From Leucoraja ocellata (taxonomy: Eukaryota): DNA of 64,000 nucleotides. Numbering within the stretch: the stretch's first letter is position 1; every line of letters starts with the position of its first letter. A program made the translations under genes and the position numbers. Positions 1 through 64,000 of the stretch are shown here, in pieces. Under the pieces are notes generated by a model that had not been told where the DNA came from, made no database searches, and was given only the letters and a program-made list of their open reading frames with translations. The DNA lies in the NCBI GenBank assembly GCA_036785375.1, contig JAWMAR010000361.1, positions 620,001 to 684,000 on the forward strand. The letters are read 5' to 3'.

Positions 1-486
1 GCAGCGGCTAATTAAATTTCCCATTACAGTTCCACACTTGTGTGAACCAAACTCATTTCAAACTTAAGCACCAAAATGAGAGGATTCGAGGATCAGGGAA
101 AAACATTCATTCAATTCCCATAAGATATTTAGTGATTTTAAACATAATTGGAAACTTATTGCACAGTAAGAGCTTTGCACTTTACATAAACAGAATACTA
201 AGTGGTCCAATGTGTGAAGATATCCCTGAACATTAGTGAAGTCCCTTGGGCCTAGTTCATGACGAAGCCATTGGCATCAAGCAAGTTTAATATAAATGCC
301 ACAATGGGGGAACTGACTGGCACAGCAGGCGAAGGCTCTCATTGTTATTTCCTTTCTCTGGTTCCACAATTCGCAGCTCTGTCTCACACCTTCTGCTTTT
401 ATCTCTGGTCTTTGTTGCAATCACCTGCCTAACATCCTCCCCCTTGCCTATGTCCACCTATTACCTGCCACATTTTGTCCTCCCAC

Positions 487-1084
487 TCGCCGGATGATGA
501 AGCTCTGGCGTCGGGAGAACGCTCTGCAGCGGCTTGGATGACTGGAACGGCCGCTTCCTCCCCGGAGACCGAGGAATGCACACCTTTGGCCGCTTTCAAC
601 TTGGTGCTTGGGTTCAGATTGCCCAGTAACCTATGGCTTGTGTGGGAAAATGATGGTGTGCATCCCTCGGGACAGCCCCCACTCTCCCACGGCCACCCTC
701 CGCGGGCTGCGGGTCGGGTGGAGCGGAGGTTTGGGACAATGTTCATGCCTTCACAGTGATGTGATGGATTCGGGGGTCTGGACCAATCGCTAACAAGTCC
801 CGCCCCCCGGCAACGTCATGTCCGTTATTGGACTTTTCTGTTGAGCGGCAGTCGGTCCCTTGGCTTGTAGGCGACTCCAACTTTCAGGTAGGTGGCGTTT
901 CGACAGAGCGGCCATTCGGTGAGTTTGCTTTTAGGCGACTCCAACTTTCAGGTAGGTGGCGTTTCGACACGTTTAGGCGTCCCATCCTTTCGGTTAGTAG
1001 GCGTTTCGTCTTCGGACGCTTTCGGCTTATTGGCGTTTCGGCCTCGTTTCCATTCTTGTATGTCGGTGCCACGTCCGGGTACCG
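487..1084. mobile_element. Unclassified GC/CpG-rich insertion with subterminal GCGTTTCG repeats (possible DNA-transposon end)
   Basis: Abrupt CpG-rich segment. A 38-bp direct repeat lies at 868-905 and 932-969, and GCGTTTCG/CTTTCGG motifs recur between about 895 and 1045. Family not recognised. Confidence 0.35.
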
Positions 1085-1706
1085 TTGGGTTTGACAAGTT
1101 GAGCTGTGGGCAGGCTGACAGGTGCAATGGCCAAGACTATCAGGAGATTATGGGACTGTTGTCCACAATTTACCATTCATTAATCCAACTGCCTAGTGCA
1201 AGCCAGGCACCCCACACCTGCATTCCATTACGTGTGGCTACAAGGTGCCTCTTCCTCCTAGCAGTAGTTATTAGGAAATAGACCACCATCTTCACGAGAA
1301 CAGGAATTATTGCTCCTGGAGTCTACAAAGGGAATAGAAACAGCATCTCATTGTAACAGGAGCAGTCCTTTACTCGTATGTTAACAATATCTCAAATATG
1401 TTACATTTTCAAAGTGAAACTTTACAGAGAGTTAAAAGGCATTGAAAGACATACTTGATATATTTGACATTCGAAGTATGTATGAAAATTGATGTTTTCC
1501 GGAATGAAATGTGATTTCTTGTTTGAATTGAACCACTCGGGAAATTCACGCAGGAATTTCCAGTCATGAGTTGTATTTCTGTGAATGAGTTGTTTTGTAT
1601 GTTGGGCGCTCAGTAATTATGCCATTTGGTATTCAAAGCTTATTCAGAGCTATGGTGGGTAACATTAGATGATATTGTTGTAAAGGAGCATCTGTCATTG
1701 TGTGCA

Positions 1707-1878
1707 GGAAGGAACTGCAGATGCTGGTTTACACCGAAGATCGACACAACATACTGGAGTAAACTAGTGGGACAGGCAGCATCTCTTGGTGACGTGTGAA
1801 GAAGGGTCTTGACCCGAAACATCACCCATTCCTTCTATCCGGTGATGCTGCCTGTCCCACTATGTTACTCCAACACTT
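1707..1878. mobile_element. Fold-back Penelope-like terminal-repeat mini-element (older subfamily)
   Basis: Inverted arms GGAGTAA..GGGACAGGCAGCATC / GATGCTGCCTGTCCC..TTACTCC. Degenerate hammerhead core at 1796-1824. TSD TGTCATT(G/T)TGTGCA at 1693-1706 and 1879-1892. Confidence 0.8.
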
Positions 1879-2410
1879 TGTCATTTTGTGCAAATGGGAA
1901 GTGCTGAGGCCACCACACAGCACCCACAACCTGGGCTCACTGTTAACTTCCAGTGCTATCTATGTGGAGCCTGCATGTGCTCTCTGCGACTGTGTGGATA
2001 TCTCCCCACTACCCCCCTCCCCTCCACCTCTCGAAGTGCTTGGGTTCCCTTCCAGATCCAAAGACATGCCAGTAGGTCATTACTGCTGTAAATCGCAGCT
2101 TAGTTGGGAAACAGCTCCTGCTAAGGAAATTGTAGAGAGTAGTGGATGTAGCCCATCAGACTCCTCACTGTGAACCCCATATTCACTTCATGCCACCTCA
2201 TGAAAGCAGCCAACATTCTTGCCCTCAGTTATCAGACTTCTGAATGAATCTTTCATAAGTTAGGGTACAGTCCTAATTTTTCAAACTACCTTATAGCAGA
2301 TCTTGGACTTTTTCTCTGGAACTGTTACGCTACAATACCGAATAACTATATTCTGGACTTTGGTACTTTTCTCTTTGCTCGGCCTGAACTGAGTTTGGCA
2401 TGATTGTACT

Positions 2411-2722
2411 ATAGAAACAAAGAAAACAGGAGCAGGAGTAGGCCATTTGGCCCTTCGATCATCCAAAATCTGTGCCCCATTCCTGCTTTCTCCCCATATC
2501 CCTTGATTCTGTTAGCCCTAAGAGCTACATCTACCTCCCTCTAAAAAACATCAGTGAATTGGCCTCCACTGCCGTATGTGGCAGAGAATGTTACAGATTC
2601 ACAACTCTCTGGGTGAAAAAGCTTTTCCTCATCTCAGTCCTAAATGGCCTACCCCTTATTCTTAAACTGTGACCCCCTGATTCTGGACTCCCCCAACATC
2701 GGGAACATTTTACCTGCGTCTA
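2411..2722 (-). mobile_element. CR1-clade LINE 3' fragment
   Basis: Reverse strand resembles the RT C-terminal 'FFTQRVVNLWNSLP' region plus the 3' UTR; diverged copy. Confidence 0.8.
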
Positions 2723-2860
2723 TTATCTGAGGAAAGATGTGCTGGCACTGGGGAGGGTCCAGGAGATAAAGATCCCTGGGATAATTGGGTCAACATACCT
2801 AGACAACAGTGAATTTATGGAATAAATTGCTGCAGACGGCTGTGGAGGTTGTGAGGTCAA

Positions 2861-3410
2861 ACATAGAAACATAGAAATTAGGTGCAGGAGTAGGCCATTC
2901 GGCCCTTCGAGCCTGCACCGCCATTCAATATGATCATGGCTGATCATCCAACTCAGTATCCCGTACCTGCCTTCTCTCCATACCCTCTGATCCCCTTAGC
3001 CACAAGGGCCACATCTAACTCCCTCTTAAATATAGCCAATGAACTGGCCTCGACTACCCTCTGTGGCAGAGAGTTCCAGAGATTCACCACTCTCTGTGTG
3101 AAAAAAGTTCTTCTTATCTCAGTTTTAAAGGATTTCCCCCTCATCCTTAAGCTGTGACCTCTTGTCCTGGACTTCCCCAACATCGGGAGCAATCTTCCTG
3201 CATCTAGCCTGTCCAACCCCTTAAGAATTTTGTAAGTTTCTATAAGATCCCCTCTCAATCTCCTAAGTTCTAGAGAGCATAAACCAAGTCTATCCAGTCT
3301 TTCTTCATAAGACAGTCCTGACATCCCAGGAATCAGTCTGGTGAACCTTCTCTGCACTCCCTCTATGGCAATAATGTCCTTCCTCAGATTTGGGGACCAA
3401 AACTGTACGC
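2861..3410 (-). mobile_element. Young CR1-clade LINE 3' fragment (ORF2 C-terminus)
   Basis: ORF 2953-3450 reads CVQFWSP..RRLRGDLIETYKI..FFTQRVVNLWNSLP. (TTTCTATG)n tail. Near-identical to the copies at 9546, 32647 and 46716. Confidence 0.95.
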
Positions 3411-4713
3411 AAGTGGAGATTGATACATTCTTGATTAGTACGGCTGTCAAAGGTTACAGAAAAAAACCTTGGGCTTGTGAGGTAAGACATTCCCTCTGCA
3501 GATGTGTAGGAAGAAACTGCAGATGCTGGTATAAACAGAGGATAGACACAAAAAGCTGGAGTAACTCAGCGGGTCAGACAGCATCCCATTGAGTGACTCC
3601 AGTACATGGTATTTTCACTCTTTATAGTCGAGTCTTGCTGCAGGTTGAATGTTCTGGCCAGTTTGTGACATTGCGACTTTACTGTACAACTGGCACACTA
3701 CATAACTCTTCTGCTCAGTCACAATCACAATACGAATGAATGAAACAAGAACAATGTGCCCATGAGTAAAGGTAGCACTGAACAATTTATTACGTCGAGG
3801 AAAGTTTATGTTGTGGCATTAAAACTGCAGTTTCTCTGCAGATTGTCAAATATCAGTCAATGATCCCAAAATTGGGTTTTCTCTCTCAACAATGTATTCA
3901 CTTCTAAGTCCATTATCCGGATAATTTATTGGACATTTCCTTTGGAGGAATTATGGCCGAGCTATTGTATTATTGCAAGCGTAATGGGGATTGATAAGAA
4001 CTAAACAAACAGTAGCTTGGAAACTCATCTGTGCCTGCGATTGTTCTGGGTGTGGGGCAAACTGCACAAATCACCAGCACTTAAAGCTCCACAGAGTCAA
4101 GAGCTATACAGATCCAGAGCCAAAAAGAGGGCTTTGAGTGAATTAATTCATCCACTGTCCCCAATCAAACATGCTCTAACGCAGCACCAAATCTGTAATG
4201 CAAGGATAAGTTCCTTTAATGGATCATTGTACTCACAAGTTGTCTCACCCAGTTTTTGGCAGCAAACTTTCAGTTTTCAGTTGTTCCAAACAACTTTTTG
4301 ATTGAAGTAGCCTTTCCCTAAAGTAGTTGTTAAACAAGTCATCTTTTACTCTGCATAGTGCATTAACATTTTGCACAGTGAAGTCGGACAGAGGGCTGTT
4401 AGGCAGACTGGCGGTGGGAGGGAGTGCACTGCATCAATGGTGGAGAGGGCCGGTGGAGGCCATGCAGCAGCCTGGGACTCGGTTGGACCAGGCGCTGCTC
4501 CAAGTGGCCAAGCTCGTGGACCGGATCCAGGTTATAGGGGGGGGGGGAGCAGCGGTGGAGGAGCAGAAGAGGACACCACAGCTACGCTTGAACAGGTTGA
4601 CCACACAACGCCTGCCAGGACAACGGGCCTTCATGGTGAGGTCAAGAACCCTGCACTTACAAACTAAGACTTAAAAATAGCGCCAAAAACTGGCGGCTCT
4701 GGATACTATCTTA

Positions 4714-4939
4714 TGCCCCTGTCCCACTTAGGAAACCTGAACGGAAACCTCTGGAGACCTTGCGCCCCACCCAAGGTTTCCGTGCGGTTCCCGGAGGTTG
4801 CAGGTGGTTGCCGGAGGTTGCAGGTAGTGGAAGCAGGTAGGGAGACTGACAAAAACCTCCGGGAACCGCACGGAAACCTTGGGTGGGGCGCAAAGTCTCC
4901 AGAGGTTTCCGTTCAGGTTTCCTAAGTGGGACAGGGGCA
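4714..4939. mobile_element. PIF/Harbinger (Tourist-like) palindromic MITE, family A
   Basis: 86-bp near-perfect inverted arms (4714-4799 and 4854-4939) starting TGCCCCTGTCCCACTT. TTA TSD at 4711-4713 and 4940-4942. Confidence 0.92.
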
Positions 4940-5682
4940 TTAGTGTATTACTTGTACTGTACCTGAGATGCCTATCCAAGATGCATCTAAGTGCTTATGT
5001 ACTGTAATGAACTTTATGCAAAATTAATTTCATTGAATCTCAGTAACATATGACAAATAAAGTGCCATCGAAAAGTACATTGAAATTTGGCAGAGCGCTT
5101 CGTGCTGCTAACCTGATCTCCGACAAGGGCATTGGTAATTTACACCCACCCAATACATCTTTTTAGATCTTGAAACTGGTGTTAAATCTTCAGGATGTGG
5201 TGTGTGTCAAAGAACTTGTCCGTTCATTCAAAGTCATGAGGTGGAGAGATCAGCGTTTGCGGGGATGATCTTGGATCTAAAATGGGGCTCAGAGCGAGGG
5301 CCAACTGAGAGACAGTGACGGCTCAGTGCAGGCAATCAGTAGTCAGACACATGGAGGGAGAATCAGACAAAATGTGTAGGGAAGGGACTGCAGATGGTGG
5401 CTTACACTGAAGATAGACACAGAAGCAGGAGTAACTGAACAGGGTCAGGCAGCATCTCTGGAGAAAAGAAAAAAAATGACATCTCACGTTGAAATCCATC
5501 TTCAGACTGAGAGTCTGACTCTCCATCCAACAATGACATAACTAGCAAGTGGTTCTGTACAAGTTTTTAAAAAAAAAATCCCGATTTTTATTAAAATTGG
5601 CCATTCAAAAGTGTTTATTGTTTGTGATAGATCAATTTACATCTGTAGAAATCTAACTGCCTCAGGTTACCTTTCTCAAAAA

Positions 5683-6163
5683 GAATCATACAGGACAGAA
5701 ACAAATCCTTCAGCCCAATTTGTCCATGTTGCATAAGCTGCCAGTCTGCGCAAGTCCCATTTGCAGCAATTGATCCATCTCCCTCTTAACCTTTTCTCAT
5801 CATCTACCTGTCCAAGTTACTTTTAAAAGTTGTTACACTCACTGCCTCAACCACTTCACCTGGCAGCTCATTCCATATCTGTATCACCATCTGTGTGAAA
5901 AAAAGTTGCCAGTCAGGTTCCTATTAAATAGTTCCCTTCACATTTATGCCCTCAGTTCTTGATTCCCCTACCTTGTTGAAAAGACTCTGTACACGTACCC
6001 TATCAATGGCCCTCATGATTTTATACACTTCTTTCTATAAAATCATTCCTTGGTCTCCTACACTCCAAGGAATAAAGCCCCAGCCTGCCCAACTTCTCTC
6101 TGTAACTGAGTCCAAGTCCTGTCAATGTCACTGTGAATCCTTTCTGCACTCACTCCAGCAGAA
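5683..6163 (-). mobile_element. Old CR1-clade LINE fragment ending at assembly gap 6164-6438
   Basis: Diverged similarity to the CR1 ORF2 end and 3' UTR seen in other copies in the window. Confidence 0.7.
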
Positions 6164-7380
6164 NNNNNNNNNNNNNNNNNNNNNNNNNNNNNNNNNNNNN
6201 NNNNNNNNNNNNNNNNNNNNNNNNNNNNNNNNNNNNNNNNNNNNNNNNNNNNNNNNNNNNNNNNNNNNNNNNNNNNNNNNNNNNNNNNNNNNNNNNNNNN
6301 NNNNNNNNNNNNNNNNNNNNNNNNNNNNNNNNNNNNNNNNNNNNNNNNNNNNNNNNNNNNNNNNNNNNNNNNNNNNNNNNNNNNNNNNNNNNNNNNNNNN
6401 NNNNNNNNNNNNNNNNNNNNNNNNNNNNNNNNNNNNNNCTCTATGACATTGTTCAATTGTGTTATTTCATTGCAGAGTTTCCTTTTATATGCAAATAAAT
6501 TTGAACTAAAACTTTCTAAAAGCAAAATACTTATTAAAATCAACATGGCTTTGAATATTGTAATCCTGATCACCAATTGTGTTGAAATGAAAACTCCACA
6601 GCAAGTTTACTATCATTAATGGAATCTGAAATGACATTAATTTGAAGAATTTGATGAATCCTTTCAGCCAAGCTTCAAGATGTTTCTTGAAAACAATAAT
6701 AGCTGTCTTTATAAATTATTTTTTTTCAGGATTGTTATATTTGGCTTAAGGTACAGATATGGTTCACTGATTTAACGAACTAACAAAAATCCAGGTTTGA
6801 ATTGTAGATAAATCTAACTATAAAATTCTGTCTGAGTCATTCATTTCCTGTTACACAGATGAAATAGCAAAGTGGATTTCAGAAAGGAGCTTTTGTGACT
6901 TGGGTGTTAGTGGACCAGTGAGTCTACCTATAATCTGGGGAAGGGCTAATGCAGTTTCAGGCTTTTATCTTGTTGCAGTCAGTATCCCAGCTGGACAATA
7001 AAACATTGTTCCAGTTTGTGCCTTTGGATTACTAAATAGATATGGCTTGAATCAGTCAATATTCCACCTACATTGAAATGAAAACCACATGAGGACGCAG
7101 CCAGTACTAATATACATCATGCTTTTTCTTCATGTGTTCTCATTGTTAATGACAAATGTGGATATATGTCTGCCGGTATAATATATAAATATAAGAGTGA
7201 ACCGAGCAATCATTAAAACCAAATGCAACATGGTGTTGTTTGTTAGCGATATCTGTCTATAGTTTCACATAGTTTCTACTAAACCATCCTTTGATCAGCT
7301 GTTAAAAAGCTTGGCTCCAGTTAAATAAAATGGGAAATGCCTGTTTTCACTTTCCAGGAAGGTTCTGAGAAATTCTCTTT

Positions 7381-7637
7381 GTCACAGCGGTAGAGTTGCT
7401 GCCTTGCAGCGTCAGAGACCCAGTTTCGAACCTGACCGCGGGTGCTGTCTGTATGGAGTTTGCACGTTCTCCCCAGTCCCCCACGTGGCTCACCTCCGAA
7501 ATCTTCGGTTTACTCCCACACTCCAAAGACTTACAGGTTTGTAGGTTAATTGGCTTGGTATCAGTGTAAATTGTCCCTAATGTGTGTAGGATAGTGTTAA
7601 TGAGCGAGCATCGCTGGTCGGTGTGGACTCGGTGGGC
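7381..7637 (+). mobile_element. HE1-like tRNA-derived V-SINE
   Basis: tRNA-like head with a B-box-like GTTTCGAACC, central TGGAGTTTGCACGTTCTCCCC, and the GGTTTGTAGGTTAATTGG block. Confidence 0.85.
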
Positions 7638-8440
7638 ACTTTGTAGTCAAACACTGCCTGAGTGCGTTGACCATTATAGACACTATTGTGGCAACTCGGC
7701 TTGTGGAACGATTTCCGCATGCCTTCACCAATATAATTATGCAGACAGATTCAGCCGGAAATAAGAACACCTCCTTGAGATTCATTATCAAGAATATTTG
7801 CTTTGATGCTTGATGAGATGAATTATACAAAAAACTGAAGTTGGGCACAAAGCGTATGAAAAGCAAGCAAGCTACTGAATACAAATGTCTAGAGCATTTG
7901 CTTTTCCATAAATTAGATCCTTTATTTGTCATTCAGACCTTGCGAAAAGCAGGTTGAATGGCGTGTTAAAAAAATAGCAGAGTTTCTAAAACTATTCCCC
8001 ATAAATTCTTGCAACAACCCCAATTACAACTTTACAGAGAAGAGAAACTGCAGCTATTGAAACATCTTGGTTTCATTAGTAAAGCGAATGCTGCATCATG
8101 TTGAGTCTCTGACACCTCTGTGACTTGTTCTGAAATCTAAGGTTGAACATTTTTTTCAATTTTACTTTCATGATAGAAAGTGATCAGCTTTCTAAAGATG
8201 CTGCCTGACCCGCTGAATTACTCCAGCATTTTGCGTTCATCTTTACTATAAACCAGTGCTGCAGTTCCTTTCTATTACATTATGTTTATATATTTGCTGT
8301 GCTACTGCATGTAAGAATTTCATTGTTCTGTTTTGAGATATGTGACAATAAAACACTCTTGACTCGACTCATGGCTCTTGGATCTGGAGTATAAGAGGAT
8401 ATTTGTATTGCCTTCTTAATGCTGCTACTTTCCGCTGGTG

Positions 8441-8565
8441 GTACACAACAATGCTGGAGAAACTCAGCGGGTGCAGCAGCATCTATGATGCTGCTGCACC
8501 CGCTGAGTTTCTCCAGCATTTTTGTGTACCTTCGATTTTCCAGCATCTGCAGTTCTTTCTTAAAC
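8441..8565. mobile_element. Fold-back Penelope-like mini-element (young subfamily)
   Basis: About 44-bp inverted arms (8440-8483 and 8487-8530) with a 3-nt loop. TSD ACTTTCC(G/T)CTGGTG at 8427-8440 and 8566-8579. Confidence 0.88.
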
Positions 8566-9169
8566 ACTTTCCTCTGGTGCTAGTCTTCTGCTGTGACATT
8601 CCCAATGAAGGGGTTTCAGCCCCACCCCTGCAGTCGGCACTGACCACCACAAGTGAATTGGCACAGAACAGGAGGAAAGGCAAGCAGAAATCCGGTACAG
8701 TCTCACCTGTGGACAGGCCAGGAATGACTGTAGGGCTCAGGTAGACCATGGCAACCTTCCTTTACAGTGGAAAGTTCAGAAGGAAATAACCTTTGATGTA
8801 TTTGTGACCGATACATCTAAATGCCAAACGCAGCCATGCACACTTGCATTCCTCTGCTGCATCTATGTTTGGTTCACAATGGGAAAGTGATCTAGAAGAC
8901 TCACCTGTACTAAACCGTCAGTTGCCGGGCAGATCACTGATGATGAGATATTTTATAATATATTCTTATAATCACTTTACTGATGGTGCGGAAGGAGGAT
9001 CCTGGTAAGATGTGGCCATACCCGACAGTACATTGTAAATTGTAACGAGTGTGTAGTATAGTACCAGTGTATGGGGTGATCGCTGGGCGGTGCAGACTCG
9101 GTGGGCCGAAGGGCCTGTTTCCGTACTGTATCTCTAAACTAAACTAAACTAAACATGAACTAAAATTAA

Positions 9170-9451
9170 TGGGCCCGTCCCACTTACGCGACTTTTTCAA
9201 CATGTTGAAAATCCAGCGGTGACTAGAACAAGGTACAACTCTTTGGGCGACTACTCACGACCATACAGGCTTCACCCTGTGAAATGTCGCCAGGGTGTCA
9301 CCTGTATGGTCGTGACTAGTCTCCCAAAGAGTCGTAGCGTTGTTCTGGTCGCCGCTGGATTTTCAACATGTTGATATTTTCGGCGACCGGCAACGACCTA
9401 TGACGGGCGCCAGCAGCCGCTGAATAAGTTGCGTAAGTGGGACAGGCCCCA
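9170..9451. mobile_element. PIF/Harbinger MITE, family B
   Basis: TIRs TGGGCCCGTCCCACTTACGC / GCGTAAGTGGGACAGGCCCCA. TAA TSD at 9167-9169 and 9452-9454. Additional internal inverted segments. Confidence 0.88.
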
Positions 9452-9545
9452 TAACTATCAGTATCGCCCCTGGGAGAGTAAAATCACAAAATATTTATCT
9501 TACAAGTCCGCAGTCATTTTAATAGAAAAGGGATTGCATCTGATC

Positions 9546-9998
9546 TGAAAGACTGGATAGACTTGGTTTATACTCTCTAGAATTTAGGAGATTGAGAGGG
9601 GATCTTATAGAAACTTACAAAATTCTTAAGGGGTTGGACAGGCTAGATGCAGGAAGATTGTTCCCGATGTTAGGGAAGTCCAGGACAAGGGGTCACAGCT
9701 TAAGGATAAGGGGGAAATCCTTTAAAACTGAGATGAGGAGAACTTTTTTCACACAGAGAGTGGTGAATCTCTGGAACTCTCTGCCACAGAGGGTAGTTGA
9801 GGCCACAGTTCATTGGCTATATTTAAGAGGGAGTTAGATGTGGCCCTTGTGGCCAAGGGGATCAGGGGGTATGGAGAGAAGGCAAGTACGGGATACTGAG
9901 TTGGATGATCAGCCATGATCATATTGAATGGCGGTGCAGGCTCGAAGGGCCGAATGGCCTACTCCTGCACCTAATTTCTATGTTTCTATGTTTCTATG
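9546..9998 (+). mobile_element. Young CR1-clade LINE 3' fragment
   Basis: ORF 9592-9837 reads RGDLIETYKILKGLDR..FFTQRVVNLWNSLP, followed by a frameshift. (TTTCTATG)3 tail. Confidence 0.95.
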
Positions 9999-10595
9999 AT
10001 GACAATAAAGTGTGTGCAACATCTGCATGTTTCGGTTTAAGTTCTTCTGAGTGGGACATGGATTTGAACTGACTGAAAGGGGTTTGGAAAGGTCAAATAA
10101 AAAAATCTGCACATTTGGTTTTCAACTGCTGTTGTTACCACAGCTTTCAACCCACCCCATTGTAGGACCCGCATGTGGCATTAATGCAAGTCATATTTCA
10201 TGTGTTACTTCACACTTGATCCATAAGTATATTTTGGCAATGTCAGAGCACGCACCTTTCAAAGGAGGTATGCAGATATATTTGGGCACCCCTGGCTGTG
10301 GAACGTTTACAGAGGATCACTGACTAAGCTCTGATTTGTCGTCCTGACAAACGGCAAATGAAAACATGATGCTGAAGTCAGAACTTTCTTTCCGTAGGTA
10401 ATGTTATGAAAGCTTTATTCCTTTGCGGTAATTTGTCCAATCACTGAGGTAACGTCCTCGAAAGTTATTGGGTATGAATGAAAAATGATTTAATAAGTTG
10501 AAGGTTTCCCCTCAGCCCTTGCAGCTCCTAAAAGAGCAACCATGACCAGACGAGGTCTCAGGGCACCTTCTGCCCATCAGGTAATTGTGATGCTT

Positions 10596-11305
10596 ACTTT
10601 AGACTTCAGATTTTGGAGATACAGTGTGGAAAACGGGCCCTTCGGCCCAGCGAATCTGCACCAACCAGCGACCCCCGCGTGCTGACACTGGCCTACACAC
10701 TAGGGACAATTTACATTCTTACAGTAGGTATGTTGCAAAACCTACCTGAATCGTCGCTGAGAATCTGCCCCAGCCCGTGTGTGTGATTTTGGCGCTGTTT
10801 AGAGAGGGCGGGTTTCTGTTCCAATCGAAGATGTCCAGCCTAGTAAATCATTAACGAAAAATCGCTGAAAGACCCCGTCGCAAAAGGTATTATTAGTTTT
10901 ATAGGCCTCGAATAATAGTTATAATAGTTTTAAAATCACTCTCTCAACCCGCGACCTCTCGCAGCCCCAGGGTTTTATAAAGCAAACAATTAAAGGTATG
11001 TACCTTATTTTTACATTAAAAGGGGCTTTTTAAGACACCTTTATACAAAGTTTACTATAGCGAGTAGTTCATTTTGGGCTCTTTATATCCCGCAGTATTT
11101 TTCTGGGCATTTGAGGGCAGAAATCTACCGCAATGTGAACGTTCTAAACCAACGTTCTAGGAGGAGACCAGAGCACCCGGAGAATCCCCACATGGTCACC
11201 GGAAAAATGTACAAACTCCGGAAAGACAGTACCCATTGTTGGGATCAAACCTGGGTCCCTGGCGCAGTAAGGCAGCAACTCTATTCCTGGCGCCACTGTG
11301 CCACT
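10596..11305 (-). mobile_element. HE1-like SINE split by an unrelated ~440-bp insertion (10722-11160)
   Basis: SINE tail at 10596-10721 and SINE body/head at 11161-11305 are collinear. Confidence 0.75.
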
Positions 11306-11505
11306 CCAAGTTTACGTGTTAATCATTGTTTATAGTTTAGAGATACTGCATGGTAACAGGCCCCTCGACCCACCGAGTCCACCAACCATTGATCACCCAT
11401 TCACACTAGTTCTAGGTGCAGACAGCACATGTGATCAGGATATAACTCAAGTATCTGATACTGTGTGGCATCAGCTCTACCAGCTGTGTTGCTTGTCTTT
11501 GGTCG

Positions 11506-11988
11506 ACAGACAGAAGTGGACAACATCATGAGAGGAATAGATTGGGTAAATGCACAGAGTGTTTTGCCCAGGGGAATCGAGAACCAGTGGAGATAGGTTT
11601 AAGGTGAGGGGGGAAAGATTTAATGGGAACTTTTTCATACAAAGGGTGTTTTGGGTATGGAACGAGCTACTGGAGGAGGCAGTTGGGTCAGGTACTCTTG
11701 GAATGTTTAAGAAGCATTTCAACAGGTACATGGATAGGACAGGTACATGGATAGGACAGGTACATGGATAGGACAGGTACATGGATAGGACAGGTACATG
11801 GCTAGGACAGGTACATGGATAGGACAGGTACATGGACAGGACAGGTACATGGATAGGACAGGTACATGGATAGAACAGGTTTAGAGGGAAATGGGCTGAA
11901 TGCGGGGCAGGTGGCATGTTGGTCGGCTTGGACAAGTTGGGCCACATGGCCCTTTTCCACGCTGTATCACTCTATCACTATGAGTCTA
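11506..11988 (+). mobile_element. CR1-clade LINE 3' fragment with internal minisatellite
   Basis: ORF 11550-11771 contains RTSGDRFKVRGERF..FFIQRVFWVWNELLEEAV. Confidence 0.8.
11722..11880 (+). repeat. 17-bp minisatellite (ACAGGTACATGGATAGG) x9 plus partial
   Basis: Counted directly; three units carry single substitutions. Confidence 0.95.
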
Positions 11989-13647
11989 ATAATTTGATAG
12001 TAAATGTAACCTGATCATTTCTCCATAGCATTGTCAATTATGTGAAATCTTGAAAGTCTGGGCTGTACCGTTGAGATTATGAATAATTTAATTGAGGGAG
12101 TATAATGTTTTCTAATGGGAGGTCAAATATTTGCAAAACAGGACAACATCATTATGGAAATATGGTGCCTTGATAACTCGGAGTAACGTGAGATCGGTCA
12201 ATTCCACATTCCCTCACTGGGAGGGTTCGGAAGAGGGAATGATCAGAGATATTGACCTTAGTTGAAAACAGTGGTGAGTGAATCTAAATCTCTGAAATGT
12301 TATTGTACACTGGAAAGGAATGGGACCAACATTGGAGATAAGTTGCTTTGAGATAATTGATTTAACCCATTTCTAATTTTAGTTTGTGCAATGTTAGGTT
12401 GGCTGGAAATGGCTTGCATGAGCAAATATAAATGTCAGGGAATTTATCCTGTGTAATTATGGCTTCTAACTGTAAATGTTATGGTCAGTTAACTGCATTC
12501 TCTAAAGGCCTTATTCCAAAGGCAAGTATGAATTTAAGATGTCTATTGGCACCATTCTTGAGAATTATGTCGACTGTTGTCCCAATAGTATCTGGGAACA
12601 ATTATCCTGGAGTGCACCAAAGGTGCTCTCTGTGCTCTGTGACTCAGCAAAGAAATATGCTCTCAGACCCAACCAAAATACGAGGTGAATGTGGGGACAT
12701 TACTATCCACAGATGGGGGATCTTGAAGGAAGTCTGGCCGTTCTGGCCGGTCTCAAGGGTAAATCATTAAAGAGGCAGACTGTTAAAATCTGTGCATGAG
12801 TTAGTTTGGGATAGGATTTTTTATGTTGCATATTTCCAATGAAAAACATTATGTTCTTAAAGTGCTGCTGTGTGTCTGCCAGATGCCATGAATTTTGTGT
12901 AAATGGGTTTCTGTGTATATTTAAAGCTTCCATGTGAAATGATACTCTCCGCTGTGCCACGTCTGGGTTGGCAATGGAGCCAAAGGGACCCCCATGAGTT
13001 TGCCTTGGCAGGGGTGGTGTAAATGGGTGGGTGGGGGGGGGGGGGGGGCACCAAGCCTTGGTACCAATAAGTGAATGGGAGAACACGGAAAGCAGAAGAG
13101 GCTGCTCTTTTTACTGCGACGGTTAAGCCACAATGCATGGGGTCGGAGTACAATAACGGAAAGGAAGTAATTCCGTCATATTCAAGAAGGAGTTACCTGC
13201 TGACCTAAGCATTCAGCAAACATCTAGGGTTGCAACCATGTATTTTCCTATGTGTAGATAACACTATATGTTCATGTTTTATAATTTCTAGCAGCAGAAT
13301 TAGGCCATTTAACCCATCCAGTCTACCCTGCCATTCAATCATGACTGATCTATCTTTCCCTCTCATCCCCATTCTCATGCCTTCTCCCCACAACCCCCTT
13401 TCTAATCAAGGATTTGTCAATCTCCGTCTTAAAAATCTGTAGCAATGAATTCCACAGATTCACCTTCCCCTGACTAAGGCAAGACTGAACAATGCCTGAC
13501 CACTGCCTCCTGCAGCAAATGTCTTCTCAGCAGCACCAAGATATCCCATGACATAGACACTGCTAAAATGCCAGCTCTGCCATCCGTGGTCTCACCAATT
13601 TGCCTCTGAGCTATACCTTTTGCCAAATCAAGTTTGAATTCAAAGAC

Positions 13648-13860
13648 TTTAGTTTAGTTTAGTTTAGACATGCTGCGTGGAAACAGGCCCTTTGGCCCAC
13701 TGAGCCCGTGCCGATCAAATTTATCACCCATATACTAGTTCTATCCCACACCTTAATAACAATTTTACTGGTACCAATTAACCTACAAACCTGCCATCTT
13801 TGGAATGTGGTAGGGAACTAATACCTCCGGAGAAACCCACAGGGTCACAGGGAGAATGTG
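13648..13860 (-). mobile_element. HE1-like SINE, 5'-truncated
   Basis: (TTTAG)n tail and AATTAACCTACAAACCTG block. Confidence 0.8.
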
Positions 13861-13965
13861 CTTTCGTGAATACTTTGATATCCTTTGGCTTTTCTGATTT
13901 GCCATCAACTCTACCATGATTAAGTTGGACAAATAAAACCATGATTTCTACTCTAATTCAGCACA

Positions 13966-14215
13966 ATTCTTTACTCAGAGAGTGGTAGCGGTGTGGAATG
14001 AGCTTCCAGTGGAAGTGGTGGAGGCAGGTTCATTGGTATCATTTAAAAATAAATTGGATAGGCATATGGATGAGAAGGGAATGGAGGGTTATGGTATTAG
14101 TGCAGGCAGGTGGGACTAAGGGGAAAAAAAAATAAAAACAAAAAAAAAAAATTGTTCGGCACGGACTTGTAGGGCTGAGATGGCCTGTTTCCGTGCTGTA
14201 ATTGTTATATGGTTG
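13966..14215 (+). mobile_element. HER1-like CR1 LINE 3' end (subfamily 2)
   Basis: Near-identical to the 3' part of the copy at 53718-54318. Confidence 0.9.
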
Positions 14216-15557
14216 TATTAACACACAAGACAGTCCCAAGACAGATGGGACTGCCTAGCACAAGCATTATCAAACAGAAATTGAAGCCAAGCAACTTGAG
14301 GAGACATTTCCTCAGATGTTGGCATGAGGAATAGTTCAGAAACAAACTGAACACTTTTTAAAGGGAAAACAAAAAGTGCTGGTGTAGCACTCAATGGGTC
14401 AGGCATGGATGGTGAGGAAGTCAGTAGTCGTGATGGACTGGGCAGTGTTCACTGCTGTTTGTTATCTCCTTCATTTCTGGGCGTTATGAGTTGCAGATGC
14501 AACCAGTCATTTCTCTATTTAAAGAACCCTGTTCTCTATCTTCATCAAAGTGTCTCGCAGTCGAGTTATTTCAAACAGTAACATACTGCCCTCAGTACCA
14601 GCGCAGTCTGTGAACTCCTTTGTGTTATTATTTTGCACAAGCAAATAAGCAAAGAAAGATCTACACAATGAACTTCCTTTCTTGAAGGCAGTATCTCTCA
14701 AATGAATAGAAATACCTGATCAAACAATCAACTATCTCACCGCATAACACTCTCAATGTTTAAGGATGCTTGTACATATTTACGATACTGTAAAAATTAA
14801 AATCACTGCATCAATTGGTTTCCCTTTTACTGATTACATATTCAAAGAAGTCTCGAACGTTGATTATATACATGGTACTCAATCTATAAAAGCGTGAGGG
14901 CTCTTTATAATCATTTTACTCTTCAAAGCATTCATTGTCATGTTATTTTAGAGTATATTGCAGCATTTTTCGCACAATTAATGTTAGGCTAATTGACCAT
15001 TTCTTCCTGTTTATTATTCTCCTTCCAGGAATTGTGGTGAATTTAGAGAAAATTCAAAGATCACAGCCAATGCAACCACTATCTCTCCTGCCAACTATTT
15101 TAGAACGTTTAGAACAAACAGGATTGAACCTGGGTCCCTGGCGATGTAAGGCAGCAACTCTACCCCTGTGCCACTGTGCTGCCCCTCAGACAAAAGACAT
15201 GTGGACAGGTACATGGATAGGGAAGGTGGGCCAAATGTGGGCAGGTGGGACTAGTGTAGATGGGGCACCTTGGTGGTCATGGGCCAGTTGGGTCAAAGGG
15301 TCTGTATCCATGCTATATGACTCTACGATTCCATGACCAGTATGTACTCCTCAACATTTCCAACAATTACGCCCATCTTAAATAGTTTGATGTTGTACTA
15401 TATATTGAGGCAGGTGGCTAGGAAAACCATAACTAAGTAAATGTATTCTAATCACCATGGCAACAGCCCTTCCCCCCACAGGTTCACGCTGACCATCATG
15501 TACTGACCTACAGCAGCGTCATTTCCTTCCCTCTACATGCCTGCCATATCCCGCTGA

Positions 15558-15590
<33 letters not shown>

Positions 15591-15796
15591 AGCTGAAGCA
15601 ACCATTTGCAACCATCAAAGCACCCTGGGGCAGCCTACATGGTCACTAGTAGAGGATGTACATTCCACACAGGTAACATCCAAGGTCATGATTGAACTTG
15701 GGACCCCAGCTAATGGTAACTGTGTCACCCCCATCATCTGCTAAAAGTAGTATCACTTTTACTGTTAATACAAATCTCTTAAAGTACTCTACTTTC

Positions 15797-16062
15797 CATA
15801 TAACCATATAACAATTACATCACGGAAACAGGCCATCTCGGCCCTTCAAGTCCGTGCCGAACACTTATTTTCCCCTAGTCCCATCTACCTGCACTCAGAC
15901 CATAACCCTCCATTCCTTTCCCGTCCATATCCCTATCCAATTTATTTTTAAATGATAAAATCGAACTTGCCTCCACCACTTCCACTGGAAGCTCATTCCA
16001 CACAGCTGCCACTCTCTGAGTAAAGAAGTTCCCCCTCAGGTTACCCCTAAACATCTGTCCCT
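15797..16062 (-). mobile_element. HER1-like CR1 LINE 3' end (subfamily 2)
   Basis: (CCATATAA)n tail; reverse complement of the 53718-54318 family. Confidence 0.88.
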
Positions 16063-16339
16063 TACTTTCAGATCCTAACTTTAGTTTTTAGTTGCTGTGT
16101 ATAAGTGTTCCTCAGATAGCAAGACTGTGTGTACGTTCTCAGTTTCAACTGCCTTGGCTGACTACTCTACCAACTATAAGTTACCCACCACTGGCCCCAG
16201 CCAACTGCACCAGTTCCTTTATTTGTAGCTCCCAGACGATCTTCATTATCACTGATGTGGTCACAAAAGTGGCTCGTCGTGTGGTTATTGATTGGCATCC
16301 TTGGTCCTGCTCTCCTTCTTGACCACGGAGAGTGATAGA

Positions 16340-16982
16340 CACTTCCTAGTGCATCACAGGTTCTCACCTCCCACCATCAAAGGGGTTTAGTGGAATAGCT
16401 GCCTCAAAAAGTAACATTGAAATCTTGCACCAACCTGGCCATACTCTACCATCAGGAAGAAGCTAATGCCCTGTCCCACTTAGGAAACCTGAACGGAAAC
16501 CTCTGAAGACTTTGCGCCCCACCCAAGGTTTCCGTGCGGTTCCCGGAGGTTGCAGTTGGTTGCCAGAGGTTGCAGGTAGTGGAAGCAGGTAGGGAGACTG
16601 ACAAAAACCTCCGGGAACCGCATGGAAACCTTGGGTGGGGCACAAAGTCTCCAGAGATTTCCGTTCAGGTTTCCTAAGTGGGACAGGGGCATAAAGGAAC
16701 CTCGAAACCTTGACCACCAAGTTCATGAACAGCTTCACCCCGACAACCATCAGCGTCATGAACACGACACAACACTAACCTTAACAAATATGATCTTCCA
16801 TGGACTGTGTCTTTGGTTGCACTACACACTCTGTGTCTTGCATTATTCATTTATTGTACTCCTGATTATTTATATTTATCTAGACATGTATTGCCTCAAC
16901 GGGCCTATTAAGCTGCAGCAAGTTAGAATTTCACTGCTCCGTTGCCGATAGATATGACAGTTCAACACTCATGACTCTTGAC
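16340..16982 (+). mobile_element. Degenerate Rex1/Babar-type LINE 3' fragment interrupted by a MITE
   Basis: LPSGR..T.KFMNSF-like coding remnant on both sides of the MITE; (ACTCTTG)-like tail. Confidence 0.6.
16467..16691. mobile_element. PIF/Harbinger palindromic MITE, family A
   Basis: Near-identical to 4714-4939. TAA TSD at 16464-16466 and 16692-16694. Confidence 0.92.
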
Positions 16983-18079
16983 GTTTGCTTCTCATTGAAA
17001 TCTTATCAGGTGGATGCAAGCTTCTGCACTCTGCTGTACATTCCCCTGGACAGGTTTATCAGTCCAGTGTCCTCTTGTAACTTCTCTTTCAAGTCTTTTT
17101 GAGCTGCAATATTTACATTTGCTGTATTGTTGAAAGTATCATTCTTTATTAGTGAAACCACGTAAGGTTTAGAATATGTTCATGAGTTCTCGGAGTAGAA
17201 TTCGGCCATTCGGCCCATCAAGTCTACTCTGCCATTCATTCATGGCTGACGTAGTAATAATGATTGCTAAGGTATGTGTGAGAACTTGCTCTACTGTTTT
17301 TTTATCAAATGCAAACAGTGATTACATTCCAAAATAACTTAATTTGAAGTATGAAACTGTGTGATATCCTTAAAATAATATAGATAGTGATGGATAAATG
17401 TAGAGAGAGGCGAATGGCTGGTTCTGGATCAGATGAGAATGCTTTTACCTCTAAATTAGAACGTTTTGGCTGAAGTACCTCTCCTGAGAGTTGAACACAA
17501 AAACCTCGCCTTTCGTGGGACATGTCCTTGGGATTTTAAATGGGGGTAGTGAATTGCTGAACATGCAAGCTGATAGTGGTGCTGCAGCAAGGCAAATGTT
17601 TAGATCTTTGAGTTTGACTGCACATCTGTCCCTTGCCTGAAGTCACTCTCCCATTAACACATAAATAATGGAGTACACCCTTTGTCTCACTGTTACATTG
17701 AAAGCAGAATCTGGCTTGAATGCTTTCTCCTCTCTAAGTTCTTATGCGAGCGGGCTGGAGCGCGATATTTACTTTTGCTGACTTACAGGTTTTTTGGGTA
17801 GATATGAACAATTACATTGGCAGGAATAACCTTCAGATGTCTCATCTTTCTCTTTCAGCCTGTATTTTAGCCACATCAGTTTAGTTTAGTTTGGTTTAGA
17901 GATACAGCGCGGNNNNNNNNNNNNNNNNNNNNNNNNNNNNNNNNNNNNNNNNNNNNNNNNNNNNNNNNNNNNNNNNNNNNNNNNNNNNNNNNNNNNNNNN
18001 NNNNNNNNNNNNNNNNNNNNNNNNNNNNNNNNNNNNNNNNNNNNNNNNNNNNNNNNNNNNNNNNNNNNNNNNNNNNNNN

Positions 18080-18094
18080 AGTGGGACAGGGGCA
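18080..18094. mobile_element. Right TIR of a third family-A-type MITE emerging from gap 17913-18079
   Basis: AGTGGGACAGGGGCA followed by TTA. Confidence 0.65.
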
Positions 18095-18099
18095 TTAGA

Positions 18100-18645
18100 C
18101 TCATTCCACCTTGGCCTACGCGATCTCCTGGTTGTTAATAGATCTTCCCATTCCCATACTGATCTTTTTGTCTTGGGTCTCCTCCACTGTCAGAGTGAGG
18201 CCACATGCAAGTTGGAGGAACACCACCCCATATTTCACGGGCAGCATTTCTACAACCCAGCAGAATGAATATTGATTTCTCTAATTTCAAGTAAGTCTGA
18301 CATTCCTTCCCCCCCTTCTCCTCCCCCCCCCCCCCCCCCCATCCCACCATCCCCGATCCTAGTCTTCTTCCTACTAGTTCCAGTATTTGGATCCTTTTAT
18401 CCCCATTTGTAAGCACATCTTCCCCAGCAAGAATGGGCCATTATGGACTCCACCCTTTCTGAGGTCATCTGTTGCCGGCAATGATTTGTTCTGGCCTTCT
18501 CTATCTTTCAGTCTGAAGAAGAGTTCCGATCCGTAAAGTCACCTATTCCTTTTCTCCAGAGATACTGCCAGACCCACTGAGTTACTCCAGCTTTTGGTGT
18601 CTATCTTTGGCAAAAACCAGCATCTGCAGTTCTTTCCTGTACATT
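18100..18645 (+). mobile_element. Penelope-like element 3' fragment (degenerate GIY-YIG C-terminus plus terminal repeat)
   Basis: Homologous to 41517-42075 and to the reverse complement of 43235-43700. Degenerate hammerhead at about 18512-18540. Confidence 0.8.
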
Positions 18646-19333
18646 TTGTCTGCTCTAAGTTTAGCTGATTAATGAAGTGAATCTAACGTGATAATTTCTG
18701 CTGCGAACTGTGCTCCTTAACTCGTACGTCATTGAATGTTCATTGAACACGAAGAAATATGTACAACAGAAAATGTACTCAGACAAATGTTACCTTGTAT
18801 TTATAAAGGGAAAGTTTCCAGACTTAAAGCAACTATTCATGAAGGCCAGATTAAAGATTAAAGCCAATACATCAAAACTTTCAAATGTTAGCTCAAGGCA
18901 TTATATCAAAAGACCACATGTTTGAATATCGGTGTCACGTACTTCACATAACCAGCCACCTATTGAAATGGGCAAATAAATATGCTTTTAAGAAAATATA
19001 TGCAAACATTTGATGCACTTAATGTTGAGATTCCCCCATTACATCTCATTCAATTCTGAATGAATGGAGAAAGCTCTTGGAAAATTAAGTCACATTTTGT
19101 ATTTCGGGCTTGTGATATTGCACTCGGAGCCACCACCAGTCTTTCAGGTATGAACTGGCCATCGAGCCTCTGACGTGGTGGGAATGTGGTGTACAGCACT
19201 ATCTGGATGTGTGTCACCTCCCACAATGCTAAAGGCCAGAACAATCGACACCTTGGACTGAAACGGTAGCTGGACATTAATTGGCTTCAATAAAAAATTG
19301 TAAATGGCCCCTAGTGTGTGCAGGGTAGTGTTA

Positions 19334-19723
19334 ACCCCCTGTCCTACTTAGGAGACCTAAACAGCAACCTCTGGTGACCTTTCCCCCCACCCAAGGTTTC
19401 CATGAGGTCACCGGAGGTTTTGGCCGCTCTCCCTAATGGTCGTAAGTGGTTTCTGCATGATCGAGGCTTCATCTAGGTCGCTGCTATTTTTTCATCGTGT
19501 TTAAAACCAGCCTTGACTAAAAATAGGTTGCCGTTTTAAAAATCGATTATTTTTTAGTCGCAGGTCTAGTCGAAGCCGGTTTTCTTCATCGTCGAGGAAG
19601 GTTTTCAACATATGCATGGGAGGTGGTAGGAGGTTGCAGGTCACCTCGACCTTGATTTTTTTTTGGGTGGCGGGCAAGGTCACCAGAGGTTGCTGTTTAG
19701 GTCTCCTAAGTGGGACAGGGCCT
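19334..19723. mobile_element. PIF/Harbinger MITE, family C, inserted in an HE1-like SINE (19277-19815)
   Basis: TIR core CTGTCC(T/C)ACTTAGGAGACCTAAACAGCAACCTCTGGTGACCTT. TTA TSD at 19331-19333 and 19724-19726. The SINE sequence resumes after the TSD. Confidence 0.88.
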
Positions 19724-20632
19724 TTAGCGTGCGGGGTGGTTGCTGGTCAGTGTGGACCCGGTGGGCCGAAGGGCCTGTTTCTGTGCTGTATCTCTAAATT
19801 AAACTAAACTAAACTCTACATCGGCAGTCATGAAACTGCACATCACATGCTTACATGCGGGGGGGGGGGGGGGTCTCCGTGAGGCGGGGGGAAGAACAAT
19901 GGACAATGGGGACCCTATTTGGGGGTACTGCCGTGAGGTGGGGGAGGGGGGGAGAACAAAGTGGGATCGGGCGCAGAGGTACTTTGTAACTTTGTAAACG
20001 CCCTTTATGGGCGACTATTTGCATACGTTGGGCATGCAAGCAAAGAATTTCACTGTGACCTGTCACACGGTATAATAAAATATTCATTCATTCTCCTTGG
20101 TGAATACTCATTTAATACCTCATCTACATGATCTGATTCCAAGATACATTTCCCCAGTTATCATTGACGCTCCCCTCTCTTTCGTTACCCGTATGTTTTA
20201 ATGCTTGTGTTAAGATTCTCATTAATCCTATCTGCCAAGGACATCTCATGGCCCTGTTTAGGGCTTCCTACGTCCCTGCTTGTGTACTTTCCTGCCTTCT
20301 TTGTATGCCTCAAAGGCCCTGTCTGATTCCATCTTCCCAAACCTTACATATGGAAACCTTTTCCATTTTGACCCAATCTCCCACCTCACCCATCATCGCT
20401 GCCTCCCTCGCCTTGCCACACTAGTCCCTTCCCCCAATGGGAACATGCTGTTCCTGAAGCCTGAGCAGCTGGTTTATAAATTACTCCCACGTGTCAGATG
20501 CGGACTTGCCCGATAACAGCTGCTCCCAATTTTCTCTGCCGAGCTCCTTATTAATAACGCTGTAATTTTCTCTCCCCAATTTAATACTTTCCCCCAAGGT
20601 CCACATTAACTATCTAGAAACTGAAGCAGTAC

Positions 20633-20812
20633 GTGTAAAAAGGAACTGCAGATGCTGGTTTAAACTGAAGATAGACACTAAAAGCTGGAGTGACTCAATG
20701 GGTCAGACAGCATCTCTGGAGAGAAGGAACAGGTGACGTTTCGGGTCAAGACCCTTGTTCAGAAAATGTTACCTATTCCATTTCAGCAGATGCTCTCTGA
20801 CCTACTGTGTTA
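20633..20812. mobile_element. Fold-back Penelope-like mini-element (older)
   Basis: Minus-strand terminal repeat runs to the hammerhead core (20735-20762), then a short plus-strand arm follows. Confidence 0.75.
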
Positions 20813-21289
20813 AAACTTAAGGACAATTATTTAACACCCTCCCTTCTGCACCAACGTGATGGACTGCACTATCTTTTTGTTTCTTGCCTCACTGTCTCAT
20901 GGCATAGATAGTATTTCTGGGGTTACAACACCTGAGGTCCTGTTTTTTAACTTGCGTCCTCACTCTCTAAATTCTCATTAGAGGACCTTTTCTCCCTTCC
21001 GATCTATGTCATTGGGTGTCAATATAGACCACGATCAATAGCTGTTCACCCTTCTCTCTCAGACTGCCCTGTGCCTGCTCAGAGACATCGCTGACCCTGG
21101 CACAAGGGAGGGAATGCACCATCCTGGAGTCTCACTTACGGCTATGTCCTTTACTGTGGAGACTCCCATCTCTATTGCTCACCGCGACTTACTCCTGCTC
21201 TTCAACAGATCCAGTCGTACTCACACTGTTCCGGCTCCTCCGTGGCCATTGTCCCAACTATGCCCTAAGTCTTTGAGAGGAAGATTTCC

Positions 21290-21592
21290 TTTAGACTTTA
21301 CTTTAGAGATACAGTGCAGAAACAGACCCTTCAGCCCACCGAGTCTGCGCTGGCCAGGAATCACCCCATACACTAACACTAGGCATAATTTGCAATTTTA
21401 TCAAGGCCAATTAACCTACAAACCTGTACATCTTTGGAGTGTGGCAGGAAACCGGAGCTCCCAGGGAAAATCCACATGGCCACAGGGAGAATGTACAAAC
21501 TCCAAGGTAGACAAAAATGCTGGAGAACTCAGCGGGTGCAGCAGCATCTATGGAGCGAAGGAAATAAGCAACGTTTCGGGCCAAAACTCTTC
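21290..21592 (-). mobile_element. HE1-like SINE (21290-21503) fused to a Penelope-like terminal repeat (21504-21592)
   Basis: Direct junction ACAAACTCC|AAGGTAGACAAAAATGCTGG. Confidence 0.75.
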
Positions 21593-23122
21593 TTCATTTC
21601 TCTCTCCTCTTGACACCCCTTCACTCAGACATTTTTGTGTTTTGCGGTTTCATCAGTGAAACTGTTGGAAAATGTAATCTCATGCTCTCCCTCATACAAC
21701 TAGAAGGAGCATGTCACAGAATGCTTTTTATTCTTCTCATTAATATTTAGTCATGAGTTAGTTCCTCCTCATGGCACTGCCCAGGACAGGAACGTTACCT
21801 GGGGCAAAGTGCTGGACATGATTCTGTGCATCGCCCCTCTGTGGTATAATATATAATAGCAGCAATATATTTAGCATTAGGTGAAAGTACTGACTCCAAA
21901 CCAGAATTAGTCACCACACAAACAATGCACTTTCATGACCATTAACTGCTCTTAAAGTAGTTAATTATTGCATTGTTTGGTTGACTAAAATGTAGCTGAG
22001 AGTTGATTTATTGGAATAACATTTTCATTCAAGTCTCGGGAAGCCAAAGATATAAAGATTTGTCCGATCATCAGTCTAACTGAAGTCAGGCCAGATGTCG
22101 ATTTACTCCGTTGCCAACTTCCTGCTGCAGAGTTATTTTAAAGCAGCAAATGATGGAATAGATGGTAAAAAGGACATTAGGTGTGCTTTGTTGGCACATC
22201 ATTGTTAAAGTCAAGTTAACTGTAGCAAATCCTTCCAGACCTCTCATTAGATTGTTTACATTTTCGAATGACAAGGACGGCTCAGTTCCTAACTTCCTCA
22301 ATGATTAAAGACGGGTTTAAGGCGAGGTGGGAGAATTTAATGGGAATTTGAGGGGTCACTTTTTCACACAGGTGAGTGTATGGAACGAGCAGCTGGAGGT
22401 GGCCATTGAGGCAGGTGGTATCATTTCTTGCCTGTGGTGGGCTCCTGAAAACTTGAGAATGAGAACTTAAGAATGGTAAATGTGGCCTTCGTGTGTTCAC
22501 TTGGTTACGTAGTCAAACAGTGTAGTTTGTGTTGAATTGAATGCACACAGTTCTCAATAAAGAGTTGGCAGAAACTCCATAGGAATTGGCTTTCAGCTCA
22601 AAACTGTCCTCAGCATGCTGTACTGATAACAAGTTGCTGGAAGTCCAGAATGTCCCACGACAGAAAGGGGAGGAGTTGTACAGTTTGATAGCCACATGGA
22701 AGAAGAAAGATCCAAAGTATTTATATTTAATAAATCTACAAGCGCACAACGGGTCCAGTGAAATTCATGTGTACTGTAATAATTCATCTAGATTACTTCG
22801 ACAGGACCTGCCAAATCCCGATCCTCCATCACCAAGGGAGGGGGGGAGGTGGTATAGGCCAGATAGATCATGAGAATCTCCTGCAAGTTTCCCTTCCAAA
22901 CCACACGTCATCCTGACTTGGGCCTATATCGTTATCTCTTCATTGTTGCTGGGTCAGACCCTGGAACTCCCTGACCTATGGCGCAGTGCGAGGGCCTTCA
23001 CCAGAAAGATTGCTGCGATTCGAGAAGGAAGCCCACCACCATCATCTATTGGGGTTGTTCGCATGAAGGGGCTCAACCCAAAATGTCGACAATTCCTTTC
23101 TCTCCACAGATGCTGCTTGACC

Positions 23123-23411
23123 CAGGGCCGGCCTTAAGCCAATTGGACCAATTGCTCCCAATTGGGCCCCGCGCCTAAGGGGGCCCCACGCTAGAGTAAT
23201 CTACTCTCGATGTACTTTTCAGAGGCGATCTATACATTTTGTTTGTTACTTGTAGGCTTACATGTATGCAATTTTATATTAAAATGATGTAGCTTAGATA
23301 GAATATCTATAATAGACTTTATTTATATTTCTATGATTCTACAGACCTGGGAACCTGGAGATCACCAACATTGTTCCCAATTGGGCCCCGTACCTCCTAA
23401 GGCCAGCCCTG
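23123..23411. mobile_element. hAT-type MITE
   Basis: TIR CAGGGCCGGCCTTA / TAAGGCCAGCCCTG. Perfect 8-bp TSD GCTTGACC at 23115-23122 and 23412-23419. Inserted in a PLE tail. Confidence 0.92.
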
Positions 23412-24172
23412 GCTTGACCCATTGCTTCTGTTAGGATTGCACACTCAATATTGGCACTGCTGATAATGCTTTATTACCTAACAAGAATACAAGAAAGAAC
23501 AAGACGGGCATAAGCGTTGCAAGAAATTGCTGACATATCGCAGCCATTTTCTGATCCCTTGTTAATTCCTTTTCAAATTGATGATGATCATTAAACCTTA
23601 TACCTCCATATTCATAGCAATACTTACAAAAACTTATATTTGCCGCCTCAGTTTTGTTGTGTTTTAAATATATTTCATTAATTTGGCTACAGAATTATTC
23701 CATACAACCTGCCATGTCTGATTGACACTTCAGAAAAATTACTTCCACAGCTTTTGGACTGAAGAAGAGTACCGACCCAAAACATCGCCTATCCGAGTTC
23801 TCCAGAGATGCTGTCTGGCTCGCTGAGTTAGGCAAACCCCCAATCGAGAATCCTTGGCAGTAAGCTAACATGTAGGATTATTCTTGAAGAATACAAAGAA
23901 TATTCTTCAAGGCAGATCAACACATTAAGCACAATTTTCAGCCTTTATTGCATAGTGACAAACACTTAGTTTGTCTCAGAAATTTATTGCATTGTAAATG
24001 GCTTCAGTTCTTTGACTCATTGATTTGGTGGGTAATTAGTGTGAGAGTTCTTTGTTGCTGTATACTCCTCCACAGAATTGAAACAATTATTTTAAGTTGA
24101 TCCTACTCATTTCCTCACAAAACATGCTTTTACACAGCAGAAGATTAATGTAATGTAAATCATCCAACTATA

Positions 24173-24206
<34 letters not shown>

Positions 24207-25153
24207 CATTCCAGCTGCAATGCCAAACTTTTTTTTTAAAAAGTCACTGGAAGTAAGTTGATAAAAATTAAAAATATTGAATATATATATGAAATATATC
24301 CTGTGGAAACATCTATATTTTTAAAAGTCATGGTTTATTTAGAACTTTGTGCAGTCTTTGGGTAATTGGTTTAAAAGTCTAAGATAATCACAGAACCATT
24401 GCTGTAATAATTTTACTGGCAAAGGCGACAAGATGTTCTGAAATATAAGATTTTTCAGAATTCTTCTGAACAGGTAAAGTATTATTGTTTGAACTGTATG
24501 TCACTAATATCTAGGTCCTCCTTGGACTGAAGGGCACAGTACAATGTATCCAGTCAGCCTCCCATATGCTAATAGTTCATGTTTAATTTTATCAACAGGA
24601 GTTGGAGCGTGTAGATCCATTGGATTAAATGGTTAAACCAGAATGAGAAGTATGGTAAAACGAGAACAAGGATGGGTCCGGTGGCCACTGAGAACATAGC
24701 CCCTTGTGACCACAGGCCTGATTCGCCGCTGCAAAGAAGGACCCAGTGGGGGCCGCTGCCTACAGGCGGAAGCTCGGAAGCCCCGAAGACTGGTGCTTCG
24801 AGGAGGGAGCGGCTAGTGGGAGAGGGAGATGATGGAATCGAGGAGTGGCTCGCTGGGAGAGGGACCAGGGTATCACCTCCAGCGCCTTCAAGATCAGCAG
24901 TGGGAGGTGACCCCCAGGACACAGAGGCAGGTGGGCGAGGAGAGGGGCATCGGAACGTGAGCCTACAGTAGCCTGGGCCTTACCTGGATCAGGTGCGTTC
25001 CAGTACTTCCAGCATGTGGACTGCGGACTTTGCACTTTTTATTTTTTCTTTGTTAATGGCACCAAAATATGGCGACTGTGCGTTTGTGGGTTGTGCAACA
25101 TAATTTCACTGTGCAATTTCAAAGCAATTGGTCTGCCATTATCATACTGTGGC

Positions 25154-25330
25154 TGCAGCAGCATCTATGGAGCGAAGGAAATAGGCAACGTTTCGGCCCG
25201 AAACCCTTCCGGGTTTCGGCCCAAAACGTTGCCTATTTCCTTCAGGGTTTCGGCCCGAAACATTGCCTATTTCCTTCGCTCCATAGATGCTGCTGCACCC
25301 GCTGAGTTTCTCCAGCACTTTTGTCCACCT
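25154..25330. mobile_element. Fold-back Penelope-like mini-element with 2 x 34-bp central duplication
   Basis: Inverted arms; tandem units at 25207-25240 and 25241-25274. Confidence 0.85.
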
Positions 25331-26527
25331 TTTACATAATCAGAATGGTTTAATTTGGCGATATTCTTAACAATTCTGAAGGCATTGTTAGAAATGTGGT
25401 TGTTTTTCACTGCTTGTTTCTGGCACGCTTTGATCATGATTCAGGATGGGAACACTATATCGCTCCTCAATGCAAAATGAAATTATACGCCCTCTGACTT
25501 CGGGACATACATTGGAAATGCCAGTTCTCGTTAATATTGATTGATGTCCGTCATGTCACATATAAATTACACACTTGAGAAACAGGGTGAGCCTTGCACA
25601 GGAATGCAGGACTGGACAACAGGAAAACCCAGACACCAGCAGAAGGGTGATGAATCCTTGGAATTTGTTATATGAAACCTAATTGTGTTTTGCACAAATG
25701 TAATTTATTTTTTATTTTTTCCTGTGATGCAGAATCTGTGGTAATTTATGTATGATTAATGTTCTTGTGCGTTGTCGGAGTCTGTTGTCGCATCTGTGCC
25801 TCTCCGTACCATGTAGCAATAAACTTGACCTAACTTGACATATAATGTGGGATAATTTCACAGCAGACATTTCTATTCAAGCTTCATAACATTTCTCAAC
25901 CTGATGTTTAAAAATCTGGTGCATTAATGTTATACCTGTTTTTAATGATGCTTCCAAGTTCATTATTACTTCATTGGCTACAAGCAGTCATAAGAACTCG
26001 GCAACTAAAGAATGACAGCTGGAAATGCCATCATAATACATAAGTGATATCCTTTCACTTCAATGGCTTTCCCTAATGTAATTGTGTAAATATTACAGAA
26101 AATTATGTTTTAGTTCCAAAATCCAAAGTCATTTAACAGATTAATAGTCATGTGTTCATCATGAACATTTATATGGCTGTATAAATTGTTTAGAATAGCC
26201 ATCTCCAGTAATGATGACTGGTGTTAATGGCTGCTTCATACCACAGGAAATGTTATTTACACTGTCTATAATGATGTTTATTTCAAAAGGCTCAGATGAA
26301 AGCCCATTTTGACTTTCTCTTCTGAGGGGAGCTGGGATTTCAAGCCATCCTTTCATTTGTTTAATTTTCTAAACTGTAAGGGGATTATCATCCGTAATGA
26401 AGTGACAAAGAGATGGTTTCAATTTTTTGCCCGTAGATTTTAACTGGATCTGGGATCTTCAACTGCGGATATTTTTAGTGTAAAATCATGCTGCCAGGGC
26501 AAAAACATTCTGGAGTCAAAGTGCAAT

Positions 26528-26850
26528 GGGCGGCACGGTGGCGCAGATGGTAAGTTACTGCCTTACAGCGCCAGAGACCTGGGTTCAATCCTGAATACTG
26601 ATTACGGGCGCTGACTGTACAGAGTTTGTACGTTCTCCCTGTGACCGCGTAGGTTATCTCTGGATGATTCGATTTCCTCCTGCTTTCCAATGTCATACAG
26701 GTTTGTAGGTTATTGGCTTTGGTAAAAAGTGTAAATTGTCCCTCGTGTGCAAGATAGTGTTAGTGTACAGGGTGTTTGCTGGTCAGCGTAGACTCGATGG
26801 GCCGAAGGGCCTGTTTCCACGCTGTATCTCTAACCTAAACTAAACTAAAC
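26528..26850 (+). mobile_element. Full-length HE1-like V-SINE
   Basis: A box TGGCGCAGATGG, B box GGTTCAATCC, LINE-derived tail GGGCCGAAGGGCCTGTTTCC, and (CTAAA)n end. Confidence 0.92.
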
Positions 26851-27742
26851 AATGGGAATTTTTACTGGAATGAACAAGGATATCAATCAGAATGTGGCTA
26901 ATTTGTGTTTTATTGGCTCTCCAGTTAAAGGAACCTATTAATAAGGTGTTGATCCTGACAGACAAGATGGTCCCAGATTCAATCTCTAGTTTGAACTCAG
27001 GTAGCTAATTTCATTCAGGATGGTCAAATATGGAGCATTAGCATTGGCCTTCGATGCCCCAGTCTGGGAAATTGAATAAGACAAAAGAAAAACATAATTG
27101 CCACTCCTGATTTGGACTGTGTGACAATGATGGAAGTGGTTACTGTGTTAGGTGTGGTACTTGCTCCAAGATCCAATAATCAGCCATGTGGTTACTCATG
27201 AAGAATGGCCTCTCACGAGATGACTTCTGGAATCTGGAAATCAGTCACATTGGGGTAAGTGACATTGGATGAGGTCTGAAGTACCAACTCATCATCCCAA
27301 GTCCCCAATTTCAATCAATCTAGACTTGCCTGAAAATTCCCTTTGGAATCATGGGACATAGTCACAATGATTTGGCCTGTCGAGTTGAATTGGAGTCTCC
27401 TCCTACATGAAGGTCAGAAATTGTATCATAAAGTCTCCCGGTCCCACAGGGCACTGAGAATACTGAGAGGCAGCATCGCGGGTGCTCAGGTTCCCGCCCA
27501 CACTACGAAGATGTATGGGTTTGTAGGTTAATTGGCTCCAGTAAAATTGTAAATTGACCCTAGTGTGTAGGATAGTGTTAGTGTACGGGGTGGTCATTGG
27601 CCGATGTGGACTCGGTGGGCCAAATGTTTCCTGTGTCCATGCCGTATCTCTAAAAAAAATTATTTCGTCCAGGATTGCAACTCTGTGTGAATATCAGCAT
27701 TAATCATTGCTTTTACAATGTTACCTTGAATAATTAATGAAG

Positions 27743-28060
27743 GCAGTCACGGTGGCCCAGCGGCAGAGTCGCTGCCTTACAACGGAAGCAGCGCCGGAGA
27801 CCCGGGTTCGATCCCGATTACGGGCGCTGTCTGTACGGAATTTGTACGTTCTCCCCGTGACCTGCGTGGGTTTACTCCGAGATCTTCGGTTTCCTCCCAC
27901 ATTCCAAAGACGTGCAGGTTTGTAGGTTAATTGGCTTGGTGTAAATGTAAAAATTGTCCCTCGTGGCTGTAGAATAGTGTTCATGTGCGGGGATCGCTGG
28001 TTGGCGCGGACCCGGTGGGCCGAAGGGCCTGTTTCCGTGCTGTATCTAAACTAAACTAAA
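27743..28060 (+). mobile_element. Full-length young HE1-like V-SINE
   Basis: A and B boxes (GGTTCGATCC), CpGs largely retained, (CTAAA)n end. Confidence 0.92.
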
Positions 28061-29155
28061 ATTCGGATTAACAGTGATAAGCGCCCTACGAACCAACACT
28101 CCATTTATAACCTGTCAAAGAATGGTAACATTTAAAGTCGTGACTTTCAAAGCAGGAATTAATACTTCATTGAAACGCAGCATAAACAAATATAATGACT
28201 CAATAACAAATGACTGTAATCACTGTATATTTACTTATGTCAAATCCTTATAAATAGTTTAACAATTGATTATCATTTCAAATAGCTTCCCAACCGGCGC
28301 CAATACCATTTAAAAAAAGAAGTGATTTTCTTGCCAGGTTAAAATGATCATCAAACAATGCTGAGCTGAATGTATAATGATGAAAAATACAGACATTTAA
28401 AACAAATTTGAAGATATAACAGCGATGGAGACTCAAGATTACACAAATGTTGCTGTGAAATTGCCTGTCAAATATTTCATCCTTTTCGCACAGGAGAAAT
28501 AATTTAATTAAAGGAGCAAATGATTGTCCCCTGGTCGGTAGCAGTAACCATGTTTATTGTACTGGATGTACTTTCTGTTCTACACTGTTTTATTCATTGA
28601 TGCTAATGAAACTTAATATTGGAAGCAGAGTAGTGCGTGAGGCCATTACAATAAGATGTGTTTGCGCTGCGGACTTTCTAGGCTGATGAATTTCTAGGCT
28701 AATATTTCAGAAAATGCATCATGTATTAAATATCTTTAGACTTCGGAGGAACAACACGGTGACAGGCCCTTCGGTCACCGAGTCGGCTCTGACCAGCGAT
28801 CATGTCGTATACGGGCATGTGGCACGGTGGGCAGTGGTAGAGTTGCTGTCTTACAGTGCTGGAAGCACAGGTTTGACCCTGTCTGTACGGAGTTTGCATG
28901 TTCTCCTCGTGGCTTTTCTCAGGGTGTGGGAGGCAGTTTCCTCCCCCACTACAAAGACATACAGGTTTGTAGGTTAATTGGCTTTGTAAAAAAATTGTAA
29001 ATTGGCCCCCCGTGTGTAGGATAGTACAGGTGTACAGGGATGGTGCAGACTTGGTGGGCTGAAGGGCCTGTTTGCACAATGTATCTCTAAATTAAACCAA
29101 CAAAAACTGAACACTAACACTATCCTACATATGAGGGAAAATTTTACAACTTACT

Positions 29156-29351
29156 TCTTCTTCTTTTCGTGTTCATCTTGTTACAAATGTTGACCTCGCT
29201 GTCATCGTCTGTCCTGAAAAGGACGCGAGCTGCCAGCGACAATCAGTGGGAGCCATCACCGGTCGCGATAGATGATGGTGGTGGCTGAATTAGCTCAGGA
29301 TACTTCCAGTTTCCAGCCCCGTGACATGGACACTTCTGCTATGTGGGACCC
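29156..29351 (-). mobile_element. 5'-truncated non-LTR retroelement 3' end with (GAA)n tail, nested in a SINE
   Basis: 11-bp TSD TACAACTTACT at 29145-29155 and 29352-29362. The host SINE at about 29110-29525 is collinear on both sides. Confidence 0.8.
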
Positions 29352-31025
29352 TACAACTTACTAAGGGCAATTAACCTACAAATCTGTACATCTTTAGAGT
29401 GTGGGAGTGTGCGCACCCGGAGAAAACCCACGCAGTCACAGGGTGACAGTACAATCTCCGTATAGACAGCATCCGTAGTCAGGATCGAACCCGGGTCTCT
29501 GGTGCTGTAAGGCAGCGATTCTTATATTTTTCTCTCTCCAGTTCTCTCCGTGGTCTGAAGACTGTTAGTGCATTATTGCTGCCCGACATTGTGCCACGAC
29601 ATTGAACGGACTGTTCACGGGCGTGGAAGCTTTCTGCCTCTAATCACTGGAGCTAAACCCTTGTCAGGGTATCAGTCTGCAGAAAGCTTTTGTCTGAAGA
29701 AAGGTCCTAATTCAAAATGTTGTCTGTCCATTTTCCACCACAAATACCGGCAGACCCATCGAGTTCTTCCGGCATTTCATTTAGCTCAAGGTGTCAGAAT
29801 CCCACTGTTCTATAACAATGCAAGCAGTCAGATTAGAGATTCTGAATCGACACAAAAAGCTGGAGTGACTCAGCGGGCCAGGCAGCATCCCTGAAGAGAA
29901 GGAATGGGAGAAGACCGTACAATTATTAATATACTTTTAATTGATGATAGAGAGGCCAAACTAAAGATTGGAAGAAGTACTTTGATTAAAGTAGGAACTG
30001 AAAAGCCAATTTAAAAAAAACTTGAAACAAAATTATATTTAAAAATCTATGGAATCTATGGGATTTAAAAAGAATTATTCTTTGGAAATCAATGTCCACG
30101 TGTTGAAAAATATTTGGACATGCACATGTATAGGGCAGGTTTAGAGGGATATGGGCCAAATGCATACAGGTAGGACTAGTGTAGATGGGGCATGTTGGTC
30201 GTTGTGGGCAAGTTGGCTGAAGGGCCTGTTTCCATGCTGAATGACACTATGACTCTAATTGGAGTTTTTCAGGACCAGAATAGATGTTCAACATGAATCA
30301 TGGCATGAGATTCAGCACATGCAATATTTTAATTCTTATTTTCAGTTAAGGTAGAGGATAAATAGTTGAAGATTCTGAGAGTTTACAGATTTACCATGAG
30401 TTCCCTTCATGCCCACTGCAACTGCTACTCTTAGAGTAGCAAGAATCAGTGACTGCAATGTCATTAACTGTGCATTTGTAAACGCTAGGAATTGCAATCT
30501 GATTTCTCCCATTGTAACAGTGAACGCTGGTGGTCTTAGAGCAAACTTGGACTATTGCTTCAAATCATCGACGTGACTAGTGCTCAGCAACTCCCCAAAG
30601 CACCATTTTTCAAACTGAAAAATGAAAGTAAATATTACAAATCTAACTTAAATAGGAACTAATTAACTTCTAAAAGATGATCAAAGGCCAAGATTCCATC
30701 TTTAACCTCATCAGAAGGCACTTTATAGAATCAGCTCTTGAGTATAATGGATGAAAAGTATCAAAAGGACTGAATTAAAAAAACTAAATTGGACAGTGCC
30801 CATCTGAGAACATGGAATTACATTTCTGTACATCAAGATAGCAAAGCAGCGGCAAGCGTGACATTTTACCAATGGAGACGGGGGTTACTGCCAATTTGTC
30901 TACAGAAAGGGAAGAACATTACTTTTTAATGGCATGCCTTATTGCTTCATTTAAAGAATGCCAGAGGACACTTCAAGGACTATCAAGCACCCAGTTAGAC
31001 AGAGGCTGACATGCAAAGCACTAAC

Positions 31026-31121
31026 CTTTGTGTAACAACTCGTGTTTGTCAGGTGGAATAAATTAAACTGATCATCTTCAGAGTGCATTCTATGAGATGT
31101 AAAACCATGTAACTTGGTTAT
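31026..31121 (-). CDS. Candidate exon 6 of unidentified gene (ITKLHGFTSHRMHSEDDQFNLFHLTNTSCYTK)
   Basis: Strong acceptor tttttctccctgtattttccattaacag and donor AAG|gttagt. 96 nt; only phase 0 is open. Confidence 0.6.
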
Positions 31122-31749
31122 CTGTTAATGGAAAATACAGGGAGAAAAATATAAAATGCAGCAACACACAGCAAACTTAATATATGCAAAACATATTGAT
31201 GAGTAGAAAAGGCATTTTCTCAAGTCTATTTATAGAGAACGCATTTGCGATGATAATGTTACTAAGACTGAATTACAGTTGCTCGATGGTTAGATGATAA
31301 TGATGCCATTTCCAGTTGAAGATTGAAATTATGGTAAATAAATAGAACTTAGTTAAAATGTACGGGGGAAAAAAAACATTACCCCAATTACATAAAGGAC
31401 AATGTTTGATACACTTCAGGCCAATGGTAATTTTCCATATACATACAGGAATTATTGACGAGATATAATGATGATTAGTCCTGTGCTTATTTAGTCAACG
31501 TTCAGTCAGTCAGAAATATTGTCCATTGTATAATCATGGTTTTCCAATCCAACCATTTATTAAAAGCCTTCACCCCTCCACTCAATCTTTCCCTTAAATA
31601 TTGCCTCTTTACTTGCAGAGTGTGTGTTTATTTCAAACAGCCAAAGAGGAAATGAACGGCTGGGGTAATGGTTGATTGATTATTAATCAGATTTGTGTGA
31701 ATAATATTATCACAATGCTGCATGGAAAACAAATGTTTTTGGTTGGGCA

Positions 31750-32250
31750 AACATGGATTGTTTTCTCTGGAGCTGAGGCTGTCAGAGACTGAGGAGAGAC
31801 CTGATAGAAGAAGTCTATGAGACTATGAGAGGCAAAGATAGGGTAAACAGAATCTTTTTTTTATTCCCAGGGTAGAAATGTCAAATTCTAGAGGGGATCG
31901 CTTTAATGTGAAAGAGGCAAAATTCAAACAAGATGTGCGGGCAGGTTTTTTACACAGAGTGTGTGGGGGGGGGGGGGGGTGGGGAGTAGGGGTGGGGGTG
32001 GGGGTGGGGGGGGGGTGGAGGGGGAGTGGGGGTGGGGTGGGGGGCTTGGAACGGATTGCCAGGGATGGTGGTGGAGGTAGATACTATTGTGGCATTTAAG
32101 AGGCTTTTAGAAAGACACATGGACATGCAGGGAATGGAGGGATATGGATCATATGCAGGCAAGTGAAATTAGTTTAGTTTGGCTCGCGTTTGGCACAGAC
32201 GCTGTGGGCCAAAGGGCCTGGTCCTGCACTGTACTTTCCCATGTTCTATG
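31750..32250 (+). mobile_element. Old CR1-clade LINE fragment with G-rich expansion
   Basis: RLRRDLIE..SNSRGDRFNVK remnant; G-tract at about 31964-32045. Confidence 0.7.
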
Positions 32251-32646
32251 CTTTAAAATAGGTTCTGGAAATAGAATAAATGCTGGAACTACCCAGTACA
32301 CGTGGAAATGGAAAGAGGGTATATTTTTCAACTCAGTAATCTTTTGTTAGAATGGGTTCATCCTTGCCAGGTTCCTGAAAGCATAATTAGAATTGAAAAA
32401 AAAAAATCTTTCTCGCTTTTTACTTAAGAGCACTTATCCAAACCCTGCCATATTGCATTGGGCACTCTCTGCCCCATGGTGCATTGTTCAATTCCTAGTG
32501 GTGAAGGTACATCGCAGAACCTCGTGAGTTTTGTAATTTACTCACCAGGAATGAGTTACTGTTCTTATATAAGTGATGTATAACTACAAACACATTCATC
32601 GACATTCTAATGCCCTGATCCGACAGATAACTTTGACCCCTCTGAG

Positions 32647-32985
32647 CATAGAAACATAGAAACATAGAAACATAGAAATTAGGTGCAGGAGTAGAGGCCA
32701 TTCGGCCCTTCGAGCCTGCACCGCCATTCAATATGATCAGGGCTGATCATCCAACTCAGTATCCCATACCTGCCTTCTCTCCATACCCTCTGATCCCTTT
32801 AGCCACAAGGGCCACATCTAACTCCCTCTTAAATATAGCCAATGAACTGGCCTCGACTACCCTCTGTGGCAGAGAGTTCCAGAGATTCACCACTCTCTGT
32901 GTGAAAAAAGTTCTTCTCATCTCGGTTTTAAAGGATTTCCCCCTTATCCTTAAGCTGTGACCCCTTGTCCTGGACTTCCCCAACA
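32647..32985 (-). mobile_element. Young CR1-clade LINE 3' fragment
   Basis: ORF 32756-32986 is nearly identical to the other young copies; (CATAGAAA)4 tail. Confidence 0.95.
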
Positions 32986-33896
32986 TAATGTAGGGTTGGC
33001 GTGGGGTGGGGTGGGGTGGGGAGGAGACTCATTGCCTCTTGAAGTCATTTTACAGGGTTTAAAAAATGAGTGTGTGTGTCCACTCCATTATACAATTTGG
33101 AAATTGTATATTGTTGCTAGTATGCAGGACAGTGCTTGTGCATGGAGTGATTGTTGGTCGGCACGGACTTGGTGGGCTGAAGGGCCCGTTTACATGCTGT
33201 ATCTCTGAAGTCTAACTTCTCGACTTCATTAATCTATTTAAGTCCAAAATTCAACTTTGTATGCTTCAAAATCAACGTCATGTATAAAATTATATGTGCT
33301 TTCCAAAGATGTCTCCCTTTTCTCACCCACCTTCAGATGCTCAACATGCCTTCTCCAATTGATAGCTTTAAGCTGCATTCTTATTTAAGAAAATGATTGA
33401 TGGTGTTCCATTGTTCAATCCCTGACGTTTCAATGCTCTGTAACTGAATGTCACTGAGACATTGAAACCCTCTCCATGGACCTAATCCTTGGCATCACAT
33501 TTGTAAATATTAGTTTGATTAATATGAGCATGATTGCTTGTTTATTAAATTGCTTCAAAGTTGCATACACATTTCATGTGACACGAATGATGAGAGTGAG
33601 GTGAGTTTTTGTCTATAATCAGTTCATTTCATCGTAGATATTTGAGACACAAGACGACAACTACACAAGGTCAGATGAAGGCCATCCAACATGCCAGATG
33701 TGAATATATCTGCTGCAATTTTGCGGATGGTTATGCTTCCGAATAGTTTCAAAGTTATAACGTATTACAGCTTTTAAAAGTGTATTACACATCAATATTG
33801 CATTGGACTTAATAGACGTTAGCAGCAAACATTCTGAGAAATACAGGAGTCACATTGGTCATTTAAAAAAATAACTATTATGTAAAATACTCTTAC

Positions 33897-34022
33897 ATCC
33901 ATCCTTTCAAATTTAGGTATTGTGTAGTAAATTGGTCCTACATGAGTATACTTCACCCTCAGATCATGGTTGATCTCAGAGGCCAATGAACCAAAGTCTC
34001 CTGACATCGCTAGTCGGGTCTT
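33897..34022 (-). CDS. Candidate exon 5 (KTRLAMSGDFGSLASEINHDLRVKYTHVGPIYYTIPKFERMD)
   Basis: Acceptor gttttatttag and donor GAT|gtaaga. 126 nt, phase 0-0, open, in unique sequence. Confidence 0.6.
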
Positions 34023-34043
34023 CTAAATAAAACCCACAATAAT

Positions 34044-34168
34044 TTGAAGAAGGGTCTCGACCCAAAACGTCACCCATTCCTTCTCTCCAGAGATGCTGCA
34101 TGTCCCACTTAGTTACTCCAGCCTTTTGTGCTTTTCTTCGGTTTAAACCAGCACCTGCAGTTCCTTCC
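34044..34168 (+). mobile_element. Solo Penelope-like terminal repeat beginning at the hammerhead core
   Basis: Starts TTGAAGAAGGGTCTCGACCCAAAACGTC. TSD CCCACA(A/T)TAAT at 34033-34043 and 34169-34179. Confidence 0.82.
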
Positions 34169-34629
34169 CCCACATTAATCTATATCCACAATTCTATATT
34201 GTTCCTAGACAATAATTTTTTATAAATGCTGTAATTAGCTATCTAACTACTACACATTCAAATCTATTAATAGAACCATAAGACTGTAGGAGCAGAATTA
34301 GGAAATTCGGCCCATTGTGTCTGCTCCACCATTTGATCATCACTGATCTATTTTTCCCTCTCAACCCCATTTTCCTGCCTTCTCTCCGTAAATAAATTTC
34401 TCAGTTTATCCTCAATAGGCTGATCTCAACTGATCGTTATTTTTCTTCTCAAGAAAAGAAAAGCAAAACTTTGACAAGCAACACCAGATTCCTCCGTGAC
34501 CACCAAGCCACAACTGCAGAATAACTATTAGGTGTTGGCATTGGTTACATCCTTGAGCATGCATGTTAAGTTGAAAGAAAACAAATGAATGTATAGGCTC
34601 GATTCTCCTATCTCCAATACATCTGAATA

Positions 34630-35140
34630 AGTCAACGTATTAGCACAACCCGATTATACACAGTGCTATTCGTATCCGGAAACAGCTGAAACTCAGTCTT
34701 AAATTGAGAAACATGTCTCTCCTTCTTCCCATTGCAAATAATCCCTCTTTTAAACCGTCTACTTTAGATGGTGTGTTTGCTCAATGGAAGAATCAGAGAT
34801 TCAACACTGTTGGAGACCTCTATCAGAAGAGGACTCTCTCCTCTTTCCAAGAACTGCAGGAGAATGCCAATGATTTGAATGCCAATAATTTTTTTAGATA
34901 TCTCCAACTTCGAGATTACGTGAAAACATATACACAAGATTGTTCTCTTATGGGTCCTGATATATTAGATGACTGTTTGAATAGACATGCCGATACAAGC
35001 AAGCTGATATCTTACATTTATAATACCCTTCTAAATATTGACACTCCACCTTCTGAGATCTATAGGCGAGCATGGGAGGATGATCTGGGTCAACACATTT
35101 CGAAAGATATATGGGATGAAAGCCTACAATACATACATTG
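34630..35140 (+). mobile_element. L1-clade LINE ORF2 internal fragment (post-RT region)
   Basis: ORF 34704-35180 LLPIANNPSFKPS..GDLY..FFRYLQLRDY..WEDDLG is typical of fish L1 ORF2. Joined at about 35138 to a PLE tail. Confidence 0.8.
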
Positions 35141-36327
35141 CCTATTTTCTTCGCTCCATAGATGCAGCCGCACCCGCTGAGTTTCTCCAGCATGTTTGTC
35201 TATCCTGGTGCGTTAAATGTGCTTTGTGACTTGTGAATTTGCGATTTGACATATTTGCAAGTCCCCAAATATCAATGGTTCAATGGTTCAATAGTGTTTC
35301 TTTTGTCACATGTGCAACTGCACAGTGAGACTATTTTGCATAGTTACACAAGCGGGCATTGCCATATTTTGACATCAATTCCAAAGTCTAAAGTCGTCTG
35401 CTCTGCTGACCGACCCTAGTTTCCACAGATTCACCACCCTCTGACTAAAGACATCTCCTTCTAGGTAAGTACCTGAGGAGGGGCTGGTTTGGGTGGGAAG
35501 GGATTAGTTAACCAGGGAACTGCAGAGGGAATGGTCTCCTCGGAAGGCGGAAAGGGGTGGAGATGGGAAGATGTGACTAGGGGTGGGATCCCGTTCGTGG
35601 TGTAATAAATATCAGAGGATTATGTGCATTATGTGACGGTTGATGGGGTGAAAGGTGGAGCACTAGAGGAACTCTGTCCTTGTTACAACTGGGGGAAGGG
35701 GGAGCAAGAGCGGAGCTGCAGGGTATTGAATAATGGTAGTAATTTCAAATATTGGCCTTGCCACAAAATGACCCCTGTAATTAAAACTTTGTACATGAAT
35801 GGCATTTCATATACACGACCTTGATCTGCTGAGAATTCCCTCTATTATAAGCAGATTATAGTCCAGCAATGGGTGATAATGAGTTACTTACAATTGCAAC
35901 ATAAGATAGAAAATGAATGTTAGAGACTTGGTTATTAGGAATAATTGTTGATGTTTTTGATGCGGAGCCAGGATTGGAGAATGTTTAATTACTGTTTCAC
36001 CCAACATGAAGCCTTAAGTCTATGATCATGAAGCAATACGCTTGGTGGTGATGAGCTTGATAGAATATTTCTGAATACATTTCACTGTGTGCAGCTTTAA
36101 TTTGCACATTTGATCCACTTCCTTTTTCATCTTATACATGCTGATTGGTGAAGCAGCATGATTATTCCATGCAAATATATTTAATGTTAATGTTTGTTCC
36201 TGGTGGGTTTTAATGGATTTGTAGGAAAACAATATTTTTGCAATAGAAGAATCAGAGAATAATTTTTCTACATACTAAGTGTATATATATGACATATGTG
36301 TGTATGTGCATATGTGTTTCATTGTAG

Positions 36328-36670
36328 AGGGGTGGGATGGGGGGAAGGTGGGGAGTGGGGGAGCGTGGGGATAGAGTGGTGGGTATGGAAGGGAGAGGAA
36401 GGGGAAAGTAGTGGAGGTGAGGAGGGAGAGTGGGGGAGTGGGATGCAGGGAGGTGAGGAGTGGGAGAGCAGGGAGATAGAGGGGAGGGGGGTATGGAGGG
36501 GAGAGGAAGGGGAAATTGGGGGAGGTGAGGAGGGAGAGTGGGGGAGTGGGATGCAGGAGGGAGGGAGTGACTAAGGGAGGGAGTGACTGAGGGTAGGGGA
36601 AAGGAGAGGGAGGGACATGTGTAGGAAGGAGTGGGGGAGGGGAGGAGGAGAGGGAAAAGAAGAGGGCGAG
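36328..36670 (+). repeat. Polypurine/G-rich low-complexity tract with ~108-bp internal duplication
   Basis: GAGAGGAAGGGGAAA..GGGAGTGGGATGCAGG recurs near 36393 and 36501. Confidence 0.85.
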
Positions 36671-36923
36671 ACCCTTCCACACCTTTCCACGTCCTCCAGA
36701 GATGCTGCCTGGCCCGCTGAGTTACCTCGGCGCTCGTGTTTTGTGCTCAGCATCGGCAGTTCCTTGTGTTTGCCTTCCATGAGCTTAATATTTCCACAGT
36801 GATTTGCATCTCGGCAAGCAGTTGTGGGTCAAATTGACCATGTGCATTTGGGATACAGCTGTAAATGAATTAGTTTGAAATGAACTTGTTTTAAAGTTAA
36901 TATTCTCTGTTGCGGTTTGATAC

Positions 36924-36982
36924 CTTAATGGGACTTTCCTCTCCTCTCTCTCCGTTTATAATGCATAATGCTGCTATGAGGG
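36924..36982 (-). CDS. Tentative exon 4 (A-LIAALCIINGERGEESPIK)
   Basis: Donor AAG|gtatca in phase 0. Several phase-1 AGs are possible (tatttgtatgccag used). Bridges the phases of exons 3 and 5. Confidence 0.3.
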
Positions 36983-37712
36983 CTGGCATACAAATAACCC
37001 TATTGTGGTTCATAGCTGAGATGATTGCATGCAGGATACGTACATGACATATTTGAAAGACCCATAACTCAAAGGCCATAGGCAGTGAAAGATAGAATGG
37101 AGATCAGTCTCCAACAGAATACTCTGTTTATTCTGCTGCAGCAAATGGTTTTTTAAAAACCTTCAATGACCTTAAATTAATTCTCCGGAGCTGTCATCAG
37201 TTAAATGACAATACAGATATGTTTATTATTGTTGTGATGAAACAGTCCAGTGCTAGCTGTTCCCCCTCTGAAGGGATATGTGTTTGGTGCTGACAGAACA
37301 TTTTTAGAGAGATATTAACTATTCATTGTGGGTGGTTGATGTATGATAAAGTAGGAAAGGATGATCAAACGTTGTTTTATATCATCACGTGCTAGATAAA
37401 CCGCTCTGTATATCAGTGGAAGCACTAATCAATACAGTCAATATAATCAATATGGTCTACCCTTGTTACCACAGACCTCTTTATAACGGATTTCAGCTAT
37501 AGCGGACAAAATCTGATGTAACCGAGTCATCCATTTGTATCAGGGCTAAAGGACTGAGCTTGTTGCTTTGTGGAACGTGCGGGCAGCGGTTGGAGCAAAT
37601 TCTGTCTCAGTCTGTGTTTACCTCAGCTCAGTGCCAAAGCATTGTTGTGTGCTCACTCTGACTACAGTGCTCACTCCGCTTGCTTTAATTTATCAGTGCA
37701 GTGGTTGACTAC

Positions 37713-38030
37713 AGGGCCTGTGCCACGAGCATGCGACTGCATGCGGATAGCGCGACCTAACGTGGTCGCTTGAGCCGTACGGCCTCGCGGGGCCGATCCC
37801 ATTTCGATCGCCGGAGCCGTATGGAGTTGTGCGGAGCTGGTCCCGACATCGCACGGGGCTCCGAAAAACTGACACTGTCCAAAAATCCCGCGCGGCAACG
37901 GCCTGTCGGCCCGCAGCCACAATTGAGGCCGTACGCAGTGACTCAACGCCGTACGCAGCGTCTTGATGGCGTACGCCTAGCGCGAACCTTCGACGGACTT
38001 CGCTAGAACCTCACGTCAACTCGTATGCTC
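37713..38030. mobile_element. Truncated Harbinger-like element (one TIR), CpG-rich
   Basis: Begins AGGGCCTGTGCCAC, resembling the shared Harbinger TIR; no partner TIR found. Confidence 0.55.
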
Positions 38031-38129
38031 AACTTCTCCGTGCCAATCAAGATGCCCGTCTACATTCGTCTCATTTACCTAAGTTCGACCCGTATCCCTC
38101 AAAAAATTCCAAAATGCCGCCTACACAAG

Positions 38130-38208
38130 TTTGGTGGCCTTGCACCCTGCTTGAAATGGTAGGAAACTGCACTTGAATTTGGTGGCCTTGCACCCGGCTT
38201 GATATGGT
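38130..38208 (+). repeat. 48-bp-period tandem duplication
   Basis: TTTGGTGGCCTTGCACCC(T/G)GCTTGA(A/T)ATGGT at 38130 and 38178. Confidence 0.8.
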
Positions 38209-38321
38209 TCGATCCTGACTACGGGTGCTATCTCTGTGGAGTTTGTACATTCTCCCTGTGACCACGTGGGTTTTCTCCAAGTGCTCCAGTTTCCTTCCAC
38301 ATGTCCAGGTTTGTAGGTTAA

Positions 38322-38740
38322 CCAGACAAACGTTTCTGAGTCTGTCTGGTGCATCATTGCCACACTCATCAAAGAAGTTATTTAGTATACGAAGCCAGTG
38401 CTTCCAATTCTTTGCAGCAGCAGGCGAGTTGGGATCCAGATCCAAACGTTGTGGTTTCAGTAGCTTCTCCATCCCAAGTCGGACCGTTTGACTTCTGAGA
38501 TAAGTTGCTTAAATTGTTGTGAGATAAATGAAACTTTCACTATTCGTAATTAACTTAACTTTATTTAAGCTTTAAGCAACTTATTTCTGCAATACACAAA
38601 CTCAGAAACGTCTGGCAAACATGGCTGATTCCGCAGGCTTTTCCCGCTCGAAATACTTCGCACATGCGCACACTCTAGAAATGTCCTGCGCATGCGCACA
38701 CTCTAGAAGAGCTCCGCACATGCGCACATGCGCCCACTTC
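38322..38740 (-). mobile_element. Ty3/Gypsy LTR retrotransposon fragment: partial 5' LTR, PBS and gag N-terminus
   Basis: MEKLLKPQRLDLDPNSPAAAKNWKHWL (ATG at 38472) is gag-like. The LTR ends ..CACAACA at 38515 and has AATAAA at 38560-38565. Embedded in an HE1-like SINE. Confidence 0.75.
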
Positions 38741-39384
38741 ATTGACTTTGGTAAAATTTGTAAATTGTCCCTAGTGTGTAGGATAGTGCTAGTGAGCGGG
38801 GTGAAGGGCACTGTATCTCTAAAGTCTAAAGGCTAAAGAGGCGGAGTGAAATGCAAAGCTGGAGGGAAGGATATGAAACGGGACTGTGGGAGGGGGGGGA
38901 TATAAGGGGGATTCAAAATGTTTTGCTTACAATCTAGATCCACTACATCATATTTCCATTACAAAAAGCATGGAAATATTACTGCTCTGCCTGAAATTGA
39001 AAGAATTGATTGACTTCAGAAATTGAACAGAAGCTGCCATTACAATGGATTTTCCTGCTTTGAGGGTGACCTTAAAGGTTCAGGTCTTGTTGGCAGCTAA
39101 TTACAAACAGGCTCTCGAGTCAAGGCTATCTATGAGCAATACCATATTGAATGTGTTAACATTTAAAAAACCCTAAAGGCAATTGAAATTTCAACTCCAT
39201 TTGGAATTACAGAATCTGGAAAGCTCATTTTGACAAAATTCATCTGAGTTATTAATTCCCTGAATGCTGCTCAACCTTTGCTACCTCTCTGTACTCAGGG
39301 AGTTGCCTGGAGAGCTCCTGACTCTGCTCTCAACTCAAGCTGAGCACAGACTCCAGGAAAAGGGAGAATATGATTCAAGGATAT

Positions 39385-39755
39385 CATAGATTCATAGAGT
39401 CATACTGCATGGGCATAGGCCCTTCGACCTATCTTACCCATGTATACTAACATGATTCATCGACACTAGTCCCACCTGCCTGTGTTTAGCCCATATCCCT
39501 CTAAGCCTGTCCTATCCAGGTACCTGTCCAAATGTTTCCATTCGTTCCATATACCTACCAACCTTAATGCAAAAATGTTGCCATTCAGGTTCCTATTAAA
39601 TCATTTCCCCCCTCGCCTTAAACCCATGTCCTCTGGTTCTTGAGTCCCCTGCTCTGGGTAAAAGACTCTGTGTATTTACTCTATCTATTCCTCTCATGAT
39701 ATTTCAAACGTCTATAAGATTACCCCTCATCTCTTGCCCTTCGAGGAATAAAGCC
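39385..39755 (-). mobile_element. Old CR1-clade LINE 3' fragment
   Basis: Same family as 11506-11988 and 47235-47700. Confidence 0.75.
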
Positions 39756-40282
39756 TAATTATTATCCTTCAAATCTTGTTGAACAATTATAATATCCTCG
39801 TAAGGTTCAGTGAATCTCTTGCCCGGAACCACTCAAAGTGACGAGAATCACCTAGGAAATTTACCAGTTATCTGTGTGTCCCTGTTGTAAGCACATGGAG
39901 GACACGCAGTAAGAATGAAAGGGGGTGCCCAACATCGCAAAGATTTACCCCACCTGTATCCTAGTCTGCACATCCCACAGAGCACATGTTGGTTCTAAAA
40001 GTGTTGGAATGGAAGCAAATCACCCTTGACTCTAAAGGACTGTCCAACGTCTCCTTGCTCTGCAGAAATTCAAACATGGAATGAATTGCCCAATCTATCA
40101 TTCATCAGTCGACAATAATAAGCCAACTACCCAGGTCGGCATGATTTCAACTTGATGACATCCCTTTCATTAAGTCAATGGTAAAGATGAGAGAGAATGA
40201 ATGTTTCTCTCCAGAAGTCTGTCAAGAAGGTGCAATGAAGCGAATAATTGCCCAGCTTGCGTTTGCGTCTTCATGGGAAGAA

Positions 40283-40570
40283 CTTTAGATTTTAGAGTGG
40301 GAGCGTGGCCACAGGCCCTTTGGCCCACCGAGTCTGTGATTGCCCCGTACACTAACATGATCCTACACACCAGGGACAATTAACAATTTGTACCGAAGCC
40401 ATTTAACCCTAAAACCTGTACATCATTGAAGTGTGGAAGATAACCGGAGCACCCCGTGGTCACAACGAGTGATCACAAACTCCATACAAACAGCTCCGAT
40501 AGACAGGTTGGAACCTGGGTCTCCGGCGCTGTAGGGCAGCAACTATACCTGTGTGCCACTGTGCCACCCT
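40283..40570 (-). mobile_element. HE1-like SINE
   Basis: Tail, body and tRNA-like head on the reverse strand. Confidence 0.82.
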
Positions 40571-40809
40571 TTAAAAAAACTTGCAAACCTTGTTAACAAG
40601 TTCTCAAAATAAAGATACCAAGTGGCGAAGCTGGTGCCTTCCCCACTTAATTTTGTTAGGGGTCAGATTCAAGAAAAAGTCGGCTGCAACTTTGTTTGTT
40701 CACTTGCTTCGTGCTTAGATAGATGCAAGACTGGAGCCACCTGGCCTTAGTTTAGAACAGTGTCATTTACGTTTCATTCATTTATTTTCTGGTGAGCGAA
40801 CCAGCCATA

Positions 40810-41350
40810 GAGTGGGGGAGCGGGGGAGCGGGGGAGCGGNNNNNNNNNNNNNNNNNNNNNNNNNNNNNNNNNNNNNNNNNNNNNNNNNNNNNNNNNNNNN
40901 NNNNNNNNNNNNNNNNNNNNNNNNNNNNNNNNNNNNNNNNNNNNNNNNNNNNNNNNNNNNNNNNNNNNNNNNNNNNNNNNNNNNNNNNNNNNNNNNNNNN
41001 NNNNNNNNNNGAGCGGGGGGAGAGGGGGAGCGGGGGAGTGGGGGGCGGGGGAGAGGGGGAGAGGGGGAGTGGGGGAGAGGGGGAGAGGGGGAGAGGGGGA
41101 GTGGGGAGAGGGNNNNNNNNNNNNNNNNNNNNNNNNNNNNNNNNNNNNNNNNNNNNNNNNNNNNNNNNNNNNNNNNNNNNNNNNNNNNNNNNNNNNNNNN
41201 NNNNNNNNNNNNNNNNNNNNNNNNNNNNNNNNNNNNNNNNNNNNNNNNNNNNNNNNNNNNNNGAGGGAGAGCGGGGGAGCGGGGGGAGCGGGGGAGAGGG
41301 GGAGAGGGGGAGCGGGGGAGCGGGGGAGAGGGGGAGCGGGGGAGAGGGGT
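40810..41350 (+). repeat. (GGGGGAGC/GGGGGAGA)n G-rich satellite with gaps 40840-41010 and 41113-41261
   Basis: 8-bp G5 units flank both gaps; strong G-quadruplex potential. Confidence 0.9.
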
Positions 41351-41516
41351 GCACTCGGGAATGATTAAAAAAGTACATTTTGTGCAAAGGGCAATCGACA
41401 TGTTCAAAATCTCCCAAAGTCAGTCACATTTTCAAGACTAGGAGAGGTACATTTTTGACAGGTAAGGAAGGGCATCAAGAAAGATGAAGGAAAGATGGAA
41501 ACATAGATTTGAGGCA

Positions 41517-42075
41517 TGCAATGAGTGTGGACTCCTATATATCAGCGAGGCCAAGCGCAGTGTAGCCAAATGTTTCGCTGAACACCTACGCTCAGTCCGC
41601 CTAGTCCTACGCGATCTCCCAGTTGCCAAACAGTTTAACTCCCCTTCCCATTCCCATATGACCTTTCTGTCCTGGGTCTCCTCCACTGTCAGAGCAAGGC
41701 CACACACAAATTGGAGGAACCGCACCTCATATTTCACTTAGGCAGCTTACAATTCAGCAGAATTAATATTGATTTCTCTAACTTCAAATAACCCCTGCCA
41801 TTCCCCCTCTCCGTCCCTCCCCCACCCTAGTCGCCCTGCCAATTCCACTGATATATCCCTTCGTTATCATCTCTTCCACAGCCAACAATGGACAATAGTG
41901 GGCTCCACCTTTCCTTGGTCATCGGTTCCGGCTCTGATTTGTTCTGAACCTTTTCATACCTTTAGTTTCCATCACCCTGACTCTCAGTCTGAAGAAGGGT
42001 TTCGACTTGAAAACATTACCTATTCCTTCTCTCCAGTGATGCTGCCTGACTCACGGAGTTACTCCAGCATTTTGA
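41517..42075 (+). mobile_element. Penelope-like element 3' fragment (degenerate GIY-YIG)
   Basis: CNECGLLYISEAKR..FAEHLRSV..LPVAKQFNSPSH, then the terminal repeat with a degenerate hammerhead at about 41989. Confidence 0.88.
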
Positions 42076-42498
42076 CAACATGCAATGGCATGTTGGCCTT
42101 CACTGCGAGAGGATTTGACTTTAGGAGCAAGGAGGTCCTACTGCAGTTGTACAGAGCCCTGGTGAGACTGCAACTGGAGTATTGTGTGAGGAATTTGAGG
42201 AAGGACATTATTGCCTTGAGTGTTCTGAAAGGCACCCATAAATAAAATGCATCATTATTATTATTATTATTATTATAATTTCAACAAGATTTATATATAC
42301 CCATTGATCAGTAAAGCTACACACATGAAGCATGGAATGATCAACAATCAGACTAATGTCTGGACCAATTTTCAGCTCAGGATTAATGATTAACAGTGCT
42401 ACTACTTTTGGTTGAGGATCAACCTATTTAAATGTTCACTCACTGAGACTTAGGAGGTGCCTTGTGCCATTAATGTCTATTTATTTTGGACCAGAAAC

Positions 42499-42634
42499 CT
42501 GTCTGTATAGCAGTTAACTCTGCTGTGAATGGAAGAGCATTTGGATCCTTTAGCAGGCTGGCACAGGACTGCATTCTTAGTGTTCTAGTGAAGGTGCAAA
42601 TCTTCCGAAGTTTCATGCTGTGAACCTCCTGTGT
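42499..42634 (-). CDS. Candidate exon 3 (TQEVHSMKLRKICTFTRTLRMQSCASLLKDPNALPFTAELTAIQT)
   Basis: Acceptor tttgtcgatatttcag and donor CAG|gtttct. 136 nt, phase 0-1, open. Confidence 0.5.
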
Positions 42635-43234
42635 CTGAAATATCGACAAATATTGATTCAATATGTAGACTGAACCTCCAAAAAAAGAATGAATGTACTG
42701 TTAGGATTCAGCTAGCAACATTCCATCAGATACAACTCCGACAGTGTACTTCCTCAAATCAAATTGACCAAATAATGAAAATATTATACCATGACATGCT
42801 GAAAACAAATTAAATTTCACATCAAGAATTGTCCAGAACTTGGATCAAAAATAGACATCGCACCCTGTAGTAGTAGTAGACTTTCAAGGTCAAATGAATA
42901 ACTTCCCGAGCCAGATACATTAAAAACATTGTATGAAGGAACTGCAGATGCTGAAGATAGACACAACATGCTGGAGTAACTCAGCGGGACAGGCAGCATC
43001 TCTGGAGAGAAGGAATGGGTGACGTTTCAGGTCGAGACCCGTCTCCAGGCTGTGCTTGGAAAGACAGTTAATATGTGTCAAACTTATATGTCCATAACAT
43101 GTCCATCAATCCAGGTTTATATCTGAGCAGCCTTTTGCTCTTGTTTACTTTTATGTTTAGAGACACAGGCCCTTCGGCCCACCGAGTCTGCCCCGACCAA
43201 TGATCCCCGCACATTAACACTAGTAGGGGCTCCA

Positions 43235-44195
43235 GAAGGTAGATAAAAATGCTGGAGAAATTCAGCGGGTCAGGCAGCATCTATGGAGTGAAGGAAATAG
43301 GCAACGTTTCGGGTAGAGACCCTTCTTCAGGCTGATGTGAGGGCGGGGGGGAGGGGGCGGGAAGAAGAAAGGAAGAGGTTGAGACAGTGGGCTGAGGGAG
43401 AGCTGAGAAGGGGAGGAGAAAGTAGGGACTACCTGAAATTAGAGAAGTCAATGTTCATACCGCTGGGGTGCAAACTGCCCAAGCGGAATATGAGGTGCTG
43501 CTCCTCCAATCTCCAATGGTCCTCACTCTGGCCATGGAGGAGGCCCAGGACAGAAAAGTTGGATTGGGAATGGGAGGGGGAGTTGAAGTGCTGAGCCACC
43601 GGGAGATCAGGTAGGTTAATGCGAACTGAGCGGAGGTGTCGGGCGAAGCGATCGCCAAGCCTGCGCTTGCTCTGACCGATGTAGAGCAGCTGACATCTAG
43701 AGCAGCGGATGCAATAGATGAGGTTGGAGGATGTGCGGGTGAACCTCTGTCGCACCTGGAAAGACACTTGGGTCCTTGAATGGAGTCGAGGGGGGAGGTA
43801 AAGCGACAAGTGTAGCATTTCCTGCGGTTGCAAGGGAAAGTGCCCGGAGAGGGGTTGGTGCGGGTGGGAAGGGATGAATTACGGAGGGAGACGGGGGGGG
43901 GGGGGGGGGGGGGGGGGGGGAGATGTGGCCAGTGGTGGGATCACGTTGCAGGTGGTGAAAATGTCAGAGGATTATTTGTTGTATGCGACGGCTGGTAGGG
44001 TGGAAGGTGGGGAAAAGGGGGATGGGGAGAGAGAGCAGAGTCACGAGGTATAGAAGAGACCCTCATGAGAGCCTCATCTATAGAAGAAGAGGGGAACCCC
44101 CGTTCCCTAAAGAATGAGGACATCTTCGATGCCCTGGTGTGGAACACATCATCCCGGGTGCAGATGTGGCGTATACGGGGAAATTGGAAAATGGA
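43235..44195 (-). mobile_element. Neptune-clade Penelope-like element, 5'-truncated (RT C-terminus, Cys linker, GIY-YIG endonuclease, terminal repeat)
   Basis: QFPRIRHIC..FFRERGFP (RT end), PGTFPCNRRKCYTC linker, and NLIYCIRCSRCQLLYIGQSKR..HL..VAQHF..LEEQHLI..GMN (GIY-YIG). Frameshifted. Confidence 0.93.
43303..43330 (-). ncRNA. Minimal type I hammerhead ribozyme core (best-preserved copy)
   Basis: CUGAAGA-A-GGGU(CUCU)ACCC-GAAA-CGUU in the PLE terminal repeat. Stem III is only the palindromic ACGU and stem I is short. Confidence 0.7.
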
Positions 44196-46043
44196 AGTTA
44201 GTGGTGAAATGGATGAAGTCAGTGAGTTGTGTGTGGGTGCAGGAGGTCGCACCAATGCAGTCGACGATGTAGCAGAGGTAGAGTTCGAGGGATAGGGCCA
44301 CGGTCCGCCTCGAACAAGGATGGTTCGACATACACTTATACCAAGCCAATTAACCTACAAACCTCTTTGGAGTGCGGGAGGAAACCAAAGATCTCGGAGA
44401 AAACCCATGGGGTCACGGGGAGAACGTACAAACTCCGTACAGACAGCACTCGTATTCGGGATCAAACCAAGGTCTCCAGCGCTGTGAGTTCTGCTGTTCA
44501 ACTGGAAGCTTTCCTTTCAGTTCTGCTTTGGTTTTCTGCAGCTTTGCCATCCGTTAGTGATTTGGGTTTCTGATAATAGGTGGGCAAACAGACAAAAAGC
44601 ATCAACGGAGACAGATTTGCTTCATTGTTTTCATTTCCTGTTGAAAAAGAAGAGCATGAACGAAATGTAATTTTTTTGTTGTTGACATTTTTGGCTGAAT
44701 TTAAGGAACTACAATGAATAAAATCTACAGAGGCAGATTGCCGGCTTCCCTGGGAATGCCATCTGGATTATTTAAGAGAAAATGCTCTTTGTCCATGTAT
44801 GTGTTTATGAGTTGTTACTTAACATCTGAATGTTATTCTTAATTTGCCACCAATGAGCTATAATACTTAATGTTAGATCTGTACGTAATCTCAATGCTTG
44901 GGGCAACTGGAGCTCAATAACATTACAAACCTGATACAACAAACAGTTTAAACATTTTATCGATTTCCTGCGGGCATGTAAACGGTTTCGGAGATCTTTG
45001 CATCTCACCACGGCAAGGAAAAAGAATTCTCATTTGTTCTGTGTTCCACTTTATCATCCTCTGATCTTCAAAGTGCACTAATTTGAAGTTCATTCCGCTA
45101 CAAAGGCCGAGAAGGCATCTTTAATGGGATTCTTTGTAGCCTGTGCTAATACTTTAGCTGAAACCACAAGAGGCCTGCGCTGGAAATGATTCTATTATAC
45201 ATTTAGCTTAAGTGACTTTCCACATTCACTTTTGACGTTGCTGCTACTGATCGATTCTACATCATATGGAATTTATACATAAAATATATATCTGTAGTTA
45301 AAAACCATACATGGAATCATTAGGGTTAGGTATGTTATGTTTCTTGAACTGGGGAAAATAAAAAGGAAATACATAAATTTATGGACTATAGCAGAGTATA
45401 ATCTGATATGCCTGCTCATTGCTCCTTACTTCATCTGAATTCAGTTTGACAATTACATTATTTCACAGCAACCAGTGGGTAATAAATTACACTTTAATAT
45501 GTGCCTATCATTTCCATCTTGCAGAAATATTATTGAGTATTAATATTTTCCACTATGCTGCATGCAGATCTAAGTTGAGTTTACCATTCCCAAATAAAAC
45601 AACAAGCAGAGTGAATAAAACTTGAATATATCCTTTCATGGCTTCAAGGGAAACACTTTAAATCCAGTGCTAGATTTTAAAAATATAATTATTATTGGAA
45701 CATAGGAAGTTCCACAAGCGGCCTGTATCCATCAAAGGGGCTTGTCATAATGGCCAACTAATGTTCTCAGCACCATTAGCCAAAGGATAACATATTGACC
45801 TCGACAGAACTAATAATTTGCCTGTGTTGTGTAAAGTGTGCAATTTTGGCATGCTCCTATCTCAGCCAAATGTTTTCTCCAGAGATGTTGCCTGACCCGT
45901 TGAGTTACTCCAACAACTTGTGTCCATCACCCAAACCTGTTCTTTTCACAAAGTGGCACTCCATCTGATCTGCAGGGAATTATTCTTTTAGTGATTGGGT
46001 TCACATCTCTAGATGGGGTGTTTAATCCATATTACTTTAAATT

Positions 46044-46330
46044 GGGCGTAACGGTGGTGTAGTGGTTTTACAGCACAAGAGACCCAGGTTCGATCCTGAC
46101 TCCGGGTCCTGTCTGTACACAGTTTGTACCTTCTCCCCGTGACCTGCGTGGGTTTTCTCCGAGATCTTCACACTCCAATGACGTACAGGTTTGTAAGTTA
46201 ATTGGCTTGGTATAAATGCAAATTATCCCTCGTGTGTGTAGGATAGTGTTAGTGTGTGGGGATCGCTGGTTGATGTGGACTCGGTGGGCTGAGGGGGCCA
46301 ATTTCTGCACTATATCTCTACACTAAACTA
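46044..46330 (+). mobile_element. HE1-like SINE
   Basis: B box GGTTCGATCC, conserved body, (CTAAA) end. Confidence 0.88.
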
Positions 46331-46715
46331 AAATTAGACAAAAATAAATCCACTATTCGACTCAGGAAGAAGTTATGTAGCATGTGGATGGAATGATGTC
46401 ACATGACGAACTTCAAAAATGTGCAGAATATTATTTTTGGGGCATGCTTTGTTCTAATGTCTTTCACAATACATCAGCATTGCATTTCGAGATACAGAAT
46501 CTTAAATTCAGTATATAAAGGCAGTGTTTTCATCTTTTTTACCTCGGATGTTAGGATCAAAAGACAGAGTTGGGGAAAAGAAGTTTCATGGACAGAAAGA
46601 GAGAGAGAAAAACAACTCTTCTTATGCAGGATCTTAAATGGGACATATAACGGTGAATGTATTTGATGCCAAAACTGTTTATTTACCCAGTATATTTTCA
46701 GGGTAATTGAATATA

Positions 46716-47109
46716 GAATCTTATAGAAACTTACAAAATTCTTAAGGGGTTGGACAGGCTAGATGCAGGAAGATTGCTCCCGATGTTGGGGAAGTCCAGG
46801 ACAAGGGGTCACAGCTTAAGGATAAGGGGGAAATCCTTTAAAACCGAGATGAGAAGAACTTTTTTCACACAGAGAGTGGTGAATCTCTGGAACTCTCTGC
46901 CGCAGAGGGTAGTTGAGGCCAGTTCATTGGCTATATTTAAGAGGGAGTTAGATGTGGCCCTTGTGGCTAAGGGGATCAGAGGGTATGGAGAGAAGGCAGG
47001 TACGGGATACTGAGTTAGATGATCAGCCATGATCATATTGAATGGCGGTGCAGGCTCGAAGGGCCGAATGACCTACTCCTGCACCTAATTTCTATGTTTC
47101 TATGTTTCT
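46716..47109 (+). mobile_element. Young CR1-clade LINE 3' fragment
   Basis: ORF 46750-47013; (TTTCTATG)n tail. Confidence 0.95.
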
Positions 47110-47443
47110 AATAGTCCAGAATATTATTTTTCAGAAAGAATACACAAATTAGGAAAGGTAACTCAAATAAAAGATGCAGGCTATGCATTAGTGACACAGA
47201 GAGAACAAAACACTGTTGAAAATAACTTAATCCCCCTAATGATAGTCACAGACTCATAGAGTGGTGCAGTGTGAAAACAGGCCCTACAGCCCAACTTGCC
47301 CACACCGGCCAACATGTCCCAGCTACAGTAGTCCCACCTGCCTGCATTTGGTCCATATCCCACCAAATCTATCCTATCCATGTACCTGTCTAACTGTTAT
47401 CTCTTAAATGTTGGGGTAGTCCCTGCCTCAACTATGTCCTCTG

Positions 47444-47532
47444 AAGAAGGGTCTCGTCCCAAAACCTCACCCATTCCTTCTCTCCAGAGATGCTGCCTGT
47501 CACGCTGAGTTACTCCAGCATTCTGTGTCTAT
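47444..47532 (+). mobile_element. Solo Penelope-like terminal repeat inserted in a CR1 fragment (47235-47700, minus)
   Basis: TSD CTAT(G/C)TCCTCTG at 47432-47443 and 47533-47544. Starts at CTGAAGAAGGG. Confidence 0.82.
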
Positions 47533-48517
47533 CTATCTCCTCTGTCAGCTTGTTCCACACACCCACCACCTTTTGGGTGAAAAAGGTACCCCTCAGATTC
47601 CTATTAAATCTTTTCCCCTTCAACATAAACCTATGTCCTCTGGTCCTCGATTCATCTACTCTGGGCAAGAGGCTCTGTGCATCTACCCGATCTACTCATT
47701 TATTCCAATCTCCATGGCATGAGATTGAAATTATTACACAGACAACTTGGAGGGTGGAATGTACACAAGATCATTTTGTACAGCAACATATGGAGACCCA
47801 TGTGGATACTAATTATTTCACATCATCTAATAAGATCAGGATTCATTAGTAACATTACAGTAAGTTATCATAATGCAATACTTTTTCAAATTGTATTTGG
47901 GAATTCAGTCACTGAGTCCAAAAATTAGGCCTTAAATTTAAACAATGACAGGCACTAAAATTTAAAGAGAAAGTTCATGAGACATATTGAAAAATTGAAT
48001 TTAATGGCAATATGACAGGGAAGCAATGAGGAAAATTATTTATTATACTTGAGAAATGAGAACTCCAGGGAAACAATGCTATTTCTATGCAAATTGGAGA
48101 GGCCAGGGATGGTGATATTGTAAACGCAGCTAAAACATCCCAGGATTGAGTGAATTAAAAAAGTCTGCAAAGAATAGCCATGAGGTACAGTGAAAAGCTT
48201 TTGTTGCATGCTATCCAGTCAGCAGAAAGACAATACATGATTACTATCTAGCCATATACATTGTATGGATACATGATAAGGAATGACATATCCCTTGATG
48301 GTAAATGGCTCTATTGTAGCCATGTATTGTCTTTCATGTATTTTGAGTGTGGGAGGAAACCAAAATAACTGGAGAAACCTCACGTGGTCACAAGGAGAAC
48401 ATACAAATTCTGCGCAGAAAGTACACGTGGTCAGGATCTGGCGCTGTAAGGCAGCAATTCTACCGCTGCGCCACCATGCCATCCCGAAAGAAATCCGAAG
48501 GAACTCTTCCCTCCATC

Positions 48518-48860
48518 TAGTTTAGTTTAGTTTTAGTTCAGAGATACAGCACGGAAACAGGCCCTTCAGCCCACCGAGTCCGTACTGACCAGCAGTCTCT
48601 GCACATTAACACAAGCCTGCACACTCTAGGTACAATTTACACTTATACCAAGTTTACAAACCCAAGCTAATTAAATGACAAACCTGTACGTCTTTGGAGT
48701 ATGTGGGGAAACCAAAGTTCTCTGATAAACCCCGTGGTGGTCATGGGGAGAACGAACAAACTCCGCACAGACAGCAACGTTAGTCAGGATCGAACCCGGG
48801 TCTCTAGCACTGCAAGTGCTATAAGGCAGCAACTCTACCGCTGCACTGCCGTGGCGCCCT
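48518..48860 (-). mobile_element. Full-length HE1-like SINE
   Basis: (TTTAG)n tail; B box read on the plus strand as GGATCGAACC. Confidence 0.88.
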
Positions 48861-50013
48861 CGTTCTCAAGCTGTATATCTGTAGCAATATCTGTAGCTGA
48901 GGGCACAGAGAGCGATATATCCAGTTAGCCGATAAGGTAAAGTCAGATGAGAGAGTAAATTGTTAAAAAGGTGACAGGGCAGAAGGTGGCAGGGAGATAA
49001 TAACATGAAGAAATGTGAAATCACCCACTCTGGCAACGGTGCTGACATGTATTTAAAAAAATATATATTTATAAAACCCAAAGCTGCTCAAATTAAGTTA
49101 TTGGTAATGAATGGGTTTGCATTGTACCATTGCACTGACTTTGTGCAGAGATGAACATTTGACCTTCATGGTCATGACACTGATGTTTTTTTAAAATTAG
49201 TCGAGTAGTATTTGAACAAAGACGGCATTCACCATAGCTCACCAGTGTATACAATTACTTCATAATACTTAATCTGACATTTAACGTGATATTATGTTTT
49301 TAGGTTTGCTGAGTTTCAACAACAGCTGAGAATTGTCATCAGAAATTCACCTGTCGACATTATGATGACACATTGAAACAAACAGAGCTGGAACATGACA
49401 TGCTTTCATTGAAGCCATGGCTTTCATTGAAGAATCACATTCATCTTAAGGTAAAAGGACTAAGTCCTAAGATAAACAGATGCAAAAGTAACCCTCAGCA
49501 TGACCTACTGTGAGTTTGTTGTTCAGCAGGATACCCACGCAGAAGAAACTCTCTCCACTATTGCGTGCAATAATATAGTGTACAGGAGTTCCTAAAGGAG
49601 AAAGATTGAAATCTAAATGGAAAGAGGAACTTGTATAAAAATAATGAAGGGTGCCATGTATAGAAAATATCGTGTCACCTTGATGTGGAATGTGATGCCT
49701 ACATCAGAGGAAGTCCAATTATGCACAGGAATAAGCAACATTTGGGACACACGTTGAACCTTAATGAAGTAATCAAGTTAGACAAAGTAATAAAAATATA
49801 GGAGATTAAGTTGGATAAGTATATCTTGAAAATCATTTTCTATGGTTAAAGCAAGTGGAATGCTAGGCGATGGACTATGAATAAACGCTGATGAATTGTG
49901 TTTCGTAATTGTAATCTAACACTTCACGGTTGCATGCAATGGTTTAATGGCAACTTAAATGGGTGCATGGAATACAAGGCCATGCATCTTTTTTTTAGAT
50001 TTTGTGTTCTAAC

Positions 50014-50059
50014 CTTGAACCATCTTTTTGATGTGAGGCTTAATTCTTCATAGTTGCTC
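50014..50059 (-). CDS. Candidate exon 2 (A-SNYEELSLTSKRWFK)
   Basis: Acceptor ttgtatttgttttccag and donor AAG|gttaga. 46 nt; only phase 2-0 is open. Confidence 0.5.
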
Positions 50060-50859
50060 CTGGAAAACAAATACAATTGAACTAATGAGTGGTGAAGGCT
50101 AGCGTACTGTACAAGATACATTTCCCATCATTACTGATCCACAAGGGGTTAGATCAAAGACACACACCAACCCTTTATGCTGCTGCTCCCCAACTGAAGA
50201 AATATATTATGGATAAAGAAAGATAAAGTTCCCTTACATTAAACAGAAAGGAATATAAAACTTTTCATTTTGGATAATAGGTACATAGTCTTTGTCTGTA
50301 AAGGTCTTATATTACAACAGATTGTAAATTGCACTTCATTGTTTATTGTTTTTCATGCCAATTTTTAACTACAGTCTCATTTCATGACCACCCACCTTTG
50401 TAAAATAGGCTGGGGACCTTGCGAGATGATTTATTCCCTTAGATCACCTTTTCATTCTCCTCTCGTCTTGCTGGGATCCTGATATTTGTTTGATCAGTTT
50501 TGACAAGAGAGAAGGTGCTATTAATGAGAAAAGTTAAAACAATGGTCAACTAGCGATGATTAAAAGAAAAAACGAACTACACTTATATAGTCTGTTCTGT
50601 CTCACGGGGGACACTTCAAAGTGATTCACATGCGCTGAGCTACTTTGAACTGAACTTACTGTTGTGTTGTAAGTGTACCCAGGAACTATCCTCAACACTG
50701 TACGACCCACCAACAGGAAGGTGAGAAATGATCCGTTATACCTGTTTCTTCCTGCTTTTGCTGGTTGAGAAGCGAATATTGGTCCAGTTACTCAAAGAGT
50801 TCTCTATTTATTCTTTGTTCTTCCAGCCATGGAATCTGTAATTTTGGGAACACCTGGAT

Positions 50860-51350
50860 CCAAGACCACAAGAGGTTGCAGGGGATTGTGGGTGCGGCCC
50901 AGACTATCACACAAGCCAGCCTCATGTCCCGTTGACTCCATTTGTACCTCACGCTGCCTCGGCAAGGCCAGCAGGATAATTAAGGATGAGTCACATCCCA
51001 ACCATGCCCTCGACTCCCCTCTCCCAAATGACAAGAGGCACTGATGTGTGAAAACAGACACTTTCAGATTCAGGGACAGTTTCATCCCAGCTGTTATTAG
51101 ACAACTGAATCATCCTACCAACAACTAGAGAGCTGTCCTGAACGACTATCCACCTCATTTCAGACCTTCAGACTATCTTTGATCGGATTTTATTTGACTT
51201 TTTCTTGCACTATTCACGTTATTCCCTTTATCGTGTATCTACACATGGTGGACGGCTCGATTGTAATCATGTGTTGTCTTCCCGCTGACTGCTTAGCACG
51301 CAACAAAACCTTCTCACTGTCCCTTGGTAAACTGAACTAAACTCAACTCA
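50860..51350 (+). mobile_element. Rex1/Babar-type LINE 3' fragment
   Basis: DSICTSRCLGKASRIIKDESHP..LP remnant, 3' UTR and (AAACT)n-like tail. Confidence 0.8.
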
Positions 51351-51936
51351 ACGTGAACTAGTTTAATCCACAGCTGGGTTTCATTAAAAGGCAAGTGTGA
51401 AAGGCTAACATTTCTTCAGTACTTTATTAGTTTGCTAGTTCAGGTTAGCGCTGGCTGTGGGTTGAATCCATTATCTTGCGCTGCACGCTGTGATCCAGTT
51501 GAATGGTAAAACAGGGACACGACCCTGAGTTCTATTCCTGCTCTGATGTTCATTTGTCAATTGTCAAACAGCTAAGCTACTTCATATGATATCTTCGCTG
51601 AGTTTGTCCAAACATTCAACTGCACAAGCTATGTTGAAAAATCTGCCGTCTTTGCGATGCGGGAGGTAAACTGGAGCACCCAAAGGAAACCCAGTGGTCA
51701 CAGGGAGGGCGTGCAAACTCCACACAGACAACACCCAAGGTCAATATCAAAACTGTGTTTCTGGCACTGTGCACCACTGTGCAACTTAAAGATGGTCTTC
51801 ACCGAGGCTGCTCCACTTACTATAAAGAATTATTATTTTTTATTATTAAATTGTTGAAAACATTAGCGACACAGTGTTGCTGGTTTCCGATGGGCATTCC
51901 TTACAATGCTATGTACGACAGTGATCGCAACTTCTA

Positions 51937-52141
51937 TTGAAGTGTGTATGGCCGTTGGCTCGCTGGGAGCTCATCCGCCTTTGACAGGTCTTGTTTTTGG
52001 TCCTGCTGGGGGTCCACAGCCCCCACCGCACCTGGCAAACCAGGTGGGGGAGATGGTTTAGTCGCCGACTATCCGACCATGGAGCAGGTAGCGCGGGATT
52101 ACATGGTACCTGTGGCAGAGGGAACTCCCCCCGACCTGACA
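51937..52141 (+). mobile_element. Unclassified GC-rich short interspersed element
   Basis: Sharp GC/CpG-rich block ending GACCTGAC (repeat-like tail); family uncertain. Confidence 0.35.
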
Positions 52142-53553
52142 GCAATAAAGAAAGGTTCATTTAATATAGCAGTGGATGGATTTGGCCCGGTAATTGGTGA
52201 GACTCCACTGTTATTTTAATTGCACGCAGCTATGAATTGGTGTCTTAAAAATGTGTTGATGTGTTGGTTCAAATATTCAGGTAAGAATCAGGGAAGCATA
52301 ATATTTGGGAAAACCACTCAGCTATCAAAAGCAAAACACGTGCTGATCAGAAACAAGGAAATGGTTTACCAAGGCTGGGGGTAAGTAGGTTTTTAACTGC
52401 ACTGTGTATAAACAGTGTTGAATGATTAGATTCCAAAAATCTAGATTCACTTCCTATTGAATATACTTAAACAGAGGAAAGTCTATGTGCTAAGGAAGGG
52501 GAAATCCAACAAATTGGAAATGGACCTTGAATTTAGAGCTGCAGCTGGGATCTAAACTGAGCTGGAAGTTGTATTTGGCCAGTTAGAAAATGGTTTATTA
52601 AAGGTCGTAATCCACTGAATTCAAACAGCCAACAAAGTCTATTTCTGCAAGAAAATGCCACAGGCTTGCTGCTTGATGGCATCTCCTATGTCCTTAGAGT
52701 TTAGCAAAAGTCCAAAAGTTTTCAGGTACAGTATTATACATTTAAATGTTTACAGCTGTTACAGCAATTGATCACTACCAATGCTCAGGTGCTTTTTATA
52801 TTTATAGTTGACATCTACTGATGACTGTGGGCCTGCTAACCGTCAAAATGAAATAATCAAATGAAAAACATGCTCTCTCTTTCTCTCTCTATATGCTTTC
52901 AGGTCGAGACATTTCTGTACGGTCTTGAGCCAATATGTCACCCAATGCTTCTCTCCAGAGATGCTGCTTGTCCCGCTGAGTTACTCTAGCTTTTTGTATC
53001 TATCTTCAGTTTTAACCAGCACCTGCAGTTCCTTCCTACACTAATAGATATGATGTGGGGGTTTATGTGAAACATCTGATTTCCAGCGTCATCGACTAGT
53101 TAGTTGACTATGTATCCCCAGCATATCAGTAATTTCTGGAACAGTTGGTTGTGATTTAGCGATGCAGAACTACATTTAGACGGTCCACATGCTCATCTTA
53201 TTGATTGTCACAGAGTATTTGAGGTAGAAGAACAAATAAACCATTCACCTGGTGATTGGAAAGTTCTGTTGTGGCTTGAAACTTGCCTCCTTTCCTTTGC
53301 AAGTTTGTGGTAACATTAAACAGAAGGGCCCACTGTAGAGAACAAGAGTCTGCCCACTTTATATTCACCCTTATGCAGCATTACACAGAAAACCCTCGCA
53401 ATGACTACAGTGGCGCAAAGTTTAACTCAAGTCCGGAAGGGAAGAAACGCGATGTTGGGGGGCAAGGGGTAAAAATAAGGGTATTCACAGGCTTGGAATC
53501 CACAGAATCCCTGGCAACACACGCAATGCGCCAGAGATGTGCCTGGTACTCAC

Positions 53554-53564
53554 GCCCCCTTCAT
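53554..53564 (-). CDS. Candidate coding part of exon 1 (ATG AAG GGG GC)
   Basis: agcATG with A at -3, followed by the consensus donor gtgagt (53553-53548). Phase 2 matches exon 2. Confidence 0.45.
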
Positions 53565-53670
53565 GCTGCTCGCTCTCTCCGTTCCCGCCACGTGACGTCA
53601 GCACGTTGGGTCACTTGTGGAGGCGGGGGTGAAGGGCGCCTCAACAGGACACTAGGTCCACTACAACCGA
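53565..53670 (-). promoter_or_regulatory. CpG-rich promoter candidate with overlapping E2F, E-box and CRE sites plus a GC box
   Basis: TTCCCGCCA at 53582-53590, CACGTG at 53589-53594, TGACGTCA at 53593-53600, GAGGCGGGG at about 53620. Not similar to any repeat in the window. Confidence 0.6.
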
Positions 53671-53717
53671 AAACCGCTTCTGATTAATTTAGCTGTTTGT
53701 AGGCCAACAGTAGGCCA

Positions 53718-54318
53718 GCTGGGATGTAATGTTAAAATTGTACAAGGCATTGGTGAGACCAATTCTGGAGTATGGTGTACAATTTTGGTCGCCCAATTAT
53801 AGGAAGGATGTCAACAAAATAGAGAGAGTACAGAGGAGATTTACTAGAATGTTGCCTGGGTTTCAACAACTAAGTTACAGAGATAGGTTGAATAAGTTAG
53901 GTCTTTATTCTCTGGAGCGCAGAAGGTTAAGGGGGGACCTGATAGAGGTCTTTAAAATGATGAGAGGGATAGACAGAGTTGATGTGAACAAGCTTTTCCC
54001 TTTGAGAATAGGGAAGATTCAAACAAGAGGACATGACTTCAGAATTAAGGGACAGAGGTTTAGGGGTAATATGAGGGGGAACTTCTTTACTCAGAGAGTG
54101 GTGGCGGTGTGGAATGAGCTTCCAGTGGAAGTGGTGGAGGCGGGTTCATTGGTATCATTTAAAAATAAATTGGATAGGCATATGGATGAGAAGGGAATGG
54201 AGGGTTATGGTATGAGTGCAGGCAGGTGGTACTAAGGGGGAAAAAAATTTGTTCGGCACGGACTTGTAGGGCCGAGATGGCCTGTTTCCGTGCTGTAATT
54301 GTTATATGGTTATATGGT
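53718..54318 (+). mobile_element. HER1-like CR1 LINE 3' fragment (subfamily 2), open ORF2 end
   Basis: ORF 53729-54235 reads LYKALVRPILEYGVQFWSP..RRLRGDLIEVFK..FFTQRVV. The 3' tail resembles the HE1-like SINE tail. Confidence 0.95.
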
Positions 54319-54374
54319 TATTATCACCTTCCCCTCTGCCAGCAGTGAAACCAGTCTATACTTCCTTGATCACC

Positions 54375-55013
54375 GTGTGCAAGAAGGAACTGCAGATGCT
54401 GGAAAATCGAAGGTACACAAAAATGCTGGAGAAACTCAGCGGGCGCAGCAGCATCTATGGAGCGAAGGAAATAGGCAACGTTTCAGGACGAAACCCAAAG
54501 TAAATAGGCAACGTTTCGGGTCGAAACCCAAAGAGTTTCGTCCCGAAACGTTGTATTGTATTGTATTCAAATTTATTGTCATTGTCTCAATTTGAGACAA
54601 CAAAATGAATTTTCCTTACAGGCAGTATCATTAAAAAAATCACAAAAAAAATAAAATAAATAATAAATAAATAATAAAACATATTAAAAATAAAATTGAA
54701 ATTGAATTAAAAAAAAAAAAAAAAGCACAAACACAGAAAGTCCACGACACAACATAACATAAATGGCACCAAGGTGAGGTTGGCACCATAGTCCAGCCAG
54801 CCTACGTTGCCTATTTCCTTCGCTCAACGGGTCAGGCAGCATCTCTGGAGAAAAGGAATAGCTGACGTTTCGGGTTGGAACCCAAGTCTGAAGAAATGTC
54901 CTGACCCAAAACGTCACCTATCCCTTCTGTCCACAGATGCTGCCTGACCCGCTGAGTTACCCCAGCATTTTGTGTCTGTCTTCGGTGTAAGTGCCGGCAG
55001 TTCCTTCCTACAC
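54375..55013. mobile_element. Nested cluster: young fold-back PLE, a 250-bp retroelement tail (54554-54803), and an older fold-back PLE
   Basis: 6-bp TSD ACGTTG at 54548-54553 and 54804-54809 around an insert with a (TATTG)n end. Older hairpin at about 54826-55013. Confidence 0.8.
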
Positions 55014-55218
55014 AAAACTAAATTGGTGTTTCTAGTTCATTTTAAAATTAGAATATAATTAGTTCATCAAAATAGGACATACTAACAAACAGGATTTTTG
55101 TTCGATATACCTGACAGTATCTATTTGTGAAACAATGTAAATTATCCCAGGGTTGTAACATAAGCAAGCAATTGATTAAAATGGAAAACGCAAAGAAACC
55201 TACTTAAAACAAGCCCTG

Positions 55219-55484
55219 GTGCACAAAAAAGCTGGAGAAACTCAGCGGGTGCAGCAGCATCCATGGAGCGAAGGAAATAGGCAACGTTTCGGGCCAAAAC
55301 CCTTTGGGTTTCGGCCCGAAACGTTGCCTATTTCCTTTGGGTTTCGGCCCGAAACGTTGCCTATTTCCTTTGGGTTTCGGCCCGAAACGTTGCCTATTTC
55401 CTTCGCTCCATAGATGCTGCCGCACCCGCTCAGTTTCTCCAGCATTTTTGTGTGCCTTCAATTTTCCAGCATCTGCAGTTCCTT
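55219..55484. mobile_element. Fold-back Penelope-like mini-element with 3 x 33-bp perfect central array
   Basis: Units at 55303-55335, 55336-55368 and 55369-55401. 16-bp TSD CTTAAAACAAGCCCTG at 55203-55218 and 55485-55500. Confidence 0.92.
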
Positions 55485-56845
55485 CTTAAAACAAGCCCTG
55501 ATTTGTTGCAGAAATCTGTTTTCCAACTCTGGTCTGTGTATCCGGGATAGTATTATGAAATATTCACATTAAGAATATAAAGATCTATGTTATATTCCCT
55601 ATTTCACTTGACTATCAAAAATGGAACAGATATCCTAATTTTGCAGCCAATCCTCAAACCATAACCAAAATAAAGGAATGGCAGAAAATGTACACATTAC
55701 ATAGAAATTTCGAAACACTGAGTAGATTATTAATAAAGTCATAACACATTAGAACTTGACATTAAACTCATGTAAAACAAATAAGAGAGAACAATTTGGC
55801 TGCAGGCCATCCTAATTCTTGAATTCCTTTGACAGTTGACGTCCTTATTTCAACATTTCCCAACTCCATTTGTTGATTTTTCCCTTTGTCATTCTAATTT
55901 CCTGTGCTGTCTCTGATCTTCAAAAGCAAATTGATGGTGTTTTCCACTTTTACCCATCCCTCAACCTTCATGTGATCTATATTTAATTCTCTGCTTTTCT
56001 TCCCAGTTTTTCTCTGCTTCTTCTGACCGGTGGCAATGGATTTCCATGGGAATTTCCACACATCCATGTAGTCTCCTGGGTAGATAATACCCAGCATCTG
56101 CAGTAACTTCCTACACACGAGTCTCCTGGGTACTTTCACCCATGGTATTAATATCGTTCCTTTTTACATGCTTATAGATCTGCTGTATAATTCTAATACC
56201 TTCACAGCTGCATTGTGGCGAGATATAGCTGAAAACATGGTACTGCGCCACAGAAGAAAATTGCAGCGATTTAATTATTAGAAGAAAGCCCTCAGTTTTA
56301 AAGGGAAATACCAGTTTCTCAAACTATGTGATGTTGTCATTAAATATTTTTGAGATTTATTCCTTTTGTGCGCTCGGGTTTAATAGACTTCACCATTCTG
56401 TTGGAATTCTGTGTTGATGGAAGTTGGATTTATGAGCTAAGTCCGTTTGCTTGGTACCTCAATGTATTATTCATTGATATTTTGAAATGTGAATAATTTA
56501 TATTGCTGCCGACACCTACCTCTAGGTGATCATTTTGGAAACCCAATCATTAGTTACTTTGTAACTCACACCTGGTCTCCTGTAGCCACCTATGAATAAT
56601 ACATAGATAAATACACTTAAATACAGCTGCTGCTTTGTAATATGCCACACATTAGCATTTCATAGTGAGACGGAATTGGTGAAAAAAAGCACATTTGACA
56701 CAAATGGCTTACAGCTGATAGATTTAAGTCCTCGGCTAGTGTTTGGCAGAGTATGTTTCAACTGACAAGCTTTCTCTATTGTGTTGTGAGGTCACACAAT
56801 TATCCATTATATGAATCTACTTGGAAAAGCTTCTAGAAAGAGTTG

Positions 56846-57561
56846 AGGGCCTGTCCCACCCACTTAGGCGATTTTGTTCGTGACTGCAGGTGACTAGGTT
56901 GTTTTCACATGGTCGCGGAGCGATGCCTGTACGGTCGTGAGTCACATGGTCGTGGAGCGATACCTGTACGGTCCTGAGTCACATGGTCGTGGGGCGATGC
57001 CTGTACGGTCGTGCGTTGCCTCCTCAAGTCGCCTAAAGAGTCGTAACGTTTTTTTCGTCGCCGCTAGATTTTGAAATGTTCAAAACCTTTTGGCGACTGG
57101 GGGCTTGATGTAGCTTGATGTCTTCTCCTGTCATAGATGCTGTCGTAGGTTGTGGCCAGGATGATGCAGGTTGTCGCCAGGTGACGTTGGTTGTCGCCAG
57201 ATGCTGACTTCAATGAATTCCGTTGCGACTACCTACGTCAACCTACGTCAACCGGTGACAGGTACCGGCAACTGAATTGTCTTCAGTTGTTTCCAGTTGT
57301 TGCCGGCAGGGTTGTAGCTTGTGGTAGCTTGTTGCGGGTGGACGTAGGTTGTCATAAGTGTGGGCGTAAGTGGACGTCCTAAGTTGCGACGATTGGGTCG
57401 CTGGTTGTTGCTAGCTTGTCATAGCTTGACGTTGACTAGATGATAGGTTGTCGTAGACATTGTTGTAGGGGGGGGTCCAGTCGCTGGTTTCCGGCGACCT
57501 GCTATGACTGTGACAGTCGCCAGGCAGTCGCTGAAAAAATCGTCTAAATGGGACGGGCCCT
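56846..57561. mobile_element. PIF/Harbinger non-autonomous element (related to family B) with 37-bp x3 internal array
   Basis: TIRs AGGGCCTGTCCCAC..TTAGGCGATTTT / AAAATCGTCTAAATGGGACGGGCCCT followed by TAA (left TSD degenerate). Array at 56905-57015. Confidence 0.82.
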
Positions 57562-58727
57562 TAAGATATAGATCTTGGGGCAAACGGAATCAAGGGATGT
57601 GGGGAAAAAGCAGGAACAGAATACTGATTTTGGATGATCAACCATGATCATATAGAATGGCGGTGCAGGCTCGAAGGGTCAAATGGCCTACTCCTGCACC
57701 TATTTCCTATGTTTCTAAAATTGATGAAAGTGACAGCCTTGAAAAACCTAAATGCTGGCTTTAGTTTATACTTGGGACGAAAATAGAAAGAAAGATTTGT
57801 GGTAATTTAGAAAAAATTTGCAATTACATTTCTCCAGAAGGAACTTTCCAGCCTTTCAGCACAGTAATACAAGCAAACTTTTTTTATTTCAGTAGTGGAA
57901 CACAAGCGAGTTGAATTCTAAATACTGTTAGCGTAATCGTTTGGTTTTCAGAAAACTGAATGCAATTTTTAAAACTGACATCAATGGCTATTTTTAATTT
58001 TTTTTGGAAAAGGCGCACAATTTAATTACAGACAGCGAATCAAAAATATCCACAGAAGCTCGAAAGTCTGAACTGTTTAACGGACCAAGGCTTTGTTGAG
58101 GTTCCAAAATAATACCATAAGCATACGGTTGTAACGCCAGCAGGAGGCATTTCTCCTTCCAAATTCCACATACGTTTATTGACCCATATCTAGCAGTTAT
58201 TCCACGGTCCTGACAACTAAAACCACATCCAAACCGCATTATCGTAGTGATAGATTTGTTTAATTGTATTTTTTTCTCTCTCACAAGCTTAGTGGTGGTC
58301 TGAAAATATGTTAAAGTGCCATTGTTGTAATTTGTGGGATCCATACCCGCTTTGAACAGAGTTTGTTTACAGAGCAGCAAAATATTATTCCACATGGTTT
58401 GTGTCACTCGCAGAGTCTAATTAAAACTCCATTCCATTGAAACAAAGATTAAGAGTTTGCTTTCTTTAAATGGTTTAAATTGCCGGCTAAAACTTCCTTA
58501 TTCAATTTCAAAATATACATGTAGATCAAATTTGCAATCAGAGAGATATTTGTTTAAAAATAGAAAGGAAAAGATGCAGTAGTAGGTCATATCGCTCCGC
58601 AATCACCATTCAATACGTTCAGGACTAACCCCAAACTACAAGCCCACCTTCCCATTCTCTCCATGTACCCTGTGTGTCCTTTTATGTCAGGAAAGCTATC
58701 AATCTAATTCTTACATGCGCTTAGTTT

Positions 58728-59143
58728 AAGATTCAAGATTCAAGAGAGTTTATTGTCATGTGTCCCAGATAGGACCATGAAATTCTTGCTTTGCTTCAGC
58801 ACAACAGAATATAGTAGGCATAAATAAATATAGAACAGATCAGTGTGACCATATACCAATGAATATATATATACACACATAAATAAGCAGATAAAGTGCA
58901 ATGGGCTATTAATGTTCAGAGTTTTGCTTGAGTTGAGTTTAATAGCCTGATGGCTGTGGGGAAGAAGCTATTCTTGAATCTGGATGTTGCAGATTTCAGG
59001 CTCCTGTACCTTCTACCTGAAAGCAGCGGAGAGATGAGTTAGTGGCCAGGATGGTGTGGATGCTTGATGATGCTGGCAGCCTTTTTCAGGCAGCGACTGT
59101 GATTGATCCCCTCGATGGTAGGGAGGTCAGAGCCGATGATGGA
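58728..59143 (-). mobile_element. Rex1/Babar-type LINE 3' fragment
   Basis: Reverse strand reads CLKKAASIIKHPHHPGH..LLSGRRYRSLKSATSRFKNSFFPTAIRLLN; (GATTCAA)n tail. Confidence 0.85.
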
Positions 59144-59155
59144 CTGGGCAGTGTT

Positions 59156-59669
59156 TAAGAAGGAACTGCAGATGCTGGAAAATCGAAGGTACACAAAAAA
59201 GCTGGAGAAACTCAGCTGGGTGCAGCAGCATCTATGGAGCGAAGGAAATAGGCAACGTTTTGGGCCGAAACCCTTCTTCAGACTGATCGGGGGGGTGGGG
59301 GGGGGGGGGGGGGGGGGGCGGGGACAAGAAAGGAAAAAGGAGGAGGAGCCCGAAGGCTGGGGATGGGAGGAGACAGCAGGGGGACTGAGGAAGGGGAGGA
59401 GACAGCAAGGACTAACAAAATTGGGAGAATTCGATGTTCATGCCCCCAGGATGCAGACTCCCCAAGCGGAATATGAGGTGCTGTTCCTCCAATTTCCGGT
59501 GTTGCTTGCTGTGGCCATGGAGGAGACCCAGGACAGAGAGGTCGGAGGCAGAGTGGCAGGGGGAGTTGAAGTGCTGAGCCACCGGGAGGTCAGCTTGGTT
59601 ATAGCGGACCAGGCGGAGGTGTTTGGCGAAACGATCGCCCAACCTCCGCTTGGTCTCACCGATATAGAT
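59156..59669 (-). mobile_element. Young Penelope-like element, 5'-truncated (GIY-YIG C-half plus terminal repeat)
   Basis: YIGETKRRLGDRFAKHL..VAQHFN..LEEQHLIFRLG..GMN. 12-bp TSD CTGGGCAGTGTT at 59144-59155 and 59670-59681. Hammerhead core at 59254-59281 with G12 changed to A. Confidence 0.93.
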
Positions 59670-60065
59670 CTGGGCAGTGTTGGACTGCGATGATGGACTG
59701 GGCTGGGAAAAGGAATAGGTGACGTTCTGGTTGGAACCGTTCTTCATTCAGAAAGATAGAGAAGGCTCTACCTTACTTCTCTACCTTTCAGTCTGAAGAA
59801 TAGTCCCAACCCCAAACATCATCCATTTCTTTATCTCCGGAGATGCTGCCTGACCCGCTGAGTTACTCCAGCACTTTGTGTCTATCTTAAGTTTCCAACT
59901 TGTTCAGTTGTACAATGTGGAAGCAAGGATATATATTGTCCTGATAGTAGTATATAAAATTAAGAGAAAAATAGATAAGCTGGCCAGTCGGAACCTTTGT
60001 CCCACGGTGGAAATGTCAGAGCTCAGAGGTCGTACAGTAGCTTTAACAAGAGAGGGGTAAAGTTT

Positions 60066-60750
60066 AATTGTAATTGTAATTGTAATTGTAATTGTAATTG
60101 TAATTGTAAATCTTTATTGTCATTTCCTGAGTATTCGCATACCCAGAGGAAACAAAAAAACGTTGCTCAACCAGTGTCCATTCAGTTTGCATTAAAAAAT
60201 AAATAGGAATTAAAATTAAAAAATACATGTCATGAACAAATTTAACACTCTACTAAACATTCAACAGCCGTTCCGACCGGCAGCGGCACAACAGTGGCTC
60301 TGCTGCAGTGTGGGGGTTTGTGCGCGATACTTGGCAGGGGGCAAAGTCCATTTAACAGTGTTATAGCCTGTGGGAAGAAGCTGAGGAGCATCCTGCTGGT
60401 TTTGCAGCTAATGCTCCTGTACCTCTTCCCAGATGGGAGGATGGAGAAAATGTCATGCGATGGGTGGTAAGGGTCTTTGATGATGGAGATGGCTCTGTTG
60501 ATACATCTCTTCTTGTATATGTCCAGCAGGAAGGGGAGTGGAGCACCAATAATCCTGCTTGCGGTCTTCACTATCCTGTCCAGTTGGTGCCGTTCGTACG
60601 CCTTGCAGCTCCCGAACCAGGAAGTGATGCCGTATGTCAGTGTGCTCTCGACAGTCCCCCTATAAAAAGTCCGTAGGTGTGTGGTGGGGAGGCCTGCTTT
60701 ACGTAGTCTTCGGAGAGGGTGAAGTCGCTGCTGGGCTCTCTTGACCAGAG
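60066..60750 (-). mobile_element. Young Rex1/Babar-type LINE 3' fragment with (ATTACA)n tail, nested in CR1
   Basis: Open frame KRAQQRLHPLRRLRKAGL..FYRGTVESTLTYGITSWFG..LPSGKRYRS..SFFPQAITLLN. Confidence 0.9.
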
Positions 60751-61225
60751 CTTAAAGGGAATTTGTAGTGTAAGTTGTTTCCAAACAGAGGGCAGTGGGT
60801 GCCTGAAATGTTCTGCCTGGACCAGTGGTGGAGGAAGTCACTCTTGTGGGTTTTTAGAGGCTTTTAGATCAGCACGTGAATATTCAGGGAATAGTGGGAT
60901 ATGGATCATATGAGGCAGAGGAAAGGAGATTCCTTTAGCTTGGAATTGTATTCGGCACAGACCTTGTGGGTTAAAGGAGCTGTTCTTCAACTATGTTCTA
61001 AGCATGTAAATCAGACCAGAATGTCCTAATGTTTTATTACGCTGTCATTTACCCAAAATCATTATGTGGATCACCTTCCCTTTTTCATGTTTGCTCCTTT
61101 ACTTTGACAGAATCTTAAAACTCAAGTATGATAGCAGATAACAGCTGCTACTGGATTGTCTCTGAGCTTTTATCTATTCCTTCTGCCACTGAACAGTTTT
61201 CAGTGAAACGTATTTCAATAAAATG

Positions 61226-61413
61226 GACACTAAATGCTGGAGTAACTCAGTGGGACAGGCAGCATCTCTGGATAGAAGGAATGGGTGACGTTACAGTTCG
61301 ACCCGAAACGTCACCCATTCCTTCTCTCCAGTGATGCTGCCTGTCCCGCTGAGTTACTCCAGCATTTTGTGTCTATCTTTGGTTTAAACCAGCATCTGCA
61401 GTTCCTTCCTACA
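61226..61413. mobile_element. Fold-back Penelope-like mini-element (older)
   Basis: About 67-bp inverted arms joined within hammerhead stem II. Probable TSD GTATTT(C/A)AATAA at 61210-61221 and 61414-61425. Confidence 0.85.
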
Positions 61414-61775
61414 GTATTTAAATAAGGTTGGAAAAAGAGTTGGACAATTCAAATGAATCAATTTGGATAAATGCTGATGTAACGTTGTTTCACACCTCAC
61501 AGGTTTCCGCAATGTGAGAATATTATCACAGGTAAAACATGACGCTGACACGAGAGGCTTGTGTGTGAAGGATGGCAGCTGTCCCTTGATGGTACAGTAA
61601 ATATGATGATCCCATTAGCACAGTTATTGCACTAAATACCATCCAGCTGCTCAGTAAATCGTTACAACAGTGGCTAAAAACATATTCATATCCAGGGAAT
61701 AAAAACATGAAATGCCAACAAGGGAAGAACTGAATCAAAAATATAATGCTTTAAAATGTGTTTCACGACTACAAA

Positions 61776-62070
61776 GTGGCAAAGTGGTGGAGCCTTTGTT
61801 TTACAGTGCAAAAGACCTGGGTTTGATCCTGTCTGTGTAGAGTGTGCACGCTCTCACTGTGACTACAATGGGTTTCTCCTGGTGCTCCGATTTCCTCCCA
61901 CATTCCAATGTTCCGGTTTGTAGGTTAATTGGCCTCTGTAAATTGCCTCAGGTGTGTAAGAGGTGGATGTGAAGGTAGGGTAACTGAACTAGTGTGAGCG
62001 GGTGATCGATGGTCAGCATGGAGTCGATGGACCAAAGGGCCTCTTTCCTGTATTAATAAACTAAACTAAT
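61776..62070 (+). mobile_element. HE1-like SINE (diverged)
   Basis: Head, body and tail blocks recognisable. Confidence 0.78.
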
Positions 62071-62169
62071 ACTGCCTTTCAAAATTCAGTTTTTTAAAGT
62101 CTCTCATATCCTGAATAGCTCAGCAAGGTACTTCATTTGTCTGCTCTCTTTGTAACTAGATTGGAACTA

Positions 62170-62480
62170 GGCAGCACAATGGCATAATGGTAGAGCTGTT
62201 GACTTAAAGTGCCAGAGACTCAGGTTCGATCCTGACTACAGTTCAGTCTGTCCAGAGTTTGTACGTTCTCCCTGTGACAGTGTGGGGTTTTTTACGGGTG
62301 TTCCGGTTTCCTCCCACACTCTAAAATACAGACTTGTAGGTTAATTGGCTTTGGTAAAATTGTAAATTGTCCCTGGTGTGTTGGATAGTGCTAGTGTACG
62401 GGGTGATCGCTGGTCGGCAAGGTCTCGGTGAGCAGAAGGACCTGTTTTCGTGCAATATTTCTAATGTCTAAAGTCTAAAA
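62170..62480 (+). mobile_element. HE1-like SINE
   Basis: B box GGTTCGATCC, body, (GTCTAAA)n tail. Confidence 0.85.
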
Positions 62481-63751
62481 GTGCTTTGCCCTGACCGACT
62501 GCATTAGTCGTTGCTGCAAAGTTGATAATTTTGTCGATTGGTAATTCTTGAAGCAGTTATGAGCGCCATGTGTCATGTGTGCTAATGAGGGCTCGTTCCT
62601 TACCAGTACCAATGGATGAGTGAACGGGATGGAGACACAAGGATGTGGAGTACAAGCGCTTCAAGAAAGTCACGCACATTCCTTCCACTCGCATCGGACT
62701 TGATCCAATGTGCCCTTAACTTAGCAAAGATACTGTACTTCAACAAATGAACAGGAAAGTTACCTGCAGATTTCTTGGGGGCTTCCGAATGTTGAACATG
62801 AGGGAGAAACTGTTCTTTCAGTGCCTTTACTTTTCGCCTTGTTAATGCACGCTAGCTTGCTCAGTCACCACAGTGACTTTTCTTTCAAGATACTGGGAAA
62901 CTGTAGTGCTCGTTCAACCCTGAGAACGATTCACTTGTTACACATACCTTCCTCACCAAGGCAACGTGGGAATGGCTTCCATCATCCTGCCCATTGTTTT
63001 ACTATTAACCCCGGTCTTTTTGTTCTCCCACTAATAAGGGTTAATAGTGTCGATAGGGATAGTTGGTTTTTTATTCAAAATCAAGAGCTAACCAGATGTT
63101 CCTGCTTACATGGAAATGTTGTGACTGTGTGACAAGGCTGTGCGCCCTCAGTCCATCACTTGTTCCTTTATCGCTGCGAGCCTGCCATTGTATGGCCTGT
63201 CATGGAGGTTCTTGTGACAACAATAATGAATAGAGAGCAAGAATGTCACCAACATCTGATAAAGGTTGTACGGTGAAGCCCTGATTGACTTGCTACACCA
63301 CAAATACACTGGGGAGCTGGTTTAGAGATGCAAAAAGCTGGAGTAACTCAGCCGGTCAAACAGCATCTCTGGAGAAAAGGAATAGGTGATGTTTCGGGTC
63401 GAGACCCATTTTTCAGACTGAGAGTCAGGAGAAAGGGAACCCTTCCCTCAGCACTGGTGCAAAACTGATACCTGGGATTCAACTGCTGTGTAAAACTTTA
63501 AAAAAAAATCACCCACCTTTTATTGTCAAACAAAAAATTAAAATCACAAAAGCATTCAGCTGCCTGAAGTGCAATTTGAATTAGTTGTACTCTTCACCTC
63601 TGAAAATAGTACACTTTGAATGCATCTGTGTCATCTAAATGTTAGTTATACCATGGCCATCAATTCATGGATTCAAGTATTCTCCAACACTGGGTATATT
63701 ATTTAGACTGACAACGTATTACAGTAACCATGTGGCATCAGAACTCATCAT

Positions 63752-64000
63752 GTGTGTGTTTTCACACTTCTATACCGTTTGCCCGATGGGACAGGGGAAA
63801 GAGGGAGCGCTTGGAGGACGAGTCTCACCCTGGCCACTCCTTCTTCTCGCCACTCCTTCTTCTCCCCTCTCCCATCGGGCAAAAGGTATAGGTACACCTC
63901 CAGATTCAGGGGCGGTTTCTTCCCAGCTGTTATCGGGCAACTGAACCATCCTACCAACAACTAGAGAGCAGTTCTGAGGTAGTATCTACGGTCAGTCTAT
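63752..64000 (+). mobile_element. Rex1/Babar-type fragment with 5' inverted duplication
   Basis: LPSGKRYR is encoded on both strands (about 63770-63798 versus 63863-63890). Confidence 0.75.

Follow-up and report, generated by a model that had tools for sequence, protein, structure and literature searches.

The 64-kb stretch of skate DNA analysed here (hereafter the window, 64,000 nt in full) carries a minimal type I hammerhead ribozyme motif in the pseudo-LTR (pLTR) of a Neptune-type Penelope-like element (PLE), as a preliminary description of this DNA had claimed; the identification is supported by the fit to the published consensus, by the four out of four endonuclease-bearing copies that possess the motif and by the PLE-type insertions in which it resides. 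The motif is almost certainly a true homologue of the PLE hammerheads, because every published consensus element occurs in order and at the place where PLEs carry them. We lean towards the view that a master version cleaves measurably, and the best explanation, which we regard as probable, is a minimal hammerhead of a Neptune-type PLE pLTR that is slow and conditional in active master elements. The motif stands at the weak end of the known PLE hammerhead architecture and may barely cut.

On the minus strand, positions 43330-43303 read CUGAAGA-A-GGGU-CUCU-ACCC-GAAA-CGUU, which is a complete type I minimal hammerhead core. The core had been reported at this place, about 100 nt past the stop codon of a GIY-YIG endonuclease (43431-43429), and both the sequence and the distance (98 nt) agree. 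The motif and the surrounding pLTR consist of the following parts:

43331..43428 (-): pyrimidine-rich (85%) 3'UTR, or upstream pLTR part, the last two bases of which are the 5' strand of helix I
43323..43330 (-): hammerhead C3-A9 (CUGAAGA) plus an extra A before G10.1, fitting the published CUGANGAH
43311..43322 (-): helix II of 4 bp, capped by a loop of 4 nt and closed by G10.1-C11.1 (sequence, descriptor and folding)
43303..43310 (-): G12-A15.1, palindromic CG (minimal helix III), U16.1 and U17 (sequence and descriptor)
between 43303 and 43302 (-): predicted scissile bond, placed by the hammerhead numbering in the available part of PMC4209133
43301..43302 (-): 3' strand of helix I, 2 bp (descriptor, pairing test and folding)
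43290..43294 (-): CCUUC tract complementary to the core GAAGG, a predicted competing helix (folding)
43235..43289 (-): downstream pLTR with the AGAUGCUG box (43282-43275) and a hairpin (43266-43251)

The focal copy ends at +96, without the optional tail found in other copies, and the CAG-Y motif closing its upstream pLTR part (43331..43428) may be read as an initiator or as a splice acceptor. The optional tail, as present in copy 59281(-), contains a stretch complementary to the 8-nt box at 43282-43275(-), and in each of the three subfamily consensuses this box closes a long predicted hairpin, a candidate structure for the binding of the reverse transcriptase (RT) or for initiation.

The metazoan PLE consensus is CUGANGAH-G..C-GAAAN-palindrome-NUH (Cervera and De la Peña, 2014; PMC4209133, available in part). 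The focal copy has CUGANGA with one extra base (H) before G10.1, a helix II closed by G10.1-C11.1 as the PLE minimal type I consensus requires, and the GAAA, palindromic 15.2-16.2 and NUH elements, which are present as A-C-G-U followed by U or C. According to the available part of the same paper, minimal hammerheads are found in Xena, Poseidon and Neptune PLEs of fishes, the extra base between 9 and 10.1 is a conserved feature of PLE hammerheads, many of the listed motifs end in UU with GUU triplets present, and helix I has a consensus of 3 bp and is 2 bp long in six of the 56 listed motifs, all with G-C pairs. The extra A after A9 and the GUU triplets, whose novelty had been implied in the preliminary description, are thus already published, and so is the 2-bp helix I. 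None of the 56 motifs in that table comes from a cartilaginous fish, and no published description of the hammerhead of this skate Neptune-type family was found in a search that covered articles and part of one retrozyme preprint; the family may already be catalogued.

The closest row in the available part of PMC4209133 is the Neptune of Acropora digitifera, which shares the CUGANGA with an extra base, the GAAA-CG-UC, the site in a Neptune pLTR and a 4-bp helix II starting with GGG and capped by a tetraloop, whereas its helix I has 3 bp against 2 bp in the skate family. Penelope of Drosophila virilis, as described there, shares the 2-bp helix I, the extra base before helix II and an upstream tract ending in AG, but both pairs of its helix I are G-C, its helix II extends to 6 bp and its helix III is longer as well. 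It is a member of the Penelope/Poseidon clade, which lacks the zinc-finger linker, and it possesses a proven intron, the one in the skate family being putative.

The focal element is a 5'-truncated, frameshifted Neptune-type PLE that begins at about 44333, and three coding remnants precede its pLTR:

43944..44333 (-): 3' end of the PLE RT (YxDD-type motif, thumb), 5'-truncated and frameshifted (tblastn with ray PLE proteins)
43806..43832 (-): CX4CxxC zinc-finger linker of the Neptune/Nematis/Naiad type, in a frame different from that of the endonuclease (translation)
43429..43764 (-): C-terminal GIY-YIG endonuclease with CCHH residues and the stop codon 43431-43429

Ray PLE proteins P0004 and P0005 match 44286-44191 and 44192-43767 by tblastn, while a Pfam search with the RT fragment, of which only the broken 3' part is present, gave no match. 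The endonuclease matches Pfam GIY-YIG at E=0.0011 and 19.7 bits, under the cut-off of 22.6, and 3699 representatives match it at E<=0.001. Eleven homologues were found, with named skate and ray proteins on top (Leucoraja 75%, Rhinoraja 70%, Hypanus and Mobula; 55-75% identity for the named ones), in keeping with a batoid host. The EN+ PLE architecture, an RT followed by a C-terminal GIY-YIG domain with CCHH residues, is hence present with the RT as a broken fragment, the CCHH residues having been read by eye against Fig. S2 of PMC8557442 (available in part). This source defines the linker motif as CX2-5CxxC and names the linker together with a C-terminal endonuclease as the defining traits of Neptune or Nematis. 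Naiad is excluded because the endonuclease is C-terminal, and the linker-to-GIY spacing, compared by eye, resembles the Neptune/Naiad rows of Fig. S2 and not the Nematis rows. On linker, domain order and spacing by eye, the sequence points to the Neptune clade. The upstream flank of the focal element has many blastn matches, and the element appears to be inserted within another abundant repeat (about 44334-44480 and 43150-43225), which we take to be SINE-like.

A scan allowing up to six mismatches over 23 scored positions detected 17 near-complete cores in the window against 0.15 expected by chance, as estimated from 20 first-order Markov simulations. At least 12 copies had been announced; all 12 other cores listed at that time were recovered within 1-2 nt of the listed end, along with four further ones (5505-, 21597-, 23060+ and 43048-). 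An HMM built from the 17 cores finds 44 terminal-repeat segments, which we grouped by hand into 30 loci. In all four copies with an endonuclease the motif lies in the PLE terminal repeat, separated from the endonuclease by a 3'UTR of 98-218 nt (98 in the focal copy; 130, 197 and 218 in the others). These three and a representative short copy are:

59150..59670 (-): second copy with endonuclease and pLTR, young subfamily, with tail, a perfect 12-bp target site duplication (TSD) and a mutated G12
41517..42079 (+): third copy with endonuclease and pLTR, older subfamily, 197-nt 3'UTR
18119..18648 (+): fourth copy with endonuclease and pLTR, older subfamily, 218-nt 3'UTR, with tail
34044..34174 (+): solo pLTR copy, typical of the short ones, that begins with the first bases of the core and has a tail and an 11-bp TSD

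Assembly gaps lie at about 6160-6440, 17910-18080 and 40840-41260 (763 N in total); two of them are directly upstream of the long copies 18513 and 41989, whose 5' parts they may conceal. The repeat also has divergent relatives, at 23053-23123(+) and 29692-29776(+), and the cleavage-site context of the copy at 23060 differs.

The full hammerhead descriptor is passed by one of the 17 copies, the focal one, with a null mean of 0.0 per simulated window. A relaxed descriptor is also passed by one unrelated, chance-like match at 22613(-) (null mean 0.05), the loose pattern CUGANGA..GAAA has nine matches in the window, seven of them at unrelated places, and a pattern scan of bacterial and archaeal genomes gave no match to the motif. 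The hammerhead-model scan and covariation test proposed in the preliminary description came out negative for the window copies. None of the 25 matches at E<=5 in the Rfam scan of the whole window is to a hammerhead family. Covariation did not exceed that of shuffled alignments (81.4% paired versus 81.3% when shuffled; the score was reached by 188 of 500 shuffles), with low power in 17 decayed copies; in helix II, 82% of the cells are paired over the 17 copies. Some Rfam matches to miRNA and plastid hairpins, at 8457, 25179 and 55275, were discarded as inverted pLTR junctions. The accidental presence of CUGANGA and GAAA in an ordinary repeat would be in keeping with the negative Rfam and covariation results and with the unrelated loose matches, but the empty strict-descriptor null and the occurrence of all published consensus elements in order, at the usual PLE position, make such a chance resemblance scarcely credible.

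The copies other than the focal one have decayed mostly at CpGs, where many changes had been noticed earlier: of the aligned segments, 12 of 26 retain the C11.1-G12 CpG and 14 of 27 the C15.2-G16.2 CpG. An apparent excess of G12 loss (9/17) was rejected, because this site decays like the neighbouring CpG and because in copy 41989 the supposed change results from misalignment around a 1-nt insertion. We placed 31 of 35 aligned segments by eye in three groups, keeping the focal copy apart and excluding 23056, 29690 and 36680. Non-CpG divergence from the group consensus is 3.7% for the GUU type versus 7.7% and 11.0% for the GUC types, and it is this lower divergence that makes the GUU type the younger, in agreement with the proposal that GUC goes with older and GUU with younger copies. 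The simple old/young split holds in terms of divergence, but the focal copy mixes an older stem II with a younger GUU/GCC cleavage region, and therefore more than two subfamilies exist. The two stem II variants, both said to keep the pairing, do so through a wobble; the change is one-sided (U-A to U·G), accompanied by loop changes, and thus does not represent covariation.

Over the three subfamily consensuses, none of 15 constrained positions changed versus five of 14 tolerant ones (Fisher p=0.017, post hoc), the five being two loop bases, two wobble-preserving changes and H17 from C to U. Compared with all other positions (17/74 changed) the same contrast has p=0.065, and compared with the downstream flank p=0.11; an apparent difference at C3 between the consensuses stems from copies truncated at C3. 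The unchanged constrained positions give a hint of selection on master elements. Among the copies themselves, conservation of the core does not exceed that of the flank (8/177 versus 47/800 changed, p=0.59), as neutral decay of dead copies predicts.

The insertions show the hallmarks of PLEs, namely 5' truncation, inverted pLTR pairs, an optional tail of 30-40 bp and TSDs. Their 3' ends are bimodal relative to C3, at about +92-97 and +123-133, as expected because the tail that makes up the difference is optional. At several loci the arms form a head-to-head inversion in which one of the two has the tail. TSDs of 11-18 bp occur at 7 of 29 insertions, with a score that 0.8% of random flank pairs attain, and some solo copies (34044, 47441) have their own. 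No endonuclease is attached at 26 of the 30 loci, and four reach into the ORF.

The 5'-most boundary falls at the start of the motif (-10 to +14) at 16 of 30 loci, and at the predicted cleavage site at one of 30. Under a constant-hazard model a 25-nt interval as full as this has P=0.024, and at that fixed place it arose in 0 of 20000 runs, with boundaries curated by hand and an interval picked post hoc; some old copies may only seem to end at the motif start, with their upstream part unrecognised. The stop near C3 could correspond to the transcript start, to a Penelope-like splice acceptor, or to stalling at the competing hairpin. The TCAGT at this place is initiator-like. Since most copies run across the scissile bond and continue for another 70-100 nt, we infer that their templates were uncleaved or re-ligated. 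That no more than one of 30 loci begins at the cleavage site is in line with the Poseidon of Anolis (PAc), in which RNA that has not been processed serves as the main template and cleavage depends on protein (Frangieh et al., 2024; PMC11167929). PAc shares with the skate family a pLTR hammerhead, insertion from uncleaved RNA and an optional tail between two reverse-transcription start sites, whereas it belongs to another PLE clade and its ORF begins with helix II; in the skate family the beginning of the ORF lies outside the window.

More complex insertions are also present, among them the following:

55220..55490 (.): single, TSD-flanked composite insertion with an inverted arm, two 33-bp repeats of the hammerhead 3' half, and a sense arm with tail

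An inversion at helix II precedes such 33-bp direct repeats (+9 to +40) in the young subfamily, at 25211-25329(+), 54529-54409(-) and 55306-55454(+), and the junctions at complementary AAGG/CCTT tracts suggest template switching there. The segment 61222-61413 is a palindrome centred on loop II with a 12-bp TSD containing one mismatch, as expected from fold-back self-priming at helix II.

These short insertions raise the question of a separate non-autonomous element of about 100-135 bp, similar to a retrozyme or SINE, that amplifies itself via the PLE machinery. The excess of loci without an endonuclease, the TSDs of the solo copies 34044 and 47441 and the three loci with an inversion and 33-bp repeat junction speak for it, as does the tracing of animal retrozymes to PLE pLTRs (bioRxiv 10.64898/2026.07.22.740005, available in part). 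The available part of this preprint describes non-LTR retrozymes, reported in one chondrichthyan genome, that share a type I hammerhead in a PLE-related non-coding unit, but these are by definition tandemly repeated, at least two of the units having a complete hammerhead, while the skate copies are solo, inverted, or repeat only the 3' half. No tandem array of at least two complete hammerhead units exists in the 64-kb window, the 5' boundaries are spread over several positions instead of being fixed, and the subfamily types of the short copies are also found joined to an endonuclease, so that we consider a separate element quite improbable.

The caveat that helix I appears to be only about 2 bp long is borne out, with a predicted probability of at most 0.003 in six of seven folded copies. 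The pair next to the core is U-A in the older groups, U·G in the young one and C-G in the focal copy, the second pair being G-C throughout; the pairs of the main subfamilies are weaker than the published 2-bp cases, the focal copy being the exception. A predicted long helix I in the divergent copy 23060 was not counted: the flank upstream of this copy may be an inverted arm, and complementarity would then arise trivially. The hammerhead-compatible fold lies above the best fold by 2.2 kcal/mol (focal copy, 80 nt) to more than 15 kcal/mol, in energies that count neither tertiary contacts nor proteins. In the predicted competing fold the downstream CCUUC tract sequesters the core, with G8 paired to the downstream pyrimidine tract at P>=0.78 in seven of nine copies. 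The double-hammerhead dimer reaches -0.9 to -9.5 versus -14.9 to -30.8 kcal/mol for the best dimer fold in four of four copies. When the focal RNA is ended at +33, its best predicted fold is hammerhead-like.

The motif could accordingly be a vestigial ribozyme, that is, a PLE homologue effectively dead here, with an eroded helix I, and kept as a promoter or leader, as splice-acceptor context or as a reverse-transcription signal. The U-A or U·G pair in a 2-bp helix I, the move of the young subfamily to the weaker U·G, the competing fold and the uncleaved templates all agree with this, and Naiad PLEs proliferate without canonical hammerheads (PMC8557442, available part). On the other hand, constrained positions are unchanged over the three consensuses while others changed, which is suggestive only (p=0.065), the focal fold becomes hammerhead-like once the RNA ends at +33, and minimal-architecture PLE hammerheads tested elsewhere cleave weakly as dimers or with protein (PMC11167929; PMC4209133, available part). 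We therefore regard a vestigial ribozyme as rather unlikely, though as the alternative that deserves most attention.

The reading that we prefer is a slow, conditional ribozyme in active master elements. The free monomer is predicted to be off, with no helix III, a 2-bp helix I and a core paired to the downstream CCUUC tract. Cleavage after GUC or GUU would take place only when two copies pair via the ACGU palindrome and/or when the element's protein remodels the RNA, as in the anole Poseidon. Its likely role would be the occasional processing of tandem transcripts; reverse transcription would proceed mostly on uncleaved RNA, starting downstream at about +95, or at +130 with the tail, and the genomic copies in the window would be neutrally decaying fossils.

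A more elaborate version, which we put forward as speculative and improbable, is a protein-switched ribozyme. Transcription starting at TCAGT, 3 nt before the core, would cap helix I at 2-3 bp, and the conserved CCUUC tract would keep the core off until the element's own protein refolds the RNA. Reverse transcription from the 5' pLTR tail would then run to the RNA 5' end and stall or switch template at the hairpin, giving rise to the mass of 100-135 bp insertions that are solo, inverted or 33-bp tandem. If this were true, the genomic copies would constitute a fossil record of a protein-switched ribozyme and its folding.

The region upstream of the core may also be an intron. A splice-donor-like motif lies at the endonuclease stop codon (43438-43429(-)), with a perfect GTAAGT in the 18513 copy, and a tract of 70-85% pyrimidine is followed by AG right before the core (43337-43331(-)); by analogy, a pLTR intron as in Penelope is possible. 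The 3' end of the Penelope intron maps to the 5' end of helix I (PMC4209133, available part; splicing also in PMC2377424). No spliced copies joining the donor-like to the acceptor-like motif were seen by eye in the upstream flanks of the window copies, and 18513 was ruled out as one, its full 218-nt 3'UTR being retained. A peptide search with the translated pLTR gave seven matches, one of them named, with nothing decisive on splicing. The named match is a Rhinoraja gene model (P0017, a CHD1L isoform) whose last exon includes the repeat. This model and P0005 (Hypanus) include the repeat or leave the element frame at the stop codon, and as predicted models they give a hint of exonisation.

The motif itself is not new biology. 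What the window adds is an extension of PLE hammerheads to a very abundant family of cartilaginous fish, missing from the published table and present here at about 30 loci within 64 kb. The wider question is whether PLE hammerheads have any importance for transposition, for which a family offering several subfamilies, sharp breakpoint clusters and thousands of copies that can be dated would make a good test bed. Further open frames in the window, at 2956-3453(-), 53714-54232(+), 60245-60751(-) and 34644-35177(+), are presumably the ends of other LINE-type elements. Among the three searched against Pfam (53714-54232, 60245-60751 and 34644-35177), only 60245-60751 has a match (ALKBH8_N, E=2e-10).

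Follow-up and report, generated by a model that had tools for sequence, protein, structure and literature searches.

A hairpin insertion in Leucoraja ocellata suggests nearby chromosomal DNA, and not telomerase-like stuttering, as the likely means by which Penelope-like insertions are completed

EN+ Penelope-like elements (PLEs) are described as carrying a head-to-head inverted, 5′-truncated copy of themselves, a target-site duplication (TSD) and, on one side only, a tail of 30–40 bp (passages in PMC8557442 and PMC3846280). In vitro work on Poseidon of Anolis has located two internal RT start sites that bracket the tail, and indicates that both target strands are cut and extended and that ribozyme cleavage is not needed (Frangieh et al. 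2024, PMC11167929, in the part that deals with these reactions). How the ends of a PLE are joined, how the inverted structure originates and how intron-containing DNA is moved are stated as open in passages of PMC8557442, PMC3846280 and PMC11167929. Two other systems bear on the locus described here. Excerpts from the literature on non-LTR retrozymes (PMC4209133; bioRxiv 10.64898/2026.07.22.740005) report that retrozyme multimers are enriched at Xenopus chromosome ends, and the relevant section of a study of L1 templated insertions describes templates of <250 bp that lie within 15 bp of the site and are rare (22/3,598; bioRxiv 10.1101/2024.08.27.596794).

The hairpin insertion and its parent family

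We analysed a stretch of 64,000 nucleotides (the window), in which a hairpin insertion occupies positions 55203–55500 and consists of an inverted PLE tail, a TTT junction, 33-bp units and a forward tail, bounded by a 16-bp TSD. The initial annotation had read the locus as an inverted tail, units and a forward tail inside a perfect 16-bp duplication, and this layout is borne out: the duplicated sequence, CTTAAAACAAGCCCTG, is exact, cannot be extended, and occurs in the window only at 55203 (left copy, 55203–55218) and at 55485 (right copy, 55485–55500), where its first 6 bases overlap the end of the PLE tail (TTCTTAAA). Between the two copies, the inverted tail (55219–55302, minus strand) runs from the inner RT start site (site 1, giving a short arm) to the 5′ side of the hammerhead stem II; it is followed by the TTT fold-back junction (55303–55305), a type with 442 exact matches genome-wide that may be a CpG-decayed form of TTC. 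Two extra 33-bp units (55306–55371, plus strand) each comprise stem II, GAAA, the CGTT cleavage triplet, CCTATTTCCTT and T, and are bounded by a CCTT microhomology with the junction. The forward tail (55372–55490, plus strand) begins at stem II, ends at the outer RT start site (site 2, the long arm or PLE 'tail') and carries private variants in common with a daughter insertion described below. Tandem Repeats Finder (TRF) reports a period of 33, 3.1 copies and a 100% match from 55306 on. The array is as perfect as first noted, with one qualification: what reads as its third unit is simply where the forward tail natively begins (the first 32 bp of that arm), and only two units are extra.

The units were also said to be devoid of the CUGANGA box, and we found no CTGAnGA box on either strand of the element. 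A minimal type I hammerhead (CUGAnGA box, stem II, GAAA, NUH) was accordingly rejected as a description of it, the box being missing, and an Rfam scan of the window returned no hammerhead match, only microRNA-type hairpins below gathering scores. The predicted RNA fold of the element has a free energy of −171.4 kcal/mol (z = −22.6; 0/200 shuffles). Its two arms differ at 7/84 sites and its units are identical, which fits a later gain of array units. The joint between flank and arm is present in short-read contigs of X1, X3 and X6 for the left side and of X1, X5 and X6 for the right. Since these independent contigs come from three organisms, the inverted layout is real and predates the divergence of those organisms; the unit number rests on the assembly, as no short-read contig spans the array.

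The same architecture had been noted at 25154 and 54375, and both recurrences stand. At 25154–25324 (plus strand) lies a second stem-II fold-back with a TTCC junction and a TTCA unit (2.1 × 34 bp), which has a sibling core at C361:875843. A third, at 54381–54553 in the opposite orientation (minus strand), has a TTT junction and two units (2.1 × 33 bp), and its short arm is interrupted and resumes near 54804–54825. No TSD was found for these two fold-backs, both of which are truncated or interrupted. The interrupting sequence (54553–54803) is ~250 bp long, has A-rich runs and is accompanied by ACGTTG on both sides. The window also holds an ordinary, de novo fold-back that has another junction and is free of arrays (8442–8567, strand unassigned; 17-bp TSD with 2 mismatches) and, for comparison, an ordinary 5′-truncated PLE end with an intact minimal hammerhead motif (59151–59285, minus strand). 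Elsewhere in it, a 173-aa frame at 53714–54235 belongs to the 3′ end of a LINE-like repeat also present in L067 and has no Pfam match, and there is a weak match to the Rfam CPEB3 (HDV-like) ribozyme at 29283–29362 on the minus strand (24 bits, below gathering score).

The arms of the fold-backs are homologous to the pLTR of a helper with a single ORF encoding RT and, at the C terminus, GIY-YIG. One full pLTR-ORF-pLTR unit (L239) has an intact frame of 1241 aa, and both of its pLTRs have the same tail. The ORF matches RVT_1 (E = 8e-5) and GIY-YIG (E = 0.002), both below Pfam curated cut-offs; a PDB sequence search with it gave no match. It contains a CxxxxCxxC linker compatible with the definition, which we quote from the literature, of a Neptune-type Zn-finger-like linker joining RT to the endonuclease, and by these sequence features the helper is probably a young, Neptune-type PLE. 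Ordinary PLE copies have the CTGAnGA box: the intact minimal hammerhead motif has 25,986 exact matches genome-wide, is evenly spread on contig C1, and in many copies has the ORF end upstream of it. PLE tails end at two sites ~35–40 bp apart, like the two RT start sites of the lizard PLE. Judged by its inverted 5′-truncated copy, one-ended tail and TSD, the element at 55203 is best classified as an EN+ Penelope-like insertion. Ordinary 5′ truncations cluster a few bases from the CTGA box of the ribozyme (L061–L090, and in a 464-kb stretch of C361 around the window), and the pile-up falls directly after a polypyrimidine tract and CAG that resemble a splice acceptor.

A population of fold-backs with inherited cores and reset ends

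Genome-wide there are 10,014 strand matches to the stem-II junction, from which a minimum of 5,007 loci follows; for the array junction the figure is 242. Control patterns read backwards gave 0 matches in all cases. Tabulated across loci, as had been proposed, the junctions are mostly identical, with a TTCC/GGAA spacer in 75 of the first 100 stem-II junctions among the matches listed. We parsed 126 elements from loci that were fetched by pattern, and hence form a biased sample, and could classify both ends of 55. One short and one long arm were present in 46 of these 55 (expected fraction 0.49, p = 1e-7), in both orientations relative to the core. A TSD was found in 30/126 elements; it measured 13–16 bp in 24 of the 30 and 10–18 bp overall. 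After flank-sharing duplicates and unreadable tails had been dropped (n = 45), the same tail type was found on both arms in 33 elements (shuffled fraction 0.28), and 12 were discordant. The tail types of the two arms of the element at 55203 are discordant.

Cores, that is the junction, the unit spacer, marker bases and captured bits, are common to insertions at different sites, and the arm ends are reset each time. The lineage with a GACCC core (442 matches genome-wide) includes 24 elements on 8 contigs with several tail types, the youngest among them, and its marker sits in unit 1 of 42/74 arrays as against 7/172 later units. The cores form local lineages that are re-paired with different helper tails. 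Of the earlier suggestion that a retrozyme-like master copy is itself mobilised, the part concerning inheritance holds, in that junctions are mostly identical and cores with their markers recur at different targets; the cores are not retrozymes, and they form local lineages rather than descending from one master. Copying of a cap, or a fixed RNA 5′ end, was rejected as the origin of the identical junctions, since the junction carries its marker bases and captured pieces along with it and does not occur in ordinary regions.

The arrays have a history of their own. All end at CCTATTTCC(TT), having CCTT(C) in common with the junction. Derived variants are common to later units in 10/35 arrays with at least 3 units, and in two arrays (L152, L171) whole 2- or 4-unit blocks are repeated together with their mutations. 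Duplicates of a single insertion carry 3 and 7 units (L014/L017), 2 and 3 units (L097/L101), and 1 and 3 units (C273/C361); because the unit number differs between duplicates of one insertion, arrays change at the DNA level. Tracing a 14-bp piece in a 59-bp array at C361:558964 yielded nothing beyond a duplicate, on C273, of that locus. Two further kinds of array were noted. Compound elements at C1:20.1–22.5 Mb (L035–L110), with a TTCC core and an AGAAGAG unit, contain 60-bp tandem arrays of the tail of an older PLE subfamily, starting at GAAACGTCA. Array units of ~44 bp that include a CTGAAGA box are present at L207, L208 and L210 (C33) and at L120 and L121 (C6); these amount to minimal ribozyme cores in tandem and fall below the 51 bp quoted for the shortest retrozyme unit.

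Our sole unbiased sample is the 464-kb stretch of C361 around the window, which contains 51 young clusters, including 9 stem-II fold-backs by script (11 by eye). Extra units are present in 8 of the 9, and a further 8 fold-backs with other junctions are all without arrays. The TTT junction accounts for 5 of the 9 stem-II fold-backs here as compared with <9% genome-wide. Outside the window on the same contig, the fold-backs at C361:800959 and C361:803281 are joined at the central palindrome of stem II/GAAA and have 120 bp of left flank, though not the right flank, in common.

Stem-II fold-backs occur in regional, often telomere-near clusters. The first 19.2 Mb of C1, over which intact PLE copies are evenly distributed, contain no stem-II junction (28 expected) and are followed by a dense cluster. 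Of the 81 matches of one unit variant, 47 fall within 2.4 Mb of C1, and within ~3.5 Mb of C23 lie 59 of the 219 matches of a captured 26-mer and 72 of the 442 matches of the GACCC core. Telomeric or subtelomeric ends were found on 7/20 contigs rich in fold-backs and on 0/17 controls (p = 0.009; the control contigs are larger). Segmental duplication is part of the clustering, as 55 elements reduce to 42 flank groups and 20 LINE chimeras include 3 duplicate pairs. GC content was dropped as an explanation, there being little difference between clusters (0.45–0.48) and non-cluster regions (0.39–0.45). A LINE-type 3′ end that contains an internal duplication and a nested fold-back core is present in 123 copies, 59 of them at C23:8.35–11.63 Mb (L299–L318); the copies have variable 5′ truncation and mostly different flanks, a local spread of a second class of retroelement. 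Locality, which PLE fold-backs have in common with this LINE 3′ end carrying a core, may be a property of the region rather than of the PLE mechanism. Among contig ends (L226/L248 on C48, and L246, L253, L257 and L217), C48 terminates in CCCTAA repeats of inward orientation, and a 16-bp telomere-like variant repeat is found at the ends of C25, C106, C119 and C133. At the end of C5 (L242) lies sequence that we take to resemble large-subunit rRNA.

Donors, daughters and the origin of the core

A daughter of the element at 55203 lies 133 kb upstream, at C361:542112–542785, with a 16-bp TSD of its own. It consists of an inverted tail of young type, the TTT core carrying 2 units (3 in the donor), and the right arm of the 55203 element with its private variants, followed by 82 bp of the donor's unique right flank (55491–55572, plus strand; 2 matches genome-wide) and by a 3′ piece of a young PLE that ends at the outer site. 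As this flank occurs twice in the genome and continues only at the 55203 element, the latter is the donor. The ends of the daughter are young-type on both sides, and the left end of the donor differs from them by a one-base indel. An X3 contig matches the flank-to-ORF junction of the daughter exactly over 94 bp, only 24 of them on the ORF side. Unbroken flank contigs in X1, X5 and X6 hint that the daughter is absent there, such contigs being able to show presence only; in short-read contig comparisons the empty-site joint could not be discerned in repeat noise. A donor of the 55203 element itself was not found among the 4 matches of its right-arm type, of which only the daughter is a TTT fold-back.

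Three further pairs were traced. In a 10-kb pair 44 bp of flank were captured in the same orientation, and the daughter has the left-arm variant of its donor; in a 22-kb pair ~600 bp of flank were captured in the opposite orientation, within an 18-bp TSD, and there is then a second switch, to the core that is local to C23; and in a 4-kb pair ~320 bp were captured in the opposite orientation. In the daughters, fresh TSDs of 14–18 bp immediately abut young PLE ends, and between these ends lies the captured unique flank. All four traced donors, which were picked for their unique flank (in a later set, 3/11 candidates were traced), lie in cis, two of them oriented like their daughters and two oppositely, the chance of a donor lying within 133 kb being 8e-5. 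The core very probably derives from a nearby donor.

These findings suggest that Penelope insertions likely end with the copying of nearby chromosomal DNA and not with telomerase-like stuttering. For the element at 55203 we favour, with some reserve, a TSD-bounded PLE insertion in which both nicks primed cDNA on helper RNA and the gap was bridged by copying a nearby older fold-back. The helper protein would nick the two target strands ~15 bp apart, and each 3′ end would prime on helper PLE RNA at one of the two start sites, in a manner that would amount to twin priming. Both cDNAs would halt near the ribozyme, presumably through stalling. The two cDNA ends, being of the same sense, could not anneal to each other, but a nearby older fold-back would be complementary to both, and copying across it would close the gap and hand on the core of the donor (junction and 33-bp array), sometimes together with flank. 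The template for the bridge would likely be chromosomal DNA and, less likely, nascent RNA. The first extra unit may have been seeded at the CCTT(C) microhomology with the junction, and the number of units would later change by DNA slippage.

Other accounts of the core have to be weighed against bridging by nearby DNA. The initial annotation had offered a telomerase-like reiteration, with the RT jumping repeatedly at stem II as it completes the cDNA; on this view every insertion would involve a stall at stem II and several rounds of copying of one 33-nt stretch of RNA. That units begin exactly at stem II, that 5′ truncations accumulate at the ribozyme and that spacers differ between some units speaks for it, and a lineage could owe its first array to an event of this kind. 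A telomerase-type reiterated repeat would consist of fresh units at each event and be free of inherited private variants, whereas here spacers and the marker are inherited, multi-unit blocks are duplicated with shared mutations (L152, L171), and the unit number is not constant among duplicates of a single insertion (3 vs 7, 2 vs 3 and 1 vs 3). Given inherited variants and the change of unit number in duplicates, reiteration by the RT at each insertion is not the general source of arrays; the lack of arrays in the 8 fold-backs of the 464-kb stretch with other junctions, and wide regions full of ordinary copies without arrays, count against it too. We thus regard reiteration as largely refuted in that role and, overall, as highly improbable. 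Alternatively, once inserted, cores might have been passed between adjacent PLE copies through ectopic gene conversion and segmental duplication, in distal regions where recombination is frequent, with no link to new insertions. Consistent with this, flank-sharing duplicates exist, clusters are telomere-near (7/20 vs 0/17 contigs) and arrays change at the DNA level, yet conversion would require an earlier inverted pair at each site and leaves aside the fresh TSDs of 14–18 bp that stand outside young PLE ends enclosing captured unique flank, which makes this account quite improbable. Still less credible, to the point of being negligible, is an artefact of assembling a palindrome: no contig spans the array, but flank–arm junctions recur in independent contigs from three organisms, the arms differ from each other as noted above, thousands of copies with TSDs exist, and the contigs are multi-megabase.

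A non-autonomous RNA deserves more attention, although we consider it unlikely. Read-through transcripts of fold-backs would here be reverse-transcribed in trans by PLE protein, or entered by template switching, near the site of their synthesis, and would bring core and flank to sites in the vicinity. Whichever strand of a fold-back is taken, its end is a sense PLE tail that contains an RT start site, the 10-kb daughter has the left-arm variant of its donor as an RNA copy of that donor would, and LINE chimeras with variable 5′ truncation cluster too; moreover, capture between pLTRs in trans and antisense templates have been proposed for rotifer PLEs (in a passage of PMC3846280). Against this stand the young-type ends on both sides of the 133-kb daughter, which do not reproduce the left end of its donor, the association of a single core with several helper tail types, and donors in both orientations. 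The RT would also need to open a hairpin of −171 kcal/mol, and local hopping, in the literature found and in the portion of PMC12477314 cited here, is described for cut-and-paste transposons and not for RNA intermediates.

If bridging by nearby DNA were general, a wider picture would follow, which we put forward tentatively and with slightly more doubt than belief: Penelope insertions would routinely be closed with nearby chromosomal DNA, the core would be a selfish sequence with neither promoter nor protein that spreads in cis as the best bridge for identical cDNA ends, and the movement of intron-containing sequence would be explained by way of DNA. The selfish-core reading, if true, would amount to local hopping by a by-product of a retroelement and would give a DNA-templated answer to the intron puzzle of PLEs, whose intron retention becomes testable. 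If bridging uses nearby DNA, local duplications on the kb scale, as well as palindromes close to chromosome ends, would arise from a young retroelement family, and families of repeats that are defined by a consensus would in part be an illusion of local copying. With thousands of natural events that carry markers and have nameable donors, the distance, strand and intron content of donors are directly measurable.

Comparison with known systems

The outer anatomy, an inverted tail with a TSD, is known; inheritance of the core and its spread in cis appear to be new, as far as the literature searched can tell. We did not find inherited or locally spreading PLE fold-back cores in the literature, and older Penelope papers and supplements may mention them. 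A MITE has fixed terminal inverted repeats and the fixed short TSD of a transposase family; that class was rejected here, the ends being unequal and reset at each insertion and the TSD measuring 10–18 bp. MITEs and fold-back DNA transposons do have the same short inverted-repeat form, a TSD and local spread (the last described for cut-and-paste transposons in part of PMC12477314), but the ends of the present elements are retroelement start sites of unequal length, with a variable TSD of 13–16 bp, no fixed terminal inverted repeat and no transposase partner. Non-LTR retrozymes are likewise PLE-derived, non-coding and made of tandem units of ribozyme sequence (passages in PMC4209133 and in Li et al. 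2026, bioRxiv 10.64898/2026.07.22.740005), whereas the units here are 33 bp long, are without the CUGAnGA box and lie inside an inverted, TSD-bounded insert with no rolling-circle signature. Assignment to the retrozymes, which needs at least two tandem complete ribozymes, was rejected on account of the missing box.

L1 twin priming and templated insertions, in the section of bioRxiv 10.1101/2024.08.27.596794 cited above, are a small-scale analogue; here the donors are 4–133 kb away and the population, of thousands, is self-renewing. Poseidon of Anolis is alike in its two start sites and in the nicking of both strands, and the helper here has a cysteine linker that is probably of Neptune type (compare the corresponding part of PMC11167929). 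A further close system is the canonical EN+ PLE, for which Craig et al. (2021) and Arkhipova et al. (2013) describe, in the passages concerned, the same inverted arms, TSD, tail at one end and junction palindrome, as well as host DNA captured between pLTRs in trans. In contrast to that description, the core of the elements described here passes from one insertion to the next, with an array that grows; it spreads in cis over distances of kb to Mb, and its regional lineages have donors that can be named.
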